Below, piece after piece: positions 1 to 64,000 of a stretch of 64,000 nt of DNA. This stretch comes from an uncultured cyanobacterium (GTDB lineage Bacteria > Cyanobacteriota > Cyanobacteriia > CAKZMO01). Both the position numbers and the translations under genes were made by a program. The notes below the pieces were generated by a model. That model was not told the DNA's origin. It saw only the letters and a list, made by a program, of their open reading frames with translations, and did not search any database. Location of the stretch: assembly GCA_963719515.1 (NCBI GenBank), contig CAVRCJ010000014.1:64001-128000 (forward strand). The letters are read 5' to 3'. Within the stretch, counting starts at the first letter, position 1. Each line of letters opens with the position of its first letter.

Positions 1-1218
1 CTTCAGCGCAATGTCCGAGGTCATCATCATCAGCGCATGCTCGACCCCGGGTCGGTGAGCATCCGGCGTTTTGGGTGCCGCCGGATCAATCGGCGTCCAC
101 TGAATAGCATCGGTTGGGCTCTTGGTCTTTTGCCAATCGTACTTAAACAGATTTTCCAGGTAGCTGTTGTCCCACTGGGTCGGGTCCGGAGTCCAGGAGC
201 CTTCGATGCCGTTGGTCATCGTGTATTCAGCGAAGCCGGTACCCTCAGGGTTCTGCCATCCCAGGCCCATCGCCTGAATCGGCGCGCCTTCCGGGGCAGG
301 GCCGATCTTGTCCGCAGCGACCATGCCGTGGCTCTTGCCAAAGGCGTGCCCACCGGCAATCAGGGCGACGGTCTCCTCATCCCCCATGGCCATGCGCGCA
401 AAGGTCTCGCGGATGTCGCGGGCGGAGGCAATGGGGTCGCCGTCGCCGTTTGGACCTTCCGGATCGACGTAGATTAGCGACTGGTGAGATGCCCCTAGCG
501 GGTTCTCCAGGTCGTAATATTCATCACTCGGCTCGCCCGCCCAGCGAATCGTGCGGGTGACCATCTGATTGGGATGACCTTCTTTCTGCTCGCCGCCTTC
601 GCTAAACGCTTTGCCGTCCCAGAACTCAGGGCCCCAGTAGGTGGCGCGGTCCGCCTCCCAAGCGTCGATGCGGCCACCGCCATAGCCGAAGGTCTTCAGG
701 CCCATAATCTCCAGCGAGCAGTTGCCCACTAAGATCATCAGATCGGCCCAGCTCAGCGACGCGCCGTATTTTTGCTTAATGGGCCACAGCAGCCGCCGGG
801 ACTTGTCGGTGTTGCCGTTGTCCCACCAAGAGTTGATGGGGGCGAAGCGCTGCATGCCTTTACCGGCGCCGCCGCGACCGTCCGCAATCCGGTAGGTTCC
901 TGACGCGTGCCACGCCATGCGGACCATCTGAGGGCCGTAGTTGCCGTAGTCAGCGGGCCACCATTCCTTCGAATCGGTCAGCAGCGCTTTAATGTCGCTC
1001 TTCAGCTGTTGGAAGTCGAGCGTTTGGAACGCCTCTTGGTAATCAAAATCGCCCAGCGGGCTGGCCAAAGGTGAGTTTTGGTGAAGCAGCTCGACCTGAA
1101 GCCGGTTCGGCCACCAGTCATCAGCTTGTGGCTTGGAGCCGAGGGCCCCACCCACCCGGGTGCCCCGAAAGGGACATTGTGCAGGCGTATCGGAGGGGGT
1201 GTTGTTCATCAAGTTCAT
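1..1218 (-). CDS. katG: catalase-peroxidase, 3' end runs off the window
   Basis: Hand translation from ATG 1218, same frame at every segment read down to base 1: [17 protein letters not shown] (distal triad), [27 protein letters not shown]. Missing from ORF track because no stop lies in the window. Confidence 0.95.
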
Positions 1219-1562
1219 AAGTTCGAGCCCTGTCTAATGTGTTGCGTTTGTAATGCTGCGCTGAGCGCCGCCATGTGCGGCGGTTGAACGGCGTCAGAAT
1301 GCCGGTCTGTCCCGCTCCGAAGACGTCTCTTCGTTGGCAAGCGGACGGACGAATATCGCGCGATCTAAAGCGGTAGGAATGATTTCGCTGGTGCTTACAA
1401 TACCTATTTTAGTGCTGGATTGAGGGAGACGGTTGCTCTCGTTACCAAATGTGTAGGCGATCGCAGCCTAGAGTGTCGACGGGGAAGCTGCTGGTGGTGG
1501 GTGGCAGACAACCCTCGCCTAGGATGAAACCCGTAACCCTAAAATCTTGAATGAGACGGCGT

Positions 1563-1778
1563 CTAGACCTGCTCTCGATAGAGAGACTGCAGCAGATTCT
1601 CGAGTTTCTCCTCGGGGCAGCATTCAATTAGCCCGTCATATATCTCGAGAAGCTTGACGGCGCTATCGCCGAGGAGGGGACTTAGGCCCCAAACATCCTC
1701 TGCCCACTGCTGAGCTGTGCCCTCCTCAAAGATGAGCCGCTCTAGCAGCTGTTTTGCTTCCACTTTAGACAGTGCCAT
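1563..1778 (-). CDS. small conserved cyanobacterial hypothetical protein
   Basis: ORF MALSKVEAKQLLERLIF...; ATG 1778 preferred over track start 1811. Confidence 0.65.
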   Translation of the reverse strand: MALSKVEAKQLLERLIFEEGTAQQWAEDVWGLSPLLGDSAVKLLEIYDGLIECCPEEKLENLLQSLYREQV

Positions 1779-1862
1779 CTTGCCGGTCCTCTCGGGTTTA
1801 GCAAAAATCATACTAGACGCGCTGGCGCTATTCTAAGTAAAAGCCTTTTTGGAGGTGTCCGC

Positions 1863-4061
1863 ATGGCGCATCGCTTGCCAGCGCTCTTCAATGCCCGCCT
1901 GTCGCGTCGAATCGTTTTGTGGGTGTTTGCCAGTATCGTCTTGATAGAAATCATCGTTCTTATTCCCTCTGTGTTTCGGCGGGAAAGAGAGCTGTTGAAG
2001 TATCTGACACTGATATCAGCGGCAAAGGCATCGGGTGTTTTGGAGGCCACGTCGGCGAAAGATGAAGACGCGATTTTAAGGGTTCTCAGCACCGCCCAAG
2101 ATGACGTTGCTTTAGGCGGGGCGCTGTACCGCGTCGATGGTGAGCTGGTGGGTGAGTTTGGGGAGCCTCCCCGCCTCACGTTTGAGCAAATCAGTAGGGG
2201 ACGCAAAGAGTACCTGAACCGACGTCTAGGACGGTATGACGCCGTTTGGCAGATGCCGCCGCTAGATGATAGGTATTTGGTGGTGATTCGCCACAACGCC
2301 GACATTCGCAGCGAGTTCTTAGCATTCATTGCCCGAGTGATGGGCCTGGTGGTGATCATTTCGATTTTCGTCACCATTGCCACCATGATCGTGCTCAACC
2401 GGCTGCTGATTCACCCGATTGTGAGGCTGCGGCGCGACCTGCGGCGGGTGGGGCAAGCGCTCAGCCAAGATCAAAGTGCCGTTGTGGTACCGCCGCTGCC
2501 TTCGATTGATCCTCAGCGGAAAGACGAGCTAGGGGAGGTGATGGCGGCGTTTGTGCAGATGGTGCACCAAATTGCAGATGCGATCGCCAACCGACAGCGC
2601 ATGGAAGTAGAGCTACGCATCTCTGAAGAGAAGTTTTCCAAGGCCTTTTCCTCCAGCCCAGACGCTGTTACTATCAGCACGCTTGCGGAGGGGCGGCTGC
2701 TAGAGGTCAACGAGACTTTTCTCGAAGTTGTTGGGTTGGCCCATGGGGATGTCATCAACCGCACCATCGGGGAACTCGGATTTTGGCCTGACCTCACGGC
2801 GCGAAGCCCCTTGATCGAAACGCTGCAGCGGGACGGACGACTGCGCAACCAAGAATATCAGTTTCGCACGGCGCGCGGGCAGCTAAGGACGGCGCTCTAC
2901 TCCGCAGAGCAAATCATGCTGAATGATGAGCTCTGTATTCTATCTGTCATCAACGACATCACGGAGCGTAAGCAGGCGGAAGAAGCCCTACGGGAGAGCG
3001 AAAATCGCTTTCGGGCGCTGATTGCCCAGGCGGTAGATGCCCTATTTGTCATTAACCGCGAAGGTCGCCTCGTGGACGTCAACCAGCAGGCCTGCTCAAA
3101 CCTGGGGTATGAGCGTGAGGCGCTCTTGCGCCTGTCGGTTCCGGATATTGAGGTGAATCTCTCGGCGGCAGACGTCAGTCAGCTGTGGCAGCAGCTGAAG
3201 CCCGGGCAGCCCATCACCATAGACGGGGTTCACTGTCGGCGAGATGGCACGACCTTTCCCGTGGAGGTGCGGCTGGGTCTGATTCAGTTTGGCGGTCGCC
3301 AGCTTATTTTGGCCCTGGCCCGAGATATTACCGAGCGCCGGCAGGCGGAGGCGGCAATCGCCCGGCTCGCAGAAATTGGGGAGCTGTCCTCAATGATTGT
3401 GCATGAAGTGCGCAACCCGCTGACAACAGTAATGATGGGCCTTAGCTCGTTTAAGCGGCTAGATCTGCCTGAGCGATCGCAGCTGCGGCTGGCGCTGGCG
3501 CTGGAAGAATCAGAGCGGCTACAGCGGCTGCTCAACGAAATTCTCATGTACGCCAAAGAGCCGCAGCTGGAAATGGTGCCTATTGAGCTAGTCTCGCTGT
3601 GCTACGAGATTCGCGACACCCTTCTACCCCAACCTATGGCGCAAGACCGACAGATTGAGCTGAAGACGCTATCCTATGGGTCAGTTGAGGTTGCGGGCGA
3701 TCGCGACAAGCTCAAGCAGGTGTTTATCAACCTGGTGACCAACGCCTGTGAGGCCAGTCCGGCGGGGGCAACGGTCACCTGGCAGGTGACCGTCACCGAT
3801 GGTCAGGCGATGATCCAGATTCACAACGGCGGCGCTCCGATTCCACCCGACGTCTTGCCCAAGCTCACCCAGCCTTTCTTCACCACAAAATCCTCGGGCA
3901 ACGGGCTAGGTCTTGCCATTACTAAACGAATTGTGGAGGCCCACGGTGGGGAGCTAGCGATCGAGTCGCTGGTTGACGAGGGGACGACGGTGACCGTGAC
4001 GCTGAGCCTCAAACCGCTGAATCTGGAGACGCTGGCTTTTGGCACATCGGAGCTAGATTAG
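1863..4061 (+). CDS. membrane sensor histidine kinase (2 TM, HAMP, 2 PAS, HisKA, HATPase)
   Basis: DELGEV HAMP, DITERK PAS ends, HEVRNPL H-box, NLVTNA N-box, PFFTTK, GNGLGL. Confidence 0.93.
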   Translation: MAHRLPALFNARLSRRIVLWVFASIVLIEIIVLIPSVFRRERELLKYLTLISAAKASGVLEATSAKDEDAILRVLSTAQDDVALGGALYRVDGELVGEFGEPPRLTFEQISRGRKEYLNRRLGRYDAVWQMPPLDDRYLVVIRHNADIRSEFLAFIARVMGLVVIISIFVTIATMIVLNRLLIHPIVRLRRDLRRVGQALSQDQSAVVVPPLPSIDPQRKDELGEVMAAFVQMVHQIADAIANRQRMEVELRISEEKFSKAFSSSPDAVTISTLAEGRLLEVNETFLEVVGLAHGDVINRTIGELGFWPDLTARSPLIETLQRDGRLRNQEYQFRTARGQLRTALYSAEQIMLNDELCILSVINDITERKQAEEALRESENRFRALIAQAVDALFVINREGRLVDVNQQACSNLGYEREALLRLSVPDIEVNLSAADVSQLWQQLKPGQPITIDGVHCRRDGTTFPVEVRLGLIQFGGRQLILALARDITERRQAEAAIARLAEIGELSSMIVHEVRNPLTTVMMGLSSFKRLDLPERSQLRLALALEESERLQRLLNEILMYAKEPQLEMVPIELVSLCYEIRDTLLPQPMAQDRQIELKTLSYGSVEVAGDRDKLKQVFINLVTNACEASPAGATVTWQVTVTDGQAMIQIHNGGAPIPPDVLPKLTQPFFTTKSSGNGLGLAITKRIVEAHGGELAIESLVDEGTTVTVTLSLKPLNLETLAFGTSELD

Positions 4062-5634
4062 GCACAAGGGCAGGGTGCAGCGGCAGGTTGGCCAGTCCGT
4101 ACCCTACCTGACTACCCAGCCAAGCCGAGGATACAGGCGCGTCTTGACCCTCAGAGACTTGATTGATGCAGGCCCCGGGGGTGAGAGCCTCGGAGGTGGC
4201 CACAATGGACGGTGACAGCAGCGTCGCTTCTGAAAAGCAGCGCCGCGCCCACAAGGCTACGACAGGCATCGACGCCGTTCCGCCAGAGCAGATGACCTGC
4301 TGGATGGCTTGCGGAGAGACTCCAGCTTGTTGAATGAGAGACTCGACCTGCTGATTGATTGTCTGAATGTAGGGCAGCAAAATTTGGTGACCCAGCTCAT
4401 CTTGAGTCACCTGTCCGCGATGCTGGGCCAGGGTGTAGGTCGCCCGAGGCTGGGTTTGTAGCTCATGCTTGAGAAACTGGGCGATCGCCAGCAGCCGCCG
4501 CCCAGTGTTGGAGCTGCACAGGCGCAGCTGGAGCTGCCGTCGTCTAGCGCTGTCAGGCTGACTGAGCTGGGGCCGCTCTAACGTATCGAGCTGTAGAGCA
4601 CTGAGCAACTGCTCAACTTCTGCGAGGGGCGAGGCCTGAAGCTGCGGATAGAGCAGGTGGTAGAGGATATCTTGATCGATAGCCAGGCCGCCATAGGCTA
4701 TAGAGTGGGTGGCTATGGGACGCTGACCTTTGGCTAGCGTAGCCAAATCGACTAGCGCTAGCTCGGTTGTGCTGGCCCCCGCACTGACAACAAACGCCAG
4801 CCCCTCGGCAGCTAAGTGCAGGGTGGAGTCGGCAGGGCCAGAGTCAGTAGAGCCAAGATCGGTAGAACCAGCCGCAGGCTGCAGGCAGGCGAGGACAGTA
4901 GCAGTAGTTTCTTCTACGAAATAAATCTTTTTAGGCTCTGGGACTAAGCCTGCGTCCAAAATAGCGTTTTGCAAATTGGTTTGATACTGGCTCGACCAAT
5001 CGCCCGGAAAACTTACCCCAATGCCCGCCAGCTCCTGCATCGCCGCCTCAAATTGGCCTTGCTCAAGACCAAGACCGCTGCAGCGCCAGGCTGAGGGTTG
5101 ACCTGAGCCTGATTTTAAAGTGCCTAGGATCTGGGCCAGTGGCTTGTAGGCGGGTTCCATCAATGGGGAATGCTCCCGCGTACCCGCCAGCCCGCGCCGC
5201 AGTGGAAGAGCCAGGGCAGGTTTGAGCTGAGAGAGAATGGCGGCCTCTGCTGATGGAGTAGGAATGGGGTCAGTGGACTGATGCCGATTGGGGTCAATCG
5301 AAAGATCGACGGGCCACCGGAACCAGCGCTGGGGGACTTCGGCCTGCCACCAGAAGAGCGGTGCCCTCCGCTGGGTCTGCCGATTCAAAAGAACGGCAGA
5401 GAGTCCTACGGTGCCGATATCTAGCCCCAAAAACCACGTGCCAGAGGGAAGCGCGGCGGGCGGCGGGACAGCTTCAGCGGACTGCGCCGCTTGTGCGTCA
5501 TGGGCCTCTGTCCCTAATCCGGCCAGTGCCGGAAACAGGGGGCGTCCTGGGGGTAGCTTGATGCTGTGCTTCTGTGGGGGCGCATCTTTCGCATCCCGAA
5601 TAGTCCAGCTAATTGGACCTACTTTTTTTTTTCG
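4009..5634 (-). CDS. Hsp70/actin-fold ATPase-domain reading frame; no ATG/GTG upstream of the domain, probably reached by -1 frameshift from the upstream gene
   Basis: WFLGLDIGT (phosphate-1), FVEETTA, SAGASTTE (phosphate-2), YGGLAID, ICSGGTASMP (adenosine). Frame is open from 5634 (after TGA 5637-5635); the track start TTG 5430 lies inside the phosphate-1 strand. Confidence 0.75.
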   Translation of the reverse strand, partial: RKKKVGPISWTIRDAKDAPPQKHSIKLPPGRPLFPALAGLGTEAHDAQAAQSAEAVPPPAALPSGTWFLGLDIGTVGLSAVLLNRQTQRRAPLFWWQAEVPQRWFRWPVDLSIDPNRHQSTDPIPTPSAEAAILSQLKPALALPLRRGLAGTREHSPLMEPAYKPLAQILGTLKSGSGQPSAWRCSGLGLEQGQFEAAMQELAGIGVSFPGDWSSQYQTNLQNAILDAGLVPEPKKIYFVEETTATVLACLQPAAGSTDLGSTDSGPADSTLHLAAEGLAFVVSAGASTTELALVDLATLAKGQRPIATHSIAYGGLAIDQDILYHLLYPQLQASPLAEVEQLLSALQLDTLERPQLSQPDSARRRQLQLRLCSSNTGRRLLAIAQFLKHELQTQPRATYTLAQHRGQVTQDELGHQILLPYIQTINQQVESLIQQAGVSPQAIQQVICSGGTASMPVVALWARRCFSEATLLSPSIVATSEALTPGACINQVSEGQDAPVSSAWLGSQVGYGLANLPLHPALVPNLAPMCQKPASPDSAV

Positions 5635-8198
5635 TCATCTTCTATCTCAGAGAATGTCCAGGGAGTTGTCTCAATATTGTCCGACGCCGGCGAGTTGACG
5701 GGAACCTCCGCTTCTCCAGCAGGCTTGAGCAAGTCGGCCAAGGTTTGCTCTGCGATCGCAGAACGATCGGACGGGCTATCTTCGCTCCCCTCAAGGGCCG
5801 CAAACAGCGCGGCAATTTCGTCGATTGTCGATTCGTCCTCAGCAAAGGGGTCGACTTCCACCTCTGGTGGGGCCGGTTCGCTAGAGGCCAACTCGCCAAA
5901 GATAGGGCCGTCGGCGGTAGATTCTTCCTCCCGACCCTCTTCGTCATCGTCCATTTCGGGCAGGGGCTGAAAGATCTCGGCGGGTTGCGAGAAGGGGCCG
6001 AGGGGAGGGGCCGATTCGTTGGTCGGCTCGCCTGCAGGCTCTTCGGGGTCTGTCTCTGGCAGCGGCGAGGTTAGGCCTGCAGGCGAGCTATCGACGGCGA
6101 AGAAGGCGTCATCCGGCGATAGAAACCCCGATACTGGGGCCCCATCTTCAGGGGTAATATCGGGCTCTACCGTATCGGGATCCATATCGCGCTCGACGTC
6201 GGGTTCAACAGGGGAGCGATCGCTCCCCTCAATGCGAGACAGGTCAGCTGTGAGCTGGTCGATATCTATATCGAAGTTGGCGAAGGGCTTAGCGCTATCG
6301 CCACTCGTGGGCAATAGATCTTCCCCTAAGGACGCCATGGTGAACGAGTTGCTGGTACCTGAGGTGTCCTCCATTCCCATCTGAATTAGAAGGTTGGGGT
6401 CGATTAGATCTGATAAGCGAGTGATGGTGTCTATGTCGGTAGTGCCTGTGATATCGGTACTTTCGTCATCGACGCTTTCCCCACCGGCATCCGCAACGTC
6501 AACGTCTGCGCCATCGGCACCGATATCGCGATCGATATCATGGGTGGTGTCTAGATCAGTAGCGCCTATATCGGCGGTGTTGATGTCAGGGGTAGTTTCA
6601 CCAGCTGCGTCTAGATTTGCGGCGCTCAGTTCAAAAGGCGTCTGGGGGTCAGGCTCCCGACGCTGTGTCTCGCTCCCCCCTTCAGAGGGCCCCTCTGTAG
6701 CCGCTCGAAACTCTGCATAAAATGACGCAATCTCATCACTTGGGTCGACTGAAAACTCGGGCGGACTGTCACCGTCCGCTGCTGGAGGACCGTCCGCTGC
6801 TGAGGGACTGTCTGCTGGGGTATTGTCTGCTGCTGGGGGACTGCCTGAAGATGCGGGCTCTTCCGCCGCTTCTTGCAGGTCAGCTTGCTCTGACGTCAGC
6901 GGCTCAAACTCCTCACCCCCAAAGACTGCGGCTTCATTGACCGTCACGCCATCATCCCCTAGCTCGAACAGGGCGATCGCCTCGTCGGAATCTCCTTCAG
7001 GGCTCTCTGTCAAGGCCGTCAGGTCAACCCCCTCTAAATCAAGACTGAGGTCATTGCCAATAGCGTCAATGTCGGCCTCTAAATCTTGGAGGAGTTGATC
7101 GATCAAGTCGTCGGTATCAAGCTGAGCGGGCGCGGCCTGAGGGATGGCCCCCTGACCGCGCCCCTCTAGCGGCATTTCTACCGGCATCTCCAGCGGCATT
7201 TCTGAGGGAGTTTGCGGCAGGTTTTGGCGTAAAATCTGGTCGATCTGATCCGCAGACAAGTCCTCTGCCGCAGAGACGCTGTCTGGGGCGACGGCGTCGC
7301 CGATGATACTGCGATCAGGTTCCGGAGGCTGGTCGTCAGACAGGTCGCCTGGGCCTACCAAGCTGGCTTGCCCATCTTTCGTGGACAATAGCCGCTCTCC
7401 CAACGGGGCTGTGCTGCCGAGCTGAGTATTGGCCCCCTCGGACAGCGAGTGGTTGAGGTAATTTGAAGCCTCGCGCCCGAGCTGGGTTGCCAAACGGTTC
7501 ACTAGAGCTGCAAACAGCGTCTCTCCCTGCTGTCCCAAGCTGTGCATTTTCTCCAGGCCTTGGCCCAGCGAGTCTCCATAGCTGTCGATGGTGCTCTGCA
7601 AAGAGTCGAATACCACCCGCATGGTGGAGTCCATCTTTAGCATAAGCTCGTTTGATGTCGCCTGTAGAGCCCGCAGCTGCTCTACCTGCTGCGCTCCGCT
7701 GAGCTGTGGCACCCCTTCGCCATCAGGATCGCCCGAGAGCTGGGGCTGCATCAGAGCGATCGCCTGCACCACTTGGGTGGTCATCTGGTCCTGCAGACGC
7801 GCCATGAGAGACTGCATGAAGTCTTGGAGCATTTGCTGCTGCATCGCCTGCTGCTGAGAGGTCTGCAGCTGCTGCTGCTGCTGCTGTAGCTGGCGCACGG
7901 TGCTAGCCAGCTGCTTTCGCTCATCGTGGAGCTGCGTGATCTCCTCGCGCAGGGGCTGAATCATATTGGCTCGCAGGTAGCCCATTTCCTGCACCACCGC
8001 CTGCAGAACCTGCTGGGCGCTGGCCTCTTGCGACTCGACCTGTGACGCCTTCCCACTGCGCTGCAGCTCCACCAGATAGCTGCGAGTTTCGGCGATCGCC
8101 GCCTGCTGTCGGGCCTGCGCCTCAGGGGTTGAAGAATCTCTGAGCGCTAAGTCAAGCTGGTCGATCAGCGCTTTCAGCTGGGCTCGATTAGAAGTCAC
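5619..8198 (-). CDS. large protein with N-terminal Gln-rich coiled coil and long acidic disordered tail
   Basis: 874-aa track ORF; GTG 8198 (MTSNRAQLKALID) likely start; ends EKKK-stop on an A10 run. Confidence 0.85.
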   Translation of the reverse strand: MTSNRAQLKALIDQLDLALRDSSTPEAQARQQAAIAETRSYLVELQRSGKASQVESQEASAQQVLQAVVQEMGYLRANMIQPLREEITQLHDERKQLASTVRQLQQQQQQLQTSQQQAMQQQMLQDFMQSLMARLQDQMTTQVVQAIALMQPQLSGDPDGEGVPQLSGAQQVEQLRALQATSNELMLKMDSTMRVVFDSLQSTIDSYGDSLGQGLEKMHSLGQQGETLFAALVNRLATQLGREASNYLNHSLSEGANTQLGSTAPLGERLLSTKDGQASLVGPGDLSDDQPPEPDRSIIGDAVAPDSVSAAEDLSADQIDQILRQNLPQTPSEMPLEMPVEMPLEGRGQGAIPQAAPAQLDTDDLIDQLLQDLEADIDAIGNDLSLDLEGVDLTALTESPEGDSDEAIALFELGDDGVTVNEAAVFGGEEFEPLTSEQADLQEAAEEPASSGSPPAADNTPADSPSAADGPPAADGDSPPEFSVDPSDEIASFYAEFRAATEGPSEGGSETQRREPDPQTPFELSAANLDAAGETTPDINTADIGATDLDTTHDIDRDIGADGADVDVADAGGESVDDESTDITGTTDIDTITRLSDLIDPNLLIQMGMEDTSGTSNSFTMASLGEDLLPTSGDSAKPFANFDIDIDQLTADLSRIEGSDRSPVEPDVERDMDPDTVEPDITPEDGAPVSGFLSPDDAFFAVDSSPAGLTSPLPETDPEEPAGEPTNESAPPLGPFSQPAEIFQPLPEMDDDEEGREEESTADGPIFGELASSEPAPPEVEVDPFAEDESTIDEIAALFAALEGSEDSPSDRSAIAEQTLADLLKPAGEAEVPVNSPASDNIETTPWTFSEIEDDEKKK

Positions 8199-8404
8199 AA
8201 TGAGAGAATCCTGTGGGAGTGCAACAGTTGCCAGGTATAGCAAACGTCCTGATGCATTGGGACATTTGCGCGTTCAGTTGCCGACACAGCGTCGGGCTTT
8301 CAGCCGACTCTGGTGTCCTAAGCAACTGAGCCAATGCAATATAGCTCGGCTATAGCGTAGAGCTATCATATGACAGGAGAACCTGCTTCGCCAAAGATAG
8401 GCGC

Positions 8405-8590
8405 GTCAGCAAGAGATGTCTCTTAACATTCAGTAAACCACACGGCACTCGATAGGATACTGGACGCACAGATTCGAATCCCGGCGCTCGCCTCTACCGC
8501 CTGTATGGCCGCGATTGAATAGAGACTCTTTACCCTCAGGGCACTTCAGCGCTCTCGCATTGCGGTATTCAGCAGAATTCCCGATCAACT
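8405..8590 (-). ncRNA. ssrS: 6S RNA (cyanobacterial 6Sa/SsaA)
   Basis: Recognised cyanobacterial 6S segments ACCGCAATGCGAGAGCGC, CTGAGGGTAAAG, CGCGGCCATACAGGCGG, CTGTGCGTCCAG, GAGTGCCGTGTGGTTTACT; ~185 nt; ends approximate. Confidence 0.85.
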
Positions 8591-8612
8591 CGACGATTAA
8601 GGATTTCCGATT

Positions 8613-9116
8613 ATGCACCCTCAGCTTCCCAAAGAACAGTCAACCCGAGCGATTCAACCCGCTCCAAATACGGCAGGGCAGGCTTGGTTCGATTATCCGA
8701 TTCGCGTTCAGCCCCACCACACAGATTACGCCGGTATCGCCTGGCACGGCAGCTACATTGCCTGGATGGAAGAGGCCCGGGTTGAATATTTGCGATCGCT
8801 AGGGGTTGAATTTTCCAACTTGGTGGCCTTAGGCTGCGATCTGCCGGTGGTAGATCTGTCCATACGCTACCATCGCTCGCTGCCCCTCGGCGCGACGGCG
8901 ATCGTGAGAACCCGAATGAAAAATCTGGACGGCGTGCGGCTTAACTGGGACTACAAGATTCAGTCGCTTGAGGCTGACATAGCGCCAGAGGAAGTCTACG
9001 TGACGGCCCACGTTTCTCTAGTGGTTGTGGATCGAGAAAAGGGAAAAATTATGCGCCAGCTGCCGCCTGAAATCAAGCAGGTGCTGATGCGGCTAGCGGG
9101 TGATATGTCCTCTTAG
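8613..9116 (+). CDS. acyl-CoA thioesterase (YbgC/4HBT hotdog fold)
   Basis: IRVQPHHTDYAGIAWHGSYIAWMEEAR motif. Confidence 0.88.
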   Translation: MHPQLPKEQSTRAIQPAPNTAGQAWFDYPIRVQPHHTDYAGIAWHGSYIAWMEEARVEYLRSLGVEFSNLVALGCDLPVVDLSIRYHRSLPLGATAIVRTRMKNLDGVRLNWDYKIQSLEADIAPEEVYVTAHVSLVVVDREKGKIMRQLPPEIKQVLMRLAGDMSS

Positions 9117-9154
9117 GCTTGCCCCCGGCAGCGCCTTCTCTAACTGAATCTAAC

Positions 9155-9310
9155 TGAGAAGCACCGAGGGACGTGACATCCTCCCGACGCTGATGCTACG
9201 CATACAGCGCGGGCTTCCTCAGTGACTCCCAGCTACCGCTGAGACATTTCCTGAGAGATTAAGGGCTTGATGTCCCACAGCCCTATTCAATAGGTTGATA
9301 GCCGCGTTGT
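9155..9310 (-). ncRNA. putative omega/reRNA overlapping the tnpB 3' end, with guide from the right flank
   Basis: Established TnpB architecture; scaffold conserved in the second copy; limits approximate. Confidence 0.6.
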
Positions 9311-10415
9311 GGTCGCGGCAGATCGTTAAGCCGCATGACGGGCAACTATGGACCCGATCGGCCAGCGTCTTTGGTACCCGCTCACCACAACCCGAGCAAT
9401 CAATGCTGGTTCCGCGTGGGTTCTCAGCGATGGTCATCTTTCCAGCTTTCGCGGCTTTGAAAGAGCCTATCTCCAAGAATGTACCCCATGCGGCATCAGC
9501 GATTGACTTTGCCAGTCTGGTTCGAGCAAGTCCTTTGATGTTGAGCTTTTCATGAGCGACAACATCGTACTTTGAAAACAGCCAATCCCACACCTTAGAA
9601 AAGAAATCACGGCGCTGACGCGATATCTTTAGGTGTAGTTTGGCTATACGATTCACCTGCTTACGCCAGCGGTTAGAGCCCTTCTTCTGTCTCGATAGCT
9701 GCCGCTGCAGCTTGGATAGCTGCCGCTCTGAGCGTCGAAAGAACTGAGGGATAGGAACGCTCTCACCGTCACTGGTAACCAAGAAATCCTTCAGCCCAAC
9801 GTCAACACCGACAGACTTAGCCCTATCGACATCCGGAGTAAGCATCGGAACGGCATTGTTTTCCAGTAACAGGCTCACATACCAACCATCTGCTTTGCGA
9901 GTCACCTTGGCCGTTTTGACAGTAAACCCATCAGGTATCGGGCGATGAAGGATTAGCTTCACCTGGCCAATCTTAGGCAGGGTAATACGACTTCCATCGA
10001 TGCAGTCAGGTTTCATCTGCGGGAACGTGAACGTCCTGTAGCGCCCCGCGCCTTTGAACCGAGGCTTGCCGCTACGCTTACCGTTTTTATCACCTTTGAT
10101 GAAACGCTCGAACGTCTGCTTTACCTGCTTCGTCACCTCCTGAAGCGCTTGTGAGTGCAAATCTTTGTACCAGGGTCGCTCTCGCTTGAGAGGTACTAGG
10201 CTAGCCTTCTGGCTGTAGTAATTAGGATTATCTTTGAGTGGCGCAAGGCTACAGGTGAGTGGGCAGGCGTTGACCGAACAGCGGTTCATCTCCCACCAGT
10301 CGAAGCGCTCAGCCAGCAACCAGTTGTACTGTGCCCGAAGCATGTCTAGCCATCGGGTCATGGTAACCGTTTGCTCAGCCGCTGGACGCAACTTGTACTG
10401 ATAAGTGACTTTCAT
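9219..10415 (-). CDS. tnpB: RNA-guided endonuclease TnpB
   Basis: MKVTYQYKLRP N-terminus, GKPRFK, RuvC GVDVG / HEKLN / RDHNAA, zinc ribbon CSGC..CPSC; start ATG 10415. Confidence 0.95.
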   Translation of the reverse strand: MKVTYQYKLRPAAEQTVTMTRWLDMLRAQYNWLLAERFDWWEMNRCSVNACPLTCSLAPLKDNPNYYSQKASLVPLKRERPWYKDLHSQALQEVTKQVKQTFERFIKGDKNGKRSGKPRFKGAGRYRTFTFPQMKPDCIDGSRITLPKIGQVKLILHRPIPDGFTVKTAKVTRKADGWYVSLLLENNAVPMLTPDVDRAKSVGVDVGLKDFLVTSDGESVPIPQFFRRSERQLSKLQRQLSRQKKGSNRWRKQVNRIAKLHLKISRQRRDFFSKVWDWLFSKYDVVAHEKLNIKGLARTRLAKSIADAAWGTFLEIGSFKAAKAGKMTIAENPRGTSIDCSGCGERVPKTLADRVHSCPSCGLTICRDHNAAINLLNRAVGHQALNLSGNVSAVAGSH

Positions 10416-10448
10416 GCAATAATGATAGCATATTGACATCAGAACGAC

Positions 10449-10631
10449 ATGCAGCAAATAACTATTAGAGCCGCTGACAGAGAAAAGCAGCATCTTGACA
10501 AGTATTGTGAGATGACCGAAAGAACTATCAACGATGTCCTTAGGGAGTACATCCGAAGTTTGGCCGTCTCCGGGGCATTGAGCCCCATCGACGACCGCGA
10601 CTCTCATCCCGACGCTCACCCTGACGGGTAG
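10449..10631 (+). CDS. CopG/ribbon-helix-helix DNA-binding protein inside the IS
   Basis: MQQITIR beta strand followed by helices (EKQHLDKYC; TINDVLREYIRSL). Confidence 0.75.
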   Translation: MQQITIRAADREKQHLDKYCEMTERTINDVLREYIRSLAVSGALSPIDDRDSHPDAHPDG

Positions 10632-10655
10632 AGCGCGGGGCTTCCTGTCTAGTAG

Positions 10656-10859
10656 CTAAAATGCACCGAATACGCTTTGCCAAAAGCCAACAAGCTGCCG
10701 CCAAAGATCCTGCGGGCCAATGCCAAACAGAAGCTGCAGGGCTAGGGCAATGAGGGCGATAGTAATGGCCGTGCTGACCGTGGCGCGAACAACCCGAATC
10801 AGCCAGGTGAAGATGAAAAAGGAAATAACGAGCGCTGCGATGAGCAAAATTGGAGACAT
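10656..10859 (-). CDS. small membrane protein
   Basis: Two hydrophobic segments, FGIGPQDLW; stop codon abuts the IS left end. Confidence 0.75.
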   Translation of the reverse strand: MSPILLIAALVISFFIFTWLIRVVRATVSTAITIALIALALQLLFGIGPQDLWRQLVGFWQSVFGAF

Positions 10860-10986
10860 GGCCAAGCGGGCAAGATAAGGTGCCTAGATACAACGTTCAG
10901 GTCTCCACTATAAATCCTGGATAGAGTTTTGCAGTGGGTTGCCTGGGCCGCTCTATGATTTGTAGACCGTTCTCTCTGCGCGCTCA

Positions 10987-11868
10987 CTACGAATGAGGCG
11001 ATCGCGCTTCTAAGTGTTGAATAAGGGCCTGGAGCGCTTGGGTTTGCTGATGTCCCAGGGCTTCTAGCCGCTTCAGCCCCTCAATCAGCTGGCGATCGCC
11101 TTCCGCTAGCGGTGGGGCATTCCCCTGGGGGGCGGGGTCGCTGACGGGGTGTATCAAATCTAGGACGTCCGCGATGTTTGAGCCGCTTGCGACGCCAGCG
11201 CTTGAAGCGTCGGCGCTGTTTGCTAGCCCGTTACTCCCATCTTGCAAACCAGACCGTTCCTCAGCGTCTTGCAGCAGGTCGGCTGGGTGGTGCCGGTCTG
11301 CAGTCAGCGCCGATGAGCCGGAACGAGGCGGCCGCGATCGCCGGTACCAGGCTGCAAACTCAGCGGCCATCCACTGGCCCAGTTGCCCGAGCGCCATTAT
11401 CGCCAGCCGGACCAGATATAGAGGGATATTGAGCAAGATGATCCAGGCTCGCTGTGCGAGCTGGGCCATTGCCTGCAGGAGACCCCACACCAGCACCACC
11501 ACCAGCAGGGTCAGCCCGATAGTCACTATCGGATGCCTCAAGAGCCAAGACAGCAGCGGGTGGCCCTGTAGCCATAGCGCAGCGTCAGCGGCCATCGCCT
11601 GCCACAGCTCTTGGGCGATGCTGCTGGTCACCCCTTCTGCCTGCGCCACAGTATAGTCAAGGGACTCTATAGCTCGCTCTGTGGTAGCAGTAAGCGTTGT
11701 CGCTACGGCAGAAGAGACCCCATCAGCCATGTGGGCTACGTCCTGCCTGACGCCGTCAGCCACATGTCCCAGCCTCTGCTTGAGCTGTGATAGGGAGCCG
11801 TCAAAAGTAAAGCTGCCCAACCGTGGTGTGGCGATCGCAATTGCTATAGCTGCTAGGTCTAACCCCAT
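10987..11868 (-). CDS. hypothetical membrane protein
   Basis: 293-aa ORF with central TM segments (HPLLSWLLRHP). Confidence 0.7.
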   Translation of the reverse strand: MGLDLAAIAIAIATPRLGSFTFDGSLSQLKQRLGHVADGVRQDVAHMADGVSSAVATTLTATTERAIESLDYTVAQAEGVTSSIAQELWQAMAADAALWLQGHPLLSWLLRHPIVTIGLTLLVVVLVWGLLQAMAQLAQRAWIILLNIPLYLVRLAIMALGQLGQWMAAEFAAWYRRSRPPRSGSSALTADRHHPADLLQDAEERSGLQDGSNGLANSADASSAGVASGSNIADVLDLIHPVSDPAPQGNAPPLAEGDRQLIEGLKRLEALGHQQTQALQALIQHLEARSPHS

Positions 11869-11958
11869 ACCCTTACTGAGACTGTGGCTACAGCGGTCCT
11901 AGCCACAGCAAACTCTTAGCTACAATGCCCATGGTAGGGCAATCAGAATGGGTTTGGA

Positions 11959-12858
11959 TTAGAGCAGGTCAAGACTCATGCCCTCGCGAGCAATCTTCAC
12001 GTTAGAATACGCTGACCGCATCTCGGCTTCGACCTTGTCCAAAAAGTCATCCTCATGGGCCGGGTCGTGATGAAATATCAGGATCTGCTTCGCCCCGGCA
12101 CTCAGCGCCGCCTGAATGCAGGCATGCCACTGGGCAGAGGTGCGAGAGGTTTCAGACTGCCTGGGGTCAAAGTAGGCGTGATCGAGGTAGACCGCGTCAA
12201 TGATGAGCAAATCTGCGTCGTAGGCTAAATGCGCTAGATTCCTCTTTCGCTGAAGTATGTGGGCCGTGTCTGTGGCATAAACAACTGAGATTCCCTGCCA
12301 GTTAATCCGGTAGCCCAGGGCTCCGTTAATTTGGTTTAGGGGAAGCGTTTCTATAGAAATATCCTGTATGGGGATGGTAGTGCCGGGTTCAACGTTGTGA
12401 AAATGTAGCTCCGAGGACATTGTCCGCAGCGAGACCGGGAAATGGGGCAAGATCATCTGATCCATCAGGCGCTGCTTAATCGAGGCTCCCGTGAGGCCGG
12501 TGGCCCCGTAAATATGGAAGCAGTTCGAGTCGTGAAACGCGGGAATAAAGAAGGGAAATCCTTGAATTCTGTCCCAGTGCGTGTGGGTGAAAAGAATGTG
12601 GGCGTTGATGGCATCAGCGTGCTGCAGGTGCTTGCCCAACACCCTCAGCCCAGTCCCGCCGTCAAAGATAAGCTTTTCTCCAGCCACGTTCATCTCGACG
12701 CAGGCGGTATTGCCGCCGTAGCGAACCGTGTTGATTCCAGGCGTTGGTATGCTGCCTCGTACTCCCCAAAAGGTGACGGTGAACTCTTTAACCACAGTTT
12801 CAGATTGTCGGCCGCTGCTTGCCTGAAGACGGTTTACGATCGAGTCAGAACCTAACAT
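11959..12858 (-). CDS. MBL-fold metallo-hydrolase
   Basis: FWGVRGSIP, YGGNTACVE, THTHWDRIQG, HHDPAH. Confidence 0.9.
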   Translation of the reverse strand: MLGSDSIVNRLQASSGRQSETVVKEFTVTFWGVRGSIPTPGINTVRYGGNTACVEMNVAGEKLIFDGGTGLRVLGKHLQHADAINAHILFTHTHWDRIQGFPFFIPAFHDSNCFHIYGATGLTGASIKQRLMDQMILPHFPVSLRTMSSELHFHNVEPGTTIPIQDISIETLPLNQINGALGYRINWQGISVVYATDTAHILQRKRNLAHLAYDADLLIIDAVYLDHAYFDPRQSETSRTSAQWHACIQAALSAGAKQILIFHHDPAHEDDFLDKVEAEMRSAYSNVKIAREGMSLDLL

Positions 12859-13370
12859 GTGTATGTATGAGATAAAATCCGGCGAAAGCGCGTGAGCTAC
12901 AGGCCGAACCTTGACCTGAATGTCAAAGTCTCGACGACTCAAGCTCGATAAAGCGCGCGGCGAGCAGCTAAAAAGTTGCTTAGGCCAACGCAGACCTCGG
13001 GGAACGCCGCAGTCAATATCTCTGCGGCTATCTACAAAGCACTATTCCCCATTTCCCAGAAACACCTGCAGCGTCCGGGAATTTCCCTACTCTGCAGAGC
13101 TATATGCGCTAGTGCACCCCAGAATCAATACAGACGAATATTGAGCGCTATAGCTATCTAGAAGATAATAAAAAAAGTAGATGGCTTGCTTTTATTACAG
13201 CCAACGCCCCTTTAGATATTGTAAGCGATACGCAAAATCAGTGGCTAAGCTGCTATTAAAATAGAGAGGAGCCAGCGCAACTAAATAGTACGGTCGCTAT
13301 TTAAACCGCTATGCTCCCCGCCGCGATCCTCTTTTTAAGGAGAGGACTGAGCAGTCCTGGGCTCTTGTGG

Positions 13371-13883
13371 TTAGCCTTGATACGCTTTAACGCAGGCGTC
13401 TACGAGCTGACCGACCGCATCAACGTCTTTCCAACCCAAAATTTCGGTCACCTTTTTTTCCAGGGTTTTGTACGTGCCAAAAAACTCTGAAACTTCATCA
13501 AGGCGGTGAGCGGCCACGTCCTGTAAAGACTTCACGTGGCTATAGCGTGGGTCTTTGTCGGGGACGCACAGCAGCTTCTCATCGCGATCGCCGCCGTCTA
13601 TCATCTCTAGCATACCGATAGGACGCGCTGTGATCACGCAGCCGGGAAACGTCGGCTGGTCCATGATCACCAAGCCGTCTAGCGGATCGCCGTCGTCTGC
13701 CAGCGTATTGGGAATAAACCCATAGTCAAAGGGATACTGGACTGATGCGTAGAGCACGCGGTCTAGGGCGAGTGCTTCTAAGTCTTTGTCATACTCGTAT
13801 TTATTCTTGCTCCCTGCCGGAATTTCAATTAGAACATTGACAAGGCCGGGCTTAGGTTGCGGAGGAATACGCGATAAATCCAC
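13371..13883 (-). CDS. ppa: inorganic pyrophosphatase
   Basis: [24 protein letters not shown] signature; GTG 13883 start. Confidence 0.96.
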
Positions 13884-14076
13884 AATAATCTCCAAATGTC
13901 GTCGTGCTTCAAGGCTTTAGCCTCGATAGCATTGTAGGAGATGACGGCAGCGTCCTTGCAATCGTTTTTCGTCCCCTCATAAAAAGCTCACATAAGCATA
14001 GGGCCCAAGTGAATCCTACTGAGGGCCCTATGTCTGGGCGCTCCAAGTTAGAAGTTGCTGTGGCTGCTTACACCGC

Positions 14077-14250
14077 TCAATCGCTGAGCAGCGGATTGTA
14101 TAGAGGCTGCTCAGCTTCGCTGGTGAGGGAGGAAACCGTGATTGCGGCAAGCGGGGCGATGATGGTCACCAAGGCAATCATCACACCGATGGCGTTGACA
14201 AACCGTCGGTCCCATTGGGGAGGTTTATCGGACTGGTTGTAAGAGCTCAT
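14077..14250 (-). CDS. 57-aa single-TM small protein (below ORF-track cutoff)
   Basis: Hand translation MSSYNQSDKPPQWDRRFVNAIGVMIALVTIIAPLAAITVSSLTSEAEQPLYNPLLSD*. Confidence 0.65.
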   Translation of the reverse strand: MSSYNQSDKPPQWDRRFVNAIGVMIALVTIIAPLAAITVSSLTSEAEQPLYNPLLSD

Positions 14251-14325
14251 GTTAAAAATCGAGTGGAACGTAATGGCATGTAAATGGAGGTAAGACGCCT
14301 ATTTGTGTCTCGAGGCTACGTCTCG

Positions 14326-14775
14326 CTATACGTCACGGGCTGAAGAGCTGCCGGCATCGGGGGGACTAGACTCTAGAAGATGACGGATTGTGGTGAGTTC
14401 GCTCAGAATTTGCCGCAGCAGACTTTGGTTGACGGTCTGCTCAGAAACGTGGACGTCAATGGTGACCTGCTGAATCCCCAAAATATCTCTGGCAAATCGC
14501 TCCACCTCTGAGGGGTGAAACATAAGTGCATCGTCTTTATGCTTGCGCAGCTCCGGGTTCAGCCGCTTGCGGTCGAAGGGAGGATTGAGAGTGTCGGGGG
14601 TGGTGTTGGCATACCGATAGATAGATGCGCGCGATCGCCCTAGGGACTGCTGCACATCTTCCACGCTAAGACAGTCATAGTCCTCGGCGGTCAAGAGCGG
14701 CTCAACGTCCATTTCTGGAGCCGCCAAATCATGAGCGTCATGGGAATCGGCAGGTCTATCGAAGTCAGAGGTCAT
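14326..14775 (-). CDS. conserved cyanobacterial HTH protein (excisionase/resolvase-like)
   Basis: LSVEDVQQSLGRSRASIYRYANT HTH; FHPSEVERFARD. Confidence 0.8.
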   Translation of the reverse strand: MTSDFDRPADSHDAHDLAAPEMDVEPLLTAEDYDCLSVEDVQQSLGRSRASIYRYANTTPDTLNPPFDRKRLNPELRKHKDDALMFHPSEVERFARDILGIQQVTIDVHVSEQTVNQSLLRQILSELTTIRHLLESSPPDAGSSSARDV

Positions 14776-15222
14776 GCGTTGAAATTGTGGCAACGTTGTC
14801 GTCTGATGATTGCAAACGCACCGGCATCACCGCACCACGCCAGTAAGTGAGTCACCATTAAAGTAGAGGCCGCTGCCCTGGAAAACCACCCACTCCCGAA
14901 AGCATTTTCCGCCAGCTTCGATTTTGATCATCCCTACTTTATCTACTTACCCAAATTATACTCAATCTTGCTTGATCCTTAAGAAAATAGTGGTATCGAT
15001 GGCCCTAGGGTGCTCCAGTCTGCCTGCCTCGATCTCGAATGTCCCCACAATTTTTGGGGAGACCCACCCAGCAATGCACTCTGGGAATAGAACTATACTG
15101 AAACTGGACCTTTTGAGTTCGTTGGTTTTACAGCCCGTGTGCCGGTGGCCTTCTGGCTATCTGGGAACCGGTGCTCTGCAATTCCATGCAGAAAGCACTT
15201 CGCTGACTCTGGAAAGATAGGC

Positions 15223-15801
15223 ATGTCAGATACTTACGACGAAGCGGCGGTCCAACAGATACTAGCGCTGGCGCGCGCCCGGCAAGGCCAAAGTGGCCCC
15301 CTCAGGCGATCGCAGCTGATTGATGTTGCCAGAGAGCTCAACATCTCGCCCGCAAACTTTTTGGCAGCTGAGGAAGATTGGCTGGTGTGCCAGCAGGAGC
15401 AAGGCGCTCGCTTGGCGTTCGATCAACACCGTCGTCAGCAGCTGACGAAAGGGCTGCGTCGCTTTAGCTTGGGTGCTAGCCTGCTGCTGCTGTCTAACCT
15501 ACTAGCGACTCGCCAGCTGAGCTGGTCTCTATACATTGCGTTGGGCTGGTCTATCGTGCTCGCTGCCCGGGCGTGGCAAACGTATCGACCCTCCGACGAG
15601 CGCTACAACCGTGCGTTTCGGCGCTGGTGGCTGCGCCAGCAAATTGGCGAGTCCTTTAAGGCTATCTCTGAGCGGCTGCGCTTGACCGCTGACGATAGCG
15701 CGAGGAACGGCGAGAATAGCAACGGTAAGCCGAGCAGTGCCTTGTCCGACTTAGATCATCAGTCGGCTTCGAGGTCTCTCAGCGGTCGCGAGACCCAATA
15801 G
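15223..15801 (+). CDS. 2TM-domain protein
   Basis: MSDTYDEAAVQQILALA, QLIDVARELNI, two TM helices. Confidence 0.8.
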   Translation: MSDTYDEAAVQQILALARARQGQSGPLRRSQLIDVARELNISPANFLAAEEDWLVCQQEQGARLAFDQHRRQQLTKGLRRFSLGASLLLLSNLLATRQLSWSLYIALGWSIVLAARAWQTYRPSDERYNRAFRRWWLRQQIGESFKAISERLRLTADDSARNGENSNGKPSSALSDLDHQSASRSLSGRETQ

Positions 15802-15868
15802 CCGCGAAACCCAAGCTGCGACCAGTACCTCAAAGCCAACCAGTCGCCAGAGGCAACCTCCGCTCACT

Positions 15869-16894
15869 ATGCGCCGTTCAATCCGCTTGGCTCTGCTCTC
15901 ACTAGCGTTTTTCGGTTTTGCGCTCTTCGTTTACAGCCTGCTGGGGCCTTTTCCCCTGGCCACACAGAGGGAAAGACCTCAAGGCCTTGAGGAGTTGGCG
16001 ATCGCTCAATCCACTGCGCCAGAAGCGCTGGCAGACTACACCGCAAACGCGACAGCCCTACAATCGGCGCTTCAGCAGTTTACCGGGGAGCGATTTCGGC
16101 AGGCTGACCGAGAGCTTGTTAGGCGCAGCATCACTCAGCGCTTAGAGGCTTCCGGCTGGGTGGTGACGCCGCAGCCGTTCACAGCAGAAGGGTCTGGGCA
16201 GCAGGGGACCAACATAATTGCCACGCGGCCCAACGTGCCTCTAGAGGGCTCTTTAATACTGGGAACTCATTACGATACGGTACCGCGATCCCCCGGCGCG
16301 GATGATAATGCTACGGGGGTCGTTGCCGCTCTCGAGGCGGCCCGCGTCCTTGCCCCGCTGCTGAGGCCACAGAGCGGCCCAGAGAGGCGATCGCCCCGTC
16401 CCTTGGCGCTGGTTTTTTTTGATTTAGAAGAGGCCGGACTTCTGGGTAGTCGAGCCTTTGTCGGGGACCATTCCAACGTTGCGGGGGCCGTTATTTTAGA
16501 GATGCTGGGCTTCAGCTGCAACCAGCCTGGATGCCAGCGCTATCCCGGTGGGCTTCCCACCCCATCAGTCACCACAGGAACCTTTTTGGCGGCGATTGGC
16601 GATCGCGCCCATTCCCAGCTGTTGAGCGTGTTCGCCTCAGAGCAGCTGGGCCCCGAGGCGCTACCGGTGTTCACGCTAGCCGTTCCTACCGCGGGGCCGT
16701 TAGCCCCCGACCTGCTCAGAAGCGACCATCTGCCGTTTTGGCAAGCTGGGATCGGAGCCGTCTTGCTGACGGATACGGCTGAATTTCGCAATCCCCATTA
16801 CCATCTGCCCACGGACGAGGTGAGCACAATCAATATTGACTTCTATCGTCGGGTCGTGCAGCTCGTTGTAGAGCGGGTGTATCGACTGCTCTGA
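15869..16894 (+). CDS. M28 family peptidase
   Basis: THYDTV, PGADDNATG, FDLEEAGLLGS, RSDH, PHYH. Confidence 0.92.
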   Translation: MRRSIRLALLSLAFFGFALFVYSLLGPFPLATQRERPQGLEELAIAQSTAPEALADYTANATALQSALQQFTGERFRQADRELVRRSITQRLEASGWVVTPQPFTAEGSGQQGTNIIATRPNVPLEGSLILGTHYDTVPRSPGADDNATGVVAALEAARVLAPLLRPQSGPERRSPRPLALVFFDLEEAGLLGSRAFVGDHSNVAGAVILEMLGFSCNQPGCQRYPGGLPTPSVTTGTFLAAIGDRAHSQLLSVFASEQLGPEALPVFTLAVPTAGPLAPDLLRSDHLPFWQAGIGAVLLTDTAEFRNPHYHLPTDEVSTINIDFYRRVVQLVVERVYRLL

Positions 16895-16976
16895 CGGCTA
16901 GGATGAGGCAACCGTATATGAGACCTACAAGAGGCCGTATAATATCAGCACACTGTTGACGCGATTCTTTCACCCC

Positions 16977-17702
16977 ATGCTAAGGCTAAACTTCCCGACG
17001 CAAAGCAGTCGGTTCTTTCACCCGCTCCAGGCCTGTTGGGCAGCGGTCCTGACGATGGCCGTCTTTTGCTGGATGCCGCCTGCTTCTGCCACCAGCGTCT
17101 ATGAGATGCCGTCCCTCTCGCCAGATCAGCCAGTTTGGGTTGTCGATGCCGCTGACGTTGTCAGCCGCGTCAACGAAAATCGGCTGGGCCGCGACCTCAG
17201 TCAGCTTGCTGAGCAAACGGGTACGGAGGTTCGATTCGTCACTATTCGCCGCCTTGACTACGGCGATACGGTGGATGACTTTGCTGAGCAGCTGCTTGAT
17301 CGGTGGTTTCCGGCAGCAGCCGACAAGGCCAACCAGGCGCTTATTGTCCTAGATAGCGTCACCAACAATACGGCGATCGCCACCGGTACTGACGTGGCAG
17401 GGCTACTCCCACCGGACCTAGCGACCAGCGTCACCCAAGAGACGATGCAGGTGCCTCTAAGAAACGGAAATAAGTACAATCAGTCGCTGGTCAACGCTAG
17501 CGATCGCCTAGTGGCGGTGCTGTCTGGCAACCCTGATCCGGGCCCTCCTCAAGTTGAATCTGCTATCCAGGTGGAGGGCACTTTCACTGCTGCAGAAGAC
17601 ACAGACCGGGGTAACGCCACCATTCTGGTGGTAGGATTTTTGGCCGCCGCAACCATCATTCCTATGGCAACTTACTTCGCCTATCAGATTTTTCAGTCCT
17701 AA
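16977..17702 (+). CDS. psb32: photosystem II repair protein Psb32 (TPM domain)
   Basis: Signal peptide, TPM domain, VLSGNPDPGPP, C-terminal ATIIPMATYF. Confidence 0.88.
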   Translation: MLRLNFPTQSSRFFHPLQACWAAVLTMAVFCWMPPASATSVYEMPSLSPDQPVWVVDAADVVSRVNENRLGRDLSQLAEQTGTEVRFVTIRRLDYGDTVDDFAEQLLDRWFPAAADKANQALIVLDSVTNNTAIATGTDVAGLLPPDLATSVTQETMQVPLRNGNKYNQSLVNASDRLVAVLSGNPDPGPPQVESAIQVEGTFTAAEDTDRGNATILVVGFLAAATIIPMATYFAYQIFQS

Positions 17703-17780
17703 GGATGGTCTGAGGTGGGTACTGTAGAAATTATTCCCTGCAGGCCTCAGTAAGTCTGTCAGCCAGGTAGCTGGTACGTA

Positions 17781-17815
17781 TAGCATTGATCTCATGGGGT
17801 CAATGCTATTTTTTT
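17781..17815 (+). terminator. intrinsic terminator after psb32
   Basis: TAGCATTGATCTC/GGGTCAATGCTA stem followed by T7. Confidence 0.8.
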
Positions 17816-18056
17816 GTAACAATTCAGAAAACTGCGGATAGAATGGTGCTACGGCTGAAGAGGTAACTGTCCTCGGTGAGGGCGTTTTAGCCTCAACGTG
17901 CTCGCTTGCCGCTGGGTAGAGCCGCTTCGCTTGAAGCGCTAAACCCAAACAAGGGGTTCCACCAGTTCGAACTCGATTATCTTACAGAGACGCAGAATTA
18001 TCGGTCCATAGCAAAACACCCAAAGTAAACCCAACATAGCCGCAGGGAGGCGAATC

Positions 18057-18302
18057 ATGGTAGACGTTGCGAAATCTGAATTTCAGCTTGTCGAACTCGA
18101 TGAACAGACGTTTGTCAATACGTCGATTCCGATATCCCACCATGCGGCCCTGCGGGCCGGGTTTGCAGGCTACACCGCTAATCCCCGCTGGAGTGCGGCA
18201 AAGGTCCGAGCGTGGCAGCTGGGGCGGACGTGGCGCAAGGCGCTGTGTCAAGGGGATATGGTTGTTCGGGCGGACGATAAGGTTCTAGTTCCTGCCCGCT
18301 GA
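18057..18302 (+). CDS. conserved hypothetical protein
   Basis: GGGAGG RBS; GFAGYTANPRWSAAKVRAWQLG. Confidence 0.75.
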   Translation: MVDVAKSEFQLVELDEQTFVNTSIPISHHAALRAGFAGYTANPRWSAAKVRAWQLGRTWRKALCQGDMVVRADDKVLVPAR

Positions 18303-18395
18303 AGCCAGAACTACTTCCCTAGAAAGACGATAGACGAGCATTTCATCACATACGCTAAAGAGTGATGACGAGAAAAGCTATACGCAGTGAGCCCT

Positions 18396-18737
18396 ATGAG
18401 TAATTCCGAAGAAGCTATCAATCAGCCTACAAAACCAGAAGACGTCTCCCCTGAGCAGTATGAGGCTCAGCAAAAAGCGCTAGAGCAAAATCCCAACGCT
18501 GTCCTCAACCCAGGCGATCGCGTCGATGGGTCTAAGTCTTTAGAGGATAAGTCACAGCAGGTTGCCGTCAACGCACCTGACGTGACCGGAGACCATATTG
18601 TTGTGCCAACCTACTTCGTCGTTGAAGGAGAAGAGGGGGACAAAGAGGCTCTCCACCACGTCAAAGACGCTGAGGAGATCTCCGACGTCATTCGCCAGGC
18701 CCGCACCGATGATGAGGGCAATCGTAACTGGCGGTAG
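18396..18737 (+). CDS. acidic hypothetical protein
   Basis: PDVTGDHIVVPTYF..ALHHVKDAEEISDVIRQAR. Confidence 0.75.
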   Translation: MSNSEEAINQPTKPEDVSPEQYEAQQKALEQNPNAVLNPGDRVDGSKSLEDKSQQVAVNAPDVTGDHIVVPTYFVVEGEEGDKEALHHVKDAEEISDVIRQARTDDEGNRNWR

Positions 18738-18806
18738 GCTTGGGTTTCCTTGAATTCCCAAAGCCAAGGCGTTCGAGATAAGCTAAACGCACAATTGTGC
18801 TAAAAG

Positions 18807-18835
18807 GGAGCGCTGCAGATGGTCTGCAGCGCTCC
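18807..18835. terminator. hairpin between convergent genes
   Basis: Perfect 13-bp stem GGAGCGCTGCAGA/TCTGCAGCGCTCC; T-tract on the minus strand. Confidence 0.7.
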
Positions 18836-18949
18836 GCTAAGTAGGATTTGCGCGGCTGCGTTGCCCTCTTCTCAGCTCTCGAAGACTTTGAGCCTTGAGG
18901 TTCTCAAGCTTGAGAAAGTTGGGCAGCGCGCCTTGCTAAATGGATAGAC

Positions 18950-19285
18950 TTACGAGTTGGGCTCGGCCTTCACGGCAGTTGCCCCGTCAACGCCCTTAGC
19001 AATGCTCTTAGCCTGCTCCAAAGAGGCTTCGGCATCAGGGTTGTACTTGAGCACGACGGTGCTGCCCGACTGAGCAACCCAAAGGCCAATGTTGTCTGCA
19101 ATACCGGCGTTGTCGAGGGCCTGAGCTACGCGCTTGGCCAGGCCGCTGTCGTCAAACTCACCGTCTAGACCGACCTTCTCAGCCGGAATGGACTTCTCGG
19201 TCGCTCTTTTCTTGACGTCAACCTTGGGCGTCTTTGCCGCCTTCTCTTCTTCTTTCTTGCCGAATAGTTTGCCTAAAAATCCCAT
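18950..19285 (-). CDS. BON-like phospholipid-binding protein
   Basis: GLDGEFDDSGLAKRVA..WVAQSGSTVVLK..VDGATAV. Confidence 0.75.
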   Translation of the reverse strand: MGFLGKLFGKKEEEKAAKTPKVDVKKRATEKSIPAEKVGLDGEFDDSGLAKRVAQALDNAGIADNIGLWVAQSGSTVVLKYNPDAEASLEQAKSIAKGVDGATAVKAEPNS

Positions 19286-19420
19286 AGTTTCCTCACGATA
19301 ACTTCTCTTGGGGTCACGAAACAGACTATAGGCGATCGCCGTCTCTAACCACCTACCTGCAGAGAGACTTATCCCCTATCTATATCGCTGTAGGATGATT
19401 GGCCAACGGCGATCGCAAAA

Positions 19421-20692
19421 GTGATGACAACCAGCAGCGATATCCTTATTCTCTCTAACGGTCCCGGCGAAATCTCTACCTGGGTTCGCCCCGTTGTCCA
19501 GGCGCTGCGGCGGCAGCTCGGCCTCGGCCCGGCCCCCCACCGCATTTCCCTTGTGCTCTCTCCTTGCCCCAACGCCAGCGGCAAAGAAGTGGCGATCGCC
19601 CAACGCTACCCCGAAATTGATCGCATCCAGGACGCAGCGCACTTCTTTCCGTTTCTGCTGTTCGGCAAGACCCAAGATCGCTGGGACTGGCGCGATCGCG
19701 GCGTGGTAATTTTTCTGGGCGGTGACCAACTCTATCCGATTCTGTTGGCGCGGCGGCTAGGCTACCGCACCGTTATCTATGGGGAGTGGGACACCCGCTG
19801 GCATCGGTGGGGCGATCGCTACGCGGTGATGAATGCCAGCCTGATCGACCGCATACCGGTCCAGTATCGCCGCAAGGCGACCGTCGTGGGTGACCTAATG
19901 GCGGATGTCTCCCGTCACTCGGCCTCAGAAGACGAGCCTATTGGGGCTGATGTGCCCTCTGATGTATCCGAGCCGCCCTTAGTAGGCCTTCTCCCAGGCT
20001 CAAAGCCCGCTAAGCTCACCCAGGGCGTCCCGTTTTGCCTGGCGATCGCCGCCCATATCCATCGGGCACGCCCTGATGTACGCTTCCTGTTGCCGGTGGC
20101 TCCCAATCTAGAGCTAGAAACGATAGCGGACTACGCCAAACCCAGCAACCCTTTTGCAGGGCGGTTCGCTGCGCCGGCAGTGACGCTAACCAAAATACCT
20201 TCTCCGCGAATCGACTGGGCAGAGGGTGGCACTATCGAGCTACACACAGAGTTTCCGGCGTACGAAGTCCTGCGCCGCTGCCAAATTTGCATCACTACTC
20301 TGGGAGCTAATACAGCAGAGTTAGGGGCTTTGGGAGTACCTATGGTGGTGGTTCTGCCCACCCAGCAGCTGGACGCCATGCGGGCTTGGGATGGCATACC
20401 GGGGCTACTGGCAAATCTACCTGGTGTGGGTAGCGCAATGGCCTTGGCCATTAACGCCTGGTTTTTGCGCAAGAAGCGGCTGTTGGCCTGGCCCAACATT
20501 TGGGCGGGGGAAGAGATTGTGCCGGAGCTGGTGGGCCAGCTGCAGCCTCAAGAGGTCGCCGAACGGGTGTTAGACCTGCTTGCTCATCCTGAGGCGCTAA
20601 GGCAAATGAGCCGCCGTCTCCGGCAGGCTCGAGGCGAGACGGGCGCGGCGGCGCGGCTAGCTTCCTTAGTTGCCGGCTTGCTAGAGGTTTAG
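19421..20692 (+). CDS. lipid-A-disaccharide synthase-like glycosyltransferase
   Basis: ILSNGPGE, LLPGSK, GANTAEL, VPEL. Confidence 0.85.
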   Translation: MMTTSSDILILSNGPGEISTWVRPVVQALRRQLGLGPAPHRISLVLSPCPNASGKEVAIAQRYPEIDRIQDAAHFFPFLLFGKTQDRWDWRDRGVVIFLGGDQLYPILLARRLGYRTVIYGEWDTRWHRWGDRYAVMNASLIDRIPVQYRRKATVVGDLMADVSRHSASEDEPIGADVPSDVSEPPLVGLLPGSKPAKLTQGVPFCLAIAAHIHRARPDVRFLLPVAPNLELETIADYAKPSNPFAGRFAAPAVTLTKIPSPRIDWAEGGTIELHTEFPAYEVLRRCQICITTLGANTAELGALGVPMVVVLPTQQLDAMRAWDGIPGLLANLPGVGSAMALAINAWFLRKKRLLAWPNIWAGEEIVPELVGQLQPQEVAERVLDLLAHPEALRQMSRRLRQARGETGAAARLASLVAGLLEV

Positions 20693-20887
20693 CGCCTCCA
20701 GAGACCTTGCGGAAATTGCTGGACTTTAGCGCTGGACTTTAGCACAGTAGCCTCAAGCCATCCAGCCCAATCGTGCTCTAGATAAAGCCAGCGCTCGAAG
20801 CAGGTCAGAGTAGCCTTTGGGACTCTGTGCTACCTACTACCCGTAAATTCGATAGAATAGTGGCGCTTACTACAATTGCCTGTTCCC

Positions 20888-21433
20888 ATGGTGAAGCCCT
20901 CTTCCGGTCTACCACCCGCATCATCTTCTAGAGCAGACGCTGGTTTGGAGCAGGTTTTAGGTCGCCTGTCCCAACGTCTGCAGCGCGATAGCTTAGTTCA
21001 GAGCGCTACTGACGTGCTGCGCAGCAGCCTAGCAGTTAACCGCGTGGTGCTCTATTATTTCTATCGCCAGTGGGAAGGGCAGGTTACCTTTGAGTCCCTT
21101 AGCCATCCCCAATACTCCATCTTGGGGTCTACTGGGCCAGACGAATGCTTCAATGGCGACTACGCCCAAATGTATCTTCAAGGGCGCGTCCGGGCGATCG
21201 CCAACATCGAAACCGCCGACATTCACGATTGCCACCGCGAGTTTCTGCGCCAAGTTGACGTGCGGGCCAATCTGGTCGTGCCCGTGCTGGTACGCGATAC
21301 TCTATGGGGACTGCTGGTGGCCCACCACTGCGATGCGACCCGTGACTGGAGCGCTAGCGATGTCTCCCAAATGCTAGAAGCCGCTGAGCAGCTTGCCAGT
21401 TCACCGACAATTAACGCGCCTCAAAACCTGTGA
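20888..21433 (+). CDS. standalone GAF protein, cyanobacteriochrome-like (DXCF + CH)
   Basis: RVVLYYF, GPDECF, DCHREFL, VRANLVVPV, LWGLLVAHHC. Confidence 0.85.
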   Translation: MVKPSSGLPPASSSRADAGLEQVLGRLSQRLQRDSLVQSATDVLRSSLAVNRVVLYYFYRQWEGQVTFESLSHPQYSILGSTGPDECFNGDYAQMYLQGRVRAIANIETADIHDCHREFLRQVDVRANLVVPVLVRDTLWGLLVAHHCDATRDWSASDVSQMLEAAEQLASSPTINAPQNL

Positions 21434-22251
21434 CACCACCCCAAATTCCTGCTCCTCTCGCCGGACTGCCGCCCAAAGTTTACATTGTGGGCGCCGGTCC
21501 CGGAGATCCTGAGCTGCTCACCCTCAAGGCTCAGCGACTGCTGGCCACCGCCGACGTTATCCTATACGCCAACTCTCTGGTGCCCCCTCAAATCCTGGCC
21601 CATACCCGCGCCAATGCCACCCGCATTCCCACCGCCAGCAGGACCCTGGAAGACATTTTGCCCCTGATGATCGATGCGGTGCGATCGCAAAAATCCGTAG
21701 TGCGGCTGCACTCGGGCGACCCCAGTCTTTACAGCGCTATTGGTGAGCAGATGCAGGCCCTGGCTGAGGCTGAAGTTCCCTTTGAGGTCATTCCGGGCAT
21801 CAGTGCCTTTCAGGCGGCGGCGGCGGCGCTGCAGGTGGAGCTAACGGTCCCCGCGCTGGTGCAAACCATCATTCTGACGCGAATCAGCGGACGAACCAAC
21901 GTGCCCGCAGCTGAGGAACTCGCTTCTCTAGCGGCCCATCAAGCGAGCCTATGCCTCTACCTGAGCGCGCGCCACGTCGAGGCCGCTCAGGATAAGCTGA
22001 TGCAGCATTACGCCCCAGATACCCCCGTAGCCCTATGCTTTCGCCTGGGCTGGCCCGATGAGGTGGTTGAGGTAGTGCCCCTGAAAGAGATGGCGACGGC
22101 AACTCGAGCGCAAGACTTGATCCGCACGACGCTTTATCTCATCAGCCCTGCCTTGGCCCAGACGTCAAAGGCGCGATCGCGGCTCTATAGTCCGAGCCAC
22201 GACCATCTGTTTCGGCCTAGCGGCGAGCTTGACAGTCGCCAAGCCGGCTAG
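21430..22251 (+). CDS. cobM: precorrin-4 C11-methyltransferase
   Basis: VGAGPGDPELLT, RLHSGDPSLY, QTIILTR, RSRLY. Confidence 0.93.
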   Translation: MTPPQIPAPLAGLPPKVYIVGAGPGDPELLTLKAQRLLATADVILYANSLVPPQILAHTRANATRIPTASRTLEDILPLMIDAVRSQKSVVRLHSGDPSLYSAIGEQMQALAEAEVPFEVIPGISAFQAAAAALQVELTVPALVQTIILTRISGRTNVPAAEELASLAAHQASLCLYLSARHVEAAQDKLMQHYAPDTPVALCFRLGWPDEVVEVVPLKEMATATRAQDLIRTTLYLISPALAQTSKARSRLYSPSHDHLFRPSGELDSRQAG

Positions 22252-22284
22252 GCGCGTTTCAAAGAACGTGGATAAGATAACGTT

Positions 22285-22764
22285 TCACACAGCGCCGGAG
22301 CCTTCACCGGCACGAATTTTAGATCCATCCGGTAGCAGCACCCCCTGGGTGAGCGCCTGGGTGAGCTGTCCTAGGTCGATCCTAGCGCCGGTTAGACTGG
22401 CATGGGTCATATCCGCTTTCACCAAAGTCGCCCCGGTCAAATCGGCGTCCCTAAAGCAGGCCCGCCGCAGCGTCGCACGATCAAGCTGCGCTTGTCTGAG
22501 GTTCGCTCTCTCTAAGGTCGCATCTGTCAGCGTCGCAAAGGTCAGATTGGCTCCGTCCAACTGAGCGGCAAACAAATTCACGCCTGTAAGGTCAGCGCCA
22601 GAAAAATTGGCTCCGCTGAGGTCCGCGCCCCTGAGGTTCGCGCCGCGAAGGCAGGCATTGCGAAAGTTATAGCCCCTGAAATTTCGTCCGGGAAGGTCTG
22701 CTCGAGCGAGATCTTGATCGGCAAAAGATTTGGAAATGAACGCTCTCGAGAGGTCTACGATCAT
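22285..22764 (-). CDS. pentapeptide-repeat protein
   Basis: A(D/N)LxG repeats; C-terminal LPDG. Confidence 0.9.
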   Translation of the reverse strand: MIVDLSRAFISKSFADQDLARADLPGRNFRGYNFRNACLRGANLRGADLSGANFSGADLTGVNLFAAQLDGANLTFATLTDATLERANLRQAQLDRATLRRACFRDADLTGATLVKADMTHASLTGARIDLGQLTQALTQGVLLPDGSKIRAGEGSGAV

Positions 22765-22944
22765 AGTTTTGAGAAGGTATCTTGATAGTTAGGGCTGTAA
22801 AAAGCACGTATTATGCCATACGCTGCAATACGAGCGCTATTTGTAGTATACAAAGCCCCATCGCTGGTTAACCCAGGATTCTATAAAGATCCGATTAAGC
22901 CTTGGCTAACCCTATGACTGGAGACCGCAAGGCCAATTCAACGC

Positions 22945-24204
22945 TCATTGCGTCCAGCTCGTGATCGGCGGCTGGGTCTGGGCGATTACGGCCCCGCGCG
23001 AAATGACGTAGCACACTGTCGGGCGTCGCCGCAGAGCGTCGTAGCGATCGCTCGCGTCTAGCACAATTAGGTTTGCGGGCTTCCCCACTTCAACCCCGTA
23101 GCGGTCCTCTACCCGCAGCGTCCGTGCCCCGTTCCAGGTCACCATGTTGTAGCAGGCGTCTATTTCAGCAGTGCCCGTCATCTGACAGACGTGCAGAGCC
23201 ATATGAGCCACATCCAGCATGCTGGCCGTCCCCAGCGGATACCAGGGGTCTCTAATGCAGTCGTGCCCGAGGCTGACATTGATGCCCCGCTGCCACAGCT
23301 CTTTGACCCGCGTTACGCCCCGCCGCTTGGGGTAGCTGTCACCGCGTCCCTGCAGGGTGATGTTGATCAGCGGGTTCGCGATGAAGCTAATCTGTGCCCG
23401 GTCCAAAAAGCCCATGAGCTTGAGGGCATAGGCGTCGTTGTAGGAACCGAAGGCGCTAGTGTGGCTGGCCGTAACGCGATCGCCGCAGCGCTCACGAATG
23501 GCGCAGGCCGTCACCACCTCTAAAAAGCGGGACTGGTCGTCGTCGATTTCGTCGCAGTGGATATCTACCAGGCGGTCGTACTGCTGCGCTAGCTCAAAGA
23601 TGCGGTGCACCGACCGGACGCCGTCCTCCCGCGTCAGTTCATAGTGGGGAATGCCGCCGAGCACGTCTACCCCCAGCTTGGCAGCCTCCTGCATCAGCTG
23701 CTCTCCCTCCGGGCTTCCGTAGATGCCGTCCTGAGGAAAAGCCACCACCTGCAGCGTCATCCAGCTCTGGACCTCGTCCCGCACCTCCAGCAGCGCTTTA
23801 AGGGCCGTCAGGGTTTTCTCACTGACATCGGCGTGGCTCCGCACAAACAGAACCCCCTGAGTGGCGTGCTGCTTGAGGGTGTCAATGGCACGCTGTTTAA
23901 CGTCCTTCAGCGTTAAGGCTTGCTTGCGGTCTCGCCAAATCTCGATGCCCTCAAACAGGGTGCCGCTGACGTTGAGGTGGGGCTGCCCTATGGTCTGCGC
24001 TGAGTCGAGGTGGACGTGGGAGTCAACGAAGGGCGGACTCACCAGCCGCTCTCTCACGTCTAGCTCTGTTTGCCCCTGTAGGTCTAAGCGGGGTGCGATC
24101 GCTTGAATAGTATCGCCCTGAATCGCGATATCCACGAGTTGAGGAGCGCCGTCCCGCTGCAGGAGGCGACAGCGGCGGAGCAAAAGATCGCACAGGCTGG
24201 ACAT
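22945..24204 (-). CDS. codA: cytosine deaminase
   Basis: DSHVHLD, TLFEGI, VAFPQDG, GGIPHYE, HCDEIDD, GHDCIRDPWYPLG. Confidence 0.94.
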   Translation of the reverse strand: MSSLCDLLLRRCRLLQRDGAPQLVDIAIQGDTIQAIAPRLDLQGQTELDVRERLVSPPFVDSHVHLDSAQTIGQPHLNVSGTLFEGIEIWRDRKQALTLKDVKQRAIDTLKQHATQGVLFVRSHADVSEKTLTALKALLEVRDEVQSWMTLQVVAFPQDGIYGSPEGEQLMQEAAKLGVDVLGGIPHYELTREDGVRSVHRIFELAQQYDRLVDIHCDEIDDDQSRFLEVVTACAIRERCGDRVTASHTSAFGSYNDAYALKLMGFLDRAQISFIANPLINITLQGRGDSYPKRRGVTRVKELWQRGINVSLGHDCIRDPWYPLGTASMLDVAHMALHVCQMTGTAEIDACYNMVTWNGARTLRVEDRYGVEVGKPANLIVLDASDRYDALRRRPTVCYVISRGAVIAQTQPPITSWTQ

Positions 24205-24331
24205 GAGAAAGAACCCTTAGGAAACTTGCCGCGTTAATTCTGCCGCAGCGAGGGGAATTTGTTAAGATAACGTTACAAATTAAACCACCTGGGCCGCGTC
24301 AATACGGTAAGGGTGGCTACGGTTCAATCCT

Positions 24332-25303
24332 ATGCTGGTTCAGTCCGACAAGTCATCCTCCCGGCCTGCTGCTTCCTCGCCAATCCTAAACGCCCAAAAC
24401 TTGCACAAGTTTTACCGCCGCGATCGCCAACGGATTGCGGCGGTGGAGGGCGTGTCTTTGGCGATCGCGCCCGGTGAGGTACTGGCGTTCTTAGGGCCAA
24501 ACGGCGCTGGAAAGACCACCACCATCAAGATGATTGCGGGGCTGGTGCGGCCCGATGAGGGACAGGTGAGCATTGGGGGGAGCGACCCCCACCGCGATCC
24601 GCTGGCGCTGCGGGGCGTAGGGGCAGTGCTAGAGGGCAACCGTAACCTCTACTGGCGGCTAACGGCCCTCGAAAATCTGCAGTACTTTGGCGTCTTGCGG
24701 GGCATGACCCGGCGCGCCGCACGGCGGCAGGGGCTGGCACTGCTAGAGCAGTTCAGCCTGTCAGACAAAAAAGACGTCCCTGTACGCACCTTCTCTCGGG
24801 GTATGCAGCAAAAGCTGGCCATTGCGGTTGCGTTAGTGCACACCCCCCAGCTTCTGCTGCTAGATGAACCCACTTTAGGGCTGGACGTGGAGGCGGGGGA
24901 GCATGTGAAGGAGCTGGTGCAGTCGGTTGCCGCCCAGGGCTGCGCGGTACTGCTTACCACTCACCAGCTCAACGTGGCGGAAGAGCTCTCCGACCGGGTA
25001 GCCATCATCCGCCAAGGGAAAATTGTGGCCCAGGCCAGTACTGCCGACCTCCTCCGCCAGTTTTCCAACGCGGTCTACCGCGTGGAGGTAGAGGGAGAGA
25101 TTAACGACGCTCAACAGCAGGCGATCGCCGCCCTAGAGGCCTCGGTGCGGGGCAGCGTTGTTCACTATAAGGGGGATGCCCCGGGTCTCTATCGTCTTTT
25201 CGAGATTTTGCGGCCTTTGCCCATCCTGCAGGTGGCCCCTGACCGCCCTGATTTGACTGACGTTTTCCTTAAGGTGGTGCGCGATGAAACGGTCTCGATC
25301 TGA
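24332..25303 (+). CDS. ABC-2 exporter ATP-binding subunit
   Basis: GPNGAGKTT, FSRGMQQK, LLDEPT. Confidence 0.93.
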   Translation: MLVQSDKSSSRPAASSPILNAQNLHKFYRRDRQRIAAVEGVSLAIAPGEVLAFLGPNGAGKTTTIKMIAGLVRPDEGQVSIGGSDPHRDPLALRGVGAVLEGNRNLYWRLTALENLQYFGVLRGMTRRAARRQGLALLEQFSLSDKKDVPVRTFSRGMQQKLAIAVALVHTPQLLLLDEPTLGLDVEAGEHVKELVQSVAAQGCAVLLTTHQLNVAEELSDRVAIIRQGKIVAQASTADLLRQFSNAVYRVEVEGEINDAQQQAIAALEASVRGSVVHYKGDAPGLYRLFEILRPLPILQVAPDRPDLTDVFLKVVRDETVSI

Positions 25304-26084
25304 GCTACTTTGGGCTGATCTATTTTGGGCGGAGCTGAAGCGCAGCTGGACCGAGTTTATCCGCTACCCAGCGGAGGCTATCGGTGGCATCGTAATCACC
25401 ACCATTGTCTTCTACGGTCTATTTCTGAGCGCCCGCTACATGGCGGGACCCGCGATGCAGTTTGGCGATCGCCTAGACTCGGTGGTCGTGGGCTACGTGC
25501 TCTGGACTCTGACGCTGTTTATCATCAGCGATATCTCTCTCAGCCTGCAGTCGGAAGCCCAAACCGGCACGCTAGAACAAATTTTTCTCTCCCCCTTCGG
25601 TCCCTCCCGCGTATTTTTAGTGCGGGCGCTGGCTAGCCTCACCATCCGCCTCATCTTGATTACCACTATCTTGCTGATTTTGATGGGCATCACCGGCAGC
25701 CGCCTGCAGTTTCCTCCTACCCTGGTGCTCCCCCTAATCACGATTTTGCTGGCGGGCTACGGGCTAGCGTTTATCATGGGCGCTTGTGCCCTATTGTTTA
25801 AGCGGGTGCAGCAGCTTCTAGGTCTATTTCAGTTTGTGCTGCTGTTTCTATTGGCGACGCCCACAGAAACCTGGTCCACCCAGCTCAAGCTGCTGAGCTG
25901 GATGCTGCCGATGATTCCCAGTGCGGGGCTGCTGCGGGACCTGATGGCGCGGGGCGCGGCGCTAGATTTGGGCGTCTTTACCCTAGCGCTGGTGAATGGC
26001 GCAGTTTACTTCACCTTAGGCATAGCGACGTTTCGCTGGGCAGAGCAGCAGGCAAAGCGGCGCGGGCTACTGGGCAGTTATTAA
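25284..26084 (+). CDS. ABC-2 exporter permease
   Basis: About six TM segments, EAQTGTLEQ; overlaps the ATPase gene. Confidence 0.88.
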   Translation: MKRSRSELLWADLFWAELKRSWTEFIRYPAEAIGGIVITTIVFYGLFLSARYMAGPAMQFGDRLDSVVVGYVLWTLTLFIISDISLSLQSEAQTGTLEQIFLSPFGPSRVFLVRALASLTIRLILITTILLILMGITGSRLQFPPTLVLPLITILLAGYGLAFIMGACALLFKRVQQLLGLFQFVLLFLLATPTETWSTQLKLLSWMLPMIPSAGLLRDLMARGAALDLGVFTLALVNGAVYFTLGIATFRWAEQQAKRRGLLGSY

Positions 26085-26087
26085 ATC

Positions 26088-26750
26088 CTAAGCAGCACTT
26101 TTCTTTTGGCCTAGCTTAAACTCGGTACCCTGCAGCAGGCGCTGGATATTAGTTTTGTGGGTTACGAGAATGTAAACCGCAGCGGCCAGCACAAACAGCA
26201 GCATTGGCAGGGGGCGGTTGAACAACAGCGCGATAACGGGAACCGACAGCGCCGTCACTAGGGAGCTGAGAGAAACAATTTTGGAGAGCGCCAAGACGGC
26301 GGAAAACACGGTAAGGGCAATCAGGGCGGTGGGCCAGTGTAGAGCAAACAGCACCCCCAGCCCAGAAGCCACCGATTTGCCGCCTGAAAAGCCTAGCCAA
26401 ACGGAGCGACTGTGGCCCAGCAAAACGCCCAATCCTGCTACGACAGGAAGCCAAACGATCCACGACGCGGTACTGATAGCCGTGGGAGACGGGACGGTTA
26501 GGCTGGGCAGGTGAGCAATCCAGCGGGTCACCGCGATCGCCAGCACTCCCTTAACTATGTCAATGGCGAGTACCGCACCGCCTGGCCCTTTTCCCAAAAC
26601 CCGAAGAACATTGGTTGCCCCTGTTGAGCCCGACCCATGTTCACGAATATCAATGTCCTTTAGAAGCCGGCCCGCCAGGTACCCCGTGGGCAGCGAACCA
26701 AGTAGATAGGCTCCAGAAAAGATACCGCACAACCAAACAAACCAGGTCAT
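26088..26750 (-). CDS. plsY: glycerol-3-phosphate acyltransferase
   Basis: YLLGSLP, GSGSTGATN, GGKSVA, HKTNI. Confidence 0.95.
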   Translation of the reverse strand: MTWFVWLCGIFSGAYLLGSLPTGYLAGRLLKDIDIREHGSGSTGATNVLRVLGKGPGGAVLAIDIVKGVLAIAVTRWIAHLPSLTVPSPTAISTASWIVWLPVVAGLGVLLGHSRSVWLGFSGGKSVASGLGVLFALHWPTALIALTVFSAVLALSKIVSLSSLVTALSVPVIALLFNRPLPMLLFVLAAAVYILVTHKTNIQRLLQGTEFKLGQKKSAA

Positions 26751-26894
26751 AGATCTTGCTTTGTTACGACGCTACAGGCCGTAATTAGTTTAATCGCGAT
26801 TGGGGGAGCTAGGGGCAGAGTCTTTAAAATTAGTAACTACAAATACAGACGTCTCGGGTGCTGTGGCCTCGACACCGCCCCCTCAAGCACTGGT

Positions 26895-28172
26895 CTAGTA
26901 CAGGGATAGGGTGTCAGCAGGGTCGGGGGCAAAGGCCAACCAGAGGGGAAACTGCAGCAGCGACAGACTGACTTTGTCTTCCCCCTCGTCAATTAAAATC
27001 AGGGGCATTTGGTCCTGTGCCACCAGTCTCTCAGCCCTTTGGGCCAGCGCTTCCGGCGCTTCAAACAGCACCACACCCCGCTGGGCTCCAAAATCGGTGC
27101 GAGAAATGCCTAAGCAATCCTGCAGTCCTCGCCGCCATTCCCCAAGTCGCTCTGGGGAGTCTCCCAAGATTAGGGCACGAATGCGATCGCCATGGATTTC
27201 CCGGAGCGCTGAGATGGCGGCTGACGCAATCAGCACGTTTTGCAGACGGGAGCCCATGGTCTTGATAGCGCCCCGCTGCCCGAGGTCGAAAAACCACTGG
27301 GAGACCCGCTCGGCGTGGACGGGCTCAAATGTACGCCTAAGCTGCCAAGGGCGTCCGTAATAGTTGGGCATCGTGCGGTACTGCTCTAAGAGCTGTCGGA
27401 TGCGCTCCTGTAGGTCATCAGATGTGCCATCAGGGGGTGCAACGCTGGTCTGGGGTCGGGCTTCATCGCGGCGTGGTGGCGCTTCATCTAGAGGGGGTGA
27501 GAGCCGCAGGGCGCGTGAGGACCGGGATGGCGATCGCGAGGACCGCTGGGCCGAGGGGGGGCGCTGTCGCAGCGGCGCTGGATCTACCTCGGGCGCTGCC
27601 TCAGCCAACGCCCGAGGGCCGGCCTTCGGCTGCTGCCGGGGTAACGCCTGGCCAGTAGGACCCACTGAGCTGCCGGAAGCGCCCAACTCTAGCTGCTCAG
27701 CCGTCGTCGCCAAGTCCTGTAGGCTGCCCACCAAGTATTCCTTAAAGCCCTGAACCCGCACTGCCAAATCTTGAGATACGCCTACGAAGCTTTTGCGCAT
27801 CTCCGCCTGGATTCTCTCCTGCCGTCGCTCTAATTGGTCAACGGAGGTCTGCAGCGATTTCCGGCGCTGCTCAAGTTCCGTCAATCCGCTCTCTACAAGC
27901 TGGGTTACAGCAGCCTGAAGGCCCTGGGCCTGCTCTTCAACTAGGCGATTGCGAGTCTCTTGCAGCTCAGCAATCTCTTGCCTTAGGGCCTGAACCTGCC
28001 GCTGCAGGTCACGGGAGGCAGCGTCTCCCGGGCTGGGGGCAGGGCTACTCGCCGAATGAGCTGTTGAAGAGGCTGGAGGGCGGAGGGAGGGCCCTAAGCT
28101 TGATGAAGCGGTTGTCCCAGCATTCGGGGCAGTGTTGTCCGTCTTTCCAGCCGGATCTAGCGGCTCAATCAT
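26895..28172 (-). CDS. DUF3086 family protein
   Basis: Coiled coil, SQDLAVRVQGFKEYL, YYGRPWQLRRTFE; usual plsY neighbour. Confidence 0.85.
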   Translation of the reverse strand: MIEPLDPAGKTDNTAPNAGTTASSSLGPSLRPPASSTAHSASSPAPSPGDAASRDLQRQVQALRQEIAELQETRNRLVEEQAQGLQAAVTQLVESGLTELEQRRKSLQTSVDQLERRQERIQAEMRKSFVGVSQDLAVRVQGFKEYLVGSLQDLATTAEQLELGASGSSVGPTGQALPRQQPKAGPRALAEAAPEVDPAPLRQRPPSAQRSSRSPSRSSRALRLSPPLDEAPPRRDEARPQTSVAPPDGTSDDLQERIRQLLEQYRTMPNYYGRPWQLRRTFEPVHAERVSQWFFDLGQRGAIKTMGSRLQNVLIASAAISALREIHGDRIRALILGDSPERLGEWRRGLQDCLGISRTDFGAQRGVVLFEAPEALAQRAERLVAQDQMPLILIDEGEDKVSLSLLQFPLWLAFAPDPADTLSLY

Positions 28173-28207
28173 GAGAACTCTCGAGTGCGGTAGTTGTAAC
28201 GGTTGGC

Positions 28208-28657
28208 CTAAGGCGCTTTAGAGGGATCAGCGGCGTCGTCATTGGGACGTTCGGAGGGCGGCGGGTCGTAGGGGAGGTGATGGCCCTCTAGCTCCGCTCG
28301 CAGCTGAGCCGCGTTGAACAAAACGGGCAGGAAATGGATGCTGTTGACTTCCCTAAAGTAAAGCAGAATCGGTACAGGTCCCCAAAAGATGCGCCAGCTC
28401 TGCCAGTCGCGGTAGGGAAAGCGACGGATCAAGCTATCGGTGCGATAAATATCGAGGTCTGTCGCGGTGAAGGTGAGGCGCAGCGTTGCGGCCTGAACCA
28501 GTAAGAAGCAGGCAAATAGCGCGATCGCCAGGCTCAGCCAGGGCGAGAGCAGCAGCAGGGGGATTGCCAGTAAGCCCAGCCCGATAGGCAGGCTGTAGCT
28601 AGGGGCCAGCTGTGTCGCGTTGCTAGCGGCGTCAGTTGGAGCGGGGTTAACTACCAT
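28208..28657 (-). CDS. DUF3119 family protein
   Basis: RRFPYRDW, YFREVNSIHFLP. Confidence 0.85.
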   Translation of the reverse strand: MVVNPAPTDAASNATQLAPSYSLPIGLGLLAIPLLLLSPWLSLAIALFACFLLVQAATLRLTFTATDLDIYRTDSLIRRFPYRDWQSWRIFWGPVPILLYFREVNSIHFLPVLFNAAQLRAELEGHHLPYDPPPSERPNDDAADPSKAP

Positions 28658-28875
28658 AGGTCAAACGAGCTATAAGTCAAGCGGGCATAGGGCTGTAAGG
28701 GTAGGGCGCTCATCTATTAAGCGTTATTATCCATTAAGCGTTATGGAATCTAAGCGTTACGGAGTTCTGTCGTCGCAGGGTCGTCTCGTAACGAGGCGGA
28801 CCGAACCCGAATCATCCCAAACACTATCCTAACGAAGAAAGCACTTGACCTACCGCAGCGGCGCTAAATCAAGCC

Positions 28876-29673
28876 TTAAAGACCTGTGGCGGCAGTTCCA
28901 GTGCCCTGAAACATAAGCCACGACATAATGAAATTGGTGATAAAGATCATCAACAGCGCCGTGACCACCGAGGCCGTTGTCGATTGGCCAACGCCTTTCG
29001 CGCCGCCGGTTGTCGTCAGCCCCCAGCTCGCCCCAATAATGGCAATAATGGCCCCGAATACAACTGATTTGATGACGACGCTAATTAAATCCCAGGTGCC
29101 TAAGAAGCTGCGGGCTGACTGTAGAAAAACGGCGTAGGAAATGCCGTAAAGGCTATCTGCCAAAATCATCCCCCCGGCCATCCCCGTTATAAATGACCAC
29201 AGGCTGAGGATAGGGACCATGATGCAGCAGGCCAATACGCGGGGCAGCACCAGGTAGTCGACGGGGTCGGTTTTCAGCATCTGTAATGCATCAATCTGTT
29301 CCGTGACGACCATCGTTCCAATTTCTGCCGCAAAGGCCGACCCAACGCGCCCCGCAACGATAATTGCCGTCAAAACGGGCGTCAGTTCTCGGATCAGGGC
29401 AACCGCCAGTACGCCGCCTACGGCGGTGCTCGCCCCGAAGTTGATAAATTCGCGGGCAACCTGAATGGTGAACACCATGCCGACCGTCGCAGCCGTCATC
29501 AGGGTAATCAAGAGAGAATCTGGCCCTACTGACGCGAGCTGGTCAAGGGTGTTGCGCCGGTGAATGCGTCCGCCCATCAGGTGTATAACCACCTGCCCCC
29601 CCAGAAAGACAGAGGCGATCAGCCGCCGAACCCAAGTCAACAAACCAAGCGATGTGATGACTGACTGACTCAT
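28876..29673 (-). CDS. mlaE: MlaE/Ycf63 lipid ABC permease
   Basis: RELTPV, GRVGSAFAAEIGTM, GGAKGVG. Confidence 0.93.
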   Translation of the reverse strand: MSQSVITSLGLLTWVRRLIASVFLGGQVVIHLMGGRIHRRNTLDQLASVGPDSLLITLMTAATVGMVFTIQVAREFINFGASTAVGGVLAVALIRELTPVLTAIIVAGRVGSAFAAEIGTMVVTEQIDALQMLKTDPVDYLVLPRVLACCIMVPILSLWSFITGMAGGMILADSLYGISYAVFLQSARSFLGTWDLISVVIKSVVFGAIIAIIGASWGLTTTGGAKGVGQSTTASVVTALLMIFITNFIMSWLMFQGTGTAATGL

Positions 29674-29785
29674 AAAGAATAAAAGCGAATTTTAGAAAGA
29701 TTTAAGATTCTTGTCATCCAGCCTACTTGCCCAGCGATTGCGCCTATCTTAAGAAAGTATAGAGAAGAGGTGTCACATCGGAATT

Positions 29786-30067
29786 ATGACTCACTTTACG
29801 AGATCGCTTCTGATAACCGGGGTATTGGGCTGCTCGCTGCCCACTCTTCTTATCGGTAGCGGATTGCTTAGCGCCTTGGCTCTGAGTCAAATTCCGGTTA
29901 CCGCTAGCATTTGCGAATTTTTCATCGGCTGCATTTTGGATGTCCTGCAGACTTTTGGCGGCGGCAGTCCGATTCAAGGCGTACTGATTATTAGCCTTAC
30001 CGTTGGAAGCGTCGGCGTTTTGTTCAACACATACAATCTGCTCTACCTTTCCCGTCCAATTCGCTGA
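29786..30067 (+). CDS. small membrane protein
   Basis: Hydrophobic 93 aa, FGGGSPIQGVLII. Confidence 0.7.
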   Translation: MTHFTRSLLITGVLGCSLPTLLIGSGLLSALALSQIPVTASICEFFIGCILDVLQTFGGGSPIQGVLIISLTVGSVGVLFNTYNLLYLSRPIR

Positions 30068-30288
30068 TTCCTCCTGCCCTACTCCTCGGCCCCTATCCCT
30101 CAGCCAAGAGACTCAGGACTTGAGAATAGCGGTACCGCATCAGACTACCAATGTCGATTCTGTTCAATACCTTCTATCCTATAGACTGGATAGTCTGAAA
30201 ATGGTAGTTTGCCGTGCGTCACTGGCTTCTTGGGATAATTTTTTCTAAAACAAGTGTGTCTCATTTCTCCGAATACCGGCTGGGCCGA

Positions 30289-31881
30289 ATGCTGGCCTCT
30301 CTGGCCGCTTGGCTTGACTCACAGCGTCAAGCGATCGCCCCATCAGGGTGGCTTCGCCTCCGCCGGCAAGCGATAAGCATCCTGGTTTTCCTGTCGATTG
30401 CCCTAGCTTGGTCGCCAGCCGCCCAGGCTCAGCTCGCTGAGGATAGCCTTCTGCAGCCCTACATCGATCGCACCCTCGACCGGATTACAGAATTCTCCCT
30501 CGATAACGGCATCAAGTTTATCGTGTTTGAGCGCCACGACGCGCCTGTAGTGTCTTTTATGACCTACGTCAATGTCGGGGCTGCCGAGGAGACCGACGGT
30601 AAAACGGGGGCGGCTCACTATCTAGAGCACCTAGCGTTTAAGGGCACCAGCCGTATTGGGACCACCGACTACGAGGCCGAAAAGCGACTGCTCGACGATT
30701 TGGACCGAACGTTCGAGCAGCTCAAGGCGGCGCAGGCCGCCGGTGACCCCGAGCGCATCGCCCAGCTCACTGAAGACTTTGAGATCCTCAGCGCCGAGGC
30801 AAGTGAGTACGTCCGTCAAAATGAGCTGCCTCGAATCGTAGAGCAGGCCGGCGGGGTCGGTCTCAATGCCACTACCTCAGCCGACGAGACGCGCTACTTC
30901 TACAGTCTGCCCTCTAATAAGCTGGAGCTTTGGATGTCGCTGGAGTCTGAGCGCTTCCTAGACCCAGTATTTCGCGAGTTCTATGAGGAGAAGGACGTCA
31001 TTCTCGAAGAGCGCCGTCTGCGGGTGGATAACTCTCCTATTGGCAAGATGATCGAGGAGTTTTTGGCCACAGCGTTCGACGTTCATCCTTACCAGCGTCC
31101 GTCCATCGGCTACGAGGCAGATTTGCAGGCTATGGAGCGGGAGGATGTGCAGGCGTTCTTTGAGCGCTACTACATCCCCGATCGGATGACGCTGGTGGTT
31201 GCGGGCGATGTTGATCCCGATGGGGTAAAGCAGCTCGCAGAAACCTACTTCGGTCGCTATCCGGCCCGACCCACTGCGCCTCAGGTGACCGCCGACGAGC
31301 CGGACCAACAGGAGTCCCGCTCCTTTACGCTACGACTGCCCACCCAGCCCTGGTATCTTGAGGGTTACCACCGACCAGGCCTCAGTCATCCAGACCACAC
31401 GGTGTATCAGCTGATCAGCGCTATTTTGTCGAATGGCCGCACCTCTCGGCTGTATCAAAATCTTGTGGAGGGCCAGCAGATTGCGCTGACGGCTCAGGCT
31501 CTCAACGGATTTCCAGGCGATCGCTTCAACAACCTGCTGTTGTTCTATGCGCTGACGGCCCCGGGTCATACGGTTGAGGAGCTAGCGGTTGCGCTCAGCA
31601 GCGAGCTAGAGCGCCTGAAAACTGAGCCCGTAACCCAGCAGGAACTAGACCGAGTTCGAACCCAGGCTCGCGCCGGGCTACTGCGACTGCTGGCTTCGAA
31701 CTCGGGGATGGCAAGCTTACTGGCTGAATACGAAGCAAAGACCGGCAGCTGGCGCAACCTGTTCGACGAGCTGGTCCAAATTGAGGCGGTAACGGCAGAC
31801 GATATCCAACGCGTGGCCCAACAGACCTTTCGGTCTGAGAACCGTACGGTAGGAAAACTCCTGCCGCTCGAAGCGAGCTAA
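30289..31881 (+). CDS. M16 (pitrilysin) peptidase, catalytic subunit
   Basis: HYLEH inverted zinc motif, LNATTS; start uncertain. Confidence 0.92.
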   Translation: MLASLAAWLDSQRQAIAPSGWLRLRRQAISILVFLSIALAWSPAAQAQLAEDSLLQPYIDRTLDRITEFSLDNGIKFIVFERHDAPVVSFMTYVNVGAAEETDGKTGAAHYLEHLAFKGTSRIGTTDYEAEKRLLDDLDRTFEQLKAAQAAGDPERIAQLTEDFEILSAEASEYVRQNELPRIVEQAGGVGLNATTSADETRYFYSLPSNKLELWMSLESERFLDPVFREFYEEKDVILEERRLRVDNSPIGKMIEEFLATAFDVHPYQRPSIGYEADLQAMEREDVQAFFERYYIPDRMTLVVAGDVDPDGVKQLAETYFGRYPARPTAPQVTADEPDQQESRSFTLRLPTQPWYLEGYHRPGLSHPDHTVYQLISAILSNGRTSRLYQNLVEGQQIALTAQALNGFPGDRFNNLLLFYALTAPGHTVEELAVALSSELERLKTEPVTQQELDRVRTQARAGLLRLLASNSGMASLLAEYEAKTGSWRNLFDELVQIEAVTADDIQRVAQQTFRSENRTVGKLLPLEAS

Positions 31882-31897
31882 TTTTACCTTAACTACG

Positions 31898-33433
31898 ATG
31901 ATGCTAGGCATGCAGAAGACGCAGGCAAACCTCTCACGTTGGCACAAACAGCATGGGTACCCCTGGCCCAGCTATTGGCGCAGGTCGGGACTGCTGCGCT
32001 ACGGCGCTGTAGCGGTGACGATCGCCCTATTGATATTAGGCCTGGGGCGGCAGCCCGCTCTGGCAACTCAAGCCCAGCACTACAGCGACCTAGAGTTCCC
32101 CGCCTTACCAGAGCTAGATATTCCCGAGTACACCACGTTCCGCTTGGATAATGGCCTTCAGGTCTACCTGATGGAAGACCACGAGCTGCCGCTGGTGGGT
32201 GGGACTGCTCTCGTCCACACGGGCGATCGCTACGAGCCCGCTGATAAAGTCGGGCTCGCCAGCATTGTGGGAGACGTCATGCGCAGCGGCGGCACGGAGA
32301 CCTACTCCACCGATGACCTCAACCAATTTCTAGAGCAGCGAGCCGCTAGTATCGAGACTGGAATCGGCGTCGACTCCGGCAGCGCTACCTTTGACGCTCT
32401 CAGCGAAGACCTTCCTGAGGTATTTGCTCGCTTTACTGACGTGCTGCGTCATCCAGCGTTTCCCCAAGAGAGGATCGACCTCACCATTAGCCAAATTCGG
32501 GGAAATATCGAGCGCCGCAACGATAATCCAGAAGATATTCTGTCCCGCGAATTTGGGAAGCTGATTTACGGTAGCGATAGCCCCTACGCCCGTACGGTGG
32601 AGTACAGCACGCTAGACAATATCGATCGCAGCGACCTAATCGCGTTCTACGACACCTACTTTTACCCTAGCAACATGCTGCTGGGTATCGTTGGGGACTT
32701 TGATCCGGTTGACATGCGCCAGCGGGTAGAAGAGGCTCTTGGCGACTGGTCCTCCAATAACGCTGAGTCCCTTCCCGAAAAGCCTGACGCTGCCCAGGCC
32801 AATGCGTCCGGCATCTTTGTGGTCGATCAGCCCCAGCTAAGCCAAAGCTATATCCAGCTTGGTCACCTAGGCGGCCTGCGCAGTAGCCCAGACTACGCTG
32901 CGCTGTCGGTCGTCAACGAAGTGCTCAATGGATTGGGGGGGCGTCTTGTGAACGAGGTGCGATCGCGTCAGGGGCTGGCCTACGTCACCTATGCGTTCTG
33001 GGCGGCGCGCTACGATTACCCCGGCATCTTCATTGCCGGAGGGCAAACGCGCTCGGACGCCACCGTGCCGTTCATTCAGCTCACCCTAGCGGAGATCGAG
33101 CGGATTCGCCAAGAGCCCATTACTCCAGAGGAGCTAGCTCAAGCCAAGGACTCAGTCTTGAACTCGTTTGTGTTCAACTTTCAAACGCCAGGTCAAACTC
33201 TCTCTCGGGTCATGCGCTACGACTACTACGATTATCCCGCTGACTTTATCTTTCAATATCGAAGAGACCTACAGGCCACGACGGCCGAGTCAGTGCAGCA
33301 GGCCGCCCACAAACACCTCAGTCCTGATCAGATTGTAACCTTGGTGGTAGGTAATCAAGCTGAGATTGATCCGCCGCTGCAAACCTTGGATACAGACAGT
33401 GTGACGTCAATCGACATTGCCTCGGTGCCTTAG
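31898..33433 (+). CDS. M16 peptidase, non-catalytic partner
   Basis: M16 fold motifs (RLVNEVRSRQGLAY) but no HXXEH. Confidence 0.9.
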   Translation: MMLGMQKTQANLSRWHKQHGYPWPSYWRRSGLLRYGAVAVTIALLILGLGRQPALATQAQHYSDLEFPALPELDIPEYTTFRLDNGLQVYLMEDHELPLVGGTALVHTGDRYEPADKVGLASIVGDVMRSGGTETYSTDDLNQFLEQRAASIETGIGVDSGSATFDALSEDLPEVFARFTDVLRHPAFPQERIDLTISQIRGNIERRNDNPEDILSREFGKLIYGSDSPYARTVEYSTLDNIDRSDLIAFYDTYFYPSNMLLGIVGDFDPVDMRQRVEEALGDWSSNNAESLPEKPDAAQANASGIFVVDQPQLSQSYIQLGHLGGLRSSPDYAALSVVNEVLNGLGGRLVNEVRSRQGLAYVTYAFWAARYDYPGIFIAGGQTRSDATVPFIQLTLAEIERIRQEPITPEELAQAKDSVLNSFVFNFQTPGQTLSRVMRYDYYDYPADFIFQYRRDLQATTAESVQQAAHKHLSPDQIVTLVVGNQAEIDPPLQTLDTDSVTSIDIASVP

Positions 33434-33700
33434 CCCCTAATCTGTCTCCCTAGGCGCTCTCGCTACGCCCTGTTCTAGAGATATTGCATTGGTTCAGTTG
33501 CTTAAAACGAAATCTGCTGAAAGCCTGACGTTGTGTAGGCAACTGAACGCGCAAATATCCTAATGCATCAGAGCATTTGCTATATCAGCCAGGATGAAAC
33601 GGTCTTCTCAACGCGGCTAGCCTTACCCCTTGCCGCGTTACCCTGGTTACCGGTGTCGCTCAATAGGTCAGCAGCGTCTCACGGTAGCCGGTTATTGGCG

Positions 33701-34492
33701 CTAGGAATCTAAGTTTACCGGTGCAGGGGGACGACCCATCTGGCCCCACTTTTGCTGAAGAATCATCCACAGAAAAGGCAGGTCGTCTACCAAATATCGT
33801 CTCCAGAGGCGCTTGGGCTCATTGAACATCCGAAAGGCCCACTCAATCCCCAGAGTGCTGACCCACTGCGGCGATCGCGCTATTCGACGCGCTTCAAAAT
33901 CGATTGTGGCCCCAATCGCCATAATCACCTTGGCGTGCTCAAACCTATCTTTATACTGGTGAATCCATTTTTCCTGCTTTGGCGCCCCCACACCGACCGC
34001 CAATACCGTCGCCTTGGAATCGTTGATTAGCTGGATGATGGCTTCGCACTCTTGCTCATTCTTCTCGAAGCCGTAAGAGGGCGAGTGAGCCTGTACAACC
34101 ATATTTCGTCCGACGCTTTGATTGATGCGGCGGCGGGCTTCTTCTGCCACTCCCTCTGCCGCTCCTAAAAGAAAGATGGTGACGTCTTCATCGTTGGCGT
34201 AGTGACTGTAGAAAGCGGGAAATAGGTCAGAGCCGGAAATTTTCTCGCGAATCGGCGTGTTGAGAAACTTTGACGCGTACATCAGAACCTGACTGTCGCA
34301 GGTGCGATATGTTGCACTCTTGTAAGCGCTGAGAAATTCGGGATCCCTCTGCAGCTTGACGATGTGGTCGACGTTGGGTGTAAACACCACGCCGCCATCC
34401 TTTAGTCTCTCGAGGAGCTCAAGCTTAGATAGATTGTCAATGGGGATGTCTAAAATATCTATCTGCTCGGGCATCGGACGATTTACTTTCAT
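33701..34492 (-). CDS. WecB/TagA/CpsF glycosyltransferase
   Basis: TPNVDH, SGSDL, GAPKQEKW, EPKRLWRRY. Confidence 0.93.
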   Translation of the reverse strand: MKVNRPMPEQIDILDIPIDNLSKLELLERLKDGGVVFTPNVDHIVKLQRDPEFLSAYKSATYRTCDSQVLMYASKFLNTPIREKISGSDLFPAFYSHYANDEDVTIFLLGAAEGVAEEARRRINQSVGRNMVVQAHSPSYGFEKNEQECEAIIQLINDSKATVLAVGVGAPKQEKWIHQYKDRFEHAKVIMAIGATIDFEARRIARSPQWVSTLGIEWAFRMFNEPKRLWRRYLVDDLPFLWMILQQKWGQMGRPPAPVNLDS

Positions 34493-35110
34493 GGCAACTT
34501 GATTCCGTTTGATTCCGTGAGGTAATAAGGCGGAGCTACTGCGACTACCTATACTAGATATACCCGACCAGGGCTCAAAAACCACGAGGTGCGCGTGAAC
34601 AACGCGTGAATTCTACGTGAATATATCTGCACCAAGGTTATCTTTTTGTCATTCTACCGAGTCAGTACTGATGCGAAATACAAAACCCTGAGTACGATTT
34701 ATTTGGAAAGAAGAAAGGGAAGCTAAAAAACTATCGCGGTACTCTTTGAAGAACTGCTTTCTTGCTCCAAATCTATGCGGTCACTTCCGGTATCGCCGTC
34801 AGGGTGACGCCTAGGGATTCAGTGCAGCTAGAGAGACAGCGCTACTATATTATTACTTATTGGTAGAATCTGTCTATCGCTGTATAGATGTGCCCATAGA
34901 TTTTCTTGAACTTCTTTGTTAGCTCCTACTTCAGCTTTTTTCAGCCTAATTTATGCCGTATTTTGCCCCTGATCATTAGTTAAGACGGACACGGTGGTCA
35001 AGATGTTCCAAACAGATCGTATAAATGCCTAGAGCATTGCTTCTGAAAAGCGCTGTTCTTTCAAATAGACTGTCTGCGTATATACTGGGTTACAGGCTTA
35101 GGTTGCCCCT

Positions 35111-35905
35111 ATGAAAACTTTTCTCACGTCGACAGCCGCGATCGCTGTTCTGAGTGCATCGACGGTCGCGTTAGCCTCAGCGGCCCGAGCTGATGACCTT
35201 GAACATCTCCAACAGCTGGTTTCGACGCGCAGCTGTCGCGCTTGCGACTTGAGTCGGGCGAGCTTAGTTCATACGGATCTATCAGAGATTGATGCCCAAG
35301 GCAGCAACTTTAAGTTTGCCAACCTCAATCGCTCCCGGCTGGCGGGCGCCGATTTACGCGGCGCTGATCTATCCAATGCGGTTCTCTTTAACGCCGATCT
35401 GTCGGGGGCTGATTTAACGGGCGCTAACCTGCAGGGTGCCGATCTAAGAAATGCCTTTTTCTATGGGGCCACCCTAGATGGAGCAATATTACAGGGGGCA
35501 AATCTCCAGGGGGCGGCTGGGCTCCCCGAGCAGCTGCTGACGGCCCGGGCGCTATACCAATGGGGACAGCAGGAAGCGCAGCGGGGCAACTTTCAGGGTG
35601 CCTATGACTATTACACCCAGGCGATCGCTCAGGAACCTAACGCCCCCCATCTCTACCTCAGCCGCAGCGTCGCGCTGTATCGCTGGGGCTACGCTGAGGA
35701 GGCGATCGCCGACGCCAAGCAGTCCGAACGGCTGTTTGCAGCCCAGGGGAACGCTGAGGCCCAGCAAACGGCAGCGGTTTTTGCCCAGGGATTGACCGAG
35801 CGAGAGGAAGCTCGCGCAGAAGCCTCCAGTCAGGGAAGTTCAGGATTTTTGAATGTGTTTAGCGCAGTAGCCGGGCTTCTGCTTCGCTTCGGACTACCCT
35901 TCTAG
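35111..35905 (+). CDS. secreted pentapeptide-repeat + TPR protein
   Basis: Signal peptide, CRACDL, ADL repeats, TPR helices. Confidence 0.88.
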   Translation: MKTFLTSTAAIAVLSASTVALASAARADDLEHLQQLVSTRSCRACDLSRASLVHTDLSEIDAQGSNFKFANLNRSRLAGADLRGADLSNAVLFNADLSGADLTGANLQGADLRNAFFYGATLDGAILQGANLQGAAGLPEQLLTARALYQWGQQEAQRGNFQGAYDYYTQAIAQEPNAPHLYLSRSVALYRWGYAEEAIADAKQSERLFAAQGNAEAQQTAAVFAQGLTEREEARAEASSQGSSGFLNVFSAVAGLLLRFGLPF

Positions 35906-35923
35906 TTGTCTTTGTGTCACCGC

Positions 35924-37339
35924 CTATTCTGAGGAGCGAGCGTCTGGGGGAACCTCTCCCGTATTGCGCACGTTCACCACTTTTCCAATCAGGTTGTACC
36001 AAAACGAAGCTCCCATTGAAATTGCGATGCCCGTAATCAGCCAGCCCGCAACGCGACGCAGAATCGGCAGCCGCCACTGATTTGCCTGCTGCGTTTGAGC
36101 AGACGTGATAATCGAGTTCCACCCAATAGGCAGAGGGAAATCCTCTAGCGCGTCGCTCATGGTTTCTTTGAGGGTTTCTAGTTTCTCCGCCGTGAGGCCA
36201 TCAGCCTGGGCTTCGGGGGAGGCCGCAGATTGAATAACCAGCTCTTCAGCAGCTTGGGTAATCGACTCTCTCAGGCCAGAGTCCTTTGAAAGCCGATTGA
36301 CGACGTAGAAGGTGTCAGCGTTCGTCGATACTGCGATCAAGCAGCCAATCAAGATAGCGACGCCGCGGGAGTTACGCTTATAGACGCCCGATGCTCGCTC
36401 CATAGAGCGACTGAACCAAGTTTCTACCTGATTTTCAAAGGCTTTAACCCTGCTGGTGACCGCATCAGAAGCATTGTCTGCATCTCTAGCGAGGGCGATC
36501 AGAGTGTTGCTCAGATGGTCGGGGATGGGCTTCGAGGCAAGGATGTTTTTGACGCTCTCACTGACGGTAGGCTCTTGCTCCTTTATGGCGATCGCCTGAC
36601 GCACGTGGGGCAGCTGCCGCCGTAGAATAGCGCGCACCTCGTCGCTATCGTCCGCCATCATTTCCTCTAGGCCAACTAGAAAGCTCAGGCATTGAGAAAT
36701 GACGGCTTCGATGGTGGTTTCAAAGTTGACGCGCCGGTTGGAGCAGTCTGAGTGAACGAGTTCTAGTCGCTGCTCGAGCGCTTCTAGGTTCACGAGCAGA
36801 TCGTGCTGAGGGCTGCTGCTGAGGGAGGCGATGAGTGGACGAAGCAGCTGTAGCCGGTTATCGATTGCCTGACGCACTAGGGCACAGTTGCGTCCGTGGG
36901 TAAGGTCGTCTATCTGCAGCTCATTGAGGAGCGCGACGGCAAAGCTGGCCGCCGGAATATATGACGGGCCACTGCGGAGAGACTGGTTGGTTTGTGGGTC
37001 TTTGCCAAAGACCGCCCGCCCGCCGGTCAGCCGCCGATAGGTCCATTCAAAGAGATAGGAAATTCGTCGGAAGAATTTTGCTAGAGGGCCTTTAGCTTCC
37101 TGGTTAAGAGAGCGAATGATGGGATGTCTGTAGAGACGATCCGCAAAGGCAATCCCCAAGCTCTCCCTGGCTTCTGCGCTATCTCCGCTGAGCAAAATCT
37201 CGATAGATTTTTTGAGGTGCTCAGCGCGCCACTGTAGCACTGTTGCAATCAGCTCTTGGATTTCTGAGGCCAGCAGGCTCAAAATTAGGTAGAGGAAGAT
37301 TAGGCCTAGGGCGAGGTCGAACACAAGCGGTAAGTTCAT
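35924..37339 (-). CDS. conserved hypothetical membrane protein
   Basis: GPSYIP, MERASGVYKRN, LPIGW, GASFWY. Confidence 0.8.
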   Translation of the reverse strand: MNLPLVFDLALGLIFLYLILSLLASEIQELIATVLQWRAEHLKKSIEILLSGDSAEARESLGIAFADRLYRHPIIRSLNQEAKGPLAKFFRRISYLFEWTYRRLTGGRAVFGKDPQTNQSLRSGPSYIPAASFAVALLNELQIDDLTHGRNCALVRQAIDNRLQLLRPLIASLSSSPQHDLLVNLEALEQRLELVHSDCSNRRVNFETTIEAVISQCLSFLVGLEEMMADDSDEVRAILRRQLPHVRQAIAIKEQEPTVSESVKNILASKPIPDHLSNTLIALARDADNASDAVTSRVKAFENQVETWFSRSMERASGVYKRNSRGVAILIGCLIAVSTNADTFYVVNRLSKDSGLRESITQAAEELVIQSAASPEAQADGLTAEKLETLKETMSDALEDFPLPIGWNSIITSAQTQQANQWRLPILRRVAGWLITGIAISMGASFWYNLIGKVVNVRNTGEVPPDARSSE

Positions 37340-37508
37340 GGGTCTATCGTTGCCTCGAAGTAACGCCTACGATCGTACACATCAGCTGACCGCGCGCAGA
37401 GTGACGTGGCCGACCGTTTACTTCCCTGAATCATATAGCAAATGTTCTGACCTCAGCCGCACTCACAGCAGTAACGCCGCGACCCACGCAGTGCCGACCT
37501 AGAATAGG

Positions 37509-39932
37509 CTAAGCCTGCATATGGGCTTGTAAAAGCTGCTTTGCTCTAGGCTTATAGAGGAGATAGAAAATCATCTCAATGTAGCGCAACATGTCTTCAC
37601 GGTTTTCTTTGGAGCTATAGTTCCAAAAGCCGTAAATTTTGGCGAGGGACATAAGCTTACTACAGTGAATTTCCCAGGTGTAGGTGCTGTAGACCCGGTC
37701 AATAGCACGCTCGGAGATCTCTTTCCAGTAGCCTGGATTTTGGTCACACTGATCTAGAAACTCTAGAATCACGTTCGCCATTTCCTGTAGATGGGTGGGG
37801 TTGATGTAGAAGCCGTTGTGCTTGTCTTGAATGATTTCTAGCGGGCCGCCAAATCGGGTACCGAACGTGGGCAATCCGCAAATCATTGCCTCTAGGATGG
37901 TCAAGCCAAAGGCTTCGAATAGGGCAGGCTGCACAAATATCCCTCTGCGATCGGCAATTACCCGGTATACCTCTCCGGAGTCGGACTTGGGCAACCGCAC
38001 CCCGAGCCAGCGAACATTTTCGTAGAGGTTGTACTGATCAATGATGCTGTAGAGCTTCTCCATCTCGGCTAGCTCCTCGCGATCGCTCGAGTCTTCAGAC
38101 CGCAGCTTGCCGGCAATTAAGATCAGGTTGCAGCGCTCCCTTAGCGCCTCGCTTTGGCCAAAGCATTCCGCGAGTCCCGTCAGGTTTTTGATTCGGTCTA
38201 AGCGGGCCATGGAGAAGAGGGGCCGCTTGCTGGGATCCTTGAGTCTGCCGTAGGCTACCAACGGATCTTCTAGGGTAAAGATGAGCTCATCGAGCCGTTT
38301 GCGATCGCTCTCTAAGCGATCTTCGCTGCGGCTGTAGGGGAAGTAGGACTCCACGTTGACGCCGGGAGGGACGACGTTGAACTTGGGGCTAAACAGATCG
38401 ACGCCGTTGACCACATGGTACAGCTCCGGCATGGTGAAGCGGCGGTAGGATTCATATTGACCGACGCTGGTGGGGGTGCCGGCAATCTCTTGGTAGGTGC
38501 TGCTGATCACAAAGTTGGCGGCGTTCATAGCCACTAGATCAGCGGTGAACTGCAGCGAGAAGTGGTACTCCTGCTCCAAATCTTGCCAGTAGAGATTGCT
38601 GAACAGATATTTGGACTTTTCTAGGGCGTGGGCAACGTTGCACTGGGTAACCTTGAGGCGGCGAGCTAGGAGAAAGGCCACCAGGTTGCCGTCGGTGTAG
38701 TTGCCGATAATTAGGTCGGGTTTGCCCTGCATCTCGGCTAGCAGCTCTCGCTCGGCGTCGACGGCGTAGGTCTCTAGATAAGGCCAAATCTCGAAGCGGG
38801 AAATCCAGTTTTGAGTCAGCTTCGGGTTAAATTCCCGAAAGGGAACCCGCAAAATCCAGGCGTTGTGGGTGCCGTAGACCTTCTCTAGGCGTTGATTGCA
38901 GGTGGTATCGTCACTGTTGGGGATCAGGCGGCTAAGAATAACAACCTTGGGGTGGGCCGACTGTACGTCAAGACCAGCCAGCTCGATTTCTTTCTGGAGC
39001 TGCGCTTCAATGCTGCGGGCCTGATCGAGCACATAGACGACCTGACCGCCAGTATCGGGGCGACCTAGCACCCCTTCTTGGCCAAACCAGCCGTGCACCG
39101 ACACCAGCACCACCTTAAAGATCATCGGGATGCGGGAGAGGAAAGCCTCCAGCACCTGGTGATCCGGAGAGTCGAGCAGCTGATCTAGCAGATCCAAGGT
39201 TTCGCGGACGCGGCCAGCGGTGTTGCCCCAGCCGGGCTCAAAACCGAGATCCTGGAAGGCGAAGCGGAAGCGGTTAAAGGGTTCATCGGGGGACAGGCGA
39301 CTGACGAAGGTGATGGCCTGCTTAACTTGATCCGAAAGCTTTTGCTGAGAGTTGATTCGCTCGTTAATAAGCAGCTGGGTGTTGTTGTGCTGGTGGAGAC
39401 TCAAAAACTCATAGAGCACTTCCAGCCAGCGGACCGGGTCTTGGAATAGCTTACTAGAGAGATAGCGGTTGAGAAACTCGACGCCCTTGCCAATATTCTT
39501 GGGGTCGCGGATGCGGGGAGAATAGTCGTAGAAGGGCAGCAGGTCTAGCTCTAGCACGTCTCCTTCTTCGGGGTGAAAGTGATTCACAAAGCGATCGCGC
39601 AGGTCTAGTATTTCCTGAACGCTCATCTCCTCGACCGCCAGGTTCTCCAGCACTCGGTAGACCTCTTCATGCCCAATCTTGGGCCGAATAATCATACAGA
39701 TGCTTTCTCGCTCTAGAATCACCTCTTGGGTGTAGTCAATCAGACGGCACACCCCTGAGGTCGTCGAAAACGAGTCGCTTTTACCGTATGCACTGCAGTA
39801 GTCAGCAAAAGCAGACAGAATGTCGTTGTGGAGTAGGTAGCGCTGCTCACTTTTGCGAAGCTCCCCTATGAAGCGGCGCAGATCGGTGCGCTCTGTCGGA
39901 TGATCTAGGACGGCCTGAATCAATTCGGACAT
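37509..39932 (-). CDS. susA: sucrose synthase
   Basis: PDTGGQVVY, HALEKSKY, MARLDRIKNL, EAFGLT; ~807 aa. Confidence 0.95.
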   Translation of the reverse strand: MSELIQAVLDHPTERTDLRRFIGELRKSEQRYLLHNDILSAFADYCSAYGKSDSFSTTSGVCRLIDYTQEVILERESICMIIRPKIGHEEVYRVLENLAVEEMSVQEILDLRDRFVNHFHPEEGDVLELDLLPFYDYSPRIRDPKNIGKGVEFLNRYLSSKLFQDPVRWLEVLYEFLSLHQHNNTQLLINERINSQQKLSDQVKQAITFVSRLSPDEPFNRFRFAFQDLGFEPGWGNTAGRVRETLDLLDQLLDSPDHQVLEAFLSRIPMIFKVVLVSVHGWFGQEGVLGRPDTGGQVVYVLDQARSIEAQLQKEIELAGLDVQSAHPKVVILSRLIPNSDDTTCNQRLEKVYGTHNAWILRVPFREFNPKLTQNWISRFEIWPYLETYAVDAERELLAEMQGKPDLIIGNYTDGNLVAFLLARRLKVTQCNVAHALEKSKYLFSNLYWQDLEQEYHFSLQFTADLVAMNAANFVISSTYQEIAGTPTSVGQYESYRRFTMPELYHVVNGVDLFSPKFNVVPPGVNVESYFPYSRSEDRLESDRKRLDELIFTLEDPLVAYGRLKDPSKRPLFSMARLDRIKNLTGLAECFGQSEALRERCNLILIAGKLRSEDSSDREELAEMEKLYSIIDQYNLYENVRWLGVRLPKSDSGEVYRVIADRRGIFVQPALFEAFGLTILEAMICGLPTFGTRFGGPLEIIQDKHNGFYINPTHLQEMANVILEFLDQCDQNPGYWKEISERAIDRVYSTYTWEIHCSKLMSLAKIYGFWNYSSKENREDMLRYIEMIFYLLYKPRAKQLLQAHMQA

Positions 39933-40059
39933 AGATAATTCCCTTGCACTTCGCAAAAAAAAGGCTGCTCAGAACCATGCGTCCTCACAGCCTAATCATC
40001 GTAATTCAGCGACCTTGATCTATGAGATCGAGGTGTCAGGAAACCCTGATGCGGCGCGG

Positions 40060-40767
40060 CTATGCCGTCACTAGCTCGGGTTGAGGGCGCTTGCTGTTGC
40101 GAATGTCCTCGATTGCCGTGGCATAATCATCCGCTTTAAACACGGCTGACCCGGCCACGACGGCGTTGGCGCCTGCCTCTAGCACCTGCCAGGTGTTGTG
40201 GGACTTGAGACCGCCGTCGACTTCAATCCAGGGATCGAGGCCCCGCTCGTCGCACATCTGGCGCAGCTTCTGAATTTTGGGGAGCACGCCAGGAATGAAG
40301 CTCTGCCCACCAAAGCCAGGGTTGACGCTCATGATCAAAATCAGATCGCAAACTTCTAAGACATAGTCAATTAGATCTAGGGGCGTTCCAGGATTGAGGA
40401 CGACTCCCGCTTTTTTGCCCAGCTCTCGAATTTGGCACAGGGTCCGGTGCAGGTGCGGAGATGCATTGTGCTCACAGTGGACGGAAATCATGTCGGCTCC
40501 GGCCTTGGCGAAGCCCTCGACGTACTTCTCAGGCTCAACGATCATGAGGTGAACGTCGATGGGCTTTTGGGTCATGGGCCGAATCGCCTCGACAATCAGA
40601 GGACCAATGGTGATGTTGGGGACAAAGCGACCATCCATCACGTCCACGTGAATCCAATCTGCGCCGGCTTTATCGACTGCTTTGATCTCTTCACCAAGGC
40701 GGCTGAAGTCGGCTGACAAAATCGATGGGGCAATAACAATGGGCTTAGTAGATTGAGTTTGGGTCAT
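40060..40767 (-). CDS. rpe: ribulose-phosphate 3-epimerase
   Basis: [31 protein letters not shown]. Confidence 0.97.
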
Positions 40768-40849
40768 AGCGCAACGGGTCCTCTGACATCCTATCTGTAA
40801 GCTTATTTTAACAAATTACGGTTTTGATGCGTTTGGTAGCGGAGATAAC

Positions 40850-41241
40850 GTGACATCCTCCCGACGCTGACAGCAAGCTGTACAGCGCGGGCTTCCTCAG
40901 TGACTCCCAGCTATTGCCGAGACATGTCCTGAGATAGGTTTATACTCCGCCTGATGCCCCACGGCAGAGTTTTGAATTTTCATCTCCGCGAGGGAGGATA
41001 CGCACTATGTGTCGCAGATACATTTGCAAACTGAGGAACGGGTGACTTGCAGCTTTCGCCTACGGGCCCGTCACACTCTTTGCGGGGTGTATCACCTTGC
41101 TATCTCTATCATACCAACTGCTAGCCTCAGCGCTGAGCGCACTATCCGCTGTGCATCATTTTGCGGGCGCACTTCGGCTAGCGCGACTCTCATCCCGACG
41201 CTCACCCTGACGGGTAGAGCGCGGGGCTTCCTGTCTAGTAG
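40850..41241 (-). mobile_element. non-autonomous IS200/IS605 derivative (PATE/MITE), 392 bp
   Basis: 41182-41247 is identical to 10596-10661; 40848-40933 is nearly identical to 9171-9255; no tnpA or tnpB. Confidence 0.9.
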
Positions 41242-41373
41242 CTAAAAATTGTTCATCGGAGCGCGATCGCCTTCCCCAATGCTGAAATAAAATCGCTACC
41301 CTGTGGATAGTGCAGCGGCCTATAGAGCGGCCTGTAACAGCTGCGCTACAGCGAAAAAGCTAGCCTCAACGAT

Positions 41374-42387
41374 ATGGTTACCCGACGACGCCTCTTGTTT
41401 ACGGCAGCGGGACTTGCAGGAAGCGTTTCCTGCAGGCGAGACCCGAAAGCAACGCCGATTGCCCCCCCGAAAGATGCTGTGTCAGCCGATTTGATTTCGG
41501 CCCGCGCGCCTGGGGGCAACGCTCCAGCGACTGCGGCAACTATGGTAGAGCGATCGCTGGGCCGTACGGGGTTGACGCTGCCGGTACTCGGGCTCGGCGG
41601 CTCGGCCTCTCCGCTCTCTAAACCTGGGCAAGAGGCAGAGGCGATCGCCATCATTGAGCGTTCTTTAGAGCTAGGCGTACGCTACTTTGACACCGCCGCC
41701 AACTATGGCCCCAGCGAAGAGCGTCTGGGCAAGGTGCTGTCCGCTCGCCGCGCCGACGTGGTGATTGCCAGCAAGACCTCGGCTCGCGATCGCGATCGCG
41801 CTTGGCGGCAGCTTGAGCAGTCTTTAACCCGCCTGCAAACCGACTACCTCGACGTCTGGCAGTTTCACGCGCTCACTCACGCCTGGGATATCGACACAAT
41901 CTTGAATGAGCAAAACGGCGCGATTCGGGCAGCTCAAGAGGCCCAAGACCAGGGCATCGTCAAGCACTTGGGCATTACTGGACATCACAACCCCGGCATC
42001 ATTGCCCAGGCGCTGTCGCGCTACCCCTTCGACCTGGCCCTAATTCCGGTCAACGCTGCCGATAAGCACACCCCAGAGCCGTTCATTGCGGGCGTCTTAC
42101 CTGCGGCGCAGCGCGATGGGGTGGGGGTGGTCGCGATGAAGGTGCCGGCTTACGGTCGCCTGTTTGAAAACGGAGTGCTGAACGGCATGGGCGAGGCTAT
42201 GGGCTACGCGCTGTCGCAGCCTGGCGTGAGCGTTTGCGCTATTGCGGCAGAAAATTTGGCTCAGCTGGAGGACAACGTCCAGGCTGCGAAAAGATTCGCG
42301 CCCCTGTCCGATGCTGATTTGGCGGCGATCGAGTCCCGAACGGCTAGCGTCTGGCAAGACAGCAGCTTCTTCCGCAAGTGGGGATAG
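41374..42387 (+). CDS. aldo/keto reductase with twin-arginine-like N-terminus
   Basis: FDTAANYG, IASKT, SLTRLQTDYLD, AMK; TRRRLL..VSC leader. Confidence 0.9.
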   Translation: MVTRRRLLFTAAGLAGSVSCRRDPKATPIAPPKDAVSADLISARAPGGNAPATAATMVERSLGRTGLTLPVLGLGGSASPLSKPGQEAEAIAIIERSLELGVRYFDTAANYGPSEERLGKVLSARRADVVIASKTSARDRDRAWRQLEQSLTRLQTDYLDVWQFHALTHAWDIDTILNEQNGAIRAAQEAQDQGIVKHLGITGHHNPGIIAQALSRYPFDLALIPVNAADKHTPEPFIAGVLPAAQRDGVGVVAMKVPAYGRLFENGVLNGMGEAMGYALSQPGVSVCAIAAENLAQLEDNVQAAKRFAPLSDADLAAIESRTASVWQDSSFFRKWG

Positions 42388-42552
42388 CTGATTTTTGACT
42401 TTGCTTTGCCCTGCGGTCACCCCAAACCAGAACGATAGAGGGATACCCTATCTGCCTCTACAGGATCTCATCTCACAGCATCTTAGCCACGAGAACGCTC
42501 GGACTTGCTTAATCAGCAAGCCATGAGCCAATTAACAGCATTAGCCAAGAAA

Positions 42553-42624
42553 CTCCCCAGGCAGGATTCGAACCTGCGACCAATCGATTAACAGTCGACC
42601 GCTCTACCACTGAGCTACTGAGGA
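42553..42624 (-). tRNA. trnN: tRNA-Asn(GTT)
   Basis: TCCTCAGTAGCTCAGTGGTAGAGCGGTCGACTGTTAATCGATTGGTCGCAGGTTCGAATCCTGCCTGGGGAG cloverleaf; no encoded CCA. Confidence 0.97.
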
Positions 42625-42677
42625 ACGCATTTACCAATATAGCCAGAACTAACGCCGTTTAGCAAGACCTTGCTCGA

Positions 42678-43223
42678 TCATTTTCCGGAAAGGCCGTACC
42701 GCATCTGAGAAAGCCGCTGCAGAGCCACCGGGTCTAAAGCGTTAGAGAGCCGCCCTGAAGGACGCTGACGAGGTCTTCGCTGACGCACCTGCCGCTGCTG
42801 CTGGGCCATGTCTACAAGCAGATGCTGAGCGGAAACCCACTCTGCCCCGTATCCAACCACCATCAGTCGCTGAGCGCGGTCTGAAGTGGCCACAATCAGC
42901 CGCTGCTTAAATCGGCGCACGTCGTAGCGAAACTTGGCGCAGATCCGCTCGATGTAGGTATCCGCTGTTTGCCCAAACGGCGTGTAGTGAATTTGCAATG
43001 TGTTAGTGCGCTGATCGACGGAGGCTGGGCCGTGCCTCTCATAGGCATCAAATACCAGCCAGATGCAATAGCTCTTCAAAACGCCGTAGCTCATCATCGC
43101 CTCGGTCAAGCGGTGACGAGCGTCCTCTAGGCGACCCTGCTCGCGCAGCTGACTTAGGTCAGGGCAAGCGCCAATGATGTTATAGCCATCCACAACAAGG
43201 ATGGCGCTAGGCTGATGTGCCAT
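42678..43223 (-). CDS. NYN-domain (YacP/Rae1-like) RNase
   Basis: LVVDGYNIIG, VFDA, TADTYIE, VATSD. Confidence 0.9.
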   Translation of the reverse strand: MAHQPSAILVVDGYNIIGACPDLSQLREQGRLEDARHRLTEAMMSYGVLKSYCIWLVFDAYERHGPASVDQRTNTLQIHYTPFGQTADTYIERICAKFRYDVRRFKQRLIVATSDRAQRLMVVGYGAEWVSAQHLLVDMAQQQRQVRQRRPRQRPSGRLSNALDPVALQRLSQMRYGLSGK

Positions 43224-43365
43224 GGGTAAGCTTCCGGTATCGGTGTCCGATGCGTGAAGCGCGAGTAAGCCTTCGGCCAGCGCTCTAGCAGCAAGAAGTT
43301 GACTTAGACACCAGTGTAAGCCGATTGTCAAAAAACGTTGCACTACAGGCTACATTTTTCTACCT

Positions 43366-44055
43366 TTAGGACTGCATTTTGCGCTTGAGCCGCTGGGGAT
43401 CACCTTGGTCTACCACCTGTCCCCGCTCCAGTAAAAAGGCCCCGTCGCAGTAGTCAAGTTCATCTAGCCTGTGGGTGACCCACAGCGCCGTCAACCCCCG
43501 AGCTTTGACAAGACCCCTGACCTGCTCGACAAGCTCGGCTTGACTGCCGGGGTCCAGTAGCGCCGTCGGCTCATCGAACAGCAGCACACGGCTGTGGCGA
43601 GCGATCGCCCCGGCGATGGCGATCCGCTGCTTCTGACCGCCGCTGAGGGCGTAGATAGGCCGCTGTTTGAGGTGCTCTAGACGTACAGCAGCGAGCGCTT
43701 CGTCTACCCGGTGATGAATTTCGGGCAGCGGCAGGTGCTCATCCACCAAGCCAAAGGCAATATCAGCGCCCACCGTCGGCATGACGAGCTGGTGGTCTGG
43801 ATTTTGAAACACGTATCCCACCGGCCGCTGAACGTGAATCTGGCCCGATTGAGGAACCGTAAGGCCGCTCAGCAGCCGCAGCAGCGTTGACTTGCCGCTG
43901 CCGTTTTTCCCTAGAAGCATCCATAGCTCGCCTTCAGGCACCTCTAAGGAGCAGTCTTTCAAGATAGGGTCTGCGCTCGCCCAGCCAAAGCCAACCTGCT
44001 GGATGGCGATCGCTTTGGGGGGAGAGCCCTTTCCCGTTGCGGAAGGGTCAGCCAT
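43366..44055 (-). CDS. ECF/CbiO-type ABC ATPase
   Basis: GKNGSGKST, FQNPDHQ, LSGGQKQR, FDEPT. Confidence 0.9.
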   Translation of the reverse strand: MADPSATGKGSPPKAIAIQQVGFGWASADPILKDCSLEVPEGELWMLLGKNGSGKSTLLRLLSGLTVPQSGQIHVQRPVGYVFQNPDHQLVMPTVGADIAFGLVDEHLPLPEIHHRVDEALAAVRLEHLKQRPIYALSGGQKQRIAIAGAIARHSRVLLFDEPTALLDPGSQAELVEQVRGLVKARGLTALWVTHRLDELDYCDGAFLLERGQVVDQGDPQRLKRKMQS

Positions 44056-44103
44056 AACTATGCTGTCCCCTCCGCTAAGAGACTATAAGCCTGTTGCAAA
44101 GCC

Positions 44104-44373
44104 CTACTCCGCAAGAGCAAAGAAACCAGGGGGACGGCCCGACGCAGCAGCCGTACCGGATTTCTGCGTTAGCTGTACCGCAACGATGTCGCTGACCAAT
44201 ACGCCAATGAATTTATCAGGCTGCTGCTCGCAGGTGAGCTCTAGGGTGGCCTGTTCGCCCGAGTGCATGGTGTCGAAGATGTGCTGGTAAAGTGACTTAG
44301 CGTCATCCTCTTCCTTGCGCTGCACCGACAGCGTTACGGGAGAGTTACGCAATACAAGATCAATTATGAACAT
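44104..44373 (-). CDS. conserved cyanobacterial hypothetical protein (UPF0367-like)
   Basis: MFIIDLVLRNSPVTLSVQRK..PPGFF; ATG 44373. Confidence 0.8.
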   Translation of the reverse strand: MFIIDLVLRNSPVTLSVQRKEEDDAKSLYQHIFDTMHSGEQATLELTCEQQPDKFIGVLVSDIVAVQLTQKSGTAAASGRPPGFFALAE

Positions 44374-44656
44374 AACCTTAAGCCTTAGAAGATGGAAGCC
44401 CACATCGTATTCTATCAATTGCCCGCGCTGCTGGCTTTTGCGGCGAATAGAGAAAGGAGCAGGCTCATCCATTTGATCCTGGAAATCTTTAAAGAAGTCT
44501 GATAAGATTATTAACAATCGTAAAGTCAGCTCATAAATTAGGCCGCCATCTGTATCGGCATTTGTGTAATGCAAGTTTGCCTAACGCGTATGGCTTCACG
44601 GCCTAGACTGACGAACTTATAAAATCAGCTGTAATACGTATCTGGAGATACTTCAT

Positions 44657-45715
44657 ATGACCGTAGCAATGGGACGGGCGCAAGCCAGTCGAGGATGGTT
44701 TGACGTCCTTGATGACTGGCTAAAGCGCGACCGATTCGTCTTTATTGGCTGGTCTGGTCTATTGCTGTTCCCCTGCGCCTACATGGCGGTGGGGGGCTGG
44801 CTGACTGGGACCACCTTCGTCACCTCGTGGTACACCCACGGACTGGCATCATCTTACTTAGAGGGCTGCAACTTTCTGACGGTTGCGGTCTCGACTCCTG
44901 CAGACAGCATGGGACACTCCATCTTGTTTTTGTGGGGACCGGAAGCGAACTGGAACCTGGTTCGCTGGTTTCAGGTTGGCGGGCTGTGGAGCTTTGTTGC
45001 GCTGCACGGCGCGTTTGGTCTGATTGGCTTTATGCTGCGGCAGTTTGAGATTGCGCGGCTGGTGGGGATTCGTCCTTACAACGCGATCGCCTTTTCTGGG
45101 CCGATTGCGGTGTTTGTGTCGGTATTCTTCATGTATCCGCTAGGTCAGTCGTCCTGGTTCTTTGCGCCGAGCTTCGGGGTAGCGGCAATCTTCCGCTTCC
45201 TGCTGTTTTTGCAGGGTTTCCACAACTGGACGCTGAACCCGTTCCACATGATGGGCGTGGCGGGCATTCTGGGCGGCGCTTTGCTGTGCGCGATTCACGG
45301 TGCGACGGTAGAGAACACGCTGTTCCAGGACGGCGAGCAGTCGAGCACGTTCCGTGCGTTCAACCCGACGCAGGCAGAAGAGACGTATTCGATGGTGACG
45401 GCGAACCGATTCTGGTCACAGATTTTCGGAATTGCGTTTTCGAACAAGCGGTGGCTGCACTTCTTCATGCTGTTTGTGCCGGTAACGGGACTGTGGATGT
45501 CGAGCATCGGGATTGTGGGTCTAGCGCTGAACCTGCGGGCGTATGACTTCACGTCACAGGAGATTCGGGCAGCCGAGGACCCTGAGTTTGAGACGTTCTA
45601 CACGAAGAACATTTTGTTGAACGAAGGTATTCGCTCCTGGATGGCAGTTCAGGACCAGCCTCACGAGCAGTTTGTATTCCCTGAGGAAGTACTGCCTCGC
45701 GGTAATGCGCTGTAG
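44657..45715 (+). CDS. psbD: photosystem II D2 protein, monocistronic copy
   Basis: 352 aa, [28 protein letters not shown]; no psbC follows. Confidence 0.99.
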
Positions 45716-45778
45716 GCGATTGTCCTTTTCTGCAATTAATGCTCTTACAGCGGTTTGAGTCTTGATTGATCGATTTTT

Positions 45779-45808
45779 ATCCCCTGCCTTCGGGTGGGGG
45801 ATTTTTTT
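45779..45808 (+). terminator. intrinsic terminator after psbD
   Basis: ATCCCCTGCC-TTCG-GGTGGGGGAT followed by T-tract. Confidence 0.85.
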
Positions 45809-45899
45809 GGCCGCGATCGCGCTGAGGCGGTGTAAATTGTGATGGAGCAGCCTGATTGTTAGGTCGTACGGCTGCAGGGCGAGGCTATAAGGAGTAAAT

Positions 45900-46544
45900 A
45901 TGAATTCAAATTTTTGGCTGCAAAAATGGAAGCAAAACAGCATTGCCTTCCATAAAAGCGAGGTCAACCCAGCGCTGGTCAGACACTTTGGCGCGCTTTC
46001 CCGAGAAAAAGGCGATCGCATCTTCCTACCCCTATGCGGCAAAACCCTCGACATCGCCTGGCTCCTCTCTGAAGGCTACCGCGTTGCCGGGGCCGAACTG
46101 GTCGAAATGGCCGTCGAGCAGCTGTTTGACGAGCTCGGGGTAAAGCCGACAATATCAGCAGCCGGAGAAACAAAGCGCTACAGCGCAAAAAACCTCGATA
46201 TTTTCGTGGGCAATGTCTTTGATCTGTCTCAGGAAATGCTCGGTCCGGTCGATGCAGTGTACGATAGAGCTGCCTTGGTTGCCCTTCCCAGAGAAGTGCG
46301 AAACCGATATACCGCGCACTTAATCCAAGCCACGGCCAACGCGCCGCAGCTGCTCATCACTTTTGAATACGACCAGAGCGCGATGGACGGTCCCCCATTT
46401 TCCATCAGCCCCGAAGAGGTGAGTCATCACTACGGCGATCGCTACGATGCGGCTCTTCTAGAGCGCACCGATATTCCCGACGGACTCAAAGGAAGATATC
46501 CGGCCAAAGAGGGCATCTGGCTGCTAAAGCCCTGTCAGGCCTGA
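45900..46544 (+). CDS. tpm: thiopurine S-methyltransferase
   Basis: FW..KW..IAFH, PLCGKTLD, YDRAALVALP, GPPFS. Confidence 0.93.
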   Translation: MNSNFWLQKWKQNSIAFHKSEVNPALVRHFGALSREKGDRIFLPLCGKTLDIAWLLSEGYRVAGAELVEMAVEQLFDELGVKPTISAAGETKRYSAKNLDIFVGNVFDLSQEMLGPVDAVYDRAALVALPREVRNRYTAHLIQATANAPQLLITFEYDQSAMDGPPFSISPEEVSHHYGDRYDAALLERTDIPDGLKGRYPAKEGIWLLKPCQA

Positions 46545-46625
46545 CGAAAACCGCAGCTTTGGCTCAATACCGCTAGCGATCGCCTAGGCGCTGCCGTTGA
46601 TTAAATCCTGCCTAAAATATCAGCA

Positions 46626-47507
46626 CTATCGCTCTGGCGGGAAGTAGAGCACCGGGTGCCAGCTTCGTCGGAGCAGCTCGCCTGCAAAGCTAGGGGAGGA
46701 TATCTCGATGAGCTTACCGAAGCTATCAGAAGAAATAGCGATCGCCGTAATGTCGTATTCCATAGCGGTGTGGAGCAGCTGAGGGATGCCTTGTCCTTGC
46801 CGAACCAAGGTTTCAACAGACAGTCCTAGCTCTTCTAGCTGCGGCTTGACTGCGGTGAGTGAGTCTTCTGCCTCCTGTAGCTTATAGCTTTGCATGTCGC
46901 GGAGGCCTTTGCGGTTCACGTCATCGACAGAGCGAAACAGCAGACATTCTTTGAGAAAGCCAGACTGGTCGTTGGCATAGTGCTTAACCTTACCGAGTAA
47001 GTAATTAGCGGCATTGCTGCTGTCGTAGGGAAGCAGCAAATAGCGGAACAGATGCTGACACCGCAAATCGAGTTCTTCAACCGTATAGGTCGAGATCAGC
47101 TGCGGTCTGAGAATGAGCAGCGGAATGGTCAGTTTTTTGCACAGGTCAACCGTTGTGCTGCCAAATAGACGCTCAGTCAAGCGGCTGCGGCTCGGCATGC
47201 CCAAAAAGATGACATCGGGCTGATGCGCTTTGATAGCCCGATTGATGTGGTCGGTTGGCTTGCCGGATTGAACATCAATCTCCACTGTCATGCCGTCAGG
47301 AACAGCGGCCATATCCTCCGCCAGCCGATCTCGCATGACCTGCTCTTGCTCTTCATCAGGTCGCGGAATCTCTCGGTCTTCCGGTAATGCCAGGGTATGG
47401 AGAAACGTGATGTGCTCGAGACCCGCTTTCTTGAGGCTAGGCACAAAACGTACGAACCGATGCAAACCGTCTTTGAAATCGGTGCAGATTAGAGCACGCC
47501 GAAACAT
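46626..47507 (-). CDS. tandem universal stress protein
   Basis: MFRRALICTDF, LFGSTT, RRSWHPVLYFP. Confidence 0.88.
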   Translation of the reverse strand: MFRRALICTDFKDGLHRFVRFVPSLKKAGLEHITFLHTLALPEDREIPRPDEEQEQVMRDRLAEDMAAVPDGMTVEIDVQSGKPTDHINRAIKAHQPDVIFLGMPSRSRLTERLFGSTTVDLCKKLTIPLLILRPQLISTYTVEELDLRCQHLFRYLLLPYDSSNAANYLLGKVKHYANDQSGFLKECLLFRSVDDVNRKGLRDMQSYKLQEAEDSLTAVKPQLEELGLSVETLVRQGQGIPQLLHTAMEYDITAIAISSDSFGKLIEISSPSFAGELLRRSWHPVLYFPPER

Positions 47508-47881
47508 AGGTATTTTGCCGCTAACGTCCTGGCAACTATTTTGCCTTATCTAGACCCTACTCCAAATCACTCTCTACACATAGATTGGCATTAGATCTCG
47601 TCTAAATTGAAAAACGGAGCTTCGCCAATAGGGAAACGCCGCTTCTCAGGGTGATTTTGGTTGGTACGCTGTTTTAATGTCGAGACTACAGCTTAAATAC
47701 GTTACGAATCTTGAATATAGAGCTATTGAATAAGAGTTAGAAAGTAATGACGCCGCGCGCACGACGAGATTGGCAAGATGCGATCGCCAATGTAGCGAAG
47801 TAGTAGGCCCCGGCCTCTCCAGCCCTTCTCCAGATGGAACTAGGCAAGAGTAAGGAGGTCGCCACTCCACATACCGTTGAC

Positions 47882-48079
47882 TTAGTCGAACTTCGGCCCA
47901 GAATCAATTCCCCATTCACACTTCAAGAAGTGCTTGTACATACTTTCGCGCATCATCATCTGCTCATAGAGCTTAACTAGGAACTGCTGGGCTTGCTCCC
48001 GGCTCATATGGGCGACCTGAGTCTCAAAAGAACGGAGGTTGAATTGCTGCTCTAAGTTCAGTTCACCAGGTTGAGACAT
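47882..48079 (-). CDS. nblA: phycobilisome degradation protein NblA
   Basis: LNLEQQFNLRSF..MSREQAQQFL..QMMMRE; GAGGAG RBS. Confidence 0.95.
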   Translation of the reverse strand: MSQPGELNLEQQFNLRSFETQVAHMSREQAQQFLVKLYEQMMMRESMYKHFLKCEWGIDSGPKFD

Positions 48080-48396
48080 ACTTGTACTCCTCAAATGAAG
48101 AATTGTAAGGGTGAGTATCAGCGATCAGCGAGCTATGAGCTTCGCCTTGTTACAAAGCATAACAAGAGTTTGACAAAGTGTGCATTCCCCCTATGGGCTA
48201 TATTCAGGTTGGCAGTACCCCATAACGAACTGTCAATGCCATAGTGCAAACCTATTTGACTGGCTCAGTTGTAGCAGATTAAGAATTGTAAAGTAGTTTG
48301 CCACGAACCAAGTTTCATGGTTAGTCACCATGGCGTCATGAGAATCTAGGCGCTTCAGCTCCCACCAGGCTGTAATGCAGCAAACCCCTGTTAGCC

Positions 48397-49131
48397 CTAG
48401 CCGTTTGGATCTTGGGTAGAGTAGTCGACCATGACAACAGTGATGTTGTCTCGACCTCCCTGTTGCTTCGCCGCATTTACCAGCTCAGCGGCGACTTGGT
48501 CGTCATTAGAGGCCAAATATTTGGCAATTAGGCTGTCCGAAAGCTCTTCCGTCAGTCCATCGCTACAGAGCAGAAGGCGATCGCCAATTTGCCAGTCAAA
48601 CAGCGCCACGTCGGCGTCCTGCAGGTCTTCTCGTCCCAGACACCGAGACAGAATATGACGCCACGGATGAACTCGCGCTTCCTCAGACGAGATATCTCCC
48701 AGCTTTATCGCCCGAGCGACCCAGGTGTGATCCTCTGTAATTTGCTCCAAATCGCGATTGCGGAAGCGATACAGGCGGGAGTCTCCAATGTGGGCACACC
48801 ACGCTCCATCCTCCCTAAATACTACGACTACTGCCGTTGTGCCCATATCCGAGCGCTCAGAGTGAGTTTCTTGGTCCAATAGGATGGCGTCATTGGCCTT
48901 ACGGATCGACAGCTGCAGTAAATCTTGGGAGGAGTGCTCGGATGCCCAATGCTCGTCAAGGCAATCTCGGATAACGCCTGCAGCGATGCGGCTGGCCTCT
49001 TGACCCCCGGCATGACCTCCCATCCCATCAGCGACGATACAGAATCGCTCCTGTGGGTCAATGTAGTAGGTGTCTTGATTCCCTGAACGGACCAGTCCAG
49101 GATCAGTCAGCCCCTTAAACAGGCGTTTCAT
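48397..49131 (-). CDS. pphA: PP2C Ser/Thr phosphatase
   Basis: VADGMGGHAGG, MGTT, HIGDSR, LCSDGL, GGRDN. Confidence 0.9.
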   Translation of the reverse strand: MKRLFKGLTDPGLVRSGNQDTYYIDPQERFCIVADGMGGHAGGQEASRIAAGVIRDCLDEHWASEHSSQDLLQLSIRKANDAILLDQETHSERSDMGTTAVVVVFREDGAWCAHIGDSRLYRFRNRDLEQITEDHTWVARAIKLGDISSEEARVHPWRHILSRCLGREDLQDADVALFDWQIGDRLLLCSDGLTEELSDSLIAKYLASNDDQVAAELVNAAKQQGGRDNITVVMVDYSTQDPNG

Positions 49132-49133
49132 AG

Positions 49134-50936
49134 CTACGGCATGCGGTCGTATCGGTTGAGACGAAGCAGTAGACGGACCAAGGCTACCCCCGTCGCAAGA
49201 CTAGCTAAACCTGCCAAGCATGCCAGAAAAACGTAGCCGCTGACCAACAAAATGGTAGCAGACAGGACGAAGGCAACGACCAGTAAGGTGTAGTTCGTTC
49301 CCATGTTGACGCTACCGATGCGCCTAAGTTCCCGGTCGGTTTCAATCGACCTAATGCGAATCCGCAGGTCGCCTCGGTCGAGCTTGCCAATGGTGTTGTC
49401 TATGCGCTGGGGCAAGCCAAACGCTGTTGTGCCAACCTGGGCCGCCTGACGGCTAATTTCGTTCAAAAGGCCGTTAGAGGATGAGGGGGTTTCGTTGGTC
49501 ATAAGCTCTAGCGCAAACGGACGCGCTACCTCCATAAAATTGAATTCTGGATCAAGCCCTTTGCCTACTCCTTCTAGAGTGGAGAACGCCCTCATGACAA
49601 AGGTAAACGTCGCTGGAAAGCGAAATGGCTGGTCGTAGGCGATTTCATAGAGGTCGTCGCTGATGGCGCTGACGGACTGAGCTTCAAACGGCTTGTCCAT
49701 GAAATTGTCCAGCATGAACTGGACCGAGCGCCGCACCGGACCCATATCTTCTGCCGGGGCTAGAGCTCCCAACTCAACTAGCGAGGTCACAACTCTGCCG
49801 GCGTCTTTCTGAGCAATACCAAAAAAGGTGTCCATGAGGCGATCGCGGGTCACCGTCTGAATTTGCCCCATCATGCCAAAGTCGTAAAAGATAAGCGCCC
49901 CGTCCGGACTAACCGCCAAGTTCCCGGGGTGCGGATCGGCGTGGAAAAAGCCGTCACGCAGCAGCTGGTGCAGATAGGCTTCTGCGCCCATACGAGCCAG
50001 CGCCTTGCGGTCGAGGCCAGCGGCATCCAGCGCATCATGGTGGCTAATTTTGATGCCGGGCATATACTCCAGAGTGAGCACCCTCGGAGAGGCATAGCGC
50101 CAGTACACCCGAGGCACTTTAGCCCACTCTTGCTCTCTAAAATTACGGCGAAACGTATCGGCGTTTCGTCCCTCGTTGAGGTACTCGATCTCTTCCCACA
50201 GGATGCGGCAGCACTCTTCGTAGATGCCCATCCAGTCGCGACCCCGCCCCCAATCGGGATGCTGCTGAAAGTAGCGGGCGATGCCCTTGAGAATATCTAG
50301 GTCAATCTCGAACAGCTTTTTGAGGCCGGGGCGCTGAATTTTGACAACAACGTCTTCCCCAGAATGGAGCCGTGCCCGGTGAACCTGACCTAAGCTTGCT
50401 GCAGCGAGGGGAATCGGGTCAAAGCTGGCGTATAGCTCAGAGATAGGCCTACCAAAATCGCTCCGAATGATCTCCTCAACCTGCTCGTAGTTGAAAGCAG
50501 GCACTCGGTCCTGCAGCTTGGAGAGTTCCTCGACGTATTCTGCAGGAAATAGGTCTGCTCGTGTCGAAAAGAGCTGACCTATTTTGATGAACGTCGGGCC
50601 CAGATCCAGCAGCATTTCGCGAATCCAGACGGCCAGCTTCCGGCGGCGCTGCGCTTGGGCCTCTTCAGTTACCGGTCCTTGATAGCTCCAGCCTTGCCGG
50701 TAGCGCCACCGAGAGGCAATCAGGCGCAGCACAAAAGTCCAGATATGAAGAAATCGCTCTGGCTTGGAGTAGCGATCGCGACTCCAGCTGTAGATTTTTC
50801 CGGGATTTGCGGGCGCATCAGCGCCGTTGAGTACAGCGCTCGTCATGAGAATTGTCGCGTCGCTCGAAAGTTGAGACATCGCTGCGTCACTCTCAGGAGG
50901 CTCGGGCAATGTGGAGGGGCTAGAGAGGAGGGACAC
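49134..50936 (-). CDS. ABC1/UbiB/AarF atypical kinase
   Basis: LGPTFIKIGQ, AAASLGQVH, HADPHPGN, DFGM. Confidence 0.93.
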   Translation of the reverse strand: MSLLSSPSTLPEPPESDAAMSQLSSDATILMTSAVLNGADAPANPGKIYSWSRDRYSKPERFLHIWTFVLRLIASRWRYRQGWSYQGPVTEEAQAQRRRKLAVWIREMLLDLGPTFIKIGQLFSTRADLFPAEYVEELSKLQDRVPAFNYEQVEEIIRSDFGRPISELYASFDPIPLAAASLGQVHRARLHSGEDVVVKIQRPGLKKLFEIDLDILKGIARYFQQHPDWGRGRDWMGIYEECCRILWEEIEYLNEGRNADTFRRNFREQEWAKVPRVYWRYASPRVLTLEYMPGIKISHHDALDAAGLDRKALARMGAEAYLHQLLRDGFFHADPHPGNLAVSPDGALIFYDFGMMGQIQTVTRDRLMDTFFGIAQKDAGRVVTSLVELGALAPAEDMGPVRRSVQFMLDNFMDKPFEAQSVSAISDDLYEIAYDQPFRFPATFTFVMRAFSTLEGVGKGLDPEFNFMEVARPFALELMTNETPSSSNGLLNEISRQAAQVGTTAFGLPQRIDNTIGKLDRGDLRIRIRSIETDRELRRIGSVNMGTNYTLLVVAFVLSATILLVSGYVFLACLAGLASLATGVALVRLLLRLNRYDRMP

Positions 50937-51090
50937 CTATAAATCTCATTAAACGTAGGTATTCAACAGGGAGGGAAGATTAATGATAATGTTAAAAGTC
51001 TTTAACAAAATTTACCACAACGACAAGGTTCACCGCTAGCCCCTTACCGGCGGCAAGTGAGATAACGATTACCCCACGGGCTGATGAAGT

Positions 51091-51432
51091 CTACGAGGCG
51101 GCGCGGTTGCGGTACCGCTGCAGCTCTGCTCTGAGCTGAGCAGTCTCAGCCCTGACGTCGTCAATCGTGGCCTGTAGTTCGGCTGGTGAGGTTGTCATCG
51201 GATTCGAAGACGAAGCGGGGGCTGTGGTGGCTACTTGCTGAGACGCTTGCTGCTCTTCATAAACGGCGCGCTCCATCACCTGCTCAGTGAACACACGCAG
51301 GTTTTCTCGCTGCTCAGCGTCAAATCGTCCAATCTCACTGAGCAGCTGCGTGACAGCAGCTTCGGCCTGCTCACCAATCGCTTCGGCTGCAGCTCGACCC
51401 ACAAAGAAAGCGCGAACTAACGGATCGCTCAT
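51091..51432 (-). CDS. conserved coiled-coil hypothetical protein
   Basis: AFFVGRAAAE, GRFDAEQRE, LRAELQRYR. Confidence 0.8.
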   Translation of the reverse strand: MSDPLVRAFFVGRAAAEAIGEQAEAAVTQLLSEIGRFDAEQRENLRVFTEQVMERAVYEEQQASQQVATTAPASSSNPMTTSPAELQATIDDVRAETAQLRAELQRYRNRAAS

Positions 51433-51592
51433 AATAATGCCTAACGGTTAATGTACTCGAAGTAACATAAATCTATGTATTCGCAAAGATTATAACGTTC
51501 TCAACATCTCTTGTGCGTCCCTCCACCGGTCACTTTACGGCGGTGTCTCAGACCCGCAGCACTCTAGCCCCCTTGCCAAACCCCCACAAATT

Positions 51593-52798
51593 TTGAATAG
51601 CATCAAGCTTAGATTAGAGCGGGCCGGCGTCAATCCTGCCTACAGCGGTTGGCTAATCGGGGGGTTGGCTGGATTCTTCTTTATGGCCGCGACCAACACC
51701 TTGGCGGGCTGGCTTTACCTTATAAGCGGCCTTATGGTAGCAATGCTTCTAGTGGCTATCTTATTGGTGAGGCGAGCCCTAGATGGCCTCGAAGTGAGGC
51801 TCTCGCCCCTACCTCCAATCCACGCTGGCGACCGGGTTTCTGTGGCACTTACTCTACACAACAGTCGCCCCGCGCCGAGCCAGCCCGTTCAGGTCATTAG
51901 CGGCTGGCCGCTGTCCTTAGCTGCGCCTGCTCAGATCACCGTCGAGAGTATTGCTGCCCGCACTGATCGGCGCTGCTTCCTAACCACTACCGCTGCCCAA
52001 CGCGGGCTTTACCGGTGGCCCAGCGTAATCCTGCGGACCGCTGCTCCTCTGGGGCTCTTTTGGTACCGCCGAGCCTCTCCGGCACCCGCCCGGCTCGCGG
52101 TCTATCCCCAGATTATTTCGCTATCGCGCTGTCCAATTCTTGATGACCTAACCGGTCTCAGCCTCCAGGACAACAGGCTGCTAGCACTGCGGCAGCGGCG
52201 TGCTGATTTGGACACGGCTGGAACGATGCGATCGCTGCGGCCGTATCGCTGGGGCGACCCACTGCGGCTGGTTCACTGGCGATCGAGCGCTCGCTACGGG
52301 CAGCTGCGGACGCGGGAGATGGAGGAGTCTTTCAATCAGCGTCAGATTACGGTCGCCCTCGATCAGGGCAGCTGGCAAGCAGACCACTTCGAGCAGGCCG
52401 TGACGGTAGCAGCCTCACTGGTCCGCTACGCCCTCGACCATCGAATCGGCGTCCAGCTATGGACTGCTGAAACCGGGGCGGTGACGGACGTGACCGCTAT
52501 GATGGAGACGCTGGCCCAGATTGATTTCGAGGCTGGAGGCGAGGCTGGGACTGTTGAGGGTAGCCCCGATAGGCTGAGTAGCGCTCACAGCGCCTCGAAT
52601 TGCTCTGGTCAGGAGGGCTACATTGGCCTGACGTCTGATTTGTCCGGTGGGTCTCGACCTATGCAGGCAGGCATCCCTCAGGCCTGGGTTGTTTGGCCAG
52701 CGCGGCTCGCCAAAGCCTACCCCAAAGAAGTCGATGGCGCTGAGGTCCTTCAAATCCGGCCCGACCAGCCCCTGCAGCCCCAGCTCCAGCGTAAATAG
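51593..52798 (+). CDS. DUF58 family protein
   Basis: APLGLF, LRPYRWGD..VHWRSSAR, FEQAV; start uncertain. Confidence 0.85.
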   Translation: MNSIKLRLERAGVNPAYSGWLIGGLAGFFFMAATNTLAGWLYLISGLMVAMLLVAILLVRRALDGLEVRLSPLPPIHAGDRVSVALTLHNSRPAPSQPVQVISGWPLSLAAPAQITVESIAARTDRRCFLTTTAAQRGLYRWPSVILRTAAPLGLFWYRRASPAPARLAVYPQIISLSRCPILDDLTGLSLQDNRLLALRQRRADLDTAGTMRSLRPYRWGDPLRLVHWRSSARYGQLRTREMEESFNQRQITVALDQGSWQADHFEQAVTVAASLVRYALDHRIGVQLWTAETGAVTDVTAMMETLAQIDFEAGGEAGTVEGSPDRLSSAHSASNCSGQEGYIGLTSDLSGGSRPMQAGIPQAWVVWPARLAKAYPKEVDGAEVLQIRPDQPLQPQLQRK

Positions 52799-52819
52799 TT
52801 GTCCTAGAGGAGTTGACAG

Positions 52820-53209
52820 ATGGAAGCGATCGCGCAGGAGTTCAACGGCGGCATCGCGCAGTTCAATCGCGGCGAGTTTTACGCCTGCCACGACACTTTA
52901 GAAGCGCTGTGGATGGAGGCAAGCGACCCAAACCGGTCCTTTCTTCAGGGTATTTTGCAGATTGCCGTCGGCCTCTACCACCTGACAAATCACAATTGGC
53001 AGGGCGCGGTCACTCTCTTGGGCAACGGCATCAATCGGCTACGTTCCTACAGGCCAAACTACGGGAGCGTGGATGTCGAGCATCTGCTAGCTTGGACGAC
53101 TGGTTTGCTTCAAGATCTGCAAATAGCGGGACCAGAGGCTGTAGTCGAGGGGGCTGAGCGCCTGTTATCGGGCTTTGAGACAGAGTCATACACCATCCGC
53201 AGCCTCTAA
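52820..53209 (+). CDS. DUF309 family protein
   Basis: FYACHDTLEALW, QGILQIAVGLYH. Confidence 0.88.
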   Translation: MEAIAQEFNGGIAQFNRGEFYACHDTLEALWMEASDPNRSFLQGILQIAVGLYHLTNHNWQGAVTLLGNGINRLRSYRPNYGSVDVEHLLAWTTGLLQDLQIAGPEAVVEGAERLLSGFETESYTIRSL

Positions 53210-53388
53210 GGGCAGCTTTTAGAGGTAGCCTTCGGGGGAAAAGGTTCTAGCCGTGGCCGCGGTGGACTAAGTGTTCCACAGGCTGCAGCGACCAGTCGTT
53301 AGACTGGCCGGAGTGCTATTGCAGAATCTAAGCGAACGTCAGTATGCTTGGAGTACAGTCTTTACGCAGTTAACATCGCAGGTACGCT

Positions 53389-53889
53389 ATGCGCCCACGT
53401 TACGCCATCACTCTCAAAAAAGCGGTCTGGCTTGCTGGCGGTGCTGCGGTGGCTGCTGCGGCGATCGCCCCTCTGAGCGGGACTATGGTGGCCCAAGAAG
53501 CCCAAAGCCGGCAGCCCATCACGCTGCTCTCCGATGTTCAAGAGGCGAACGCTCAGACCGGTGTGGTCACCGCCCGGGGCAACGTGCAAATTTTCTACCC
53601 CGCCCGCGCTATGCAGGCCACCTCGGCTCAGGCCCAGTATTACAGTCGAGAGAGACGCATCGTTTTGACGGGCGATGTCTACGTGCTGCAGGACGGCAAC
53701 AGCATTCAGGGGGAGCGGATCACCTACCTTGTTGACGAGGGTCGCTTTTTGGCGCTTCCTGATGATGGAGAGCAGGTAGAATCGGTTTACCTGATTCCCA
53801 CAGAAGATGACGGCAGCGGTCCGGTGAGTGCGCCTGCCGCTGACTTTAACCCCAAGCCGGAATTTAAGGAGCCTGTCAGCACGCCCTAA
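53389..53889 (+). CDS. lptA: LptA/OstA family protein
   Basis: Signal peptide, SDVQEAN..ARGNVQ, LTGDV; directly upstream of lptB. Confidence 0.8.
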   Translation: MRPRYAITLKKAVWLAGGAAVAAAAIAPLSGTMVAQEAQSRQPITLLSDVQEANAQTGVVTARGNVQIFYPARAMQATSAQAQYYSRERRIVLTGDVYVLQDGNSIQGERITYLVDEGRFLALPDDGEQVESVYLIPTEDDGSGPVSAPAADFNPKPEFKEPVSTP

Positions 53890-53994
53890 GGTGGGCAGCG
53901 TTCCCGGTTTTGGTAGGATGAGTAACAGACTTATTTTATACCCTAGATAGATACAAAATAAGCGATCCGCCCCTGCTCCTGGGAGAGAACCGGT

Positions 53995-54723
53995 GTGAAA
54001 CTTAGGCTCGAAAATATCCGCAAGTCTTACGGTAAGCGACTTGTTGTCAACCGAGTTAACCTCTCGGTTTCGCAAGGAGAGGTGGTGGGCCTTTTGGGGC
54101 CAAACGGAGCGGGCAAGACGACTACCTTTTATATTGCAACGGGATTAGAGCAGCCCAACAGCGGCAAAGTTTGGCTCGATGAAGTGGAAATCACTGACTT
54201 GCCCATTCACCAGCGGGCGCGACTTGGCGTGGGCTATTTAGCCCAAGAGCCCAGCGTATTTAGGCATCTGAGCGTCACGGATAATATTCTACTGGTGCTT
54301 CAGCAGGCGGGGGTTTCGGCTTCTGAGCGAGGTAAGCGGCTGCAGCATCTGCTTCAAGAGTTTCGCTTAGAGACCGTTGCCCGAACCCCCGGAGGGCAAA
54401 TCTCTGGAGGAGAGCGCCGCCGCACCGAGCTGGCCCGAGCCCTAGCCGCCGGACCGAATGGCCCTAGCTTTCTGCTGCTGGACGAGCCGTTTACCGGCGT
54501 CGATCCCATTGCGGTAGGCGAGATTCAAGGCATTCTTTCGCAGCTGTGCAGTCAGGGGGTTGGCGTTTTGATTACGGACCACAACGTCCGGGAAACTTTA
54601 GCCATTACCGACAGAGCCTACATCATGCGGGAAGGCGAGACGCTAGCGGGGGGAAGCGCGGAGGAGCTTTACAGTAATCCCCTAGTTCGAAAATATTATT
54701 TGGGGGACAGCTTTCAACCCTAG
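53995..54723 (+). CDS. lptB: LPS export ATPase
   Basis: GPNGAGKTTTF, SGGERRR, DEPFTGVDP, TDHNVRETL, YLG. Confidence 0.94.
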   Translation: MKLRLENIRKSYGKRLVVNRVNLSVSQGEVVGLLGPNGAGKTTTFYIATGLEQPNSGKVWLDEVEITDLPIHQRARLGVGYLAQEPSVFRHLSVTDNILLVLQQAGVSASERGKRLQHLLQEFRLETVARTPGGQISGGERRRTELARALAAGPNGPSFLLLDEPFTGVDPIAVGEIQGILSQLCSQGVGVLITDHNVRETLAITDRAYIMREGETLAGGSAEELYSNPLVRKYYLGDSFQP

Positions 54724-54840
54724 CGATCGCGGTCTGAGCTATTATCGATTCGGCTAGCCGTTTGTCTAGCTTTCAGCTTACGGACGCCACAGCTACTCCT
54801 TCGACCTGCCCTTACTCACCTCGACTATCCATCGCAACCC

Positions 54841-56025
54841 ATGGCCTCAGGCGTCTCTCCCTCCCCGGTAAACAGCGCTGGCGATCGCCAGTGGCAGTTC
54901 GGTCCCGCTGTCATCGACCGCTACATCTTCGCCGAGCTGATTTTCCCATTCTTGTTTGGGGTAGGGGCATTTTCGTCCCTGGGCGTGTCGGTAGGGGCGC
55001 TGTTTGACCTAATCCGCCGTGTGTCTGAATACAATTTGCCGCTCACCGGTGCGTTTGAGATTGTGCTGCTCAAGCTGCCAGAGTTTATCTCGTATTCCTT
55101 TCCCATGTCGATTTTGCTGGCAACGCTGATGACCTACAGCCGCCTTTCCAGCGATAGCGAGCTGATCGCCATGAAGAGCTGTGGGATCAGCATCTATCGC
55201 ATCCTTGTGCCTGCGATTGTTCTTAGCCTGCTGGTCACCGGTTTGAATTTTGCCTTCAATGAGGTGATTGTCCCAGCGAGCAACTACCGGGCCTCGACGC
55301 GCCTAGAGCAGATTACGGGGGAAGAGCGCTGGGCGGCGTTTCAGGAGGAAAACATCCTCTACCAGGAATACCAAGACATTATTGGGGATGGCAAAGACGA
55401 AGTCTTGACTCGGCTGTTCTATGCCCGCCGCTTCGACGGCAATCAAATGTATGGGCTGACGGTTTTAGATTTTACTCAAGAGCGTCTCAACCAGGTGATT
55501 AGCGCTAAGTCTGCGGTGTGGAATCGCCCTCAGCAGACCTGGGACTTTTTTGAGGGCACTATTTACCTGATTGACGAAGACGGCTCCTACAGCAATATCC
55601 TTCGCTTTAATCAGCAGCAGATCAAGCTACCGCGAACGCCTCTCGATATCGCCTCTAACGAGCGGCGCGACCCCGACGAGATGAACCTACAGGAATCCTG
55701 GGAGCAGGTAGAGCTGCTCAAACAGAAGGGGAGTCAAGTTCGCATTCGTCGCCTGCTGATTCGCATTCACGAAAAGTATGCGCTTCCCTTCGCCTGTCTA
55801 ATATTTGGGGTGGTGGGGGCAGCTTTGGGCAGCCGCCTCAGCCGCACAGGGCGAGGCGTGAGCTTCGCCATCAGCATCGTGATTATCTTCGGCTACTATC
55901 TGATCTATTCTGTCTGTAGCGCCATGACCTATGCCGACGTCTTTTCCCCCGTCGTGGGCGCGTGGCTTCCCAATCTGCTGGGATTTGCCGTGGCGGGCTT
56001 TTTTATGATGCGGGCCGCAAGGTAG
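54841..56025 (+). CDS. LptF/LptG permease
   Basis: IDRYI, RLSSDSELIA, AWLPN. Confidence 0.9.
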   Translation: MASGVSPSPVNSAGDRQWQFGPAVIDRYIFAELIFPFLFGVGAFSSLGVSVGALFDLIRRVSEYNLPLTGAFEIVLLKLPEFISYSFPMSILLATLMTYSRLSSDSELIAMKSCGISIYRILVPAIVLSLLVTGLNFAFNEVIVPASNYRASTRLEQITGEERWAAFQEENILYQEYQDIIGDGKDEVLTRLFYARRFDGNQMYGLTVLDFTQERLNQVISAKSAVWNRPQQTWDFFEGTIYLIDEDGSYSNILRFNQQQIKLPRTPLDIASNERRDPDEMNLQESWEQVELLKQKGSQVRIRRLLIRIHEKYALPFACLIFGVVGAALGSRLSRTGRGVSFAISIVIIFGYYLIYSVCSAMTYADVFSPVVGAWLPNLLGFAVAGFFMMRAAR

Positions 56026-56135
56026 ACAAAAATATACCGCTAGCTCAAGTCGCGAAACGCTTAGAGCTAGCGGCACGTCTTAATTCTTAAGTCGGACGAC
56101 ATTACAAGCCGAATGAGGCTGCAAGCCGAGCAACG

Positions 56136-56627
56136 TTACGAAGCCGGAACAACCTGAACCACAAGCGCCCGCCGGTCAAAAGACTGCACCTTGCCCGCTT
56201 CTTTGAGATCTTCGATGACCCGCTCAAGCAGCTGAGCCGCGCGATCGCGGTGCTGGTGCTCTCGTCCCCGCAGGCGTACTTGAAATTTGACCGAGTCGCC
56301 CTTTTGCAGCCACTCTGTAGCGCGGTCAATGCGAATGCCGTAATCTGAATCGCCCACGTTGGGGCGCAGCTTCACTTCTTTCATCGAAGTTCGGCCAGTG
56401 CTTTGCTTTTGCCGCTTCTTTTGCTGATATTGATGCTTGCCGTAGTCTAGAATTTTGACCACGGGCGTGGCTTTCCCGTCCGAGACGACGACGAGGTCAA
56501 GCCCTGCTTCCTGGGCAATATCCAACGCCTCTCGGGTCTGCGTCATTCCACGGTTAGTGCCTTCGTGGTCAATTAGCAAAACCTGTGGAGCTTTAATGTT
56601 TTGGTTGATCAGTGCTTTCTTAGCGAT
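56136..56627 (-). CDS. infC: translation initiation factor IF-3, ATC start
   Basis: INQNI..VKILDYGK..KEVKLRP..RGRE; AAGGAG SD upstream of in-frame ATC 56627. Confidence 0.92.
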   Translation of the reverse strand: MAKKALINQNIKAPQVLLIDHEGTNRGMTQTREALDIAQEAGLDLVVVSDGKATPVVKILDYGKHQYQQKKRQKQSTGRTSMKEVKLRPNVGDSDYGIRIDRATEWLQKGDSVKFQVRLRGREHQHRDRAAQLLERVIEDLKEAGKVQSFDRRALVVQVVPAS

Positions 56628-56854
56628 AAGACCAGTCTCCTTTGAAAATTTGCGTCAAGTGCGTCAAGTCGACTCTAGATGCTAGCACATCTATTAAGAT
56701 GACTCTCTATAAGAATAACGCAAATCGCTTTGCCCCTGGATCTAACTCAGGTCGGATTGCCGATCAGCGCGAATCACGAGACCACTATTGCCTAAAATCC
56801 CTGAGGGCTAGTAGTATAATGGACTGTGCGAAAAAGATACCCACGCCTATTGTC

Positions 56855-57052
56855 ATGCCTAAGCTAAAAACCCGGAAAGCTGCTGCAAAGCGATTTCGCC
56901 GCAGCGGTAGCGGTAAAATCATGCGCCGTAAAGCGTTCCGTAACCATCTCCTAGAGCACAAAACCACCGACACCAAGCGTAAGCTCGGTCAGTTGGGTCA
57001 GGTTCATGAGACCGACGCTGACAACGTAGAGCTGATGCTTCCCTATTTGTAA
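56855..57052 (+). CDS. rpmI: 50S ribosomal protein L35
   Basis: [19 protein letters not shown]. Confidence 0.97.
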
Positions 57053-57193
57053 AGCGCCCTTTTAGAGCTTGACGGATGTCCTCAGGGTCGATCTACTGAA
57101 TCAAGAAGTCGCCGTCCAAAGCGTCGCCGTCCGACAATCCTTTTGACGTGACGCCGCTAACTGAAACCCCCCGCCCATTAGGAGAAATTAAAC

Positions 57194-57550
57194 ATGCCAC
57201 GTGTAAAGCGCGGTAACGTCGCCCGCAAACGCCGCAAAAAGGTTCTTAAGCTTGCCAAAGGCTTTCGAGGCTCCCATTCAAAGCTGTTTCGCACCGCAAA
57301 CCAGCAGGTGATGAAAGCGCTGCGATACGCCTACCGCGATCGCCGCAACCGGAAGCGCGACTTCCGCCGCCTTTGGATTGCCCGCATCAATGCGGCGGCC
57401 CGGATGCAGGACATCAGCTACAGCCAGCTGCTGGGTAGCCTCAAAAAGGCGGACGTGCAGATCAACCGCAAAATGCTCGCCCAGATGGCGATCCTTGACC
57501 CCGACGGCTTCACGAAGGTGGTTGAAGTGGCCAAGGCGAGTCAAGCTTAG
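57194..57550 (+). CDS. rplT: 50S ribosomal protein L20
   Basis: [24 protein letters not shown]. Confidence 0.98.
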
Positions 57551-57594
57551 CTCGATTTATTCGAATTGACGCTGCTCAATAAGGCAAAGGCTGT

Positions 57595-58470
57595 ATGGGG
57601 TTAGTCGCCAAGGCTAGCGCTGCGCTAGGGGTTTTCGGTTGGCTCGGGGTTCTCTTGGGAACGCCCCTGACCTCCTCAGCCGCCGAGCTTGATACCATTC
57701 GAGAGCGCGGACATCTCGTTGTGGCCGTCAAAGCTAACCTGCCGCCCCTCGGCTTTGAGGGGGCGGACGGACGCCTTCAGGGTCTCGAGGTCGATATTGC
57801 GCGTCGACTAGCGGCGGAGCTTCTCGGTGATGCGACGGCGGTGGAGCTTGTGCCGGTGATGAATGCCGAGCGGATTTCCTTTCTTTTGGGCGATCGCGTG
57901 GATGTGGTTGTAGCTCAACTGGGCGTCACCGAACGGCGATCGCGACTGGTGAACTTCAGCCGCCCCTACTATTACGACGGTACGGCGCTAATTACGCGGC
58001 GACGAGACCTGCAGACATTCATAGACATCAAGACTGGGCCAGTGGCCGTACTGAGGGGAGCGAGCACAATTGACGCTCTCCGCTGGCATTTGGCCGGGGT
58101 TGAGCTACTGGGCGTCGGCTCCTACCAAGAGGCTTTTGCCCTACTGGAGTCGGGAGATGCGGTCGCTTTTGGCGGCGACGCCAGCGTTCTGACCGGCTGG
58201 CAGCAGGAGCACCCAGACTATCGACTGCTTCCGACCCTGCTCTCTGCTGAGGCGCTGGCGGTGGCCATGCCGAGAGGTCTGCAGTATCAAGCGCTCCACC
58301 AGCAGGTGGATGAGGCCATTGAGGACTGGACGGCCACCGGATGGCTGGGCGATCGCATTCGCTACTGGGGGCTCCCCTTCGATACGTTGGGGGAAACCCT
58401 CGAGCAGCTCCAGCTCCCTTTTGACGTCTCCCCTGCCGAAAACCTTAACGAATCTGGATCTCCGCAGTGA
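57595..58470 (+). CDS. amino-acid ABC transporter substrate-binding protein (family 3)
   Basis: IRERGHLVVAVK, GLEVDIAR, FSRPYY. Confidence 0.88.
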   Translation: MGLVAKASAALGVFGWLGVLLGTPLTSSAAELDTIRERGHLVVAVKANLPPLGFEGADGRLQGLEVDIARRLAAELLGDATAVELVPVMNAERISFLLGDRVDVVVAQLGVTERRSRLVNFSRPYYYDGTALITRRRDLQTFIDIKTGPVAVLRGASTIDALRWHLAGVELLGVGSYQEAFALLESGDAVAFGGDASVLTGWQQEHPDYRLLPTLLSAEALAVAMPRGLQYQALHQQVDEAIEDWTATGWLGDRIRYWGLPFDTLGETLEQLQLPFDVSPAENLNESGSPQ

Positions 58471-58530
58471 GGTTCAAGGGTTTCAGGTAAGCTGGAAAAG
58501 CGATCGTTACGAAGGTGGCTTGGCCAGGTT

Positions 58531-59061
58531 ATGGACGTTGATCTTCCAATTATTTATCTACTAGTGCTGGTGGGTCTGCTGGTGACAGCAGGCATACTTT
58601 TGTTTCGGCAGGTGCTTAAGACCCGCCGCGTGGAGTCTACGCTGTCTCGGCTAGAGAACAAGCTAACGAAAGAGAAAGGGACGGCTCAGGACTACTACGA
58701 ACTGGGCACCATCTATTTAGATAAGCGCCTCTACACCCAGTCCGTGACGCTGCTGAAAAAGGCCCTAAAGGCTAAGGATTTAGAAGGGGCAGAAAACAAG
58801 GCGCTGATTCAAAACGCCCTGGGCTTCACCTACGCGGCTCAAGAGCAGTATGACTTAGCCATCCGGCAGTACAAAGAATCGCTAGAAGGCATGCCAGAGT
58901 ACCCAACGGCGCTCAATAACTTAGGGTTTGCCTACGAGAAAAAGCAGCTCACAGCGCAGGCTTTGGAGGCCTATGAACAGGCACTGGCGCTTGACCCCAA
59001 GAATACCACCGCCAAGCGTCGTGCTGACTCGCTGCGCAAGCGACTTGTGCCCTCCAATTAG
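58531..59061 (+). CDS. ycf37: TPR protein, Ycf37-like PSI assembly factor
   Basis: N-terminal TM, YYELG, NALGF, ALNNLG. Confidence 0.8.
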   Translation: MDVDLPIIYLLVLVGLLVTAGILLFRQVLKTRRVESTLSRLENKLTKEKGTAQDYYELGTIYLDKRLYTQSVTLLKKALKAKDLEGAENKALIQNALGFTYAAQEQYDLAIRQYKESLEGMPEYPTALNNLGFAYEKKQLTAQALEAYEQALALDPKNTTAKRRADSLRKRLVPSN

Positions 59062-59097
59062 CGCCTGCTTTCCTCACCTTAAAATTCAACACAAGCC

Positions 59098-61683
59098 ATG
59101 GGATACCATTTTCGCCTCGACGATCGTCGTTCCTTTGCGCTGCCTGGCGCTCAACCCCACTACACCCCCGACCGCCCCGGTCAGGTCAACCACATTAGCT
59201 TAGATATCGTCCTCGATATTCCCCATCGGCGCTACAGCGGGCGCTGTACGATTTTGCTGAAGCCCATGCGCGATGATGTTAAGCAGTTAACCCTCGATGC
59301 GGTTAATCTCACCATCAATGAGGTGACCGTCGATGGGGCGACGCAGCCTTTTGACTACGACGGCGAGCAGCTGCAGATTCACCTGTCCCAAGCGCCCCAA
59401 ATCGATTCTCCAATTGCGGTGGCGATTGCCTACCAAGTCGAGCAGCCCCAGCGCGGTCTTTACTTTATTGGTCCTAGCGATCACTACCCCGATAAGCCAG
59501 TGCAGGTGTGGACCCAGGGAGAAGACGAGGACTCTCGCTTTTGGTTTCCCTGCTTCGACTATCCCGGCCAGCTGGCCTCCTCCGAAATTCGCGTCCGCGT
59601 GCCCAGCGACCTGATGGCGGTGTCTAATGGGCGGCTGGTGTCTGTGGAGAGCGAGGGAGACCACAAGATTTATCACTGGCGGCAGGATGAGGTTCACCCC
59701 ACCTACCTGATGACTTTGGCAGTGGGAGACTTTGCCGAGCTACAGGACCAGTGGCAGGGTAAACCCATCACCTACTACGTCGAAAAGGGCCGTGAGGCGG
59801 ACGCCCGTCGCACGATGGGAAAAACCCCTGCAATGGTCGACTTCCTTAGCCGCGCCTACGGCTATCCCTATCCTTACCCTAAGTACGCCCAGGTCTGCGT
59901 CGATGACTTCATCTTTGGCGGTATGGAGAATACCTCTACCACCCTGCTGACGGATCGCTGCCTCTTAGACGAGCGGGCGGCGATAGATAATCGCAACGCC
60001 GAAAGCCTGGTGGTTCACGAGCTGGCTCACCAGTGGTTTGGGGATTTAGTGGTAATTAAGCATTGGTCACACGCCTGGATTAAGGAGGGCATGGCCTCTT
60101 ATTCGGAGGTGATGTGGACCGAGCAGGAATATGGAAAAGACGAGGCGGTCTACTATCGGCTTAATGAGGCTCGAAGCTACATCGAGGAAGATAGCTCTCG
60201 CTACCGTCGCCCTATGGTCACCCACGTTTATCGGGAAGCCATTGAGCTATATGACTCCCACATCTACGAAAAGGGAGCTTGCGTCTACCACATGATTCGC
60301 GCTGAGCTTGGGAATGCTTTGTTCGAACGGGCGATGCATCAATTTGTGCAGGACAACGCCCACCGCACCGTCGAAACGGTGGATCTGCTGCGGGCAATTG
60401 ACAAAGCTACGGGGCGAAACCTGCAGTTTTTGTTTGACCAATACGTCTTCCGCGGCGGCTATCCCCAGTTCAAGGTGTCCTACAGCTGGGACAATGACGC
60501 CCAGCTGGCCAAGCTGACGGTGGCTCAAACCCAAGTGAAGCCCGGCGTGACTGACCCCGCTGAGCTGTTTGACCTCAAGATTCCCGTGGGCTTTGCGACC
60601 CTGTCGGATGACGGTGAGGTTGAGCTGACGACGGTGAAGGTGCGCATCAATCAGCAAGAGCAAACCTTCTACTTCCCGCTACCCGCAAAGCCTGCTTTTA
60701 TCAGCTTTGACCAGGGCAACTGTTACCTGAAGACGGTGTCCCTAGAAATGCCTCTGGCGGAGTTAACAGCCCAGCTTGCTCACGATCCGGACCCCCTGTC
60801 GCGAATTCACGCAGCGGCGGCGATCGCTAAGAAAGGCGGCCTAGAGGCGGTTCATGCCTTATCCAAAGCGCTAAAAGACGATACCTTTTGGGGCGTGCGC
60901 GCCGAGGTGGCAAAGCAGCTTGCTAAGGTGAAGTTGGACCAGGCGACAGAGGTACTGCTCAGTGGGCTAGACGATGCCAATCCCCGCGTGCGCAAAGCGG
61001 TGGTTCAGGCTTTGGCGAAGGCGAAAACAAAGCCGGTTTACAAAGCTCTGAGGGCGATCGCACAAGATGGCGACGAGAGCTACTACGTTGAGGCAGCGGC
61101 AATTCAGGGACTAGCAAACGTAGTCACCGGTAGTGACTTAGCGATCAAGCAAGACAAAGTCATTAAGCTGCTGGCCAGCATCCTGGAGAAGCGGGCGGGC
61201 TGGAACGAGGTACTGCGCGCGGGGGCAATTGCGGGGTTGAGCAAGCTGTCTCCTGCTCCAGAAGCGCTCCAGCTCATCTTAGACCATACGGCGCTAGGCA
61301 CCCCGCAGCCGCTGCGGCTTGCGTCCATCCGTGCCTTAGGCCAAGTTTCGATCGGACAAGATAAGCCAGCGCTAGAGCGCATCTTAAACCATCTTGACGA
61401 ACTCTCTCGCGAAACTTTCTTCTTGACGCAGGTTGCCGTTGTGGCGGCCCTCGGAAAAATGGAAACACCAAAAGCGATCGCCGTCCTGGAATCTTTGGCC
61501 TCTCAGTCCAGCGATGGGCGGGTGCGGCGGCGCGCCGAGGAGGCCATCGAGAAAGTTCGTAAAGTGACTCGGCCCGATGAGGCGGTCAAGCAGCTGCGCA
61601 AAGAGATGGACCAGATGAAGCAGACCAATCAGGAGTTACGCAGTCGCCTAGAAGAGCTTGAGGCTAAGCTCAAGCCATCGTAG
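59098..61683 (+). CDS. pepN: M1 aminopeptidase with C-terminal HEAT repeats
   Basis: GGMEN, HELAHQWFG..KEG, HEAT repeats, terminal coiled coil. Confidence 0.92.
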   Translation: MGYHFRLDDRRSFALPGAQPHYTPDRPGQVNHISLDIVLDIPHRRYSGRCTILLKPMRDDVKQLTLDAVNLTINEVTVDGATQPFDYDGEQLQIHLSQAPQIDSPIAVAIAYQVEQPQRGLYFIGPSDHYPDKPVQVWTQGEDEDSRFWFPCFDYPGQLASSEIRVRVPSDLMAVSNGRLVSVESEGDHKIYHWRQDEVHPTYLMTLAVGDFAELQDQWQGKPITYYVEKGREADARRTMGKTPAMVDFLSRAYGYPYPYPKYAQVCVDDFIFGGMENTSTTLLTDRCLLDERAAIDNRNAESLVVHELAHQWFGDLVVIKHWSHAWIKEGMASYSEVMWTEQEYGKDEAVYYRLNEARSYIEEDSSRYRRPMVTHVYREAIELYDSHIYEKGACVYHMIRAELGNALFERAMHQFVQDNAHRTVETVDLLRAIDKATGRNLQFLFDQYVFRGGYPQFKVSYSWDNDAQLAKLTVAQTQVKPGVTDPAELFDLKIPVGFATLSDDGEVELTTVKVRINQQEQTFYFPLPAKPAFISFDQGNCYLKTVSLEMPLAELTAQLAHDPDPLSRIHAAAAIAKKGGLEAVHALSKALKDDTFWGVRAEVAKQLAKVKLDQATEVLLSGLDDANPRVRKAVVQALAKAKTKPVYKALRAIAQDGDESYYVEAAAIQGLANVVTGSDLAIKQDKVIKLLASILEKRAGWNEVLRAGAIAGLSKLSPAPEALQLILDHTALGTPQPLRLASIRALGQVSIGQDKPALERILNHLDELSRETFFLTQVAVVAALGKMETPKAIAVLESLASQSSDGRVRRRAEEAIEKVRKVTRPDEAVKQLRKEMDQMKQTNQELRSRLEELEAKLKPS

Positions 61684-61698
61684 CCTACCTCCCAAAAC

Positions 61699-61739
61699 CT
61701 ACAGCGGCTGAGGAAACACATGCTCCTCAGCCGCTGTAG
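61699..61739. terminator. hairpin between convergent genes
   Basis: Perfect 16-bp stem CTACAGCGGCTGAGGA/TCCTCAGCCGCTGTAG. Confidence 0.75.
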
Positions 61740-61790
61740 TATCGTACGGGCTCAAATAAGTTGGGAAGGCTTAACTTACCAATCCGTGAC

Positions 61791-62807
61791 TTACCACAGG
61801 CCGCGGACGGGCTGAGTCGTCGCTGCAGGCTGAGTCGTAGTCACTGTGGGTTGAGTTGTGGTCGTGGTCGTGGTCGTGGTCGACTCCATTTCCATCTCAG
61901 ACTCCATTCCCATGTCGGAGTCCATCTCCATCTCAGACTCCATTTCCATGTCGGAGTCCATTTCCGAGTCCATTTCGGAGCCCATTTCCATTTCCGAGTC
62001 CATGTCGGAGTCCATTTCCGAGTCCATTCCCATGTCGGAGTCCATGTCGGAGTCCATTCCCATGTCGGAGTCCATCTCAGACTCTCCCTGTGCCTCCAGT
62101 TCATTCTGCGTACTTGGACCGTCCGTCATCTCGGTCTCCGTCGGCTCGTCGAGCTCAGATTCTCCGTCAGACTCCATCTCAGACATCGTTATGCCCGGAT
62201 TGACGGACATCATCATGCCATCGTCGGCCATGATGGCGACTATAGTGTCATCTGAAATCAGCAGCGAGATATCATCGCCGGGGTTCAAGCTCAGGCCAGC
62301 AATCTCTGACGAGCCGACGTTGATCACCTCTAAGCCGCTGGTGTCCTCACGGTCAACGCGAATCGTGCCAAAGTCAGGATCAATCTCGCGCACGGTAGCG
62401 GATACAAACATAGACATGGGCGCTGCAGTCGGCTCACCGATGGGTCCAGTGTTGACCGCCATCATCATACCGCTCTCGCTCTCGGAGATAGCGATAACGT
62501 TGCCGTCGCGGATGACAAGGTCAACCATATCCCCTTCTTTCAAGGTGGCAACGTCTTCTTGGCCCACATAGATAACTTCTAGCGTCCCGGTGTCTTCGCG
62601 GTCGACGCGAATCTCGCCAAAGTCCTCATCCACGTTCCGAACTGTACCAGAGACGGTCATAGCCATCATGCCCATCTCTTCAGAAGTCTGAGCCATGAGT
62701 GACGGTGCTGTACCCTCGACACTAATAACCTCTTGCGCGAAAGCAGGCGCAGCAATAAACGAAGCCGCTGCCGTAGAGGCAAGTAGGACAGAACGTAAAG
62801 ATACCAT
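61791..62807 (-). CDS. secreted Met/Asp/Glu-rich repeat protein ending PVRGLW
   Basis: GGGAG RBS, signal peptide (APAFA), duplicated ~70-aa domain, MDSDMG/MESEME repeats, Thr run. Confidence 0.85.
   Translation of the reverse strand: MVSLRSVLLASTAAASFIAAPAFAQEVISVEGTAPSLMAQTSEEMGMMAMTVSGTVRNVDEDFGEIRVDREDTGTLEVIYVGQEDVATLKEGDMVDLVIRDGNVIAISESESGMMMAVNTGPIGEPTAAPMSMFVSATVREIDPDFGTIRVDREDTSGLEVINVGSSEIAGLSLNPGDDISLLISDDTIVAIMADDGMMMSVNPGITMSEMESDGESELDEPTETEMTDGPSTQNELEAQGESEMDSDMGMDSDMDSDMGMDSEMDSDMDSEMEMGSEMDSEMDSDMEMESEMEMDSDMGMESEMEMESTTTTTTTTTQPTVTTTQPAATTQPVRGLW
61858..62085 (-). repeat. coding tandem repeat (6/12/18-bp units) plus GTGGTC x4
   Basis: GAGTCCAT(T/G/C)TC.. units on the + strand encode M-D/E-S-D/E. 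Confidence 0.9.
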
Positions 62808-62995
62808 GTAAATACTCCTATAATCTCTGGATATCAACCGGGTGCATCTCCTAGCTAAAGTTTGGAAACCACTCCTCTTACATCACTGCACTATATATTT
62901 TCAATTCTTAATCCTGCGTATACCCCAGGTTAGAAGCTGCGAGCAGGAGCCTCGATCTATAATTAAAGACTATACTTTTGCCAAAAGAGATTAAC

Positions 62996-64000
62996 TTAGC
63001 TCGTGAAGGCCGGGTGGGCAGCCGGCTGCGGAGCCAAACTATCGTGGACCGCAACGGGTAAGGCGACCTCAACTGTTGTTCCCAAACCTAAGCCATCGCT
63101 GCGCAGCATGATGGTCCCCCCCATAAGTTCGATTAAGTTGCGGGAGATCGCTAGCCCTAGCCCTGTCCCCTCGAACTTGCGAGTCGTGCTGCCGTCCACC
63201 ATCACAAAGGGTCTAAACAGCTTGTGCTGCTGTGTCGGGTCGATGCCAATTCCCGTATCTGCAATAGACACGATGACCCAGCGAGGCGCGAGTGAGTCGG
63301 TGGATGTAGACTTCTTGGGACTGTTGCCCTCCCCAAGATCGGATGCAACGCGGGTGCCTATCGTGATGCCGCCGTGGTCTGTAAATTTGATCGCGTTGTA
63401 GATCAGATTGAGGAAAACCTGCTTCAGTTTGGCCCGATCGGCCTTGACCTGTACCGACGGTAGATCCGACACTTTGAGCCACAGCCCTTTTTGATGCGCC
63501 TCAACGGTCTGTAACCCTGAGACCTCAGCCAACAGTTTGGCAAGGTCAATATCTTCGAAGCTCAGCGACAGCGTGCCCGCTTCAATTCTGGCAATGTCGA
63601 GTAAGTCATTGATAATCTTTAGAAGATGAATTGCCGCTTCGTCTGCGCGGTCTAAAAACTCAAGCTCCTCAGCGCGATCGTCACAGCAGTCGTCTTTAAC
63701 TAGACGAATACAGCCAATGATGGCGTTGAGGGGCGTACGCAGCTCGTGGGAGGTATTCGCCAAGAACTCGCTTTTGAGTTGGTTGGCGGTTTCTGCTTCT
63801 TGCCAAGCCGATTCTAACTCCTGTGCCCTTTCCTCCAGTCGCCTCACCATATGGCCAAGCACCTCTGCCAGCTGGTTTAGCTCGCGAATTTGAAAATTCT
63901 TGGGGACATCGTTAGCGTGGTGCTCGTCGATATGGCGCGCGAACTCCCCCAACTGTTCAATGGGTCGGGCCAAGTCTCGAGAGAGGTATAGCATACCGAG
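62996..64000 (-). CDS. sensor histidine kinase, 5' end outside the window
   Basis: [35 protein letters not shown]. Confidence 0.93.

Follow-up and report, generated by a model that had tools for sequence, protein, structure and literature searches.

An A10 run at the frame junction of a scaffold-like protein and an Hsp70-like ATPase: a candidate slippage site conserved among cyanobacteria

This locus raises the question of how an ATPase can be expressed when its reading frame has no start codon of its own. We analysed a 64,000-nucleotide stretch of DNA from an uncultured cyanobacterium (hereafter the window). On its minus strand an 859-aa ORF ends at a run of ten A, where the sequence reads GAT GAC GAA AAA AAA AAG TAG. 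The -1 frame is shut by a TGA just 5′ of the run; beyond the run it reads CGA AAA AAA AAA GTA GGT CCA and stays open for 537 codons, start-less, into an Hsp70-NBD-like domain. The linker leading up to WFLGLDIGT contains neither ATG nor GTG, and the first TTG (5430) encodes the L of W-F-L. These features had been described in a first-pass annotation, and that observation was confirmed. Nor does a TTG lie in the 65 codons between the run and WFLGLDIGT. The predicted fusion of the two frames is 859 + 537 = 1396 aa long. Features of the locus are listed in Table 1.

Table 1. Features of the locus (window 4009..8198) and the basis of each assignment.
Feature	Position	Strand	Basis and remarks
Upstream ORF, frame 0, 859-aa scaffold protein	5619..8198	-	GTG start 8198; ends ...EDDEKKK, then TAG
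N-terminal helical (coiled-coil-type) domain, about 260 aa, 18.5% Q	7419..8198	-	Alignment, AF2
Acidic low-complexity region, about 596 aa	5633..7418	-	Composition; homologue alignment
TGA closing -1 frame 5′ of run	5635..5637	-	Read from sequence
A10 run, proposed slippage site	5623..5632	-	A_AAA_AAA and A_AAA_AAG heptamers in frame-0 phase
TAG, frame-0 stop	5619..5621	-	Order: run, G, TAG; identical in 5/5 species of the genus
Hairpin GGTCCA-ATTAGC-TGGACT	5602..5619	-	Starts 2 nt after the G following the run, 3 nt after the last A
Linker in -1 frame, 62 codons, Pro/Ala-rich, predicted disordered	5437..5622	-	Start-less; begins VGPISWTIR; contains PPGRPLFP
Hsp70-NBD-like (ASKHA) ATPase domain, 475 aa	4012..5436	-	AF2, Foldseek; without substrate-binding domain; stop 4009-4011

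In the 5.28-Mb genome (57% GC), just two A/T runs are 10 nt long and nine are 9 nt long. Among these 11, only the A10 of the window separates two long open frames (880 codons upstream, 537 downstream). Because long A/T runs are so rare and the position of this one is unique, its presence at the junction is evidently more than chance. A promoter and terminator scan gave hits at the level of shuffled sequence; a terminator-like "hairpin + T10" on the antisense plus strand was one of 3 hits, against 3.0 expected. No functional clue comes from the neighbours, namely genes for a histidine kinase and a thioesterase and one that is TnpB-like.

The start of the 859-aa protein is a GTG, not an ATG; in the alignment it corresponds to the conserved V of a V-T-S-Q motif. 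Only the N-terminal helical domain of this protein is conserved class-wide. Its AF2 model (pLDDT 69.5) contains helices at 69-169 and 183-270, in alignment numbering from TTG 8243. A fold search with the domain against the PDB gave no match at E <= 0.001, and Pfam and NCBIfam profile searches of the upstream protein returned sub-threshold noise only. A two-copy complex prediction for the helical domain scored 0.00, which is no answer and speaks neither for nor against self-association. Residues 261-859 consist of 25% D+E, have a pI of 4.05 and include merely 3 Lys ahead of the terminal KKK. This acidic region is poorly conserved and its length varies among homologues. The helices and the composition thus bear out the coiled-coil and acidic character proposed earlier for the upstream part.

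The Hsp70 fold proposed for the downstream frame was likewise borne out. The AF2 model of this frame had a pLDDT of 76.9 and a pTM of 0.78, and Foldseek ranked Hsp70 NBDs highest (E 4e-13 to 1e-11). Matches at E <= 0.001 covered at least 500 PDB chains, and all 50 matches listed belong to the Hsp70 family (DnaK, BiP, mortalin, Ssz1, Hsp110). Atlas feature matches to Hsp70 clusters scored 0.95. The window protein carries LGLDIGTVG, SAGASTTELALV and ICSGGTAS, the phosphate-1, phosphate-2 and adenosine motifs, respectively. The phosphate-1 motif is degenerate in some family members (L030, L032). Profile scores were low: Pfam HSP70 (PF00012) gave 16.6 bits, below its cutoff of 20.6, and NCBIfam HscA/DnaK models matched weakly (11-29 bits, against cutoffs above 600). 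The protein ends ~25 residues past the last modelled NBD helix, and the substrate-binding domain is absent. By predicted fold and motifs, the ATPase belongs to the Hsp70/ASKHA superfamily, but not to Hsp70 (PF00012) proper.

We compared 106 distinct homologous loci from cyanobacterial genomes, comprising 30 loci from 30 genomes and 76 further loci. A locus search with an 8-sequence alignment matched 518 genome loci, 79 of them listed. Family members occur in Elainellales, Leptolyngbya-like, Oscillatoria and Nostocales genomes. A run of A8-A11 was found at the same junction in 67 of the 106 loci, and it was A10 in 55 of the 67. It was in frame at 34 loci. The two frames were split at 33 loci, of which 22 require a -1 and 11 a +1 shift, and all 33 have the run (A9-A11). 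The 39 loci without the run were fusions or contig-edge cases; no split locus lacking it was found among the 106. In the first sample, 28 of the 30 loci had A9-A10 (17 requiring -1, 8 requiring +1, 3 in frame), and the remaining 2 were run-less fusions. In the second sample, the run was present in 39 of the 76 loci (31 in frame, 5 at -1, 3 at +1); the 37 run-less loci comprised 31 single open frames (1248-2203 aa), 5 contig ends and 1 N gap. L077 was considered as a run-less split and rejected, its break being an N gap within a repeat. The first-pass annotation had proposed looking for a poly-A run conserved at this junction across cyanobacteria; such a run is kept, in -1, +1 and in-frame arrangements. 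The orthologues are not in-frame fusions throughout, nor are they poly-A-less separate genes that each have a start; either result would have contradicted the first-pass annotation.

All five species of the window's genus carry (G/C)-A10-GTAG, with the -1 frame opening at the run; this opening lies 2 nt before the run in four of the five loci and 32 nt before it in L005. The ATPase of the four other species shares 56-66% aa identity with that of the window. In all five, the -1 frame read straight from the run gives the peptide KKKV(A)GPISW(T/A)I...PPGR(P/R)LFP. The genus linker alignment has 44/37/65 variable sites at the three codon positions (73 ungapped codon columns), a third-position excess. 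The downstream frames of split pairs are under purifying selection, with dN/dS 0.11-0.26 at dS 0.8-2.0. The A run itself is conserved at the nucleotide level beyond the requirement for Lys: it is retained at dS 0.8-2, and outside the run 57% of Lys codons are AAA. Its length is independent of frame state. Among -1-class loci, the median distance from the run to the end of the frame-0 stop is 6 nt; among the 8 tabulated +1-class loci, the medians are 16 nt (frame 0) and 3 nt (-1 frame). Nostocales have a labile run (A10, A9, A7 or interrupted), in frame every time; thus, the run is not under strong constraint everywhere.

Most likely, slippage on A10 yields two products from this locus, a short scaffold and a scaffold-ATPase fusion, and the junction data support the two-product interpretation of the first-pass annotation. 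Standard decoding would give the 859-aa protein, in which a coiled-coil N-domain is followed by an acidic disordered tail with KKK at its end. In a fraction of expression events the machinery would slip on A10, enter the -1 frame and continue through the disordered linker into the Hsp70-NBD-like ATPase, giving the 1396-aa fusion. If RNA polymerase slips, the fusion would be encoded by A11 transcripts, one A longer than the gene; slippage of the ribosome on these Lys codons possibly contributes. We infer that slippage occurs, at which level it occurs, and that both isoforms are made and used; the fixed ratio between them proposed in the first-pass annotation belongs to the same inference. The isoforms may co-assemble through their shared N-terminal helices, and our working guess is a self-assembling scaffold carrying a sub-stoichiometric ATPase head.

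At which level would the slip take place? A single gene with a conserved recoding site, read mainly through RNA polymerase slippage, is a reading to which we give an even chance. The run is an uninterrupted A10 inside a coding region and at a frame junction; transcriptional slippage of the kind known from Thermus dnaX, IS elements and Shigella mxiE needs an A or T run of about 9 or more in such a place. In E. coli reporters, runs of 9-11 A caused 40-63% frame change, according to PMC3711429. RNA polymerase slippage leads because both shift directions occur among the split loci and adding or dropping A's would cover both; ribosomal slippage appears nearly as likely. Only one tRNA-Lys, with anticodon UUU, is encoded in the genome, which counts against the RNA polymerase route and in favour of the ribosome. 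Tsuchihashi and Brown (in 1992) reportedly found that ribosomes shift readily on A_AAA_AAG when tRNA-Lys UUU is the sole tRNA-Lys. A ribosome acting as the main route to the same two isoforms is a serious contender without being what we would expect. In the window it would shift -1 on A_AAA_AAA or A_AAA_AAG, or slide on the Lys codons, and in lineages of the +1 class its shift on this run would be +1 or -2. Both heptamers are correctly phased, with a stop directly behind them. For chloroplast atpB, PMC8254509 assigns oligo-A frame correction to the ribosome, with an uninterrupted A tract required and cDNA free of slippage at a 5-15% detection limit; it also cites Koutmou 2015 for ribosome sliding on iterated AAA codons. 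Against the ribosomal route, 11 of the 33 split loci require +1 rather than -1, so a dnaX-like -1 ribosomal shift cannot account for them. Nor is there a conserved stimulator. The hairpin behind the run, which the first-pass annotation had pointed out, is present, but a functional role for it was not supported: it has 5 weak pairs, begins 2 nt after the heptamer and derives from conserved Pro and Trp codons. Across the five genus sequences, 3 of the pairs never change (Pro CC with Trp GG), 1 shows a compensatory change and 1 is disrupted in two of the sequences. By eye, on unfolded sequences, no matching hairpin was seen in other genera, where the 3′ context differs and the post-run sequence is unrelated. 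An Rfam search matched no frameshift element. Inspection of the five genus species by eye revealed no shared GGAGG-like, SD-like motif upstream, the last 20 nt differing among them. The earlier analogy with E. coli dnaX and the IS3 family held for the in-phase heptamer; it did not hold for a stem at the usual 5-9 nt, an SD-like element or a uniform shift direction.

Three further explanations dispense with slippage during decoding. If the two frames were separate genes, the ATPase would start at a non-canonical codon or re-initiate after TAG. An ATG or GTG does occur somewhere in the linker of 19 of the 30 tabulated split loci, and cyanobacterial genes often lack SD sequences. However, the other 11 linkers have neither codon, the phosphate-1 strand of the window and of L002 is preceded by no ATG, GTG or TTG, and in other loci the potential starts lie at non-conserved positions. 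The peptide right behind the run is conserved, in-frame fusions are common in the family, and the opening of the downstream frame lies at the run or at most ~200 nt upstream of it, never downstream. We consider separate genes very unlikely. DNA-level phase variation, in which replication changes the tract length and produces fused (ON) and split (OFF) subpopulations, is equally improbable. Homopolymer tracts are replication-slippage hotspots, as stated in PMC3711429, and close relatives can differ in frame state, as do L050 (+1) and L052 (in frame). Their difference, however, is a 1-nt indel adjoining the run, outside it. Run length is constant within five groups of close relatives (the five genus species, all A10; L025/L034/L035; L037/L043/L044; L048/L053; L080/L084/L090). 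The genus-wide split persists at dS above 1.5 with a downstream dN/dS of 0.13-0.18, which argues against a drifting OFF state; metagenome contigs, at a very low depth (~4) that makes them weak evidence, show no indels. The least probable explanation of all is that the run is truly A11, misassembled at the homopolymer, or that the gene became a pseudogene through a recent frameshift. Some sequencing platforms are prone to errors at A10 runs, and public contigs cover this one thinly. A search for sequencing runs containing this sequence listed 5 DNA metagenome runs from 2 studies and none of RNA; contigs from 4 of the 5 were fragmentary. A single contig reads A10 without a gap, at a depth of 4.2, weak evidence in that it ends 14 nt past the run and was not counted as bridging; the A11 that would have pointed to an error was not seen. 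The genus-type junction, with A8-A12 allowed, had no match in a pattern scan of metagenomes. Since 33 of 33 independent split assemblies break at the same site with a run of A9-A11, and both parts are under purifying selection, the split is evidently neither an assembly error nor decay.

If slippage on the run is accepted, a broader reading can tentatively be proposed, in which the A10 tract has been kept as an evolvable isoform dial since before the major filamentous lineages diverged. Single-base indels beside the tract would switch a locus from an in-frame state that makes mostly fusion to a -1 or +1 state that makes mostly scaffold and some fusion, or back. Because slippage fills all three frames, lineages could change frame state without losing either product. 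Frame-state changes were counted on a FastTree tree with many long branches. Were this so, the genomic frame state would set how many subunits of a coiled-coil assembly carry the ATPase relative to those that are bare scaffold, and the frame relation of the recoding site would itself evolve under selection.

No description of the locus was found in the literature searched, in agreement with the first-pass annotation, which had not recognised a characterised system; an earlier entry in a frameshift catalogue is possible. One such catalogue is reportedly that of Sharma et al. (2011). In public gene calls both halves are labelled "hypothetical", and the ATPase is cut to 343-504 aa from internal starts, so the phosphate-1 strand is lost from the annotated protein. 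Reading through the junction corrects the annotation of both halves. It points to an uncharacterised scaffold-plus-ATPase machine whose family is large and widespread in filamentous cyanobacteria. If confirmed, a chromosomal, non-mobile, phylum-conserved family would join the few bacterial cellular genes in which homopolymer slippage gives rise to two proteins. The natural -1, +1, in-frame and run-less variants offer a ready experiment for distinguishing RNA polymerase from ribosomal slippage in cyanobacteria, where we found no measurement of either type in the literature searched.

Several known systems resemble parts of this locus. The ATPase has the ASKHA fold and the three motifs of Hsp70 NBDs, including the atypical Ssz1 of the ribosome-associated complex (5mb9_B, 4gni_B); it differs from them in its ~14% identity, in its tethering to a coiled-coil/acidic scaffold and in having no substrate-binding domain. 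E. coli dnaX and IS3-family OrfA-OrfAB undergo a -1 ribosomal frameshift at A_AAA_AAG. They share with the window an in-phase heptamer, an upstream product fused to a catalytic domain and a single tRNA-Lys(UUU), but in the window neither a stem-loop or pseudoknot at the customary distance nor an SD-like element is conserved, and one third of the split loci are +1. Frameshifting in both is mentioned in PMC3711429 and PMC5009743. Chloroplast atpB, as described in PMC8254509, resembles our locus in machinery of cyanobacterial descent and in an uninterrupted ~10-A tract at which insertions and deletions are tolerated. There, recoding compensates for a mutation in an essential gene with a single product, whereas the split in the window is ancient, genus-wide and joins two modules.

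Thermus dnaX belongs to an unrelated protein family, and its genomic frame encodes the long product, whereas the genomic frame of the window encodes the short one. Slippage in Thermus thermophilus dnaX was reportedly described by Larsen et al. in 2000. PMC3711429 describes A9-A10 runs as sites of transcriptional slippage in the dnaX genes of Thermus and Chlorobi. The tau/gamma gene of Thermus thermophilus (A9) and the two-ORF dnaX of Chlorobi (A10) are like our locus in having an in-gene A9-A10 run, long and short products with a shared N-terminus, other-frame stops close behind the run, and relatives with one or two ORFs. Unlike Thermus dnaX, the cyanobacterial family, in which slippage is proposed from sequence, displays all three frame relations at the run.

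The minus strand of the window reads GAT GAC GAA AAA AAA AAG TAG at the end of the upstream scaffold frame (frame 0). A TGA closes the -1 frame just ahead of the A10 run; beyond it, this frame reads CGA AAA AAA AAA GTA GGT CCA and stays open through a linker and the ATPase. These features, as described in the first-pass annotation, were confirmed on the minus-strand sequence. Its start-less linker was likewise borne out: the 65 codons ahead of WFLGLDIGT contain no ATG, GTG or TTG, and the earliest TTG is the Leu of W-F-L, in the phosphate-1 strand region. Homologue alignment put the upstream start at GTG 8198, which encodes the conserved V of V-T-S-Q and gives a protein of 859 aa; with this start the putative fusion is 1396 aa, the length previously predicted (~1396 aa). 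The whole genome (5.28 Mb, 57% GC) has only two A/T10 and nine A/T9 runs, among which only the window A10 separates two long open frames (880 codons upstream, 537 downstream). The other A/T10 run is flanked by short open frames. An A9 run outside the window lies in a long open frame, with 701 same-frame codons upstream and 41 downstream.

Coordinates of the junction, its open frames and neighbouring or compared features (window coordinates unless a locus or contig is named)
Feature	Position	Strand	Remark
A10 run	5632-5623	-	
TAG ending frame 0	5621-5619	-	
TGA closing the -1 frame	5637-5635	-	
Upstream ORF, frame 0	5619..8243	-	span when counted from TTG
-1 frame (linker + ATPase)	open to 4009	-	537 aa from GTA at 5622
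Earliest TTG in the -1 frame	5430	-	
ATPase region compared with public gene calls (P0003-P0008)	4009-5430	-	
Histidine-kinase gene	1863-4061	+	convergent
TnpB/IS605 OrfB-like protein	9219-10619	-	
Terminator-like hairpin + T10	5603-5632	+	
Other A/T10 run of the genome	C1:23637-23646		
A9 run, window's own genome (G000)	C11:241815-241823		outside window
N gap in Westiellopsis prolifica locus	L077:5100-5120		
EamA-fused paralogue	L112:990-2864	+	also matches in G029:C18, G038:C1

The ATPase was sought by six-frame search in 40 related genomes and was present in 32 of 41 with the window's own included. In all four other species of the genus, ATPase identity is 56-66%, and both the match and the open frame begin at query residue 1 or 2. 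The junction is (G/C)-A10-GTAG in all five genus species; the poly-A/KKK-stop, whose conservation the first-pass annotation had proposed to check, is thus retained between flanks that are otherwise diverged (dS about 1.5-2). The -1 frame peptide reads KKKV(A)GPISW(T/A)I...PPGR(P/R)LFP across the genus. Past the run, most nucleotide differences are at third codon positions in the -1 frame (GGT/GGC, CCA/CCC/CCG/CCT, AGC/AGT), and variable sites by codon position number 44/37/65 over 73 ungapped codon columns.

Nearly all genomes have the upstream homologue immediately ahead of the ATPase homologue. In a first sample of 30 loci from 30 genomes, 28 carried A9 or A10 right at the junction (-1 relation in 17, +1 in 8, in frame in 3), and the other two were in-frame fusions lacking a run. 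A second, pattern-based scan, run on species-representative genomes, detected a relative encoded on 518 contigs; 79 loci were listed, three of them duplicates of the first sample. Among the 76 new loci, an A8-A11 run was present at the junction in 39 (31 in frame, 5 with -1 and 3 with +1 relation); the 37 without a run comprised 31 single frames of 1248-2203 aa, 5 at a contig end and 1 with an N gap. The last, L077 of Westiellopsis prolifica, was considered as a run-less split and ruled out: the N falls in the acidic region, within a tandem repeat (DDALLQDIIFDATDQNDDLSVHEEVI), and is an assembly gap mimicking a frame break. In the pooled samples the run occurs in 67 of 106 loci (A10 in 55, A9 in 10, A11 and A8 in one each). 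Uniformly in-frame orthologues, the outcome named earlier as refuting, are not what these samples show: 33 of the 106 loci are split, all 33 with the run, and no run-less split locus was found among the 106. For loci of the -1 class, the median distance from the run to the end of the frame-0 stop is 6 nt. In eight tabulated +1 loci the -1 frame closes soon after the run (median 3 nt), often as A10-TAA or A10-TAG, and in in-frame non-Nostocales loci both other frames stop 5-31 nt behind it.

A FastTree of 96 ATPase domains (L046, L047, L049, L068 and L093, which lack the search motif, were omitted) requires 21 changes for four states, 9 for frame state among run-bearing loci and 12 for run versus no run; these counts are rough, given the tree's many long branches and purely local supports. 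All 13 loci of one basal clade are split. Two close relatives, L050 (+1) and L052 (in frame), differ by a single base next to the 5′ end of the A10, which is itself unchanged; the L052 upstream part is cut by a contig end after 72 codons, and its in-frame state rests on comparison with L050. The Nostocales gene is always in frame and its run is labile: A10, A9, A7 (through loss of 3 nt) or broken up by substitutions. Among 120 Nostoc-type protein junctions, 52 have KKK, 37 KK and 31 neither, including ETEEKQE in a protein labelled Nostoc punctiforme. Split frames thus require the run, whereas fused ones can do without it. Outside the run, AAA makes up 57% of Lys codons in the same genes, so an unbroken A10 would not be expected from Lys coding alone.

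A sequencing error is contradicted by the run at the junction of every split locus. A frameshift pseudogene is contradicted by purifying selection on the downstream frames: split-state pairs gave dN/dS of 0.11-0.26 at dS 0.8-2.0 (0.13-0.23 for upstream parts), leaving uncounted the pairs with inestimable dS (L004/L005 for both parts; L001/L002 and L050/L089 for the upstream part). Independent initiation of the ATPase is contradicted as well, because 11 of 30 tabulated split loci have a linker without ATG or GTG, candidate starts in the others are not conserved in position, and the -1 peptide is conserved from the run onward. Phase variation at the DNA level is unlikely: tract length is equal within every group of close relatives seen, and a genus-wide split state under purifying selection is unlike an OFF state left to drift. 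This leaves slippage at the level of expression, in RNA or protein synthesis, and recoding of this kind is very probable from the sequence comparisons.

RNA polymerase has about an even chance of being the main slippage route. The run is the sole conserved element, its length is near 10 in all frame states, and both shift directions are used, for which one mechanism adding or dropping A's would suffice. According to PMC3711429, transcriptional slippage is established for the A9-A10 runs of dnaX, and reporters with 9-11 A's showed 40-63% frame change. The ribosome is a less probable main route. It is favoured by heptamers in phase with the stop next on the window minus strand, by a single tRNA-Lys (anticodon UUU) in the genome, and by the chloroplast oligo-A frame correction that PMC8254509 assigns to translation, with cDNA showing no slippage. 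The hairpin noted in the first-pass annotation exists as a 5-bp stem 2 nt past the heptamer (3 nt past the run's last A), but was not counted as a stimulator: Pro (CC) and Trp (GG) codons dictate three of its pairs, a fourth is compensatory and the fifth is broken in two species, and post-run sequence in other genera is unrelated. On the opposite strand, the hairpin with T10 scores as intrinsic-terminator-like; three such sites were found against 3.0 expected by shuffling, and conservation of the stem does not extend beyond the genus.

At its N-terminus the upstream protein carries a conserved ~260-aa domain with two predicted helices, each of ~90-100 residues; a PDB search gave no fold match for this domain. 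The protein's 599-aa tail is acidic (25% D+E, pI 4.05) and contains only three Lys ahead of the terminal KKK. The triplet is thus out of character for this protein, which fits a run retained for its nucleotides. The helical domain is shared with a paralogous family of ~600-650 aa, where it is joined to a membrane transporter of EamA type (Pfam EamA, E 3.8e-10), and so looks like a portable module, possibly serving assembly or targeting. In some genomes (G022, G025, G037) such a paralogue sits no more than a few kb from the scaffold-ATPase locus; this query found none in the window's own genome. A TnpB/IS605 OrfB-like protein (OrfB_IS605, Cas12f1-like TNB and HTH_OrfB_IS605 domains) is encoded ~1 kb upstream of the scaffold gene.

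The ATPase matched HSP70 and HscA profiles only below threshold. Its model, folded with a 25-row alignment, was confident (pLDDT 76.9, pTM 0.78), with residues 1-61 disordered. The closest PDB structures are Hsp70 nucleotide-binding domains (Ssz1/RAC, DnaK, BiP, mortalin; ~14% identity, E 4e-13 to 1e-11). Together with the phosphate-1, phosphate-2 and adenosine motifs, all found, they uphold the Hsp70-fold assignment made earlier. The substrate-binding domain is absent. Phosphate-1 motifs are degenerate in L030 (LGLEFSTQG) and L032 (LGLDLNESG) in the ATPase alignment, so ATP hydrolysis may be dispensable in some lineages. A C-terminal extension of ~130-150 aa (consensus Y-DYFLL-ELLR...) follows the nucleotide-binding domain in most other genera and is absent from the window's genus (window 4012-4100 (-) compared with the alignment consensus); the window ORF stops shortly past AYGLA-LPL, overlapping the histidine-kinase gene by 53 nt. 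Public gene calls give the ATPase an internal start (343 aa for this genome, 446-504 aa for relatives), dropping the linker and sometimes the phosphate-1 strand too. All public names seen were 'hypothetical protein' except one 'Hsp70 family protein'.

No description of the locus was found within the literature searched; a frameshift catalogue may already list it. By analogy with dnaX tau/gamma and IS OrfA/OrfAB, the short and long isoforms would co-assemble. The class of mechanism is well known; what appears new is the gene family, its phylum-wide conservation and the combination of three frame states with a constant A10.

Follow-up and report, generated by a model that had tools for sequence, protein, structure and literature searches.

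Can a mobile element without a protein gene serve as a stand-alone source of omega-RNA for a TnpB encoded elsewhere in the same genome? The question is raised by a 392-bp element on the minus strand at positions 40850-41241 of the window, the 64,000-nt stretch of DNA from an uncultured cyanobacterium that was analysed here. The element is flanked by rpe on one side and by an aldo-keto reductase gene on the other. An initial annotation had placed it in a three-part arrangement in which TnpA is encoded elsewhere, TnpB comes from a tnpB element of the window, and the gene-less element contributes only RNA. The analysis below indicates that the element is almost certainly a mobile, non-autonomous IS200/IS605 element (PATE). 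It probably also encodes a stand-alone TnpB omega-RNA that acts in trans as proposed. Its least ordinary feature is an undescribed 5' RNA domain, which the initial annotation passed over.

A search of the whole host genome (G000; 5.28 Mb in 21 contigs) returned 53 full-length copies that are 96-100% identical and whose flanks are all unrelated to one another. In the relative G002 the orthologous site upstream of rpe is empty, and the alignment is continuous across the junction. The differing flanks and this empty site together fix the boundaries of the 392-bp element. The region upstream of rpe is also empty in G003 and G004, at a divergence too high for the junction to be read. TTAG precedes and TCAC terminates every copy, and both the copies and the G002 site place insertion 3' of TTAG without target duplication. 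TTTAG precedes 47 of the copies, compared with 34% among all TTAG sites. Only eight copies lie inside ORFs of at least 150 codons, whereas 390 of 600 background TTTAG sites do; the removal of harmful insertions would produce such a deficit. The copy sequences fall into 33 distinct versions, and most copies are less than 1% diverged. The ORF-less character of the element also held up, the longest ORF on its own strand being at most 34 aa; a small protein in the interior was rejected because a 28-aa ORF is out of frame in G004. Relatives of the element are found in G002 (93%) and G004 (86%, interrupted by a contig end), and a search of phage sequences did not find it. The excision joint was not seen in the contigs of four sequencing runs, which drop rare variants. 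Compared at the level of sequence, the copies show many past moves, precise insertion after TTAG and retention of both TnpA hairpins with their DNA guides.

Each end carries a subterminal hairpin with a 4-nt DNA guide that matches the cleavage site. In IS608, guide AAAG pairs with target TTAC (PMC3201880). At the left ends compared here guide and target covary: AAGC accompanies TTAG in this element family, in the tnpB family and in a second gene-less family, AAGT accompanies TTAA in other families, and CAGC accompanies TGAG in G008. At right ends, GAAG is found with TCAC. Guide-target covariation at the hairpin feet thus fixes the 392-nt boundaries independently. The left 66 nt, counted inward from 41247, had been described as identical to the tnpB element at 9173-10655; they are, and six of these nucleotides belong to the flank. 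The commonest left end of the element (24 of 53 copies) also occurs in 13 of 16 tnpB-only copies, and it differs from those of G002, G004 and the tnpA copies. This sharing suggests that left ends may have been exchanged within the host genome.

Right-end-only pieces of about 93 nt, lying directly after TTTAG and lacking a left end, were observed in genomes of other cyanobacterial families: G050 (L236, L240, L244, L248), G022 (L237, L241) and G074 (L239). They begin just behind an internal TCAC of the full gene-less element, which suggests that TnpA cut there as a second site, with one hairpin used for both ends. Matches of 99% to the G050 scaffold that had been expected to be tnpB elements turned out to be these fragments. 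Two search patterns did not find such pieces in G000.

Table 1. Features of the gene-less element and of its tnpB-bearing sister element (coordinates of the window).
Feature	Position	Strand	Remarks
Target motif TTTAG, predicted TAM	41242..41246	-	In the flank, outside the element; TTAG in 53/53 copies, TTTAG in 47/53
Left end, with TnpA hairpin at about 41194-41225 and DNA guide AAGC at 41229-41226	41182..41241	-	Exact match to the left end of the tnpB element at 9173-10655
Promoter-bearing spacer	41117..41181	-	Common to other gene-less elements of the host genome
Extended -10, predicted start near 41101	41108..41116	-	Same place in G002 and G004, with other letters
5' RNA domain	40975..41101	-	Near-invariant core 41037-41072; homologues found with model R3 at 32-44 bits
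Omega-RNA scaffold	40850..40969	-	Stem 1, A-rich linker, stems 2-4, pseudoknot of 40958-40953 with 40857-40852
Right-end hairpin 40860-40891, DNA guide GAAG 40895-40892, TCAC end	within scaffold	-	
Predicted guide of 16 nt, supplied by the flank and located upstream of rpe	40834..40849	-	Position by analogy with ISDra2 (PMC10097598)
tnpB-only sister element	9173..10655	-	Same left end, related right end; likely TnpB source in trans
tnpB, 398 aa	9219..10415	-	RuvC motifs DVG, HEKL and RDHN intact; Pfam PF01385, PF07282, PF12323
60-aa divergent ORF, ribbon-helix-helix-like, in place of tnpA	10449..10631	+	Pfam RHH_1 at E 0.022, below cut-off

The right end holds the scaffold, as had been claimed, beginning 120 nt from the end. 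A covariance model (R1) was built from ten tnpB right ends of other cyanobacteria, with this element and the resident tnpB family left out. The element scores 56.3 bits (E 1.7e-14) over the full model, the tnpB end of the window 71.2 bits, and other gene-less families of the host genome 31-35 bits. The last 120 nt match the resident tnpB end in 93 of 121 columns, and the last part in 74 of 85, and despite this divergence all helices are kept. In stem 1, four of six pairs are changed on both sides with pairing retained; the pseudoknot and stem 3 differ from the resident end only by A-U to G-U changes, and the tip of stem 4 is rebuilt. The scaffold folds with a z of -4.7. By model and alignment, then, it is structurally intact, with the caveat that retention is an ambiguous sign of an omega-RNA for the right-end hairpin, which would be kept for TnpA anyway. 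After stem 1 the scaffold has 7 nt more than its counterpart in the resident tnpB end. This longer linker was rejected as an exclusive trait of gene-less elements, as it also occurs in tnpB-coupled copies in G280. Among 400 other genomes, 11 contain a match to a stem 1 pattern. Because the scaffold has diverged and the interior is unrelated, the element does not derive from the resident tnpB element by simple deletion. It therefore represents an older lineage, also present in G002 and G004.

The guide would be taken from the flank, and the two differing guides given in the initial annotation are indeed flanks seen in the whole-genome copy search. No guide among the 53 copies has more than ten matching bases after TTAG elsewhere in the genome, where about three such self targets were expected (P about 0.04), a weak result whose control, with only 16 non-IS605 repeat copies, failed. 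At this locus rpe follows in the same direction, its start codon 82 nt beyond the right end of the element (window 40767-40849), so read-through from the element promoter could reach it.

Which proteins could serve the element was examined in the host genome. It has 14 matches to Y1 transposase (PF01797), three of which lie on elements with cognate ends. These three IS605 elements of about 1.8 kb have the same right end and a left end 89-92% identical to that of the gene-less element. Their TnpA keeps the HUH and Tyr motifs, and one copy is without the ATG of the other two. The three cognate TnpA (G000:C1:305130, C5:98556, C10:313500) carry KYC where two other TnpA of the host have KYR. As to the tnpB genes of these elements, the one in the C1 copy contains a frameshift and the one in the C5 copy is missing 7 residues. 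TnpB loci reaching the C-terminus number 77, in about 15 groups. Among the TnpB families listed, only the 21-copy group that includes the window's tnpB has a matching end. Three of its loci carry tnpA and about 18 are tnpB-only; all three RuvC motifs are kept in 17 of the 21, and compatibility with the element was judged by scaffold likeness only. The 60-aa ORF of the tnpB-only copies has a C-terminal tail in common with the TnpA of the full copies. Arc-like genes adjoining tnpB have been described (10.1101/2023.11.20.567912).

Each part of the proposed arrangement is accordingly present: TnpA elsewhere, intact TnpB loci, and an RNA-only element with an intact scaffold. The copy number and the cognate tnpA, which the initial annotation had suggested looking for with the ends, came to 53 copies and three tnpA on elements with the same right end. 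What did not stand is its scale, since the parts amount not to one pair but to 53 gene-less copies, 21 tnpB loci and three tnpA-bearing elements. Among other genomes, G004 supports the pairing of element and TnpB: it holds the mini-element and, where a contig breaks off, a right end belonging to this tnpB family. Against the pairing, a close TnpB was not found with this query in G002 (best 33%), none was found in G050 or G083 at 1e-40, and the best TnpB in G022 (ten contigs) reached 38%, where the one readable end, L252, is unrelated. All four genomes carry such elements and three of the four assemblies are fragmented; collapsed repeats can explain the missing TnpB in these, less easily in G022.

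IS605-like elements make up most of the large repeat families of G000, which has 81 matches to the TnpB zinc finger. Other repeats of the window include an inverted intergenic pair at 8229-8360 and 33463-33591 (79 nt at 85% plus 42 nt at 79%) and, at 61867-62100, low-complexity sequence that lies within overlapping ORFs and is arrayed in units of 12 and 18 nt.

The extended -10 reported at 41116-41108 was found again at that position, and a strict two-hexamer scan returned no promoter on the element's strand. It occupies element position 126 in three genomes, with differing letters. All 12 gene-less elements examined have a loose -10 pattern at the corresponding position and, judged by eye, so do those of G050, G083 and G022. 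The spacer upstream of it is 71% identical over 76 nt to G000:C7:179723-179798, and it is the least conserved fully covered part relative to G004 (15 differences in 64 columns). Twenty sequencing runs hold part of the stretch, three of them RNA, and contigs of two RNA and two DNA runs were compared with the element. Contigs from two metatranscriptomes cover 40939-41080 and 40850-41059 of the interior, each about 90% alike; they are unstranded, come from relatives and are possibly DNA, one run also covering the left end upstream of the promoter. They are a hint of transcription, no more. Transcription of the element is considered likely.

If it were not, or if its RNA had no partner, the element would be a passive PATE that is mobile through TnpA, its scaffold guiding nothing and being kept as a single-stranded DNA structure or by recent expansion. 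One strand is both the RNA and the TnpA substrate, the low divergence of most copies leaves little time for decay, and the 93-nt pieces of G050 and G022 have spread without promoter or stem 1. The RNA contigs, moreover, come from relatives of this strain. Against this, double changes and G-U pairs preserve stem 1, the pseudoknot and stems 2-3, none of which belongs to the TnpA hairpin, and the -10 is retained in place across lineages. A purely passive element is for these reasons quite unlikely.

The 5' domain occupies about 130 nt between the predicted start and stem 1, and it was matched to no Rfam family: Rfam gave two chance hits far below the gathering score on this copy and none on the G050 copy. 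A known ribozyme, riboswitch or other known RNA family was rejected on this ground. A remnant of tnpB or of a full element was also rejected, as tblastn with 27 TnpB-like proteins gave nothing below E 0.27 and blastn gave matches of at most 14 nt, all of them at E 0.99 or above; that same search revealed nothing antisense to tnpA or tnpB. A domain model (R3), built from four same-genus copies, was searched against 150 other genomes of the class. It matched G002, G004 and four genomes of four other cyanobacterial families, namely G050 (44 bits), G074 (42 bits), G083 (38 bits, eight copies) and G022 (32 bits). All eight distant domain loci read are gene-less, and seven show the left end after TTAG plus the -10. 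Searches for the domain core in viral contigs and in 330 further genomes of the phylum gave no match, nor did a search for the domain in plasmids. A 20-nt interior motif had two metagenome matches and the 5' motif two viral ones, all of which were rejected as chance.

In a model-fitted alignment of seven sequences 98.8% of cells pair and nine of 25 pairs change on both sides, beyond what any of 500 shuffles or any slid control gave, for an alignment that spans two lineages and was fitted to the model. When the seven domain copies were aligned by plain MAFFT, nothing but the inner hairpin was recovered, and pair counts among three same-genus copies did not reach significance (161 of 500 shuffles). 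Within the 36-nt core most unpaired bases are kept, while the stems swap and the tetraloop varies freely. Invariant unpaired bases beside a free tetraloop are the typical look of binding or catalytic sites.

Such a core raises the question of whether the 5' domain itself, as a ribozyme, ligand sensor or protein-binding RNA that the element spreads, is the main product, and the scaffold a tail that is secondary or can be exchanged. Several observations would fit. Among the 53 copies the domain is as invariant as the scaffold (diversity 0.003 and 0.004, compared with 0.036 for the left end), its homologues in the four other families are joined to a scaffold with only 71 of 124 columns alike, and cognate TnpB was not found in G050, G083 or G022. 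This alternative is nonetheless unlikely. The domain stands directly before an omega scaffold in all seven domain-bearing genomes and at all eight distant loci read, it matches none of the Rfam ribozymes and riboswitches, and it folds no better than shuffles (z -0.5). Furthermore, the gene-less elements of genomes with the stem 1 pattern have other 5' domains, each shared by more than one genome, or none (L180).

Three or four further conserved 5' domains were observed on gene-less cyanobacterial elements (L177/L181/L182; L016/L183/L179; L173/L178; L176); the first three are each common to two or three genomes, and none matches Rfam. In G000 itself, no fewer than four additional families or variants of gene-less IS605-type elements were seen, among them family C (6 copies), family D (14-20 copies) and single copies (G000:C10:332120-332545, C3:735158-734706, C7:179640-180080, C1:7090-7545, C4:101930-102378). 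Most of them share the promoter spacer, and their 5' domain and scaffold differ. Homology between the present domain and that of the C elements was not established: the C model ranks the domain first in the window at 12.6 bits (E 0.89), the reverse test gave 10.2 bits, and an unrelated locus scored 12.3 bits. Within G000, two families have one scaffold type and different 5' domains. These varied combinations indicate that promoter, 5' domain and scaffold behave as exchangeable modules. A broader reading, which we put forward tentatively and only as a whole, is that cyanobacterial gene-less IS605 elements are modular RNA-only parasites built of a left end, a promoter, a conserved 5' domain of one of several kinds, and a TnpB scaffold that can be exchanged. 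In the present family this domain would then be a functional RNA, whether catalytic, ligand-sensing or protein-binding, that sets the timing of guide maturation or helps the guide RNA to win TnpB over the RNA of the tnpB elements themselves.

For the element itself, the preferred reading is that of a PATE with a stand-alone omega-RNA, and it would work as follows. TnpA from the three full IS605 copies would excise and re-insert the element. Its own extended -10 promoter would give an RNA of about 270 nt consisting of the 5' domain, the scaffold and then the flank-derived guide. TnpB from the resident tnpB copies would load this RNA and cut TTTAG plus flank at excised sites. The cut empty site would be repaired from another chromosome copy, so that the element is restored, as in the model of Meers et al. 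(10.1101/2023.03.14.532601). The 5' domain would replace the tnpB message that otherwise precedes the scaffold, and would most likely protect the RNA or position it to capture TnpB made elsewhere; this step is the weakest of the proposed mechanism. That the RNA guides this particular TnpB is rather likely.

The same RNA could also bind TnpB to the opposite effect. As decoys, 53 self-promoted scaffolds would occupy TnpB, direct it poorly and lower the activity of the tnpB elements. The copies do outnumber the matching tnpB loci by 53 to 21, the scaffold differs in stem 1 and its linker, and the 5' domain could conceivably hinder activation. But the pseudoknot next to the guide is intact, and the shared target motif makes each guide valid for an empty site. 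A pure decoy would also bring the element no retention benefit, and such a role is very unlikely.

With three tnpA-bearing, about 18 tnpB-only and 53 RNA-only copies and one target motif, the host genome is a clean test case for the role of standalone omega-RNAs. Should the 5' domain stabilise the guide RNA or regulate it, TnpB guides would have a natural accessory module, and the domain would form a new family of structured RNAs. Should it have no effect, the element is a good but ordinary PATE.

The original cases of standalone omega-RNAs were those of IscB, with the guide at the 5' end. Relative to these, the present element is of the TnpB type with a 3' guide, and its function in trans is predicted. 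It resembles the standalone omega-RNAs of OMEGA systems in being a mobilised omega-RNA without effector or transposase, the effector being present in the genome (PMC10691335). Standalone omega-RNAs have been reported to work in trans, and their biological role is there called unknown (PMC10691335). PATEs, too, often encode omega-RNAs for use in trans (Meers et al., 10.1101/2023.03.14.532601). The closest counterparts are the PATE-like elements of the Geobacillus stearothermophilus ISGst families, which likewise have no protein gene and both TnpA ends (10.1101/2023.03.14.532601). Their omega-RNAs need TnpB from other elements, and a few tnpA copies serve many non-autonomous ones, as here. The present case differs in having 53 copies of one family, a conserved promoter of its own, a diverged scaffold and a conserved 5' domain, none of which is mentioned in the relevant passages of that report.

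The omega-RNA of ISDra2 TnpB is similar in its core of about 116-120 nt with four stems and a pseudoknot next to a 16-nt guide (PMC10097598). ISDra2 TnpB needs the 116-nt core, while the 5' part is dispensable, and TnpB guides are degraded without their protein (PMC10097598). That dispensable 5' part is tnpB message, whereas the present element has a non-coding, conserved domain under its own promoter. The ends resemble those of IS608 in their subterminal hairpins, with 4-nt guides at the feet and cleavage outside the element on the left and inside it on the right (PMC3201880). IS608 has a TTAC target and a TCAA end, compared with TTAG and TCAC here. IStrons and their PATE likewise have a structured RNA fused before a TnpB omega-RNA within a transposon (10.1101/2023.11.20.567912). 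In contrast to these, the domain here is about 130 nt long and follows an internal promoter. Assignment to the IStrons was rejected, as the domain has no Rfam group I intron match and the element ends in C rather than G. In the parts of the literature covered, no conserved 5' domain is described on TnpB-type standalone RNAs, and subscription papers and supplements may hold one. The RNA-only scheme is therefore right in outline but already in print, in the form of PATEs and standalone omega-RNAs. What is new here is the copy number, the modular build and the undescribed 5' domain.
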